Source: Daphnia carinata (taxonomy: Eukaryota). From it: a DNA stretch of 64,000 nt. Below, piece by piece: positions 1-64,000 of this stretch. The stretch spans positions 11,346,001-11,410,000 of the forward strand of contig NC_081331.1 in NCBI RefSeq assembly GCF_022539665.2, read 5' to 3'. Each line of letters begins with the position of its first letter. The first letter of the stretch is position 1. The position numbers were made by a program, and so were the translations under genes. The notes under the pieces are model-generated. The model worked only from the letters and a program-made list of their open reading frames with translations, ran no database searches and was not told the DNA's origin.

Positions 1-1755
1 ATGGCGTTGTCAATACCGCAGGTGAAAATAGATTCGCCTAGGGTTACCATGCCATTCATCTGATTTCCATGACCGACACCTCCAATGCGGTGACTCTCTC
101 CGGTAGCCACATCCCAACTAGTGATAGTACCATCGTGGGATCCGGTAAATACTGTATCGCGATTTTTATTCACTGTCATGACAGTTATCGGTTTGTTGTG
201 GCCCTACGTCACAAAACGAGATGACGTTTAATTCTTTGATCGCCGTAATTTCAAAATTGCATAAACAGCCCACCTTAATAACACGAAGAGGTTTGCTTGG
301 GTTGGCCGGGTCAAGGTAAGAAATATGTCCAGCCAAAGAAACAGACAACATATGTTTACCCTGCCATAGGCAGGAAACTTGTTGATCCTCAATAGCAGTG
401 CCCATCGGAAATTCAGTAATTAAGCTCATTGTGGCCACGTCCCAGGTTTTGCATGTCTTGTCGCCAGACGCGGACAACAAACTCTTACTATCAGGGCTCC
501 AAGCGACTGCGTAAACTCCTCCGCTGTGGGCCGGGCTTCCTGGATTATCAGTCTTCAATGAAAACATGCCCAAATAGCAACACAATTTACTAAACCTTAC
601 CTAATTCGCCAATCAAGTCCGATGTCTTTCCGTCATAAATGAAGATCTTGCCATCAAAACCTCCAGTGGCAAAATGATCTCCATTCGGGGAGTAGCGGAC
701 CGACTGGACGTAACGTTGATGCTCTGTTTTAGTCATCTTCCACTTGAATGGAGGACCTAATATTGAAGTATATTGGTAACGCATGAAGCGCAACAAATGA
801 AAAAAACACAATATAGTACAATTAGGTACCTTCGAAAACAGTTACAGAGTTATCTTCACTTCCAGCAATAATCTTAAAAGGCCTTGCTGGACGAAAATCA
901 CAAGAATTAATGGGCTTGGACGGCCCACCAATGGTGCCGTTGGAAGTGCCGGTATCCACCAAGAAGACATGGCCAAAGCTAAAAGTTAAAATCTTATATA
1001 CTTGTTTACATATAAATTTAATAATGATTTACCATTCTCTGCCCTCTCCAACTACAACCATACGTTGATTATCAGGAGACCATGCCAAATCCTTGATTGG
1101 ACCAGCAAATGGTTGAAGCTCAATTTTACAAATATGCTCCTTGTTGACAGTATCCCAGATTCTGACTTTGCCTGATTGATCTGACAAAAAAGCCAAATAG
1201 AAGTAAGGATAATTGGATGCTCAAACTACATAATGTAAACAGTATTTACCAGCAGACGCAATATAGAACCCACTTGGGGAATATTTGGCTACATTCACTT
1301 GGCAAGAATGTTCAGTGTAAGTCTCAGCAATCTCAGGGTTCTAGGAAAATTTACAAAGTGAATGATGCACATGTCAGTGAATAAGCAATTGTCAAAACAG
1401 GTATCACCTACCTCAATGTTTCGAATAATCACACTATTTCCATGAGTGTACAGGAAGTTTTTCCCTTTGGGATCTCCACCTAGAACAAGTGGCTGCCCTC
1501 GCTGGGTTCTGGGCAAGGAAGCAAACAAAGCCTCTGTAAACGGAAACGATGAAATTATATTTAAATCAAAATTTATCTGAATAACAGAGGACATTGACGA
1601 TCCACACTATCAGTACATATGGAAAATCGTTTGTCTATTGCGTCAAGAACCAAACTGTTTGGCAGAAACCCCGCTTTCATATAACAGTTAACTATAGCGA
1701 ACAGTCAAGCACTTTAAATTTAATATAATTTTAACTTACTATTTGTGAAAGACAT
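1..1755 (-). CDS. WDR1: WD repeat protein 1 / actin-interacting protein 1 (AIP1, flare); multi-exon, runs off the left edge of the window
   Basis: ATG at 1755 (MSFTN, then gtaag intron). Exons encode [51 protein letters not shown] and [13 protein letters not shown], all typical of the AIP1 N-terminal beta-propeller. Confidence 0.93.
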
Positions 1756-2562
1756 TGTTTCTATGTCAGCAAAGCCGGCAATTTGAGTATGATAAGATTG
1801 AGAGAGAGGTAGACGCCAAATCCACTCAAAAATGACTTCGGCTATCTGTGTCTTCTGCTACAAGGGAGGGTGGGGCGTTTAAGCAATGGCTTATCTAACC
1901 CACGGTACTACACCTCCCCCTGTCCACCTCTTAAGTGACGTCCCCTACAGGAAAAGAAATAGAAAAATGATATGCCCAAATTAGGGCATGGGACTGCTTT
2001 TCAATAAACTGTAAAACTGTCCATTCCTGCCACTTATATCAGTATAATACTATTCAATGAGAACGATTGTTCAAAATATTTGTTGCGATTTTTTGAGATA
2101 GCGTTAGACAGGCACTGTCGACCGAGCTCTCTTATGGAAATGCCCATGAATTCTAAAATTCCTTGTTTAGAAATTATGGCAACTGGCTACTTACAGTGTT
2201 ATGTTCCCTGCTTATCGCTTGTTACAAATGTCATTCTTGATAAGCTATTAGTAACCGAATTAACGAAAAATAAAGAACAACTTAAAATAGCAAAACAATG
2301 TATTGCGTGGAACCGGAAGAAGGTATATAAATGTGCCAATGAAACGTTGCGATACAAATGTTGTAACATCAGTGAGCCATCGGTATGAGCATGTGTAGCA
2401 ACATCGCGTACTCATGAATGCACCTTCTTTTAGATATCACTTTTAAAATGCTTTATTCTGTGGGAGGTCCATTATTTTCAGGCAATATCAGCTTTGGGAT
2501 TGGCGAGAAAACGCAATGGTATCCATGATTACAAGTGGAAACTCCCGCTCACTGTTTTTGAT

Positions 2563-3706
2563 TTAAACATTTTTTCCTCTAAACTTTTGCGCAAGGTCTT
2601 GTAAAACTTCTTGGAACGTCCGCTGAGTGATATTACTGCTAACAAGCATCAAGACAAACCAGTCGCCAATATGACAACGACCGAAGACTGTTTCCACTTC
2701 ACTGGAATCAAAACTACGACCAGCTTTCTTCTTTAACAAATATAGTCGAACTTTTGGTACAACAAGTGTGACAACTCTAAAGATAAAAGCTATGCCAGTC
2801 AAAATGGCCAAGATGATGTACCAAAACCAGAGAAAAATGAAAATCTTTTCGTTCAGAATATTGACTGGTAAGATACACAAAGCGTCATATTGTTGGAGAG
2901 TGCCAGATGGACCATACATCTTGAACAAGCACTTTGTTAATTTAGGAAATACCTAAAAATAAAGAGAAAATGATTTAAATTACGTTCACGACACCATTGG
3001 AGAAGAATTGCGCATTTACGTAAGACATAGGGTCGGAACGGTCTTCAGGATCCATTGCAGATTGAGACACAACATTTGTGCCATATTTGGTGAATTCGCC
3101 ACCGAGAAACACGTCTACCATAAATATTTGGACGATAATGTTGATGGTGTTCAGCAGCTCACAAACAAAAAAACCGATTGCGTATACGTGATGCTGATGC
3201 ACATTTACGAACAAGTAGTCGACCAGATTATGTTTCGCGTTTCTGTGAACGTCTGTTTGCACGACGGAAAAATGCAAATCTTCCACAAGGGCTTTCATCC
3301 GCCCGCCTTCCCAAAACTTCCAAGCGAAACGAGGTAGATAGAAAGTGATGGTCTGGAAGAGTAGGAAGAATGCAACCCATTGGTAGTATTTGTGGTATAC
3401 CAATTGGTCGTCCTCTTTTGGAGTGCCAAGACCAGGAATAGGTCCTTCCGTGCCTGGCCCTTTCGGCAACGTATGGGTTGAATGAATCCAGCAGTACTTG
3501 TCAAGAACAGGGCCAGGAATTGGACTATTTTCGGCATTGATGATGCAGTCGATTGGGTCTCCGACATACTGCTTAAGTGATATTAAAGTGGTTGAAACGG
3601 CTAGAATAATTACCGTTAACTTGTAGTGGCATCGAAAGATATTGTTATCTGTTTTGATTGGTGCAATCTTCAGAATGCTCTTTACTGCATTCAGATCCCC
3701 CAACAT
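2563..3706 (-). CDS. Innexin (inx2-like), 2 exons (3706-3020, 2952-2563)
   Basis: Innexin signatures QYVGDPIDC, YCWIHST, YHKYYQWV, VFPKLTKC and CILPVNILNEKIFIFLWFW; GT-AG intron at 2953-3019. Confidence 0.93.
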
Positions 3707-4138
3707 TGTATTACTTGCAAATGTTTCGATACGTCTTAACGAATGGAATTGAAAAACGAAGAAGCTAAAACTATTTAGCTAGTTGCTACTCTTATCCAAA
3801 TGCAACCCTCGCCACTGTTTACTTGTACGTTACTTACGTATCTCGAATTGTGTGACAAAGAACAAAACTTTAGGGATCATTCATGTCCATGTTTTAGGCA
3901 GGCTGATAAGATAAGGCACACTTTGTTAGTTTTAAATGATAATTGCTACAAGGGAACATTACATTTAGCCAAAAAGGTCAATTTCCGTGTATACAGTTCA
4001 AATGCACGTCACTGTTGAATAAGGCGGTTAATTAGCGACATTCGTGCTGGATACCGTACATAATTTACAAAAATGATTTAGTATCTCTTAATTCAGTACA
4101 AATAAAGAAAGGATGGAACATTTCGTGGATTCACTTCT

Positions 4139-5294
4139 TTAAATGTCTTTGCCTCTGAATTTTTTTGCAAGCTCATCTATGACTTCTTGGAATATCCACT
4201 GGTTGACATTGCTACTGACGAGCATGAGAACAAACCAGTCACCAATCTGACATCTGCGGAAGACTGTTTCGGTTTGACTGGAATCGAAATCTCGTCCTGC
4301 CCGTCTTTGCAAGAGGAAGAGTCGAAGCTTGGGCAAAACCAGAGTGAAAACCCGATACAACAGGCCAAGACCTGTCACTACAGCAAGAATAATGTACCAA
4401 AACCAGAGGAAAATGAAAATTTTTTCGTTCAGAATGTTGACGGGTAGAACGCAATAAGCGTCAAACTGTTGAACGGTACCGGACGGGCCATACATCTTGA
4501 ACAGACATTTCGTTACTTTCGGAAAAACCTATTCACAAAAAAGAATTCAAATTAAACTTGGGGATACACTAACGTCATAATAATTGCTTTCATACGTAAG
4601 ACATGGGATCGGTGCGGTCTTCCGGGTTCATGCCCGTTTGCGCGAGAACGTTTCCTCCGTATTCTGTGAATTCGCCCCCGAGAAATTTGTCCACCAAGAA
4701 TATTTCTCCAACAATGTTGATGGCATTCAGAACTTCGCAGACGAAAAAGCTAGCAGCGTATGCTTGGTGCTGGTTCACGTTAACAAGAAGATAGTCGACC
4801 AGATTGTGTTTCGCTTGTTCTTCAACGTCTGACGGCATGATGGAGGTACTCAAATCTTCCACAATGGCTTTCATTCTTCCAGCTTCCCAAAATTTCCAGA
4901 TGAATCGCGGTATGTAGAAGGTGATGGCCTGGAAAAGGAGGAAAAATCCAACCCATTGGTAATACTTGTGGTATATCATTTTGTCGCCTTCTTTTGGAGT
5001 GCCCAGACCGGGGATAGGCATGGATCCTTCGCCTTTTATTACGGGTTGATTTGGTAAGGTGTGCGTCGAATGTATCCAGCAGTAATTGTCAAGAACTTTG
5101 TTGGGAAACGGAGATTTTTCAGCGTTGATGAAACAATCGATGGGATCTCCAACGTACTGGTTCAAAGAGACCAATGTTGCAGACAAGGTTAGGAAAATCA
5201 CAGTCAACTTGTAGTGACAACGAAAAATGTTGTTGTCTGTCTTGATTGGATCAATTTTAAAGAGTCCCTTAAGGGACATAAAGTCTGGCAACAT
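4139..5294 (-). CDS. Innexin (inx2-like), tandem paralog, 2 exons (5294-4596, 4528-4139)
   Basis: Same innexin motifs (QYVGDPIDC, YHKYYQWV, CVLPVNILNEKIF); the intron falls at the same codon position (DPMSY|VFPK) as in the neighbouring copy. Confidence 0.93.
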
Positions 5295-5782
5295 TTTTTC
5301 ACGTTAGTTTTTGTTCTTTCAAGAATTTAATAGAAGCTGGGGAAGTGAAACAAAATAATAGACGTATGCCTTCTCACAGTCGCACAACTGACAATTTCGC
5401 TTGCTGTCTGTAGTCGACTTTCCAGATACGAAACCCAAACGTTTAGAACTATAGTCGATTCCCAGGTGATAAGATAAGATTTAAAACGTTGAGCAACCAC
5501 CCTGAGCAAATGGAAAGAACGACATCGGCCTCCGTCACTTCCCGTGTACAACTCAAATAGAAGAAAATCGTGTCACAAGATAACAGACCTGCATGACTTA
5601 TTGAACTAATTGCTTATACTGTTTAACTAACAATAGTTTTTTTTTGAAGTTTAACACAGCATTCTTTAAGTCTTTATACGAATTTCACGATTACTAATTG
5701 TTAAACTATCGTGTATTTCCTAGAATATTCAAAACGGTTTGTCCATGCTGCTGCGTTCGTTAAACCAATAGAAATTGAATGG

Positions 5783-8071
5783 TCAAAATTCGGGATGGCT
5801 GAAAATCTCATGACGGATTTGATCGCATTTGCTTTGGTCACCAATATCGGTGGTAACGATGCGGCAGAGCAAATTTGAGCGACATCGATTGGTACAACCT
5901 TCAGCCACAACCTCATCCGCATTCTTGTGGTAGTTCCTTCACAACAAAGTTACGATATTTATATTGAGCCGCGCAGTTATTACCAATTATTGTCTTACTT
6001 GAAATAGAGCTGGAAGAGGGCGTCGTCTGTCAACATACGCTGGAAAAGTGCATCCATCGACTGCGGACTCAAGTCGGTAAGGCCATATTCCTGTTTAGCC
6101 TGGTAAAGTTCTGTCCAAACAGGCTCTACGTCCCCTCCTTTTAGGTTGGCATCAGTCAGATTCATGATGTAAGTATTAAAATCAAGCACGGCCTGAATCG
6201 TATATATATCTTGTAAATACGTCATTAAAAAAAATGATAATTTCATGGAAACCTACCCAAGTAGAGCCAGGGCGTTGACCATCGACTGTGTAAGTTCGGT
6301 AACCCGGATTTAGTTTGGAGTAGGTAGTAAGACTTGGGGCGATGAAAGCCACGTTGACAGGACGAGTGACGTCGACCGTATCGTAAAACACTTTGTATTC
6401 GTCTTTGTGAGTATGACCGTAAAACTGGGCGGCAACCGTCGACTCGAAACGGTTAATGATCTTGGCAAATTCCCGGCTGAAAATGGTCCAGCAGTCGCCG
6501 TTACCAGGCGGAATGTGACTGAGGATATGAACCTAAGGTGGGAGAAAGTTAATTATCGCATCTAAAATAACTACGTGAGCTAATACTTTTTCTCCGTTCA
6601 GTTCAGCTTCTTCCAGAATTTGATTGAGCCAAAGAAGACTAGAGGCTGGATCTTGCGATTTGAAATATGTCCAGTAATTTAAAGTGTAGCAGTAATTCAT
6701 ATTCATCGAGACAATGCGAAGACCCGGTTGAACCAGAGTAGTGTAGTAACCTCCGTACTGGATCGTGGATGAGGCATCAGCCGGAAGCCATCGTGCCCAT
6801 TGTCGGTCTGCTTCGTCATAAAGCCAAGCGGTGTTGAGTTCGACGTCCGTAATTTCTGGTGGAGCAAAGCTGTTATGAAAGCAAAGCAACGATTAATCAC
6901 GTTACGTCACGATTATTGCAATAAGAACGGATTCTTACGAGTTGACTGGATGAGACTCGTGGTTTCCCAAAGTAGGATAGACAGGAACGCTGGGGAAGTA
7001 TTGCTGTATGAGAGTCATCAAACGATCAATGATCATAACATTCTCAGCTTTTTCTGTGGACCACACATCGTGAGGTGTCAAGTCTCCTGTCCAGATAATA
7101 TAACTAACATCCTAGAACACAATAATCATGTCTTTGTTTCTTGAAGTGGAATCACAAGGGCGGATAAATGTTGTTTACCGTATGCAGGGCAGCCATTTGA
7201 GCTACGGCATTTTCTACCAAATACCAAGGTAGATCACAAGTACGATAATCACCCCAATATCCAGCAGCATCTGTGGCGTTTACAACCTCTCCGGAGGTAG
7301 CGCGACAGCAAAGTGGATCTCCGCACACAGCGTTCGATCCAGGGAGGTATTCGGGATCCCAATGAAGATCAGTCAAATGAAGAACTTTGACTGTTGGTGA
7401 TCCTTCCTGCATTAAACAATTGTTTTATGTGTTACATTTGACAGCATAAAATATCTTATGCATGTAGATACCGGAGGCGGGCTTAATTGATTCACGGGCG
7501 GTTTGGTATCTGCGTTGATGTCGATGGCCCATTCTAACTGTTCTGGATTAGACAGTCTACAATCCTGGTCTTGGATAAGCATGCCGCAAACGTTTCCCAA
7601 AGTAACCACGTTGCTGCTGTCAATGTATTTGATAGTTGGCTGTTTTTAATAGAAGAAACAAAAAGATTAACGATTTGTTGAGCCACGTTAAAAGAATTTC
7701 TTACCAGGAGGATGCGTGCCGTTCCGCCGCATACTTGATCAGGATTAGCAAAAATGTCTAGTCTTACACAGACATCGACAACGTACTCGATGATTTGCTC
7801 GTCGGTTACACTTTCATTCCGCAGTAGCTGGTAGATATCGGTCACGAATTCATTGCAAAGGGAACACGTTATAACATTCCGGTCTGTATCTTCGGATGGC
7901 ATCGGTAATAGTTTCGTTGTTTCGGGAGCTGGCGCACCTGAGAGGTAAAACATTTAGATTGTACGTAATAAATTTTCATTCTTTTGCTTTCCAAAATATT
8001 TAAGTACCTTCTAGCACTGTAAAGGTGCTACCAGCCAAAACAATAACCAACAGCGAAAGACAGCGCATCAT
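5783..8071 (-). CDS. Acid sphingomyelinase (SMPD1-like) paralog 1; multi-exon
   Basis: Signal peptide MMRCLSLLVIVLAG, saposin-like CSLC..C region, metallophosphoesterase motifs HLTDLHWD, WTGDLTPH, GNHESHP, HIPPG and FYGHTH. The last exon ends ...FSHPEF* at 5783. Confidence 0.9.
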
Positions 8072-10592
8072 TTCGTGTGACTACTGCGGTCGGAAGACAA
8101 GTAACGAACGATTAAGAACCCACGTACATAAAGATCCCAGACAGCCGGTGTTGATTTGAGGATTTATATTCCCCATTTTTTTTTCATAGATAATACAAAG
8201 CAACAACTTGTTTTTCATCGTCTGTCGTAGTGCTTTGGTCTAGTAGATTAAGGAATGGGAACGATCAGGTGTCACGCGTTTGATAACCAGGTGGAAATAA
8301 CATTGCGTCACCCTATAGATTTGACGGGATTATCACAGTGCCTCAGTCACCTTTTCCCAATTGTATCGATTTATAAGGGTTGTATTAGATGAGTGCATTG
8401 CCGTTCGCCTTGTATTTTTACTTTTAGTTTTCTGTATAGCAGATGCTTAGATGGAATTTACAACGAGGTCGCGATCACAATTAAGAAGACGCGGAACCCC
8501 AAAAACATTTTATTACGAGCAGCATTAAAAAAATTAGGTCTTTTGGTACTGGTTGAAAGGCCTCTAACAACCTCTTAGCTAAGTTTCCTTGCCTGTCCTG
8601 TCGCCATGCTTTGTTCTCTTGATTAACAAAGGATTCAAAAATCACGTCCAGCAGAGACCCTGCTTTCAGGACAGATCCGCCCAACGATGTACTCGTCGCG
8701 GTTCGTTAAGGCGTCTTCACCAGTACGACCTGAAAGACGGGGAACACGTTAGTATGAATGCAAATTAAATATAAGCAATTGCAAGGGTAGTTGTAACAGA
8801 AAACATAAAATGGGCATTACTTTTATGGTGATTTCCATTGTATGAAACTGATTAAGTATTCTTCGAAATAAAGCAATGAGACGTCTTATACTCTACAGAA
8901 TGTCGACTGATGCTAAAGCCAACAATTCGGCTTGGTTTTTATACCTGTTCTTTATCCGCCATGCTCCAATTCTCTTTTTCGCGTATGCTAAACATAATCA
9001 GAGTGAATGAGGAAGGACAGCATCGTAACCAAGGTGCTTCAATTACGAATAGCCATACGGCATGAGGAAAATCAATACCAACATCGTGATAATACACCCG
9101 TGCACAAGATTTCGCGGGTCTAGCGTAATAGTTTTTTATTGTTTCGCCCAAAATTCAAAGAAAAAACCATAATGCTTCATTAGTCTTATACCAGAAAAAT
9201 AGTAATAATATAATCATAAATGCCGTCTTGGTTCGGGAAGCAAATTGGTGTTTCACCAACTATAGTAATGCCTAGCATTTGAAATCAATTTCACAGTGTT
9301 GTAATAATGTCTTTCGGTTGTATAGTTAACTGATTTTGTTGTACAAGGATGTTGCAACGAAGCCTTGAGGTAAAAATAAACTAATTACCATTGGTGGCTA
9401 CTAACTTGGTCCACGAAGGACGTCGTTTAGACTACGAATTACCTTTAATTTCGCCGAGCATTTTTGAAAAGCAATCGGTATTGCACACCACATCAAGTTG
9501 AGAAAGTTTTCTATTAGCGACGGTAGCTTAATAGTCCTTGTACATTTGAAATGTAGCTAGCATTTAGAGTGATCATTCAGCATTCACTAGGTAAGTGAAT
9601 CCGTTGGCTAGTCATTAAGGCCACGCAGATTTCGACTAGATGTCATTGCGTGAGTTCAATTCGTGTCTTTGCGTCCGCTGAGCACGGCTTGATTGTATGG
9701 TACCTACTGGGATTTACTACCTCTTGTTTTGAGGTGTTCTCAACAAAGCTGGGGTGATAAAAAAAATAATGCGTTCGATTTTTCACGCCTTTCTATAATG
9801 TCCGTCAGGTGAAAATCGGGTGTCCATGCAATCATTACAATTCGATTGTTGGTGAATAGTTTTGAGTTTCTAAGGATAGTATAATGGTAATAGAGTTTTT
9901 TTGTCATTGTTTGACAGAATGCTGCAACAATTCCTATTGCTTTCTTTAACCGTACCGATTGTGCTTTCCAAAAACAGGTCATTTTGAACAGTTTTCTAGC
10001 ACGGCCACTCTTATACCGTCAGTCCGTGACGACTGAAGTCCGTGATGCTATTTAGCGACAACAACATTTTGAAATAGAAAGCGATTGAGTTAAATGGAGC
10101 AAGCCGTGGGATCCACCTTGTTTTATTTTATTTCTCCTTTTTGAGGATTTTTTCGTGCAGGTTCTCGATGATATCAGTAGCGTTAGCTTGTAAATCCTTA
10201 TCGAAATCATTACAGTTACGCTGGACTAGTTAGCAGCGTAGATACGTAACTTTCAAACTAAGTTAGCATGTTTCTTTACCTGCATGCCAGCTGTTTCTAG
10301 CTGTTTAGTGCTTCACAGTTCGTTTATTTTTACGCTTGTTTCTTAGTCATGCTCCAATCGCACTATCGAAACGTTTAAGCAAAACGTAAACAAATCGTGC
10401 CAGAATACGCCCGACTATATCTGTTGAAGGTCAACCTTCCAACATGATACGTATGGTTATTGGTATTTTCCAGGAAAACAACGTGGTAAGAGAGGAATGG
10501 TTGAAATAATCTGTCGAATTTAATGGAAGACCAACTTCTCAGAACATCGAGCAGTTTCCCCAAAACGGGCACAAGCTAAATAGAACAAATGA

Positions 10593-12924
10593 TCACAATT
10601 CTTCATGCGTAAACATTTGTTTTGCAATTTGGGCACAGCGACTCCGATCAGCGATATCCGTTGTCACGATGAAACAGAGTAATCCTACACGACAGTCGTC
10701 GTCGCAACCTTGAGACATTTTTGTATCTGCACCTCTGTAATAGTTCCTGCATCGTAAGTCGAACAGAAATCGAGTTATTCCTTTGTGTAATTTTATGAAA
10801 ATTAGTAAGAAACAATGTTATACTTGAAATACTTCTGGAAAAGAACGTCATCAACCAATATCCGCTGGAAAAATTCATTCATGCTATCTGGGCTTAGGTC
10901 AACGAGGTCGTATTCTTTTTTGGCGTGGTAGAGCTCGAACCAAACAGGATCCTCACTTGGGCCCAACAAATTGGCTGCTGTCAAGTTGATGGCCCAAGTG
11001 GTAAAGTCGAGCACGGCCTGTCTCAAACGACGATAGCAAATTATGCACGTCTAATAATGCAGGTGACATGGAAAATGCCTAACCCAAGTCGAGCCAGGGC
11101 GTCTACCATCGATGGTGTACACTCGATACCCAGGATTGAGGTCCGTAAACGTTGTAAGACTTGGCCCCATAAAAGCCACGTTAGTTGGTCGACTTGTGTT
11201 AACAAGATCGTAAAATATTTTGAATTCATCTTTATGAGTGTGTCCGTAAAACTGAGCGGCTACTGTTGATTCAAATCGATTAATAGTCTTTGAAAATTCT
11301 CGACTAAATGTTGACCAACAGTCATTGTTTCCGGGTGGTATATGACTCACGATATGAACCTACGAACAAGAAGTGAAGTGTAATTTGTGTGATCTTAAAA
11401 CTATATTAGAGCGGTGTGCAATAACATCACCTTTTCACCGGCCTTTTCTGCATTTTGAAGGACCTTGTTTAACCAAACGAGACTGGCGGCAGGATCCTGA
11501 AATTTGGATAATGTCCACAAGTTTCCCGTGTAGCAATAATTTGTGTTTAACGATACAACACGAAGTCCCGGGTAAATAAGGGTAGTGTAGTAACCTCCAT
11601 AACGGATGGTTGATGACCCTTCATCCGGAAGCCATTGAGCCCACTGTCGAGCTGCAACGTCGTACAACCAAGCAGTGTTGATGGCTTCGTCCGTTATATC
11701 AGGTGGCGCAAAACTGGAATTCAAATCGAATTTCGTCATAAAGATCAAACCGACTGAAGCACTAAAATTCGCCAAAAATTGTGATACGTATCGGTGGGAT
11801 GAGATTCGTGATTTCCAAGAGTGGCGTATAACGGCGTTGATGGAAAATAGCGCTGGATCAAGTTCATTAGACGCTCCATAATGTAAATGTTGTCTTCTTT
11901 GCTAGTTGACCAAACGTTGTGTGGAACTAAGTCACCCGTCCATATGATATAAGCAGAATCCTTCAAAGAAAAAATAACGATTACTATATTTCCCGCAAAG
12001 TTACACGCCCTTATCCATCGTGACGTATACCGCATGCTTTTCTGCCATATGAGCTATGGCTTTTTCTATGAAATACCAAGGTAAATCGCATGTTCGGTAA
12101 TCTCCCCAATAGCCAGCAGCGTCTGTAGCTTTGTCGACGTCTCCTGAATCAGCTCGACAACACAGAAAATCTTCACATGCCGCGTTCGATCCAGCATGAT
12201 ATTCTGGGTCCCAATGGAGATCAGCTACATGGAGCACTTTCATTGTAGGAGATCCTAACTGAATACCAGAATAATATAATAAGTTAACAATTTTGTTTGC
12301 AATGTAGTTTTGATATGCATGGGGAAGTATGGTCATACCGATGGTGGGACAAACTGAGTTACAAGTGGTTTATCTACAGAACTAGATGCAATCTTCCAGT
12401 TTATGTTGTTGGGATCTGACAGAGAACAATTGTCAGCTTGTAGGTAAATCCCACATATATTGCCCTGAATCACCAGTGAATTGGTATACATGTACCTTAT
12501 GGTTGGCTATTCATAAAGCATTCATTAGTCAGTTTAAGTGTTTTTATGGATCATTGTCTAACATGAAATGGATGTAAAAAATCACCATTATGATTGAGGC
12601 AGTTCCATTGCAAACTTTGAAATTAAAAATGTTGAGAGCTTCACACCTCTGTCCAATAAGAAAAGAAATCTCTCTGTCACTCATGCCATTCTTCAGCCAA
12701 TCAGTAACTTCTTCCACTAGCTGATTGCAAAGAGCACACTTGCTTTCAGATGGCCATTGCGCTGCTGGTACGTCTGCGGAAGTAAATTTCCAAAACGCAA
12801 TGTGTCACTTTTAAGAAACGTGAACTTACTTTAGTAATTGTATACTTGAGAGAGCGGAAAAATCCAATAAACATATAAGATAAAGAAAAATAAAGAGTAA
12901 CTGGATCTTGCTTACAAACGACAT
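10593..12924 (-). CDS. Acid sphingomyelinase (SMPD1-like) paralog 2; multi-exon
   Basis: Hydrophobic first exon from ATG 12924, CALC saposin region, motifs HVADLHWD, WTGDLVPH, GNHESHP and FYGHTH. The last exon ends ...MFTHEEL*. Confidence 0.88.
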
Positions 12925-13229
12925 TCTATATCTTGTCTCAAAATGGGAGGAATCACTCAGAAGCGAAAAGATCCTTCAGACTGCCTCGTAGCGTTAGCAC
13001 CAGTGCGACAGTTATCCAACTTGTTTACAAAAAGTTGCAAACGTTGGAGAAGGCTAACTATTCCGCCCTCTATCGATAGAACTGTACAGTGGGAATACAT
13101 TCCCCGAAAGGAAGTTTGAAACGAATAAATGCGACTACCTAGCGATGCAGAATTGTAGTTGTATTAGTACTGAGGCGTGTCAGCCAGTTAAAAAACGGTG
13201 CAACAGAACGAAAAACGGTAGTTCGTCAT

Positions 13230-15526
13230 TTAAAAGTCGGGATGCTGGCTTAAAATTTGACGGATATTTTGGCAACGGCTTTGATCCAACGGATCAGTTG
13301 TGATGATAAAGCATAGAAGCTTGGTGCGGCAGTCAATGTCACAGCCCTTTTCCAATCTTTCTTCTGACTTTTTGTAATAGTGCCTTAAATAACAAAGCAC
13401 AAATGAAGAAAGGTTTACAAATATACTATATCCTTATAGTCACATCCACTTACTCAAAGTACATCTGGAAGACAGTGTCGTCAGTCACGAGTTGTTGATA
13501 GAATGCATCCATCGATCTCGGACTCAAATCGGCCACGGCATAATCACGTTTCGCTTGGTATAATTCAAACCAGACGGGGTCGATAGAAGGATCTTGGTTA
13601 GCAACTGTCAAATTCATGATCCAAGAACTGTGATCCAGCACAGCCTGTATTAGCAAAAGAAATTGGGATAAAATCATTAGCAACCTACATTGGTACCACA
13701 ACTAACCCAAGTGGATCCAGTCCTTTGCCCATCGACTGTGTAAATTCGGTAACCAGGATTGTCAGAAGAGGTTGTCAAACTTGGGGCGACGAAAGCAACA
13801 TTTATTGGCCGATTCACCTCTTCAAGATCGTAGAAGATCTTGTACTCATCTTTGTGAGTGTGACCGTAAAACTGGGCGGCTACCGTCGATTCGAATCTGT
13901 TGATGATCTTGGCGAATTCTCGGCTAAAGATGGTCCAGCAATCAAGATTTCCTGGAGGAATGTGGCTGAGGATATGGACCTAATTTGAAAACATTTTTAT
14001 TTGCTTTATGCTTTAGCGTCTGCGATCTATTTTACCTTTTCTCCAGCTAATTCAGCGTCCTCAAGAACTTGACTAAGCCAAGTAAGGATTGATGCGGGAT
14101 CTTGAGACTTGTAATACGTCCAGTAGTTGAAAATGTAGCAGTAATTCATATTCATGGAGACGATGCGAAGTCCTGGCTGAACCAAGGCCGTGTAATATCC
14201 ACCATAACGGACACTTGATGAGGCGTCAGCTGGAAGCCATCGAGCCCATTGTCGGTCTGCTTCATCGTAAAGCCAAGCAGTATTGAACTCCACGTCAGTA
14301 ATTTCTGGTGGAGCAAAACTACAAATAAGGATGAACGAATACGTTGAAGCACAAATTTTGTATATAATTCATTTACGTGTTAACCGGATGAGACTCGTGG
14401 TTGCCTAAAGTTGGATAGACAGGTACGTTAGGGAAGTATTGCTGGATCAGGGTCATCAAACGATCAATAATCATCAGATTTTCATCTTTGTCGGTGGACC
14501 ACGTATCATGAGGCGTCAAATCTCCCGTCCAAATAATGTAAGCTGTATCCTGCAAAATTATGTCATTGTGCTCATTTGTGTGTGTGAATACAATTGAGTA
14601 TAATGGGGTAACATACCGGGTGCTGTTGAGCCATGTGTGACACTGCATTTTCTACCGTCCTCCAGGGTAAATCACAACCTCGACGATCACCCCAATATCC
14701 TGCTGCATCTGTAGCGTTAACAACTTCTCCGGAAGATGCTCGACAACATAGCGGGTCGCCACATGCGGCATTGGATCCTTCGAGGTACTCCGGATCCCAG
14801 TGAATGTCGGACAAATGCAGAACTTTCAGAATAGGGGAGCCGGCCTTCACAAACATACAATCGTGTTAATTTCCTTATTAATTGCTTATCGGATTAAAAT
14901 GTTAGTAGTGGGGTAATTTTAAATACCGGAGGCAAAGCTGGTTCTGTAACAGGCGGTTTCGGAACCGAGCTGGGTGCAACTGACCACTCTAGTACTCCTG
15001 GATCAGAAAAACCGCAGTTTTCGGTCTGCAACAACATGCCGCAAATGTTTCCTTGAATTACTCCCAATGAATAGATGTATCTGATAGTTGGCTAAATAGG
15101 ACACGAAAAAATTTTAAAAATAAAAACATTGGGTTCATAAGAGTGGTGTGGTAAAGTTTAAAAGGAAAACCATGGCAATAGCAGCGGTCCCGTTGCAAAC
15201 TTTGAAATTGTACAAGTTAAGGGTTTCGCATCTCTGGCCGATTCCTGCAGAAATCTCGTCATCAGTCTGTCCACTCTCAAATCCCAAGAATATATCGGAG
15301 ATAATGGAATTGCAAAGGGCACAGTTAATTAGTCCTTTTCCTGCTGTGGATTCGACATGCCAATATTCTACAGGCACACCTGATAACGAACAAGGAACCA
15401 ATGGTTGTTGAAATAAACAAAAATTGTTAAATATACGTTAGAATTTCTACACACAAATGTTAAAGTAAACCGATTACCTAGAAATCCTGGCAAACAAATT
15501 ACAAGACTAAAGAGAAGGGAACGCAT
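13230..15526 (-). CDS. Acid sphingomyelinase (SMPD1-like) paralog 3; multi-exon
   Basis: Signal peptide MRSLLFSLVICLPGFLG, CALC saposin region, motifs HLSDIHWD, WTGDLTPH, GNHESHP and FYGHTH. The last exon ends ...LSQHPDF*. Confidence 0.9.
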
Positions 15527-16683
15527 TTTTATTTTTCAATATCGATTGTTCTCAACTTCTATAGCTTCGGGACCAGTGCAGACTGTCTGAATTTTACACT
15601 TCAGGATTAGGGTTAAATACATAGTCAACTGTTCGGCAGTAAGGATAAGGCCAAGTATTATTGTTGACTATTTGTGAACGATAACGGATAAAACAAAAAG
15701 TCTGTATCCTTTATGCCGTGTGATCCATATCACTATTCAGCATGGATAAGTACAACGTACAGTTAACGGACTAATAAATTGACAGTAAAATAAATATTTC
15801 AGAATGCCAAAGATTCTTATCCCGTAAAGTTTTTTCACCGATGTGTCAAGCGACTCGCCGTCATATTGTGTAGCCATTGTCATGGCCTACATTCCTTAAG
15901 ATTTTAGCCAAACATTTTTTTTTTTGCTAAATTTTGGCGCCCCCCACCCCTCCCCCTCAGCTCAGCCGAGAACATTTCAATCACAAATGGCTGATTGTCT
16001 AAATGGCAAAGCTTATACTGTCAATTCACGAAACGCAGTTTTACAAATACATTTACTCTTCCAACTCAGTATTCGGTTTGTAGACCAAGAAATGGTAACA
16101 TTTGTATGGTTGCATAACCCCATAAAAAAACCAAAACAAATAATGAATATATATTTATATTTTTTACTAGGTACCTTACCTACGGCTACGGCTAGGAGCA
16201 GAAGACAGTGCCTCAACATTAAAGCAGCCATTTTCTGTCAAAATATGGAAATCGAAGTTAAATTTAGCTAAAAAGCACATTTTTGCTTGAATTTTGTTGT
16301 CTTAAACTGCATGAAGACAACAAAGTGTAAAATTTCCTGCTAGAGAAATTTTTAAGCATATTATTTAAGAAGTGATGTAAATTCTTGTCTTATTATTAAG
16401 GACACAGATCCAGTTTTTCTCACCAAGTACTACAATTCAAAATTGAGGTACAGCCTTTATTTTAGCAATACTTTTTATGTTTTGTAAAACATTTTAATTG
16501 CTATGCAAAATTTTTTAATCAAACAAGACAGTCCTTGTTTTAATTTGGCTAACAATTTCCATTGTTCCTATAACAAACCACGTCATTAACTGTATTCACG
16601 CATCCTTTTCATGGATGTGAAACATATCACAACAAAATACTATGATCATTTCTATTGTTACCTTTGCATTTACAGAAACCAAT

Positions 16684-19600
16684 ATGGAACTTTTTAGGAC
16701 TGCAGATTACTATATCTTCCGGCAAGGGGAACACAGTCTCTGGTGCAGCAGGAAAACTGGAATTTTAGAGCCCAGAACAGGTAACCATTTCATATTTCAT
16801 TTTTTAATCATTTTATATTTACAGATTTATATTTTACAACTTTTTCTGAAATATGTTGTAGCCTGGGATTTGACAAAAGCTGAAGATCCTCATTGTATGG
16901 GTCTTATCCATGGTATTGTCGGAAAACTGAATCCATTTCCTGGTAAAAAAAGAAATAATAATAATAGTAATGAGATAGTTGTAATAAAGAATTAAATTAG
17001 TCATAAATTTTTGTACTTTATTTTTAGCATTCTTAGGTAGTAATACATATTCTTCTATTGTCTATTTCAGACACAGACCCTCAGCTGCTAATTATAGAAA
17101 GCTGCAGTCTTGTTGGCTATGTTTGGAAAAATCAGCCCATATTCAAAATCAACAAAATTGGCCTCCTTTCTCTGGGTCAACAAGAAGCCGAAATTACAAC
17201 ACATCCATGTTCGAAACATAGCAATTCCGTTGCTTTCAATCAGAGGCCGGACGATAGTGGAAGTAAACCTTCGTCTAGTTCCAGACAACAGGAAGCATTT
17301 GCAAAGACCTGGGGTTCAATAAAATCTGCAACCAAATCGCTCAAGAGTACAACTGTGCAGGCAGCCCATAAAATTGGAATCGATGGAAGGGAAGGGGATC
17401 GTGGTGCAAGAAGAATTTGGGATGAAATAGAGAAGATGTTCACACATGCAGATTCCTTTTACTTTTCTCGACAGTCGACCTAACCAATTCTGTCCCAGTT
17501 TTGGGTGAGCGCTACAATTCTCCCACGGTTTGTTGGCGATCAGCAAACAGTCGTTTCTTTTGGAATGAGTTCCTACTCAAAGAACTAATCGAACTTGAGG
17601 TAAAATGCAATTTTTCAATTACAACTCTTTGTAGAGTTTTAATTACTTCCGAAAAAGACTGTAAATAGAATTTAACTACCATTGATTGATTTAATGATGT
17701 TACGTATAAAAATTTTTCGTTACCTCGTGTAGGATCCAAAAGCTGACCCCTGGATCGTCCCTGTCCTTCATGGCTACATTCATGTAGATACCGTTCCTGT
17801 CGTGCTTGATGGCGCAACGAATTTCAATAAGCCTCTAATTTTGCTGCTCATTTCACGCCGCTCGCGCTACCGAGCTGGTACCCGATACAAACGTCGTGGG
17901 GTAGATGAAAATGGTTATGTTGCCAACTATGTAGAAACAGAGCAGTGTCTCATATTCGGAGATCATATTTTGTCCTTTGTTCAAGTACGGGGATCTGTTC
18001 CAGTATTTTGGTCCCAGCCGGGGTTCAAATATCGTCCACCTCCCCAGATCGATAGAGGTATAAATTATTCTTTCTTCTGTCAGCTGTTAATGACCTATGA
18101 CATTATCGCTTACGATGTTCCGTTCTTCTTTGTAGATGTGGAAGACACTCGGCTTGCTTTTAAGCGTCATTTCGAGCGAGAATTACTTCTCTATGGAAAT
18201 CAGTGCATAGTCAATCTAGTCGAGCAAAGTGGAAAAGAGAAGATAATAGGGGATGCTTTCACGGAGCAAATAATTCATGCGAATGAGGCAAGAATCACCT
18301 ACGTAACTTTCGACTTCCATGAGCATTGGTGGGATATACTTTTCTCCATGATCTTCTAACTTTTAATTGGAAATTTATATATATTTTCTTTAGCCGCGGG
18401 ATGCGATTTGAAAATGTTGGACGTCTATTAAATGGGTTGGAAGACGTACTTCAGGAGATGAAATATACGTGGATTGATTCGCATGGTGTCATTTGTCGAC
18501 AACAATCGACTTTCCGGATAAATTGTATGGACTGCTTGGATCGAACTAACGTTTGCCAGGTATGTGCATGTCTAAGTTTTTTGTATTTTAAATTATTAGA
18601 TTTAACTCTTCTTTCGCAGACTGCATTTGGAAAGGTCGTCTTGGAATGCCAATTAAGCAAATTAGGTATTCTTCCACCCGAAGGCACATTCTGGCCAGCG
18701 CTCAAAACAGCCTTCAACACCATGTGGGCAAATAATGGAGATGTCCTCAGTCGACAATACGCCGGAACGAATGCTCTCAAGGTTTCAATGAAAATAATAA
18801 AATCATCCAAAGATCGGAAGTCCTAATTTTTCACCTAATTGTAGGGCGATTTTACACGCACCGGAGAAAGAAGGTTCGCCGGAATGATGAAAGACGGAAT
18901 GAATTCGGCTAATCGGTAAAATTTTGGACAATTTAACTTGCTATAAAGATTTGCAACTCATCCAAATATCTTTGAATTAGTTATTATCTCAATCGCTTCA
19001 AGGATACGCTAAAACAGACAGCTATTGATCTTGTGCTTGGAAACATCCAGCCAGAAGATGCTATGAACATTCTTTGTGGTCAGAATAACGCCATGGAAGA
19101 TGATGAAGAAATCGTTTTGCAGACGGCTGACAGAGTTCGTCAGGTCATCGAGGATTGTCGTAAGCAGTTTATTAGCCCTGATGAAATAATAGTAGGGTCT
19201 TGGGGATTGGTTGATGCGCATCCCGTAACCGGTGACCCAACACAAGTTGACATGGATGCTATTGTCATTTTGTCACGAGAACATCTTTACGTGGTTTCGT
19301 AAGTGTTTAAAGTTATATTACTTGTTTGAATTATCGCAATTTAATCCTTTGGTTATTTGTAGTTACGATGATGACGCCGATCATGTCAGAGCGTGTAAAA
19401 TATATGCGCTTGCTGAACTGATGAAGCTTGAAGTAGGATCTGAAGGGAAAACGAACTTATTATCGAATGCTAGTGTGAATTTTCTTAAGTCACCTAAGCG
19501 TGAGGCAGCCGCACCACCAACCTTCTTCATGCGTATACACATACGAAATTCATCGGACGAAGCAGAAATTTTGCAATTTCGTTCGACGAGACTAAGATTT

Positions 19601-20901
19601 TTCAATAACATGGCTGTTCCGATTTGCAAAACCGAGGATATGAACGGTATAACAAAATCTTTTTGCATTTGTAGCCCACTTCTTGTACTATTGCTCCTCA
19701 TACAGAATCGTTAAAGGCGATTGCTGAAACCATTCACGTTACGATGGATATTACCGGATTAACGATTCCTTACACAGTTGGCACTTTGGAAAAGCTGTCA
19801 TTGAAAAACAATATGAAAATCGGATACATGGAAGTGCCACGTTGGCATGGTTTCCCACGAAACGCATCGGAAGGGCAGTTATCTGCTCTAAAGCAAGCTG
19901 GTAATTTGTATGAAAATTAGAATTCGTTATTGTCTAATACTAATTTTACCAATTTGTTAAATGCAGGCAATAAAGCATTATCCAGCGTTACTTCACATTT
20001 CTCGCGTCTGAAACCGCCTGTTATACCACGCAATTTAGGCCGTTCAGCGAGCAAGAAGAAAGAAGTCTCCGACCAAATAACAGACCCATCAGCGATTGGG
20101 ACCCTCGAAGCAGAAATGAGAATACGTTCTAGCTCTTCTAGTTTAAACGATCTCACATCGTTTTCGTTAATCAAAGACGTCTTGCACCTACCGTCAGTTG
20201 GTGTCCTTTTCCTGACTAGCAATGAAATTCGGGTGGAGCTTGCCGATCCTGTGCCTGAAGACACGAACACGCACGAAAAACCTTCTCTACCAAAAGTCTT
20301 GCTCCGTTGTGTCAGTGCCGGTCAATTTGACAGTCGCTGTCTGCTAAAAGGAAGGCGAAATGGAGAAAGTAGCCAGCTGAATAGATTAGGTGAAAATGTT
20401 CGCTTGACAGTGACACCAGAAATTCAGATCATTGCAACAGATGGAAAAGAAGGCGGCGAACATAGCAACACCATATCTGTTCAGCGTTCGAGACACTTCT
20501 CGCACTCCTCCGATCGCCTTGAATTGGGCGTAGCAGTGGAAGATTCCACTTTACTTAGAGCCTCATCTGAGACTAGCTTAGGCAATAGTGCAGCTCCTAC
20601 GGAAATGAAAAGTTCCCATTCAAACTATGAAGGCTTGCTTCCAATCGGGACCACCGTTTTAACATCGTTTAAAATTCCGACGTCACAGGGGAAGTTCAAT
20701 GTTGGTATGCTAACATCGCCTACAAGCGTTAAGGGAAATCCGTTAGTAATGCTGGCTAAAGGTGTACAGAATCTAGGCGCTAATTTGGATCCTAGAAAAA
20801 TGCTTGACTCTAGGAAAGATACGTTGATCTGCAAAGAGAATGTATTAGAAGATATAACGAAGCAGAAGTTCTGCACAAATACTAGAATTATTCATCTTTA
20901 A
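16684..20901 (+). CDS. INPP5F: Phosphatidylinositide phosphatase SAC2 (INPP5F); multi-exon, apparent 1-nt frameshift near 17468
   Basis: The N-terminus MELFRTADYYIFRQGEHSLWCSR resembles INPP5F. SAC domain motifs SRRSRYRAGTRYKRRGVD, RGSVPVFWSQ and the catalytic RINCMDCLDRTN are present, followed by an hSac2-type C-terminal region. Confidence 0.9.
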
Positions 20902-21592
20902 ACACTTGAACCACATTTCCTCTAGCTGAAAGACGACGTCAAAAATGCTAACGTACTCTTCACTCAACATTCCATTAGCTCCGCCTTCCATTTAGTAAAT
21001 GTTGTAATTTTCCATGCTGCCTCACTACGCAGTTAATAACTTGTCCTGTGAAGACATTTGTGAATCCCATTATGTTGCTCTTACGATAGGAGCTACATGC
21101 TTTACTCAGGCCCTTGTTGTCGAGGATATCAGTATTACTGCGAGATCGCAATTCACGATGTCTAGTCAATCCTATGTTCGCTTTGAGTCAAAATCAAATT
21201 TCATACAGGGCACTCTAGGAGAGGTTAATACTCAACTTTAATTTAGGCTATGCTTTACGAACACATGAACGTTTGTATTGTTAGTGCTGGTTGAATCATC
21301 CTTTTTCTTCAGCGTTTTAAATACACATTATTAGCGCGCGTACTGTATCCTTAAAGCAATGTCAAGTCTTTACAATAGGCAATTTATATGGCACCTGACT
21401 TTATTTGGCACTACCATTTTTTGAACACATTTTGGCTTAAAAGATTTCGAGCTTAAGTTTTACAAAGTACAAATACCTAGATTTATTGCTAAAAAAATAA
21501 CAAACGAAGACATAACGGAAACTAATATACCTGACCAGCGATGCCTCTGAAGATGGTGCCAAGACAACAGTTGCAAGGGAAGACCGTTGCCA

Positions 21593-21630
21593 GACTGTGA
21601 ATTGCAGTGTTGGCTACCGCCTTATATACC
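21593..21630 (-). promoter_or_regulatory. Putative Pol II core promoter (TATA + Inr) with no annotated gene
   Basis: On the minus strand GTATATAAG (21629-21621) is followed ~30 nt later by TCACAGTC, then a candidate donor CAG|GTATAT near 21530. Confidence 0.35.
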
Positions 21631-22478
21631 CGTCGACACGTTCCACTTCCTGGCTTTCCCGGAATAAAAGTCTAGGGTAGGGGTTTAATTCTGAAGGCCG
21701 ATTGCCGTAAGATAAACTTTAATTTCCACATGGACTCCGGGAGATGACCGTTCCCTCTCGATGAACTCAAACTTTTGCACCTAAAATAGATGAATAACCT
21801 TGGGCAATTCAAAATGAAGAATCCAAACACCATTTTGTCCTTTCAGTTCAGTAGCTCACTCACCTGCACGATAAGCACTAGCGTAGTTTTATCGCTTTGA
21901 TTACCGGTGTAGTGATTCACACTTTCTCACGTGGATAGATTTTTGCGTTCACCAGTTCGATACCTTTTGTAATTTGTGGACACACCAATCACGCACTAAA
22001 AAGCACTGCATCAGCACTTGGTTTTGCCTCTGCACTAGTTTAGTTTAGTTGCATATGCCAAATTGTATTTCACTGGGTCATATTGCTAAGTCATTGCTTT
22101 TGCACAACACTACACTGGCCATTTCACTTCACTATGTCATGCATTATTTACCGGTGGTTTTCGTTCACAAACCGTATCTCTATAATGAATATGTTTTGAC
22201 CATATCACACAATTTCCAAATGCCCCGTCAATCCTAACGAACTTCCGACTACTAATCCTAACGAAGCATTGTTAATAATAATTTTTTTTCAGGAATATTG
22301 TTATGGAATGTGATTACTATTTCTGTCTTTGATGCATGTTAGATTTAAGCTGCAACTTGTCGTTATCTAATTATTCAAAGGCAATTTTTTTTTCTTTTTT
22401 GTTTTCGTTTCTGTGCGATTAGGAGGGCAATCTGCGGGGGCCGAAGAGGACACGGGACATCGAGGATCGGCGCGCAAA

Positions 22479-24377
22479 AAGGTATCAGTGATAAATTAAA
22501 GTGTACTAATTGTGTTTTTTTGTATTTTATGTATCTAGATTGGCCGGCCAAAGGACCGAAAAGGCCCAACGAGGATCGTCGTGGGAGCTACAAGATCGCC
22601 GTGGGATCGTCGAGATCGTCGTCAGTAAGGTATCAGTGATAAATTAAAGTGTACTAATTGTGTTTTTTTGTATTTTATGTATCTAGATTGGCCGGCCAAA
22701 GGACCGAAAAGGCCCAACGAGGATCGTCGTGGGAGCTACAAGATCGCCGTGGGATCGTCGAGATCGTCGCCAATAAGGTATCAGTGATAAATTAAAGTGT
22801 ACTAATTGTGTTTTTTTGTATTTTATGTATCTAGATTGGCCGGCCAAAGGACCGAAAAGGCCCAACGAGGATCGTCGTGGGAGCTACAAGATCGCCGTGG
22901 GATCGTCGAGATCGTCGCCAGTAAGGTATCAGTGATAAATTAAAGTGTACTAATTGTGTTTTTTTGTATTTTATGTATCTAGGTTGGCCGGCCAAAGGAC
23001 TGAAAAGGCCCAACGAGGATCGTCGTGGGAGCTACAAGATCGCCGTGGGATCGTCGAGATCGTCGCCAGTAAGGTATCAGTGATAAATTAAAGTGTACTA
23101 ATTGTGTTTTTTTGTATTTTATGTATCTAGGTTGGCCGGCCAAAGGACCGAAAAGGCCCAACGAGGATCGTCGTGGGAGCTACAAGATCGCCGTGGGATC
23201 GTCGAGATCGTCGCCAGTAAGGTATCAGTGATAAATTAAAGTGTACTAATTGTGTTTTTTTGTATTTTATGTATCTAGATTGGCCGGCCAACGGACCGAA
23301 AAGGCCCAACAAGGATCGTCGTGGGAGCTACAAGATCGCCGTGGGATCGTCGAGATCGTCGCCAGTAAGGTATCAGTGATAAATTAAAGTGTACTAATTG
23401 TGTTTTTTTGTATTTTATGTATCTAGATTGGCCGGCCAAAGGACCGAAAAGGCCCAACGAGGATCGTCGTGGGAGCTACAAGATCGCCGTGGGATCGTCG
23501 AGATCGTCGCCAGTAAGGTATCAGTGATAAATTAAAGTGTACTAATTGTGTTTTTTTGTATTTTATGTATCTAGATTGGCCGGCCAAAGGACCGAAAAGG
23601 CCCAACGAGGATCGTCGTGGGAGCTACAAGATCGCCGTGGGATCGTCGAGATCGTCGCCAGTAAGGTATCAGTGATAAATTAAAGTGTACTAATTGTGTT
23701 TTTTTGTATTTTATGTATCTAGATTGGCCGGCCAAAGGACCGAAAAGGCCCAACGAGGATCGTCGTGGGAGCTACAAGATCGCCGTGGGATCGTCGAGAT
23801 CGTCGCCAATAAGGTATCAGTGATAAATTAAAGTGTACTAATTGTGTTTTTTTGTATTTTATGTATCTAGATTGGCCGGCCAAAGGACCGAAAAGGCCCA
23901 ACGAGGATCGTCGTGGGAGCTACAAGATCGCCGTGGGATCGTCGAGATCGTCGCCAGTAAGGTATCAGTGATAAATTAAAGTGTACTAATTGTGTTTTTT
24001 TGTATTTTATGTCTCTAGGTTGGCCGGCCAAAGGACCGAAAAGGCCCAACGAGGATCGTCGTGGGAGCTACAAGATCGCCGTGGGATCGTCGAGATCGTC
24101 GCCAGTAAGGTATCAGTGATAAATTAAAGTGTACTAATTGTGTTTTTTTGTATTTTATGTATCTAGATTGGCCGGCCAAAGGACCGAAAAGGCCCAACGA
24201 GTATCGTCGTGGGAGCTACAAGATCGCCGTGGGATCGTCGAGATCGTCGCCAGTAAGGTATCAGTGATAAATTAAAGTGTACTAATTGTGTTTTTTTGTA
24301 TTTTATGTATCTAGGTTGGCCGGCCAAAGGACCGAAAAAGCCCAACGAGGATCGTCGTGGGAGCTACAAGATCGCCG
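22479..24377. repeat. 148-bp tandem array, ~13 near-identical copies
   Basis: GTATCAGTGATAAATT recurs every 148 nt from 22482 to 24258 (13 times), and copies differ by only a few substitutions. Each unit has an AT-rich half and a GC/CpG-rich half with four GATCGYCG subrepeats. Confidence 0.98.
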
Positions 24378-25186
24378 CCTCGAGAACCCGAGATTCACGC
24401 CCATTTGGATTAAGAAGAAACGAAGATGGTACGGTTTAGTATGGCCGAATCGGCATTTTTCTTACTTCATGCTATGCTGTGATGTGAGTGTTTTATAAAT
24501 GTTTTCTCCGATTCCTTTTTCCTTACCTTGGTGTTCCCTTTAAGCACTATGGCTAATGGTCATTGCACCCCGCCTTCACTTTGTACTCAGCAGCACACTG
24601 CAGCACGCAACTTCACAACACATTTAGCTCATGGTTTGTTGGCTGTTTGTGTTAGCTTTCATACACCAGGTAGGGAGGGCTATTTTTAGGTAATATAACT
24701 CCGCACTTTACATCGGTATCTCACTTAAACATTTGTTGGTGTAGATCTACTAATACTAACTGCTTTGAGGACAAACAGGAAAACGAAAATAACTTATTCG
24801 CTTTGTCAAGCGTTTAAAAAAAAAGAATGTTGGACTAGCGTTATGAATCAGTCTTGCGTTTAGTCTTTTATTTTTGAAAGATAATGCACAAGGAAAAAAA
24901 ATTGGGCAACCCTTTTAAACAATCCATTGCTTGCTGTCGGTTTGCGCATCCCGATTCGAGAAACCGATTGAAATCCGACAGGGCATGGGGCCAATAAAAG
25001 GCAGTTCTTAACCCATCCAACCCACCCCGAAAACCGACAGTACCAACACGGTTGATGCTGGGCCGAACCGGCGATCCTGATAGGATCTAGGGCTGGCCGG
25101 TAAGGAACTAGGATCATTTTAGTTGAACGCTATTAAACAACGGTGACGTGAAATGAACATAAAACATAAAAAATTTATTCGAGATC

Positions 25187-25200
25187 TCGCCATCTAGCGG
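25187..25200 (-). promoter_or_regulatory. CTCF-like binding motif upstream of SMC3
   Basis: The minus strand reads CCGCTAGATGGCGA, which matches the arthropod CTCF core. A similar CCGTTAGATGGCGA lies at 51234-51247. Confidence 0.4.
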
Positions 25201-25376
25201 TAAGTAATAGAGGTAGCTTCTGCTGGTTTGCACCAATGCGTCAGTAACACGGTGCGCGGGCTACTCTCATTGTGATTGTTGACAGTTTCTCTGTGGAGTG
25301 ATTTTGGCGGTTTTTGCAAGACAGCCGCCACCACAAAGTTTTCGTTTGAAACCCATGTTTTCTTTTAATTAAGTGA

Positions 25377-30024
<4,648 letters not shown>

Positions 30025-30444
30025 ATTACTGATGAAAATTAAAACAAAGATAGAAACACATCGTTTCCAGCCCATTCGCCATCATGCATCTTTTTTTTGT
30101 TTCGTTAGCAATCGTGTCATCATCTCCAAAATTATGTTGGAATACATTTCAACAAGAAGTTTTTCAGGTAACTTCTTACCAAAATTTTTATAAAATTATT
30201 CAAATGCTTTTTAATGAGTTAAAATTACAGTTTATCAAAACGAGAGCAGTAGGGACCAACTGTGGGAAAAGCAAAGATTTATTATAAGTTTAATGAATAC
30301 TTTATCCTCATATTTCCCGTATATTGCAGAACAAAATTAATTTCCTTAACGATAAACATTCCTAAAGGTTTATGCAAATACGTCACAAGAATCACGTTAC
30401 CGAAAAAATGCAATGGTAATACTAGGCGAGACCAGCTGACACCT

Positions 30445-33126
30445 CTAGTCGCTCGATGGTAGGTTGGTGATTGATCTTACAGCAGCAACGAGTCGATGGT
30501 CTTTCCCACATATTGCGGATTTGAAGCTTGCCACATCAGACAACAAAATGGATGCAGCCGCGGCCCGAAACAGTTCAGCAAGTTCCATTAGAGAAGCAGG
30601 CAATACCAACCCTAAATCTTCGAAAATATTTCCCAAATAATCTTAGGGAAAAGAAGAAACAGATAGTAACGGATTTTCAGTCTCTGAAGGCGTAAACAAT
30701 CAGCGATTACAAAATTTACCGATATCAGCGGCCAATTGCTTAGCACCTTTAGGCCCTACACTCTCAATGCGAAGAATGGCATCGCTCAACGCACTGGCAC
30801 AAGCCGTGGCAACACAACCTAGAAGGAAGTCTGTAGCACTTGACTGATGCTGGCCTGTCTCAGGATGGCCTGTGCCAGGTGGTTGTCCATGAGCGAAGGA
30901 ATGCTCCGATAGCGCTCGTGTAAGCCCTCTGTTCTCTTGCAGAACAAAGGGCTCGAGGTGCTGTGGCAGCATCATTAGATATTGACCAATTTGCGTTATG
31001 TATTCCATAGGTGCTAGTCCAAATTCTGGCAAATCTTCGGTCAGACCACTACCGCTGATTATGTCAGCCCATTCCCGGCTGCCCAATTGGTTAATTTGTT
31101 GGTGGATAGGACTCATCAACGTGACCTTAATACTGTACTGAATATTTGAATTAAGCTCCAACGCTACCGCTATCGTTGGACTTAAATAGCAGAACCTTTC
31201 GTCTAAAACAGAAAAAGGTTTAGGTAAGTCATTGTTTTTAAGTATTTTTGCAGAAAAACTTCCATACTCTGCTTGCACTGTTTGAAGAGGGTTTCAAGTC
31301 GCTGGAGCGGTTGGGGTTCAAGATAGAAAGTTTTACAGCAGCTGAGAGGAGCTCCGTCTTGACTAAGCTTCTTCCCACAGGTTTTCACAATATCTGAAAA
31401 CATGGAATCATTTTCTTCCAGTGCCAGCAGAAGTTCGCCTAACGTTTGGAGTAACGAAAGCGCGGTATGTAAAGAATCTTCCCCCGAATGATCCATAAGG
31501 TTCTTTAGTTTGTCAAGTAGGCTTTTGTAGTGCTGCAAATGGTGGGCCAAAAACCTATTCCAAGCCTTTTTATTTTGTTTATTGAAGAAAAGAAAATAAG
31601 TGAAAATTAATTAGGTCTAAGATATATTCTGATTTATCCAATATCACCTCGATTAACAGCTCCAAACCGTATCCGTGTGTAAGTGCAACACAGTTTTGAA
31701 GTGTAGACTCCACAAGACTGTTGATTTTTGAATGGCTTTGTCGTAAAGTCTGAATGCTTTCTGTTATCTCCGTACTATCGTCGATAGGTTCCGGGAATTG
31801 TTCGAGCAAGTGTTGGAGACATAAAGCTTTATACTTGTTGGAAATAATAAGTCGAAATGGCTGATAAAGTGAGTCGCTAAACTGGCGGAAGACTTCGTCC
31901 TCGATGGGGCCAATATCTTTAAAATGAGCTTCTACCCCTTGAAGGAGTCTGTCAGCAGACGACTTGATTTGTTGCAACATGAATAAAGCCTCTGCAGCTG
32001 CCGGTTTTTTAATCAACGATTCCAGACTGCTCAGTGGATTAGGATCTAGGGCCGACATGGCTTGCGAGTAAATGGGCAAAATGACGCGACTTATGGTAGT
32101 TGGATATTGGTTAAAGACCCCTCGGTACCATGCGGTCTGCTCTTGCAGATCTGCAAGTAATAGTTCATGAAAGCGACTGATCACTTCAACTATATTCAAG
32201 TCATCTAATTCGCACAGTTCTTTCCATTCGTGCAGAATAACACCCCGTCGACACTTGGTATAATAATGCAAAAGCTGATCCAATCTGTCCATATTGCTGA
32301 ACACCTAGAGCAAAAAATGATGCATTATCTGAGTGTCCTCTTTTGGTTTTGTGCGATCATAGTATTATAGCACAAATGGATACCTGCACCATGACAGCAG
32401 TTTTGACAGCATCTCCTGCAGAGATTGCCGACACCACCGAGGGTGATGCTAACGCTTCGAGACGATTGCGCAGTCCATCAAGTTGCATCATTCTTTCACC
32501 ATAATCACTTACATGATTAAGAAGATCCAAGCTTTGCATAAGGCTACTAAGGCGTAGTGATAAAGCCATCAAGTCATTAGACTCAAATAACTAGAAAGAG
32601 ACAAAAGATCATTAATTGGGTCTTGGGATAATTTAAAAAGTCAAACACACCTCTTCAATATCCGCCATAAGTGTAGTCCAGTTATCTGCTTCTTGTAGAG
32701 CTTTAGAAGTAGCTTTTAGCTTGCTTTTTACAGCATCAAGTTTTACTATGTACTCAAGTGAGTGGGTAGTTTCATTTTCAACCTTGGCAACTTCATGCTC
32801 AACTGTTGCGAGCTTCCTTTGAAAGTGTACCACTTCATTTTGTAGAAGTTCTATGTCCCTAAGAAGTCGAGGAAGACTGGAAAGAACTGCGGTGCTTGTA
32901 TTTTCAAGACTGCTATTGATTTCGAATATAGCAAGCTGCAGTTTCATGACAATCGAGGATGCGAAGCTTTCGTGAGACTGGGCTTCCGATTGTCGGAACG
33001 CGTTATTTACCCAATCTTTCGCACAAAATTGTTCTTTAGCAAAGGCAGAAAGATCCTAAAATGAAACAGATAAAATGTTGACTTCATATCTGCGCGCTAA
33101 ACAAGGAAACCACCTATATTTACCAT
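30445..33126 (-). CDS. COG7: Conserved oligomeric Golgi complex subunit 7; multi-exon
   Basis: M|DLSAF..KDWVNNAF..VMKLQL, ALQEADNWTTL, LRNRLEALASP and LPEFGLAPMEYITQIGQYLMMLPQHLEPF are COG7-typical. Confidence 0.92.
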
Positions 33127-33521
33127 TTTTCTAACATTAGCTGTAAACAATTTTACCAGATTCAAAACAATCCGAATTTTTCGTCGTCGTCTGCGAAGCC
33201 TACGTGGCGTTGTGGCAGTTCAGTTCCCCGAGAACTCATTGAATTATTATATAAATTTGAAATAGATAATCAATAAAACAAAATTTTCTTATGTACCTTC
33301 TACGTATAAATTCTATGATTTTCATTTAACACGAAATTTTTTTAAATGCCAAATACTTAGGCTATGATTAGCCTGGCTTTGATCCAGAAGATGGCGTTCA
33401 CACTCCATTTCCTTTTCAAATTTCCAACAGTCAGCAGGCAATAGTACTTTGTGGCGGGCAATATTTGCAGAATACTATGAGATTTTGTGTAACAACCCAC
33501 ATTTTTTACTAAAAAATTATC

Positions 33522-36500
33522 ATGTCAAATAGTGAAGTTCAAGAACCTAAGATGGATGTCGAAAACAGCCAATTTTGTGTAAATATTTTTTGTGTAATGC
33601 CTAGTAATTCAACTGAGGCCACCTGTCCAAAAGACTTATTTCAAGCACATGAATGTTGTAAAGAAAATGGTTTCAATGTGAATTGGATTCAAGAGGAAGC
33701 TTGCATGAAGCTTAAACCTTGCAAGGAAGATGTCTTTATCTTGTCTGAATTTGCTGGACCATTGTTTGAGTTTCTCAGACACTTCAGATGTACCATTATC
33801 GGCCCACAGTGCCTGCTTGTTTCTGTTAATAAAGGAGAACCACTCCCAGATGTTCCAACACCTGTTTTCACAGTTGCAATGAAGGGAATCATTGTTACTA
33901 CAACAGGATGTAGCCCCCAAGAGAAAAAGGATATTCAAGAAAAAGTGCAATTCATGGGTGGACTTTACTCATCAGCATTTTCTGTAAATGTAACCCATCT
34001 TATTGTCAAGAGTGTGGCAGATTTTAGTCAGAAATTTAAAGTGGCAATAACCAAAGATATTCCTGTTATGGTTCCCAAATGGGTTGATGCCGTTTGGAAT
34101 GCCAGTCTTAAAGAAAGTGTTCATGGAACTGATCCCATGTTTGCTAGATATGCTTGCCCTCCATTCCAGGGATTGGTCATATGTGTGTCCCAAATTCCAA
34201 TCAAGGATCGGGAAGCCCTTAAGAAGATTATCGAAGCAAATGGCGGGCGATACTCTGGTCAGCTCGAAATGGGCAAGACAAATATTCTCATCACCACATC
34301 AGCTGAAGGGGAAAAATACACCTATGCCAGACGCTGGAAGATACGTTGTCTCAAACCAGAGTGGATTCATACTTCACTAAACAAAGGCTACGCCGCTGAC
34401 CCAGACGCATTCATTGTTGAAAAGAGTACCCTGCCTCCGAGATGTTCAACTCCAGAAGCAGATCATTCTGTAATGAAGTTTGGTAATTCAAGCATCAACA
34501 GCACCATATTGAACGAAAGCAGAGTTCATCACGTCGACGAGACAGTTGGGTCTACGACTTTAATACTGAATCATCAACAATGCGATTCTCGATCAACGGA
34601 AGCACTCGAATCATTGGATTTGGCTCTTTCTAAAAAGGCCGGACCATTTCTGGATGGATGTAAAGTTTTTCTTAGTGGCTTTGACGGTTCCCAGATGGAA
34701 AAACTTCGGTATACCAATATTCAAACATTAAAATAAAAAAGAAATAAAATAAACTTCTAATATCTAACCTTTTTTTCTTTTTCCAGGCGTATTCTTAACA
34801 ACGCCGGCGTGGCTCGCTTTAATAGCATCAGTGAATCACTATCTCACGTTATTGTCGGAAAAACTGTTGAAGAAGACTGGAAGCAACTTCAACAGCTAAT
34901 GCATAAGCCTCATATTGTAACAGTAGAATGGGTAGTTCAGAGCCTAAGATTGAAAAGGGCTGCCCCAGAAGCCGCCTATCTGCATCCCGATTTCAAAAAT
35001 GTAATTGCTCCCAATAAAGAAAACGCGACGAAGAAACCTATTCGAGAACCGAGCAGTAACTTACAAGAAGATACACATATGGTACAGCAATACTTGACTA
35101 CGGATAATACAGAAGAAGAACCGTCATCATTAATGGATCGGCCTCAAGGCATTTTTTCCGGTCTTACCTTCCATCTTGTAAATCTTGACACGGACTATGT
35201 TTCTACCGTGACGGACCTAATTGTAAGCAACGGTGGGCTTGTCGTATCGAAGAATGCCACTTATGTAGTTACAGAACCAGTCAGCCATACCATAATGCCT
35301 TTGGATCAAGAAGCAAAAGGCACGTTAGTCAATACTTTGTGGATCGAAGAATGTATCGATGAAGGCCGCCTAGTGGATATCGAATTCTATCATCGTCATA
35401 TTAAAATACGTGACAGAAATATTCTAGCAGGGTACACGGTATCCTTCAGTGGCATTCAAGGGCGACTTAGAGAACTACTCGATGACTTAATTGGACAACT
35501 TGGCGGAAGACCACAAGAGACTTTCTCACGCAAACTGATGGAGCAAAAGAATGTGTATCGTTCTACTCATCTTGTCTGTGCAAAAACAGAAGGGAGAAAA
35601 TACGAAAAGGCTCTTGAATGGGGTGTCCCGGCTGTTAGTGCCGAATGGGTTATTGCCTGCGCTATTTCTAGCAGTCGCCCTAACGAAGAGGATTTTCCTC
35701 CGGGAGGTGAAGCACCTACATCGCCAGAATCGGCTTTTCCAACACCTCAAACAGCAATTAAACTCTCTGTTTGTCCTACGGAATCTGTAGTTTTAAAAAC
35801 TACGAAGCAGAAATTGGCAGAAATATCTAGCAATCCCACACGTCATTTACCGACGCATTTTGATATGTCTTCTCCTCGAACTCCAGTATAAACCTTTTTG
35901 TTTCCATAACATTGCAAATGCATAATTTATTTTCCTTAACAGACAGGACCCGCAGTTACTCCTGCTATGCCTCAGCCACGGGCTGCGTTTGATTCACCAA
36001 TGTGTTTGCAACCAAGTTCAAGTGGTACTAATACTGTTGGTAGAACACCTCAACCTCGAGCAACTCTATTTAACATGCCCACGCCAGATACACCATATGG
36101 AAGGCTTTTAAACGTAGCGTCAGTTTCTATAACTAGAATAGCACGCCGGAAAAGATTCTATTTTTTACATTTATTTAATTTAATTTTTTTTAATAATTTT
36201 TTTGTTTGTTTTACAGTCAGACCCGTCACCTGATACCCGAAAAATGTGGAAGCATGCATTGGAAAACCGGGTTCGCCTGACACCTCGTACAAACGAATCA
36301 TTTACCACAACACCACAGCAAGAGATTCAACGAGGAGAAATTGTTGTTGCTTCTGAAGCTTCGGATTATTTTGAAAATTTACGTAAAAAATTTCGACTTG
36401 ATAATGGAGACGATGGACAAACAACATGGGGATCGGCAAGTCCAGCAGCAGTTCCACCCTTAGAACCACCGAAGCCGCCTTTCGACGGAATCGTGGTTTT

Positions 36501-37928
36501 TATACACAAGAAAATCGAAGATCAACGATCCGAGTTGGTTAGGGCTGTTGAAGCGCTGGGCGGCAGAGTTCGTTTTCAGCACTGCGAAGAAGTAACGCAT
36601 TTTGTTTATCAAGGCAAGTTGGCTGCTTCGAAAGAGGTTAAAAGTGCAAAAGAGTGGCACCAGAAATTTGTCTCACCGCAATGGATTCTCGACTGCGAAG
36701 ATGCTACTTGTCGCCTCGAAGAATCCCAGTACCCACCCTCTTTAAATCCGAAAATGGCTTTGTCACTTAATTTCAATTCGCAACCTCCTCCACCGGCTAG
36801 TTGTTCGCAGAAACGTCGACCTACTGCAAACACTGTCGAAACGGGTACACCGAGAATCCCGATTCGTAAACGTTTAATGTCCGATACCGATACTCATGAA
36901 AATGATCACCTTGAAGCAGACGAGGACCAGAACCTTCCCGTTCCTGAAGTAGAAGAAGAAGCGTGTAAAGAACTTTTGCAGCTCGACCAAGTCCTATCAC
37001 GTTCGGCCGAACAGATCCCCGCGGTAAAGCTGGCAAACGTATCGGCGGCTAGAAACGGTCGTGCTCCCGACCGCATCTTTGTCCCTGCAACTCAGCCTTT
37101 GGACATGGCCCCGGATTCACAATCAGCCGCTGTAGTGTGGGACCTTCATGAGACTCAAAAAGTTACTGGTTCAGAGCCAGCCTCCGTGTACCGAGTCATG
37201 TTCTCTGGAATGGCTCAAGATGACCGTGACTGCTGTACAGCCATCATTGAAAATTTAGGTGGAACAGTTCTTGAAGCCAATCATTACGATCCTACATGTA
37301 CACACCTCGTCGTCGCCAAAGTTGGATCAAATGAAAAACTTTTGACATCCATCGCTGCAGGCAAGTGGGTCCTCAATCCCGAATGGTTGAGTGAAAGCGA
37401 AAAAGAGCATCGTTTTTTAGAGGAGCAGAAATATGAGTGGGGTAATCCAGAAGCATCGGCGGTGCATCCACAGGTTGAATCAATTTCTGAAGATGAAGCC
37501 AAAATCGCAGCAGCCGCATATTATTGGCGTATTAATCGTACCCGTGGCCATTCCGATGGCCCTTTTCATGGTATTACTGCCGTTCTCCACTTACGTGAAA
37601 AAAACGCATCATTCCAGCGTTTGCTTGAAGCTGGCGGCGGAGAGGTGGTGGATCCTATGTAATAATTTTATCATTTATTCAAATCATAGACGCAACTAAA
37701 CTTTTCTGTTTTCGTAGCGCGGCTTTGGAGAACAGCAGGACAAATCTGTGTATTTTGGACACCCGGGAGGTAAAAAAAGTACAGTTGGCTACATATGCTA
37801 GCAAAGGTATCTATTGTGTTCCACTGATCTATTTGAGAAACCTTGTTCTCGCAATGGATAAGAAGTTGAAATGGAGTAAATCTGTTTTGCCCGAATTTCT
37901 CCCTTATCTAGAAAATATGCCTTCTTGA
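33522..37928 (+). CDS. TOPBP1: DNA topoisomerase II-binding protein 1 (multi-BRCT; mus101); multi-exon
   Basis: Successive BRCT repeats (VQFMGG..VTHL, CPPFQGLVICVS, GPFLDGCKVFLSGF, STHLVC..GRKYEKALEWGVPAV, CTHLVV..EKLLTSIAAGKWVL..YEWG). Confidence 0.93.
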
Positions 37929-38066
37929 CTTTCTTTTGTTTATGAAAACTCAAGGTGAAATAGTTTTTTTTAAAGAAAAATGTTAAATCTAAAGATTGGT
38001 TTGAAAAATACAATTGTCTCTAGTTTCTTCCAGAACTGTATTCATCTCTAGTACATAGACTTTAGG

Positions 38067-38426
38067 CTACCATGGGCGTTTGGGCCCCATTGTTGCGTCA
38101 CTCAGTATCCACGTTTTGTCTTCATCTTTTTTCATTGCCATTTGCTTGTGCCTTGGTTTAGTTTTACAAATGATGTATGCTCTTTCATGCCTCACCACTT
38201 TGTAACAGTCTTTGCACCGCTTTTTCAGTTTTCCAACAACTTTAAATCCAGCTGTAGGAACTAGTGTAGGAACAGTTGGAGTTAAGAGTTGCCTTGGCAT
38301 ACTTGCACCTTCTTGAATTTTCATTGTAAACACACTGAATGTTCTTGTCACTGTCACAGGTGATAACAAGAAAAGCTGCTGCATGTTATTGCACACTGGC
38401 ACAATGATTTTTCTCAACATATCCAT
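38067..38426 (-). CDS. MRPL36: Mitochondrial ribosomal protein L36
   Basis: The C-terminal bL36 zinc ribbon FKVVGKLKKRCKDCYKVVRHERAYIICKTKPRHKQ follows a transit-peptide-like N-terminus. Start placed at the first ATG after the upstream acceptor. Confidence 0.9.
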   Translation of the reverse strand: MDMLRKIIVPVCNNMQQLFLLSPVTVTRTFSVFTMKIQEGASMPRQLLTPTVPTLVPTAGFKVVGKLKKRCKDCYKVVRHERAYIICKTKPRHKQMAMKKDEDKTWILSDATMGPKRPW

Positions 38427-39322
38427 TGTGAAATTCAACCTGTAAAAATTATTTTTTAGCTTGCTGTACTTCGTATGATATTTTCATAGAGCTACAAAAA
38501 AAAATTGAGGAAGTATCTAAAATGTCGAATTTGCTTTGAGGCATTAACCAACACTTACCATTAAGCTGCATTTTACCCCTCAACATATAGCTAAAATGAT
38601 TAGATAAATAAACTGTAGTTCCCCACTTACGTTAGCAACAGGCTTGATGCGTATTTTTTTTCGTTACGTCACTATTTTAGACTTGTTCTTGAATTTAATG
38701 AATTTTTTTGGACTAAGGTAATTTGGCGACAAAGCAGACGACAGTAGGAACTGTAAACCGGCGGTCTGCAGGATGCAAAACACTGGTATTTCCTAGTTCT
38801 AGCAATACAAGATTGTGATACATTTACTTTGCTTTATAGTTATAACGTAAAATCTTGACTTGCAGAACAAAATAATTTGTAAATTTCGTGGAATTTATGG
38901 AACCTAACGGAGCGACACACAAACTGAATGAAATATGGAAAATCTTTCCGATTCTAATTCATTGATTAAATTTCCTGTTGTTGTATTTTAAGACAAGTTT
39001 ACTAATTTTCGTGGATTTTCAGTTTACCATAAAAATGAAACCCGATTGAACTCATATTCTTTAACATTTCGAAATTCTGAGTTTTTCTAAAACACAGAAG
39101 ATATGGCAACCTTACCCACACAAGGCAACTCCGCCTTCTCTCCTAAATTACCTTCTTCTCTTCGTGTGCCGGTGGAGTACTGCAGTCTCCATTTTCATTT
39201 ATCTCAAACGAGAGAACGTGGGAATATATATCTCAATTGGTACGTTGAAGGACCATTTGACGAGGCCTGAAAACGGCGATACTATGGAGAATCATCTGTG
39301 AAATGACTGCTAAATCTCCATC

Positions 39323-42300
39323 ATGGAAGATACACTTCAGGTATGTTTTTTCCTTGTAACTACGAATATTAATGGTTCCTTGTTTCTTGCCATACCTTGA
39401 GAAATATCATGGCAATTAGCTTCAGCATTTTGTTAGCGTCCTTCGTGTCATTCGTTGTACCAGGAGAGTCATATCTCCTCTAGATGTAGGGTCCACTCTG
39501 AGGTTGATATTGTTATATTGTTATCTATTACCTTGGCGAAAAATCTTCAAAATTTATCTTGAGACTCGAACGCCACGTGGCGTCCATCTTGCCAAAATTA
39601 AAGTCCATGTCATGGAACCGATCTTAACCTCAAAATACTGTTTTTGGCAGGAACTGGAATTCCTGGACTTCAGTGACCTACCAGAAAATGAAGTTCAAAA
39701 TTTGAAAAGCTTTATTATTGGGCCGACCAAACAAGATGAGCAGAAAGATAATCTTTCATCAGTCTCTGAGCAGCACCCATGTGAAGGTACGACAATACAT
39801 TCCTGCACATATTTGGCAGTTTTTACATTTCTTTGCACTTGTTTAGGATGTGTGGGGTCTGGGAATTACCCAGATATGGAGTCAGCTGAACATGTTCCGG
39901 TAGTTTTTTCAGCTCCAAACCCAGTTCATTCTATGTACCAGCAGAATGTTTGCATCACATCAATACCCCAATATCAACCAATCATGAGTTATCCAATGCA
40001 GATAATGCCAGGGGGTCACCTTGTTGCTTCAAGTCCTAACTACTATGTTGGTAACATTCACAGTCCTCCTATTCCTCATCCTGCGTCATTTAGTCCACCC
40101 CATCGGATTTTGAACTCCCAGCTTCTGACGTACCCGAAAAGGAAAAATGTTCGCGTGAAATATTCACCACGGAAAGATATTGTAAATGGACATGCCGGTG
40201 ATGTCTATTCTAATATGGTCTACCAACCGCCCGTATCGTATATGGGACCGTGTTTCACGGGCGATGTTGTACAGGCTGTTACCGGAGTGCCGATTGTTAT
40301 GCATCAGTCCGTGCCGTCATACGTACCACCTCACGGCGTCCAAGTCACAGCAGCTAATTCTCCTCAGCTATATCCAGTGGTAAACTATCCGCCGACAGAA
40401 ACTACCCTTTCGCTGGATTTCTTCGTTCCGGCCGTTAACGAAGCAACCGAAGAGATTCTTGCTGTTAATCCTACCCCAGTTCTAGCACCACTAGCGACTG
40501 TTTCTCAGGTAGAAGCAGTCGAAGAAAAGAAAACGAAAATTTTAACACCATCAGAGGTACCTGCATCTCCAGTTGAAGCGATTTCACTTGCAGAAGATAA
40601 ACCGTTAAATGCTGATCCTTCCGAAGCTAAATCATGGGCTAGCTTGTTCAAGAAGGATGCCCCAGTTCCTGTGAACTCCGGGGAAAAACCAACTGCACGA
40701 GTTGGGCCATTCACGCCGTCTGGCGTTGTAACGCCGGAAATGGCAAGCGTTGTGTCTCGGCCAACGGTTGATGTAAGAACTCGTCGCACTGCAGAGCATC
40801 TAGCCAGCTACGAATTGGTAATGGTGCCAGTGGCATTGCTCCCAAGAGGTCTCATCAATAAGAGCAATTGGTGTTACATAAATGCAACCTTGCAAGCCTT
40901 GATTGCTTGTGCACCTTTCGTTCATCTGGTGAAGTCGCTGGAGCGTTTCACAGGAGGTAAAAAGGAAGAGTCCACGACACCAATAATGGATAGCGTGTAA
41001 GTTATTCTACTTTAAAGTGATTTATTTCCCTATGATGAATTAGAGTTAGCTGTCTGGCTTACGACAATCCCGCAAATGTGGATAACATACGGAGTACTGC
41101 CTTACTCGTTTAAATCCTCGGGAAGGTCTGAGAAAAAGCTAGTCTCTTAAATGTAGAGATTATGTTCTAGACGGACAACCTTCTTGTGAAGGTGCAGAGG
41201 AATAGAAAGATATCGATTGGAGGTTACTTGCCCACGATGCCTCTTTGGTTAGGCGTTTTACTTCCAAGTACGATTGGAACCGCCTCTGTGGCTTGCTTTT
41301 TGAGTATAATTTGCGGGATGTGGTATGCATTATTTTGTTACTACAAAACTCAATTCAGACTAATCTGTCGAAAGCCGCACATACTGCTCTAGCATTCTGA
41401 GGGTTTTTCATACGAATCCCCAGAAATATTGTTTGTTCTAGTTTGGTAAGAAATTTCTCATCGATCTTTCATTTTTAGAATCGACTTCGTTGATCAGTTT
41501 GAAGTTATTCCTGTCCGAACTGGCAAAGAACGGGCATCTGCCAAAAAAGAGGAGCCGCGTTTTGGAACAAGTTTCGAGCCCTGTTCTGTATACAAAATGC
41601 TTTCAAAAATCCGAAGTGAAACTTTCAAAGTGGAAGGTCGCCAGGAAGATGCCGAAGAATTTTTGAGCTGTCTGCTTAATGGCTTGCACGATGAGATGAT
41701 CGATGTTGTGAAAGCCTCCAATCTTGCTGGAGATAAACCTCCCGTTCAGGTTGGAGCTAAATCAGATGCATTGGACGAGGAAGATTGGCAGGTAAAAGTG
41801 TTTTCTATTTCGTCATGGGTAGAAGTTAATCTCGTGTGATGAGCTTTATGGATTTCTGACACCTCTTCTGAGTTTATCTTTGAAGATTTCCTTTAACTGA
41901 AACTTGATATTTAGTTCTCTTTGTCGTTACATTTATAATTCCACATTAAGCCGTTCATTTTTTAATTAGATTATTGGCCCAAAGAACCGAGGATGTGTGA
42001 CGCACACGACCACTTTCAGCAAAACACCCGTATCGAACTTGTTTCTTGGTCAGATGCGATCGGCACTTTATTACGCAGGAGCACAGTCCACAGCAACTCT
42101 GCAACCGTTCTTCAGTTTGCAATTAGACATTCAGGTATTGCCTCGCGTTATCAAGAGTAAAAAAATAGTTCATTGAAAAGTCAGCTGCATGCTTGCATTC
42201 TGTCTTGTAGCGTTACTTCGATGACAAATTAATTGTTCATTTGGTATGGAGATGTTGGTGCCGTTCTGGTATCAACATTGGTACATCCCTATGGGCGTTT

Positions 42301-54027: not shown

Positions 54028-56152
54028 AATTGAATGCTTACAGATAAACTGTGCTTACAGGAAACAATGCTTACCATTAAACGTGGCATAAACAATAAAG
54101 GAGAATTGAGAAAGCTAAATAAAAAAAAGATGATAAATGTAATGTGTGAAAACAGACAGTGAAAGAAACCATTTATATGATGATAATTATAAAACAATTT
54201 GCCAAAAAATTTTATAAATAAAATTTATTGACAATTCTCTGCACATTACAATTATTTTTGCAACTTTAAAAAGGCACAATAGCCCTTTCAAAAGTTGCCG
54301 TCAACCCAGGCAGGGGGAGACACTGCCTTGTTGACCCACCGGGGAGATTACCCGGTGATTGGCTAAGAGAAGCCGGAAGAAGAGCTGAAGATTTGGAACA
54401 TTTTTACAGGAGCGATTAACCTTTAGTTCGGATTTGTGGGTAGCCACATCGCCCTCCGTGAACACATCATCGGACTAAGCGGCACCCCACGTCCCCTTTC
54501 CGGCCAGAGCCCTCCAAACCTCGGTATATGTTGTTTTTATATATACCGTACAGTAGGGGCATGACCCCCTACGGGCTTATTACGAGTCAAGGGGAAACGG
54601 GGCTACGGAAAGGAAGGGAGCCCAGATATGCACTTCAATGTTTTAAATATAAAATACCGTCTCGGGAATTCGAATGAAGTATAGAAATATCATGTCATCC
54701 ATCCAATCATTACAATTTATCCAGTGTCATGCCCCAACCAAGAATTTTTTCAGATCCAATGTTACTATTAACCTACACTGAGAAAAGAAAAACAACACCA
54801 TTAAGCATATCAATTGTTGATCATGTAACTTATATGACTCATAGATTCAACTTCTTGTGGAAGCTTGGGGAAGGACATACAAATTGCAGATTAACATCAT
54901 TGTATAAGGCTCTTGAATGATAAACTAGCACCTGTACAATGTTGCATTGTTGATAGTTGTGTTCCCAGTACATGAAAATCCTTTCCTATTGGATAAAATT
55001 TTTTTTGGTAGATAAGACCTCGTTGGCAAAAAGGAGGAGAAATTCTTCGTCATAAATTCAAAATTATTTGAAGAAAAATCCTTTCATACCTAAAGAGTCC
55101 ATGTATGATGTTCATCTCTGCAATGGCAGCAAAATTAAAACATCTTTAGGGCCATTTAAGTACCCAGTTTCCCCAACACTCTGAACATAAAGGACAAGTT
55201 GTTCTTTAGACAGAGAAGCAGAATTATTTGAGGTTTCTAGCTGTGACAAAACTATAAAGGATTGCTGTTGTACTGGATTTATTAACACAAGATGGTACTT
55301 CTCATTAGGCAATTTGCATTACTCTATTAATTTACCTCACACCTTAATGGTAATGCACTCTGTGTTTTTTCATCTGTAGGCTGACTCTTCCATCCTGTAA
55401 CACTTCCAGACTTGATTTGATCCCCCGTTAAATTCTGTGAATGCAAAATAATAGCATTAAAAATACTTTTTCAATAGACATAAAACCGAAAAGTACCTAA
55501 TCCATGTTTCATGTTGAACTTGTGCTATATCTTGGTTTCCATACCACACCCATTTTCAGCCCAAATACGGTCCCACAATTGTTCAGTTCCTTCACTGCAT
55601 GGGCTTATTACTAACGATTCTTTTAGTGCAGCACTAACAGAATTTAAATTTAACACACTGTCAGGTGGTGGACTGAATAACTAAACAATAAATAATTGTT
55701 TGTTAAAATTCTATACTTATTTTGAATTCTTATTTGAAAAGTTTAGGTACCTGGCTGTGTTCGCCTAATGCCAACCCATCCTCACATTCAGTTAGGGATG
55801 AGTTTTGAAAAACCTCCTTCACTGTTTGGAAACTGTTCCGTTCCAATTTGTTCTTTTCCCCTAGCTGAGCTTGTAGACTCAAACTTTGAGCTACAAAACA
55901 CAAATGAATAAAAGCAAATAAATAGAATCATTATGTATTAGGCCTTACCATCCTTAGCTTTGCTGTTATCTAATATTTTGTGCTGTTGCAATAATTGAGC
56001 CTGCAGGTCCATAATTTGATCTTATAAACAATAATTAATAATTCAAAACAAATATAATAATGTTTATACTTACCATCCTTTTGTTGTATTATCTTATCCA
56101 TTTTTCAATTGTTCCTCCAGCCACGCGTTATTCTCCATCCACGCTACTAAAC

Positions 56153-56422
56153 CATGGCCTACTATAATGACGGCCAGCAAGCGCGCAATACCCCCTGCGC
56201 CTAAAACTAAATTGCCAGAGGGGCCTAATACCCCAAACCGAGCTCCACTTTCCACTGTTTGGTAACTAATACAGAATTGAAATGAGTGGAAAAACCAGTG
56301 GAAAGTGGAATTCTGTTTGAGGTACTACGACAGTAGTACCTCTCCACCATTGCCAATCAGTGGAAAAAGTAAAAGAAATAGGAATGGGTGGGATGAAGCT
56401 GTAGAAAGTGGACTTCGATTTG
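56153..56422. mobile_element. Truncated second copy of the P-like MITE
   Basis: Starts CATGGCCTACTATAATGACGGCCAGC and follows 49439 onward to ...GTGGACTTCGATTTG. The outer part of the right TIR is missing. Confidence 0.88.
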
Positions 56423-56794
56423 GGAATCAGTTCCCATAAGAGTTACTGATAATAATCAAAACATTTTAATCGGAAAATAAAGCGGTAAGAAAACTGCTAC
56501 AAATTTGTGAGGTGTCAAACGTGTGAATACCCACATAGTCAAGCATACAAGTTTCTGTGAATATTTGCAGACTTTGTTTTCAACAATTTTGTACTGAAAA
56601 TTTTTCACACAATTAAATGGTTTTTGCAACTTCTGAAAGGCAAAATAACTCTTTCAAAAGTTCCCTACGGTAAAAAATACCGTATACGTTATCGACTTTG
56701 ATAGAGTCCCTGCCGGGAAGTTAACAAAAGTATTTTATACTCTTACTTAATAACAGAAGTTATAGAATGGTCTAATTTGAACAAAAAACAAACG

Positions 56795-59919
<3,125 letters not shown>

Positions 59920-60710
59920 CTTCTTCGAAGTGATGCGTTTATAGCGGAATTTGAATATCAGAATTAGGCTATACGTCACTACTTTTACAACACTTCCAAC
60001 ATCACGTACACACATTTTGGGACCGTACTTAAAATAATGTAACGTCGGTGGGATCACTATGTATGACTGATAACTTTGATAAGAACGATTTGTGCCCGAA
60101 ACATGTTTTGGTATCCCCGATATCCCAAAGGAAAAACAAAGGAGCAGACTACCCTGACCACTAAAGCTAGGGAAACGAACTTTAGGGAACCGCTTTCTCG
60201 TCTGCTAGTCGATTTTGTGGGTTTTTAAGGAATTTGGCAAATCTGATTCTGAAATCTGAATGAAATTGTCAACAATGTATAAAACTCCAGAAGAGAAGGT
60301 GCGTTTAATAAATATTTTCATACCAATGTTTCAGTCGATATTTTTCCACGTGATTCTAAGACAATGAGTATCAGTCTGTAACATCTGTTTCTCGTATGCA
60401 AAAGAAGCACCTGTATTCCTGTTCCCATAGCCCATAGGCGATAGCCGAAGCCAACAGGCTGATTATTAGTTGCCGTTTCCCGCGTTTTTCAGCTGCACAA
60501 TGCAAAGCCAAAGTAAACACAATTAGGAGCAGACGACGCATCCGCGAAAATGCACGTGTGATAGGAAATTTAATCATTGTTCACTTAAAAACGATTGTTT
60601 TTGTCTCCGTATGGGACTTATAGTAGACATTAATAGAGCTAACAGTTTGTGATATATATATATAATATAACTCACAAGAACGTAGCTCTTTTTTCTTGAA
60701 GAAACGTATT

Positions 60711-63201
60711 ATGGATTCCAATGGCGAAAAGTGTGATATTCTACGTTTACCTTCTGAACTGTTGCTCCTTCTTATGGAACTTCTGTCGGGAAAAGACGTT
60801 ATAAATTTTTCATTAACCTGTAGACGAATCTTATATGTCTCACGCAATTTTCTCAGGTAAGAATTTTGTTTTAGTTAACAGAATCTTTCAATTTAGTTTC
60901 ATTGTTTTTAGATTGCTTCAGTTTGAAAATTGTTGGAGGACAGGAATCTCAGTTGAAGATTTCAAAGCATATCTGTCCCTTACTGTTGACCCTATCCAGC
61001 TAACTGAATGTAGCTTTAACAATTGTTATTGGATTCCTGCATTCTTTCTTCAAAACTTCATTAAAAAATGTGAAAATATAGAAGTGCTTAAAATTTCAGA
61101 AACAAAACTTAACTGTGGACATTTGGCACATATTTTTGGAAAGTGTAAAAGAATTACTAATCTTTCAATGACACTATCCGATGATGACCTCAAGTTAACT
61201 CAAAAGGATAAAAGAAATAGTTCACAACTATCCACAGTTGAGGTTCTCCGGCAAACTTGTCTGAAGGACTGCTGTGACAGTATGCGGAAACTCATTAAAT
61301 TGGAGTTAGTTCTATTTCATTCATCTCTCAGAGAGGCAACAATATTTTTAAGGTATTCATGGAAAATCAAGCTACCTGATAGTTTCACTATACTGTACCA
61401 ATTTTTATTTAAACATAGTTTCTGTGACAACTTAAAGGAGCTTACATTGATACCAGTAAAAGAACAAGATCCAAGCACTCACATGGACAACCCATTCTGT
61501 AATGTGAAAGGAAAATTCACTTTGAATTCTTTAGTGGTAGTTAATATGGAAGAAGACAGTGGAGGGTTGCGAATACCCCAACAGTCGTCGAAGCGTAGAT
61601 ACCAGGAGTATCTCGTTTTCAAAACAGATATGACACATCTGAAAAACCACTGGAATGATGCTTCTCCCTGTCCTGTTATCAGCGACAGGTTCTGTACATT
61701 AACGTTTAAACATTTCAGAATTCCAAGGGGAATGTTTGAAGTTTGGTGGATCGAAAAAAATGTACCTAGTCGCGCAGCAAATCTGACCGATCATGAATTA
61801 AAGGCTGATGGCTGGTACATAAATGACCCACTAGAAAGCATAGATTTAGAAAGCATCAGGAGTATACGGGAACCTTTCCCGGTGTTTATAAAAAAAGGGT
61901 TGAAGGCCCCTAATGCTAGGTTGATTTCCTGCTTCTACTCTGACCAAGTAAATATGTAAACCCAAAATAGTTGTTGGATTACTAATTTTTAACTATTTTA
62001 GGGATTCTCAGACTTTTGTCTTAATCATCCTCATCTCAAGGCACTGAAATTGAAAGCGCCTCCAGCATATGATGACTGGGGCAACGCCATGTTACAAACG
62101 AAGAATAAAGTTGTGGGAGAAGAATGGTATTCTAACTCTTGGGAGAACCTTACTCGGCTCCAAGCTTTCTCCGTTGAGCCTTCCTTATTGGTAGTTGGTA
62201 ATACTAAAACATTTACACAATTGTGCGGCTTAAAGAAAAATTTGAGATTTAGATCAAAAACGAGAGAGACCAATCCGAAAGCGTAAATTTGGCGAACCAT
62301 TTCATAATGCTGCTGAATCGAACCCAATTAGACCTTTGTCTGTCCTCGGAGTAGTCTTTAAAAGTTGTTTGCAAATAGAAGAACTAGAAATTGGGGTCTT
62401 TACAGACTTAAATGAAACGTTCCGCGTTGATGGGGAAGATTTGGCTCAGATAACGCAATGCAAACTGCTTAGGAAACTGACTCTTGTTAGCATTAATATT
62501 GTTGAAGGGGTATTTTTGGAAGAGGTAATAGTATTCTTTTAGAAATCTATTCAGTTTAAAATCTAGTTCACTTTTAACGTATATTTTTGTTCTATGGTTT
62601 CCAAAGGTATTAAGAGAATGTATTCACCTTGAGAGCCTAAGGTTGAAGAATCTCGGATCGCCCCTTCTGTGTTGCTATACGAAACACTTATGCGTCGCGC
62701 TTCCCAATGCTCGGAAACTAAATACGTTAAGGTACGTTAGGAAGTGTTTAAGTTTTAAATAAAACATTTTCTTCAGTCCGCTTTTCAAGTAGCATCTTTC
62801 AGCGTAACATGGTACCTCTGGCAAAGTTATTGGATTCTATCGAGCAATGCTCGGCACTTACCCGTTTGGGATTGGTTGCCCCTTCGGATGCGGCCCCTTT
62901 CAAATGGCCTGCTGGTGTTCTTACTCAACGCGTCGTCAAATTTTGCATGAAACTACAAAATCTGGTGGCCTTCTTTTGCGTTATGAATATTCCGAAATCT
63001 CACAAAGCTACGGTAACAAAACAGCTTCTGCACGTGATGTCTCCAATAAGGCCTAGTTTTTGTGTTGATATCCAGGCCACGAGTGAAAATAGTCTTGATC
63101 ACGAGTCGTTTTCATTACCTCTTGTACATCGTGAAGTTCTAGTTCATTGTAACAGCCGAATTGGCGTTGTGCCTTCCGATTTTAAGTCTTTCCTATTGTA
63201 A
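60711..63201 (+). CDS. F-box protein with LRR-like repeats; multi-exon
   Basis: N-terminal F-box LRLPSELLLLLMELLSGKDVINFSLTCRR, followed by LxxLxL repeats (CENIEVLKIS, CDNLKELTL, CLQIEELEIG, CKLLRKLTL). A possible extra upstream exon lies near 60275. Confidence 0.75.
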
Positions 63202-63383
63202 TCATTTTTGCAACAATTGTTGATGATGTTACTCCTGAAATCTTCTAAAATCAAATCCCGTAGACGAATTCCATTACTTCGTTTCAGTGGGTATTCCTTA
63301 TGGCTGAATATCGGATTACAATGCATTTGAACTGCTCAAACCCAGTACATTGATAGAGGATTAGCACTGTGTACTGAATGACT

Positions 63384-64000
63384 CTACCAATAGAATGGGG
63401 CTCTTTCTCTTAACAGTCTTACTCCAATTTTTTTCCATTCAGTGGGCCGAATCCACAATTCCTGTGCAGACTCTAGGCAGGACATGATAGCCGCGCCTTT
63501 CCATGCTACCATCGAAGGATCCATTTCTTTGGGTCCAACTATGATTTCGGTTTGCTCAGGGCGAAACAGGAAGGGGATTTGCAATAACAGCCTATTGTGC
63601 AGCCACGTCGATAATCCTTCAAATTTTGCTCCGCCTCCAACGAGAAGAATGCAAGAATACATTCGGCGTTTCATTTCATCCGAAGCTAGCACAAAAGCAA
63701 AAGGTTAAGTTACGCATTTCTTGCCGATTAAAATTTGCCAACTCACAACAGCGCTCAATAGAATGAAGAATGGCTTGGTCCAGACTGTATAACAGTTGCT
63801 GTTGGGGTTGGTCATCGGGCGCTGCATCTGCGGCTAAACTATCAACTACGAGATCATCCTCGCCTTGACCACCAGCATTGGTTGAGTTGTCAATTGGGTC
63901 CATGGAAGCTGTCGAAGTGCTTTGATTTTCCAGGGCTTCTTTGTGAGCCCTCCTCTACAACAAGATATTCTATTAATGATTTTCATCTTGGGATATTTAG
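63384..64000 (-). CDS. ACTR8: Actin-related protein 8 (INO80 complex); 3' exons only
   Basis: LDQAILHSIERC..DEMKRRMYSCILLVGGG..DPSMVAWKGAAIMSCLESAQELWI..EW..GVRLLRERAPFYW* matches the Arp8 C-terminus. Confidence 0.9.

Follow-up and report, generated by a model that had tools for sequence, protein, structure and literature searches.

A 148-bp intron-plus-exon tandem array between SAC2 and SMC3 in Daphnia carinata, probably the internal repeat of a non-autonomous mobile element

The window (the whole 64-kb stretch of Daphnia carinata DNA analysed here) contains a 1.9-kb tandem array that sits between two housekeeping genes read on the same strand (Table 1). The left neighbour is SAC2/INPP5F. 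The right neighbour belongs to the SMC family and is presumably SMC3; it is followed by COG7 and then by TOPBP1. The spliced TOPBP1 product was identical to XP_057373063.1 at 1369 of 1369 residues and about 95% identical to that of D. magna. One likely assembly indel was noted in the window, within SAC2. The 5' flank of the array is rich in CACT, and its density of this motif, noticed post hoc, is the highest on either strand. Near the start of this flank, at 21843, lies a TCAGTT that we take to be initiator-like.

Table 1. Features of the SAC2-SMC3 interval and its two neighbouring genes (positions within the window)
Feature	Position	Strand	Basis
Left neighbour, SAC2/INPP5F coding span	16684..20901	+	Pfam Syja_N; intron model
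Putative inserted element, probably ~3.2-3.5 kb, both ends approximate	21700..25200	+	SAC2 and SMC3 141 bp apart in D. magna; 2.8 kb or more of additional DNA here
CACT-rich 5' flank	21841..22260	+	12 CACT in 420 nt vs 2.9 per kb in the window
Acceptor before exon A, kept in one D. magna copy	22407..22422	+	P0035 residues 10-26 align to 22407-22457; acceptor 4.1 bits
Exon A, 59 nt, diverged relative of the unit exon	22423..22481	+	Local alignment; EGNL start common to P0033
Array, 13 introns of 57 nt alternating with 12 full exons of 91 nt	22482..24314	+	TRF, unit alignment
Terminal exon, 114 nt: first 62 nt unit sequence, remainder unique tail	24315..24428	+	Homologous to P0033, P0036, P0037
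3' flank homologous to one D. magna copy	24429..24671	+	P0036 aligns to 24352-24459 and 24537-24671, combined E 5.9e-26
AATAAA, the sole one between array and SMC3; possible poly(A) signal	24993..24998	+	Motif only
Imperfect hairpin near the inferred right end	25044..25125	.	z = -3.4, 0/200 shuffles; stretch preselected for its hairpin
Right neighbour, presumed SMC3 coding span, 1207 aa	25407..30024	+	Pfam SMC_N; 14-intron model; D. magna model 1208 including stop

The array was detected by TRF at 22479-24377 as 12.8 copies of a 148-bp period with 98% matches. Of the 19 TRF rows of the window, no other exceeds three copies. Its 13 donor blocks recur on the plus strand at 22482+148n, up to 24258, with a spacing of exactly 148 bp. 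The earlier note had described the unit as an intron followed by a 91-nt exon, with alternating AT-rich and CpG-rich halves, and both descriptions proved accurate. Twelve of the 13 intron-like blocks are identical; the intron half has 23% GC and no CpG, and the exon half 59% GC and 11 CpG. Internally, the 91-nt exon consists of about 2.5 copies of a 20-nt subrepeat (TRF). The homogeneity of the array is 99.3% (13 differences in 1,895 bases compared), and no unit carries an indel. Nine distinct variants were found, one in the intron and eight in the exon (binomial p = 0.08). Two of them recur in units that are not adjacent, one in units 4, 5, 11 and 13 and the other in units 2 and 9, a pattern that would be compatible with unequal exchange or conversion. 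Classical satellites form long heterochromatic arrays, which was not observed at this short array between housekeeping genes; it is better called minisatellite-scale.

Exon A, immediately upstream of the array, was compared with the repeat exon by local alignment. The score against the whole unit exon was reached by 167 of 5000 shuffles, and that against its last 59 nt, a comparison made post hoc, by 6 of 5000. The earlier note had reported synonymous differences between exon A and the unit. Third-position changes do distinguish four of the eight aligned codons, with no change at other positions. Frame and alignment were chosen post hoc, however, and the frame is not kept across copies.

The splice signals of the unit were scored with donor and acceptor matrices built from 29 host introns of the window (11 from SAC2, 14 from SMC3 and four from TOPBP1). 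The SAC2 and SMC3 introns were chosen by eye and checked by open frame, and the TOPBP1 introns were obtained via protein alignment. The 57-nt block is the best intron within the unit, at 14.8 bits, and it exceeds 24 of the 29 host introns scored leave-one-out. On the minus strand the best intron of the unit scored 2.5 bits; splice signals are found on the plus strand only. Among 2000 dinucleotide shuffles 44 attained 14.8 bits, as did 109 of 2000 half-wise shuffles and 21 of the 355 antisense tiles. When the CTAAY branch motif was also demanded (a general consensus that just 4 of these host introns contain), the score was attained by 2 of 2000 whole-unit shuffles, 5 of 2000 half-wise shuffles and 2 of 355 antisense tiles. 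Host introns range from 57 to 147 nt with a median of 64 (n = 29); the array intron thus equals the shortest of them, and the earlier view of 57 nt as the typical size here has to be abandoned. The unique tail of the terminal exon is present as had been described, but the putative donor that follows it at 24429 scored only 5.3 bits, and D. magna ORFs read straight through it. As in spliced lncRNAs, canonical splice signals lie on one strand with no accompanying ORF. Real intron anatomy on one strand is supported for the unit, at the level of sequence. RNA folding gave z scores of +1.3 for the intron, -0.3 for the exon and +1.1 for the unit relative to shuffles. A reading as a mirtron or structured RNA was ruled out, since folding was no better than in shuffles. 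The Rfam search gave one match of 19 nt, below the gathering score.

Relatives of the array were found in D. magna. A phmmer search with one frame of the terminal exon against 1.84e9 proteins gave two matches. One was real, the D. magna protein OUZ56_031766 (P0033; E 9.7e-9), and the other, P0034, was dropped as a low-complexity false match. A profile of P0033 and six window frames selected 3 of 3,611 candidates and added P0035 (OUZ56_030553) and P0036, a nine-member cluster of eight Logan ORFs and APZ42_017370. Searched back against the window by tblastn, P0035 (E 1.5e-27) and P0036 (E 5.9e-26) covered a span of 22407-24671. The D. magna homologues have in common the exon A acceptor, donor, branch region, unit exon, terminal exon and 3' flank to 24671, and the flanks common across copies are 22407-22481 and 24378-24671. 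Where P0035 reads through the intron, 11 of 13 residues match the donor/branch region, against about 65% in exon stretches. In the earlier note, the lack of a homologous intron-bearing parent locus had been named beforehand, together with a lack of spliced junction reads, as an outcome against its reading; homologous intron-bearing loci were found in D. magna, so that the first of these outcomes did not occur. Four loci are known in two species, one in D. carinata and three in D. magna, and all of the latter come from predicted proteins; copy number could thus be as low as that of an ordinary small gene family. Scans for DNA patterns of the array returned no stretches from metagenome contigs, viral contigs or prokaryote genome contigs, and a search of metagenomes for the SAC2 tail gave 236 pattern matches, of which none was confirmed.

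The D. magna copies differ in their units. Three identical 34-residue units occur in P0035, in-frame units of 28 and 31 codons occur in another model, and the units of P0033 resemble one another more than they resemble the D. carinata unit. The D. magna loci are known from predicted peptides only, and the state of their acceptors was deduced from the codon possibilities of these peptides. An AG at the homologous acceptor is impossible in either intron of P0036. At the first repeat junction of P0033 it is impossible at the homologous acceptor and possible 4 nt upstream, and at the third junction it is possible.

The positions of these copies were taken from the LRV0_1 gene table (PMC10570034, Table S2), which was equated with the OUZ56 records by inference from chromosome and protein lengths. 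P0035 corresponds to Dmagna004270 (scaffold_10:1.96 Mb) and P0033 to Dmagna005483 (scaffold_10:6.32 Mb), 4.35 Mb apart; the match rests on lengths +1 (216 and 207) and an ID gap of 1213 in both systems. SAC2, SMC3, COG7 and TOPBP1 lie on scaffold_1 (PMC10570034). APZ42_017370 lies on a scaffold of 2.295 Mb, and the TOPBP1 record KZS08586.1 on one of 2.11 Mb. All three D. magna homologous loci are thus off the scaffold of the array-flanking genes. The modeller tools used in D. magna were trained on developmental RNA-seq (PMC10570034). In the published table, Dmagna004270 carries none of the four modeller flags, and Dmagna005483 carries those of geneid, CLASS and Scripture and not that of StringTie (PMC10570034). 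These flags, two of them from RNA assemblers and none of them giving junctions, suggest that Dmagna005483 is transcribed. This gene starts 847 bp from a divergent housekeeping gene, and read-through from a promoter common to the two could account for its RNA. Neither Dmagna004270 nor Dmagna005483 has orthologues or Pfam families in that table (PMC10570034). Dmagna005484, a gene of 433 aa adjacent to one of the copies, has paralogues and no Pfam family.

Several observations bear on coding capacity. Exon A and the 12 repeat exons lack ATG, and the first ATG of the spliced product is its last three bases. Read in its three frames, the spliced product meets its first stop at codons 80, 110 and 49, respectively, within three units as the earlier note had stated. 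No frame stays open once at least two repeat exons are included, and a direct splice from exon A to the terminal exon leaves two of three frames open. Splicing of the repeat units would thus yield no protein. The 20-nt subrepeat encodes an identical 20-aa peptide whichever frame is used, which accounts for the recurring DRR peptides without invoking coding. Different D. magna ORFs read the initial 36 nt of the exon, and between them they use every frame. Because the copies read one DNA in different frames and one copy has lost acceptors, there is no sign of a conserved protein. Pfam assigned no family to two array-overlapping ORFs (among eight window proteins examined); among the proteins selected by the searches, P0033 and P0035 had weak sub-cutoff matches only, and P0034 and P0036 had none. 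The 96-aa read-through ORF found no candidate among proteins of 52-168 aa, and none of 10 short window ORFs was recovered by exact look-up. The ESM Atlas was uninformative (best feature score 0.77, TM at most 0.42; pTM 0.17 for the P0033 model). The stretch of about 3 kb around the array is likely to be non-coding.

The corresponding interval was compared with D. magna scaffold_1, where sphingomyelinases, SAC2, SMC3, COG7 and TOPBP1 are listed in the same order as in the window (PMC10570034). By these published coordinates, the SAC2 and SMC3 models are 141 bp apart. The starts of SAC2 and SMC3 are separated by 5,543 bp in D. magna and by 8,723 bp, ATG to ATG, in D. carinata; the control distance from SMC3 to TOPBP1 is 8,216 versus 8,115 bp. 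From the SAC2 stop to the SMC3 ATG the interval is at most 1,699 bp in D. magna versus 4,505 bp in D. carinata. Twelve extra units account for only 1,776 bp of the excess. Calculated from gene coordinates and assuming equal intron lengths, the DNA unique to D. carinata at this site amounts to at least 2.8 kb, and probably to 3.2-3.5 kb. Because SAC2 and SMC3 lie so close together in D. magna, the syntenic site there is without these 2.8 kb or more, and a one-unit remnant is unlikely. On the published gene coordinates the matching site is apparently empty, with a deletion in D. magna as an alternative. The syntenic conservation that would mark an lncRNA gene was not found across this 141-bp gap.

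The array was examined for the ends of known classes of element. Terminal inverted repeats (TIRs) and target site duplications (TSDs) were searched within 21450-21900 and 24900-25380, a search that old decayed ends would escape. The best TIR matched at 11 of 14 positions, as against 11-13 in 10 shuffles, and four TIR+TSD candidates were found, as against 2-8 in shuffles. TIR DNA transposons (MITE, foldback, CACTA or hAT) were set aside, since TIR and TSD scores stayed at shuffle level within these brackets. A non-autonomous LTR element (TRIM or LARD) was likewise rejected, the best direct alignment of the flanks being matched by 52 of 200 shuffles. A single HINE-like geometry (22120-22132 and 25143-25155, with a palindrome at 25180-25189) was equalled in 11 of 60 shuffles. 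Canonical Helitrons begin with 5' TC, end with a 3' hairpin followed by CTRR and insert in AT. A hairpin at 25073-25087 has CTAG nearby, followed by G and not T. No transposase was seen. As in non-autonomous Helentrons, copies without coding capacity are dispersed over the four loci of two species with no conserved frame, and central tandem repeats lie between conserved flanks (here, in P0033 and in P0035). No end geometry rose above chance, and the stretch is filed as a candidate non-autonomous DNA element, not as a Helentron.

Similar arrangements have been described in other animals. As a rule, the oyster Cg_HINE elements carry a central array of 140-180-bp monomers, with as many as 29 copies (PMC7492417). 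As in DINE-1/HINE (PMC4067079) and Cg_HINE (PMC7492417), dispersed non-coding elements with conserved flanks surround short arrays of such monomers, and the arrays hold from a few to about 30 copies at euchromatic locations. In contrast to HINE and Cg_HINE, no subTIR pair, 3' palindrome geometry or TT site was found above chance here. The monomer here is an intron plus an exon and the flanks extend over hundreds of bases, unlike in the passages that describe those elements. Internal tandem repeats that grow into satellite-like arrays are also known from Tetris, a foldback/TIR transposon of Drosophila virilis (PMC4079207), and the seeding of satellites by such transposons has been reviewed (PMC9659126); unlike in Tetris, terminal inverted repeats were not found here. 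The major ampullate silk genes of Argiope contain tandem exon-plus-intron cassettes homogenised within the locus (PMC9779670). Those are in-frame protein genes, whereas the exon here is 91 nt long, lacks ATG and does not keep its frame between loci. CACTA and Helitron families are present in D. pulex (PMC2884549), and 171-bp repeats are abundant there (PMC3152781). Given the 140-180-bp and 171-bp repeats known elsewhere (PMC7492417, PMC3152781), a unit of near-nucleosome length is common for such repeats. The literature searched (titles and the starts of abstracts) held no description of the Daphnia family, which Repbase or Dfam, outside the scope of the search, may catalogue. The Drosophila hsr-omega gene is a syntenic single-copy gene for a spliced lncRNA that contains repeats. 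The Daphnia family resembles it in being non-coding and in having a locus-specific homogenised tandem array, but it occurs at scattered loci, and the intron forms part of its repeat unit.

Taken as a whole, the array is best read as the internal tandem run of a non-autonomous mobile element that entered the SAC2-SMC3 interval in D. carinata, a reading to which we give a probability of about 0.6. A mobile element is likely because D. magna relatives with small arrays of their own sit elsewhere while the matching site looks empty. Movement as DNA is inferred, since introns are kept and neither a poly(A) tail nor an LTR pair is present. Most plausibly, a Helitron/Helentron-like or other non-autonomous DNA element would once have captured a small transcription unit with introns. 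Given the similarity of exon A to the end of the unit exon, misalignment between related exon ends could have duplicated an intron plus an exon. Slippage or unequal exchange may then have extended and homogenised the cassette locally at each insertion, as shared variants and locus-specific units suggest. Separate amplification at each insertion would have produced the 148-bp unit here and other units elsewhere. Some copies would be transcribed and, where sites are intact as here, probably spliced as a by-product.

Selection probably plays no part in keeping the splice sites. The apparently well-kept donor and branch region, the variants that avoid the intron and the RNA-assembler flags lean towards maintained splicing and against the by-product view. 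A mobile, intron-rich ncRNA unit, present in both species, that re-amplifies its cassette wherever it inserts, and whose transcripts are spliced by signals under selection, nevertheless seems improbable. If it existed, the splice signals could serve RNA export or silencing of the element, and a mobile family of repeat-exon lncRNAs would offer a natural series for how exon-intron arrays arise and homogenise.

Strong splice signals on one strand, with an exon A acceptor, donor and branch point that D. carinata and D. magna have in common, would also suit a small dispersed family of functional spliced ncRNA genes, spread by ordinary DNA duplication, with splice signals under selection and with each copy enlarging its own cassette. 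The flagging of Dmagna005483 by CLASS, Scripture and geneid (PMC10570034), the initiator-like motif and AATAAA that bracket the array, and the failure to find transposable-element ends point in the same direction. Such genes are unlikely all the same: their loci are non-syntenic between the two species, acceptors are lost in the P0036 copy, Dmagna004270 is unflagged, and the RNA of Dmagna005483, which StringTie did not report, could be read-through. Moreover, exon RNA structure does not exceed that of shuffles, and Rfam gave no match of substance. The array could instead descend from a fast-evolving, Daphnia-specific family of basic repeat proteins rich in Arg, Gly and Ser, with repeat exons in frame elsewhere and the D. 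carinata copy being a frameshifted pseudogene whose cassette still amplifies. The D. magna models with in-frame units of 28, 31 and 34 codons, the third-position differences of exon A and the open frames of its direct splice to the terminal exon would fit this account, which is quite doubtful, however. Gene finders select for in-frame units, the models translate the same bases in different frames and run on through introns, and the subrepeat explains the DRR peptides without coding. The two D. magna models, as noted, have neither orthologues nor Pfam families, and the Atlas model of P0033 is poor by its pTM.

Among other possibilities, the earlier note had suggested a satellite newly born at this site from part of a single-copy parent gene. 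Unit identity of 99.3% does imply an expansion that is recent and local, but this origin has become very improbable unless the D. magna loci derive from this one, as the family occupies at least three other loci in D. magna, where homologues already carry tandem units, and the apparently empty syntenic site has no room for the block. Still harder to credit is a one- or two-unit element inflated in copy number by long-read assembly. At least one likely assembly indel does occur in the window (in SAC2), but the array contains nine distinct variants, two of them common to distant units, and no unit indels, and a D. magna model also has three identical units.

Mobile elements with short tandem arrays, the class to which the preferred reading assigns this locus, are well known. 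Two features of the Daphnia family are unusual: its monomer combines an entire short intron with an exon, and the version that has been amplified differs between insertions. If spliced, the family would provide a tractable crustacean test of how the splicing machinery recognises, skips or back-splices near-identical neighbouring introns, and it would show how a transposon can give rise to multi-exon repeat genes. The mobile-element reading also explains several D. magna 'hypothetical proteins' as repeat-derived models.

The left flank of the element, the inferred insert between SAC2 and SMC3 that carries the 148-bp intron-exon array, may be transcribed outward. Within 21450-22480, 15 donor-acceptor pairs scoring at least 10 bits were found on the minus strand versus 6 on the plus strand, and the top minus-strand pair (21863-21781) reached 15.7 bits. 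The minus-strand features lying within 21477-21630 could possibly represent a short antisense transcript facing the 3' end of SAC2; alternatively, they may belong to the left end of the element.

Features around the putative element and in D. magna
Feature	Position	Strand	Remarks
Acid sphingomyelinase-like genes in tandem	11700-15450	-	
TATATAAG	~21628	-	within 21477-21630
Initiator-like site	~30 nt downstream of TATATAAG	-	
Intron-like stretch, 54 nt	21530-21477	-	12.9 bits
CGCCATCTAGCGG	25187-25199		upstream of SMC3
Tandem repeat, 88 bp	46212-46384		two copies, 89% match
Dmagna005484	D. magna scaffold_10:6317999-6319339		433 aa, near-intronless orphan, paralogues present

On the other side, CGCCATCTAGCGG is probably part of the host promoter; we take this putative site to be similar to an arthropod CTCF site. 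In D. magna, one member of the element's family lies ~1 kb away from Dmagna005484, a candidate transposon ORF. The 88-bp repeat is possibly another small duplication containing an intron, as both copies begin close to a GTGTGA and contain CAG downstream of a CTAAY that resembles a branch point.

The published gene table lists three acid sphingomyelinase-like genes at the syntenic D. magna site. A 1-nt frameshift was observed in a conserved stretch of SAC2 (~17466-17470, plus strand). The SAC2 frame is open to ~1115 aa only if one extra base is added (read as X), the D. magna model being 1117 including the stop, and the frameshift is probably an assembly error. A second, shorter TOPBP1 paralogue is found in Ctenodaphnia species (proteins P0003-P0006 and D. 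magna scaffold_2), with ~56-62% identity over the TOPBP1 exon compared.

Follow-up and report, generated by a model that had tools for sequence, protein, structure and literature searches.

The 64-kb stretch of DNA analyzed here (the window) contains a coding exon (39849..40996, start approximate; this and all other window features are on the + strand) to which a USP10-like protein of Daphnia carinata is 100% identical. A GT..AG intron of 482 nt (40997..41478) separates this exon from a second USP10 coding exon (41479..41791), recognized by a UCH domain match and by RNA contigs of relatives. The join of the two exons gives an open USP frame, and 40997-41478 is skipped in RNA contigs of relatives. 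In the sense strand of this intron, as originally predicted, lies an RNase P RNA (RPR). The Rfam covariance model RF00009 matches 41057-41375 over model positions 1-301 with 124.2 bits (E 3e-35), against a gathering score of 28 bits, and this is the only match at gathering score in the window, which bears out the description of a full RPR. The core runs from P1 to P1 at 41056..41376, with P1 extended beyond the model match by the pair G41056-C41376, and is preceded by only 59 nt of intron. It includes CR-I, the 5' strand of P4 (41120..41133), in agreement with the RF00009 consensus, and CR-V, the 3' strand of P4 (41352..41362, from the RF00009 alignment); both the P4 helix formed by CR-I and CR-V and the P1 closing helix are present in the model alignment and predicted fold.

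RPRs embedded in introns of Pol II genes are known from insects and crustaceans (PMC4287351; PMC6797745), and those described in the main text of PMC4287351 likewise lie in the sense strand of a Pol II gene, with several copies in Daphnia. Judged from its sequence, the window locus is a member of the nuclear RNase P RNA family and, being in sense orientation inside an intron of a Pol II gene, of this intronic RPR class. The internal T5 run that had been cited against Pol III transcription is present at 41297..41301, and runs of at least four T occur inside seven of the eight complete RPR cores considered here. Because of the internal T5 and the intronic position, we judge Pol III transcription to be unlikely. 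D. pulex has ten RPR-like genes, and the window copy therefore need not be the working RPR. A second T5 (41404-41408), directly after the terminal stem described below, looks like a Pol III terminator and is not kept at that position in other loci.

The sequence flanking the core was read by the standard box C/D consensus and k-turn rules. Box C (ATGATGA, 41032..41038) lies near the predicted 5' end and box D (CTGA, 41397..41400) near the predicted 3' end, in the arrangement of a C/D terminal motif and at the positions originally given. Outside the boxes, CCC (41028..41030) and GGG (41401..41403, the predicted mature 3' end) form a terminal stem with pair probabilities of 0.98-1.0, the pairs being C-G in all six sequences aligned. 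Inside them, the 5' linker (41039..41055) would, from the fold and the comparison of linkers, extend stem II into P1, and the 3' linker (41377..41396) stands at the position of a D guide but is paired and unconserved. The irregular stem said to continue outward from P1 holds up as five base pairs (41041-41045/41387-41391) with pair probabilities of 0.96-1.0. In box C/D register, the window motif has three outer C-G pairs, a 3-nt bulge (41031-41033), tandem G-A positions, U.U, G-C and A-U, that is, the register of a predicted k-turn with its terminal stem. Box D is 78 nt from the 3' splice site, a distance that recomputation left unchanged. Scored alone, the window's linker duplex (-8.3 kcal/mol) is not above shuffles, 19% of 1000 being as low, and besides the RPR, the window intron has no snoRNA family match in Rfam at E up to 10.

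The frequency of such an arrangement by chance was estimated with a rule demanding box C at most 30 nt before and box D at most 30 nt after a 320-nt core, together with an outer stem of at least 3 bp. The rule was passed by 0 of 126,501 window positions (52 passed for the boxes alone) and by 10 of 999,834 in a Markov null for which 738 nt of USP10 introns served as training sequence, or about 1e-5 per locus. As the rule was written after seeing the window locus, it is the other loci that constitute a fair test.

Related loci were collected from metagenome contigs with a single exact 20-nt CR-V pattern, which favours arthropod-type RPRs, and the resulting sample of nine loci contains no Pol III-type RPR. 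Eight of the nine are RPRs, seven of them complete and one (L008) cut at its 5' end; the remaining locus (L005) had no RPR match and was dropped. Relaxed CR-V scans yielded a further 28 genome-contig and 8 viral-contig loci, with a CR-I-like site in 0/36, and these were dropped as chance.

The full cap, comprising both boxes and the outer stem, was found in five of the seven complete metagenome RPR loci (L009, L001, L002, L003, and L004, with L001 and L002 97% alike and counted as one), and the box C consensus is matched in six of the seven. The k-turn register of the five capped loci is the same as that of the window (3-nt bulge, tandem G-A, U.U, G-C, A-U, and three to four C-G). Four capped loci are of Daphnia type and occupy two kinds of host gene. 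One of these, L009, comes from another daphniid, in which it occupies the orthologous USP10 intron (exon 67% to D. pulicaria). The others, L001-L003, along with the truncated L008, have Daphnia-type cores in a different host without recognisable coding frame; the complete L001-L003 cores are 73-79% alike to those of the window and L009, and in L008, box D is followed by four G. The fifth capped locus, L004, lies in a USP gene that is 97% like the USP of the attine ant Acromyrmex and unrelated to the USP10 host. Its core is only 54% alike to the window core, yet CCC, box C, box D, and GGG are all shared, set on linkers of 7/8 nt as compared with 18-21/21-26 nt in the others. This host resembles the USP43-type host known in Hymenoptera, which the main text of PMC4287351 reports for Nasonia. 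The boxes are thus kept in the daphniid orthologue, as expected for related species from the original prediction, and also beyond cladocerans, in the ant. The CCC/GGG stem shared by ant and Daphnia suggests common descent, with convergence possible for a feature seen in two lineages only; the independent lineages sampled are daphniids, one ant, and one unplaced locus.

That unplaced locus (L006) has both boxes further out, at 62 and 65 nt, placed symmetrically across a long linker duplex and without an outer stem, a layout (boxes alone within 70 nt) reached by 1,639 of 999,834 Markov-null positions. The intron that hosts it comes shortly after the stop codon of a BTF3-like gene, and its box D stands 70 nt before the acceptor. 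L007, from an ATP synthase c intron of a dipteran, has neither box C nor box D beside the RPR, and by eye, no box C is present upstream of the RPR in the D. virilis intron given in PMC6797745 (Table S4). Both dipteran introns examined are without the cap, which is thus not universal. That it is dispensable in flies (L007, D. virilis), where RNase P proteins protect the ends (PMC6797745), weighs against the end-protection reading preferred below. Its absence in flies and its imperfect form in L006 are also what would be expected if the boxes matched by chance, or were left over neutrally from a snoRNA that the RPR once entered. We nonetheless consider this highly improbable, given the low per-locus chance estimated above, the presence of the same boxes in the ant, and their invariance where the adjacent intron is down to about 50% identity.

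Two further features of these divergent loci were observed. The RPR of L006 (361-918) is GC-rich, its P1 is much extended, and a perfect TACTAAC resembling a branch point closely follows box D; BTF3 is absent from the host genes named in the covered part of the intronic-RPR literature. In L007 (347-631, - strand), an approximately 19-bp flanking stem is kept around P1, possibly as a remnant or replacement of the cap.

Between the window and L009, the boxes and the outer stem are invariant, and the two linkers (10/21 and 10/19 columns shared) are conserved no better than the remaining intron (19/34 and 43/83). Pairing of the linkers persists despite this divergence: the linker duplexes of five loci beat shuffles (0 of 1000 as low for L009, 0 for L001, 3 for L003, 8 for L002, and 0 for L006), although in L004, the duplex alone was matched by 19% of shuffles, as in the window. 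The L007 duplex also beats shuffles, and a flanking stem is therefore not special to capped loci. RNAalifold recovered the outer stem in 6/6 sequences and detected no covariation in the cap, where pairs are invariant and linkers are out of register.

The introns that follow in the window hold snoRNA-like sequences. A SNORD60-like box C/D snoRNA (41824..41905; E 0.008, below gathering score) lies in the next USP10 intron and is 79% conserved between the window and L009, with an invariant guide, and a SNORA74-like H/ACA snoRNA (42169..42358; E 1.6e-7, below gathering score), likewise present in L009, lies one intron further on. The ant USP host has a scaRNA-like match in an intron other than that of the RPR (L004 3885-4017, - strand; PsiU2-38.40.42, E 1e-5; SCARNA15). 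Given these neighbours, the RPR occupies a snoRNA-type slot. Box D is 70-80 nt from the acceptor in the window, L003, L006, L008, and L009, closer in L001/L002 (55 nt), and farther in the ant (about 118 nt). Box C/D-like pairs were seen by eye in successive introns of L002 (1-780), as well as upstream of the RPR in L001/L003; Rfam support for the presumed L002 snoRNAs is weak (E 0.6 or more). The host of L001-L003 is apparently a non-coding, multi-intron snoRNA host gene with the capped RPR in one intron.

Complete boxes in a typical intron position would also be found in a genuine snoRNA-RPR chimera that continued to direct 2'-O-methylation via the stretch before box D. Comparison of the orthologues revealed no conserved unpaired guide of 10-21 nt in that stretch: it is paired, 10 of its 19 columns are shared as against the invariant guide of the SNORD60-like RNA, and in the ant it measures only 8 nt. 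A search for internal C'/D' boxes found no motif, C'-like or otherwise, common to the eight cores, the one shared internal CTGA being a strand of P4. A live guide is accordingly the possibility to which we attach almost no weight. Because the slot before box D is unconserved and paired, in contrast to the invariant guide of the SNORD60-like RNA, the motif has the look of an end-cap rather than of a guide, and the C/D motif of the RPR likely carries no methylation guide. If the RPR did arise by insertion into an ancestral snoRNA, as had been suggested, no guide of that snoRNA is left.

The terminal k-turn might alternatively be a dock for an L7Ae-family protein inside the RNase P holoenzyme, with no part played by Nop56/58 or fibrillarin. 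K-turns are present in many P and MRP RNAs and have been proposed as Rpp38/Pop3 sites, and Rpp38 was not found in insects, both of which could favour such a dock, but in the covered part of the same source, the known k-turns of P/MRP RNAs are always in P12 (PMC1636426). Moreover, capped RPRs keep box C (7 nt) and box D (4 nt) in their entirety and sit in snoRNA slots of snoRNA hosts. A plain k-turn needs less than a full 7-nt box C and 4-nt box D. We therefore regard docking of this kind as improbable.

RNA data consisted of contigs of four runs from close relatives, and contigs cannot show RNA ends; in none of 24 runs does the share of the window's words exceed 0.10. That contigs are missing over the SNORD60- and SNORA74-like introns carries no evidential weight. 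The RPR contig of each of the four runs begins 10-15 nt upstream of P1, at 41040-41045, which an RNA bounded by the linker stem would explain just as well. At the 3' side, an X6 contig of depth 25 has Illumina adapter directly after 41401, 1 nt past box D, and in a second X6 RPR, adapter begins 2 nt beyond a sequence that resembles box D but for one mismatch. In X2, two loose ends show other RPR 3' ends, in which CTGA follows P1 by about 15-25 nt. Contrary ends were also present, with an X6 adapter junction at 41371, an X7 contig that stops at 41379, and an X1 contig that runs about 25 nt past box D. Taken together, the contigs give a weak hint that C/D-ended RPR molecules exist.

The ends at 41371 and 41379 would suit a C/D motif that acts on the precursor only, with the cap later cut off and the working RNA ending at P1, as the Drosophila RPR does (uppercase span, Table S4 of PMC6797745). 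Against this stand the adapters located just after box D in two different X6 RPRs, as well as the description of bound C/D proteins as stopping exonucleases (PMC5519232), and we consider a transient cap unlikely, while giving it some weight.

The C/D-bracketed RPR is a real, conserved feature that is not a guide snoRNA and, we infer, behaves like a box C/D-capped RNA. Rather than being discarded with the precursor, a C/D motif devoid of a guide likely recruits snoRNP proteins to fix the RPR ends, giving a mature RNA from about 41028 to about 41403, or about 375 nt. Transcription by Pol II within the USP10 pre-mRNA, as suggested by the position, the T5 run, and the known insect and crustacean pattern, would be followed by splicing, which is seen in contigs, and by debranching. 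P1 and the linker stem are predicted from folding to bring box C and box D together, whereupon, as box C/D biology suggests, Snu13/15.5K, Nop56/58, and fibrillarin would load on the k-turn during splicing. Xrn2 and the exosome would then trim up to the cap and be halted by the bound C/D proteins, and RNase P proteins would assemble on the core of the ~375-nt RNA. Precedents for such a mechanism are given in PMC5519232, the review of intronic snoRNAs, and in PMC5175330 and PMC7038934. The cap would thus serve biogenesis and stability rather than 2'-O-methylation. Trimming by Rat1/Xrn2 and the exosome is expected for known intronic RPRs and the window RPR alike (PMC4287351; PMC6797745). In the known case, however, RNase P proteins (Pop1, Pop4, Rpp20, and Rpp25) protect the RNA ends, as described for the fly in PMC6797745 with Drosophila alone tested, whereas a C/D cap is predicted to do so in the window RPR. 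The end protection by the snoRNP pathway that had originally been proposed is thus supported by geometry, host genes, and the weak hint from RNA ends, with binding itself predicted.

Borrowing of a snoRNA motif is seen in composite C/D-H/ACA scaRNAs such as U85, with a motif or cargo other than that of the window RPR, and engineered U3-hammerhead "snorbozymes" place a snoRNA motif on a ribozyme artificially. In vertebrate telomerase RNA, the borrowed snoRNA motif is an H/ACA domain, which serves stability or location, again with another motif and cargo (PMC7038934). The nearest architecture is that of trypanosome telomerase RNA, a Pol II-made RNA of a catalytic RNP, the terminal helix of which forms a box C/D bound by Nop58 and Snu13; as described in PMC5175330, it differs in being neither intronic nor itself a ribozyme, and in its unrelated sequence and lineage. 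Sno-lncRNAs, SPAs, and the snoRD86 cSPA are likewise intron-derived and shielded from exonucleases by terminal snoRNP assembly, but they have a complete snoRNA at each or the 5' end, as opposed to one C/D motif split around its cargo in the window, and in the covered part of PMC7038934, they lack both enzymatic function and conservation from human to mouse. The window RPR was considered as a sno-lncRNA and rejected, there being no complete snoRNA at either end and flanks of 17-20 nt being too short. Intronic box C/D guide snoRNAs (PMC5519232) resemble the window RPR in boxes, k-turn register, terminal stem, intron position, and host genes; the window RPR differs from them in its length of about 375 nt, its lack of a conserved guide or C'/D', and an interior that is a full RPR. 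C/D boxes at the RPR are unmentioned in the main texts of PMC4287351 and PMC6797745, where "box" refers to TATA, plots, and references only; S2 Fig of PMC4287351, outside the main-text scope, gives the sequence on either side of 29 RPRs from insects and crustaceans and bears on how widespread the boxes are and on whether they had been marked. Our literature search, the scope of which excluded subscription papers and theses, found no earlier report of a C/D-capped RPR.

If true, capping would explain how a Pol III RNA with finished ends survived the move into a degradable intron. It would also answer why the RPR moved non-randomly among host genes. Both questions were left by the discoverers of intronic RPR, who, according to the main text of PMC4287351, found no signature at insertion sites. 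The Drosophila biogenesis model would then fail for many arthropods, annotated RPR ends in such genomes would be ~25 nt short per side, and a snoRNP-capped ribozyme would exist in nature. A variant of the arrangement was observed in one X2 contig of a close relative, which begins within the 5' linker, spans the RPR and box D, and joins 41042-41417 to the next exon at 41480 as if a donor lay ~17 nt after box D, with a short side of 28 nt. This resembles the arrangement of the snoRD86 cSPA in NOP56 described in PMC7038934.
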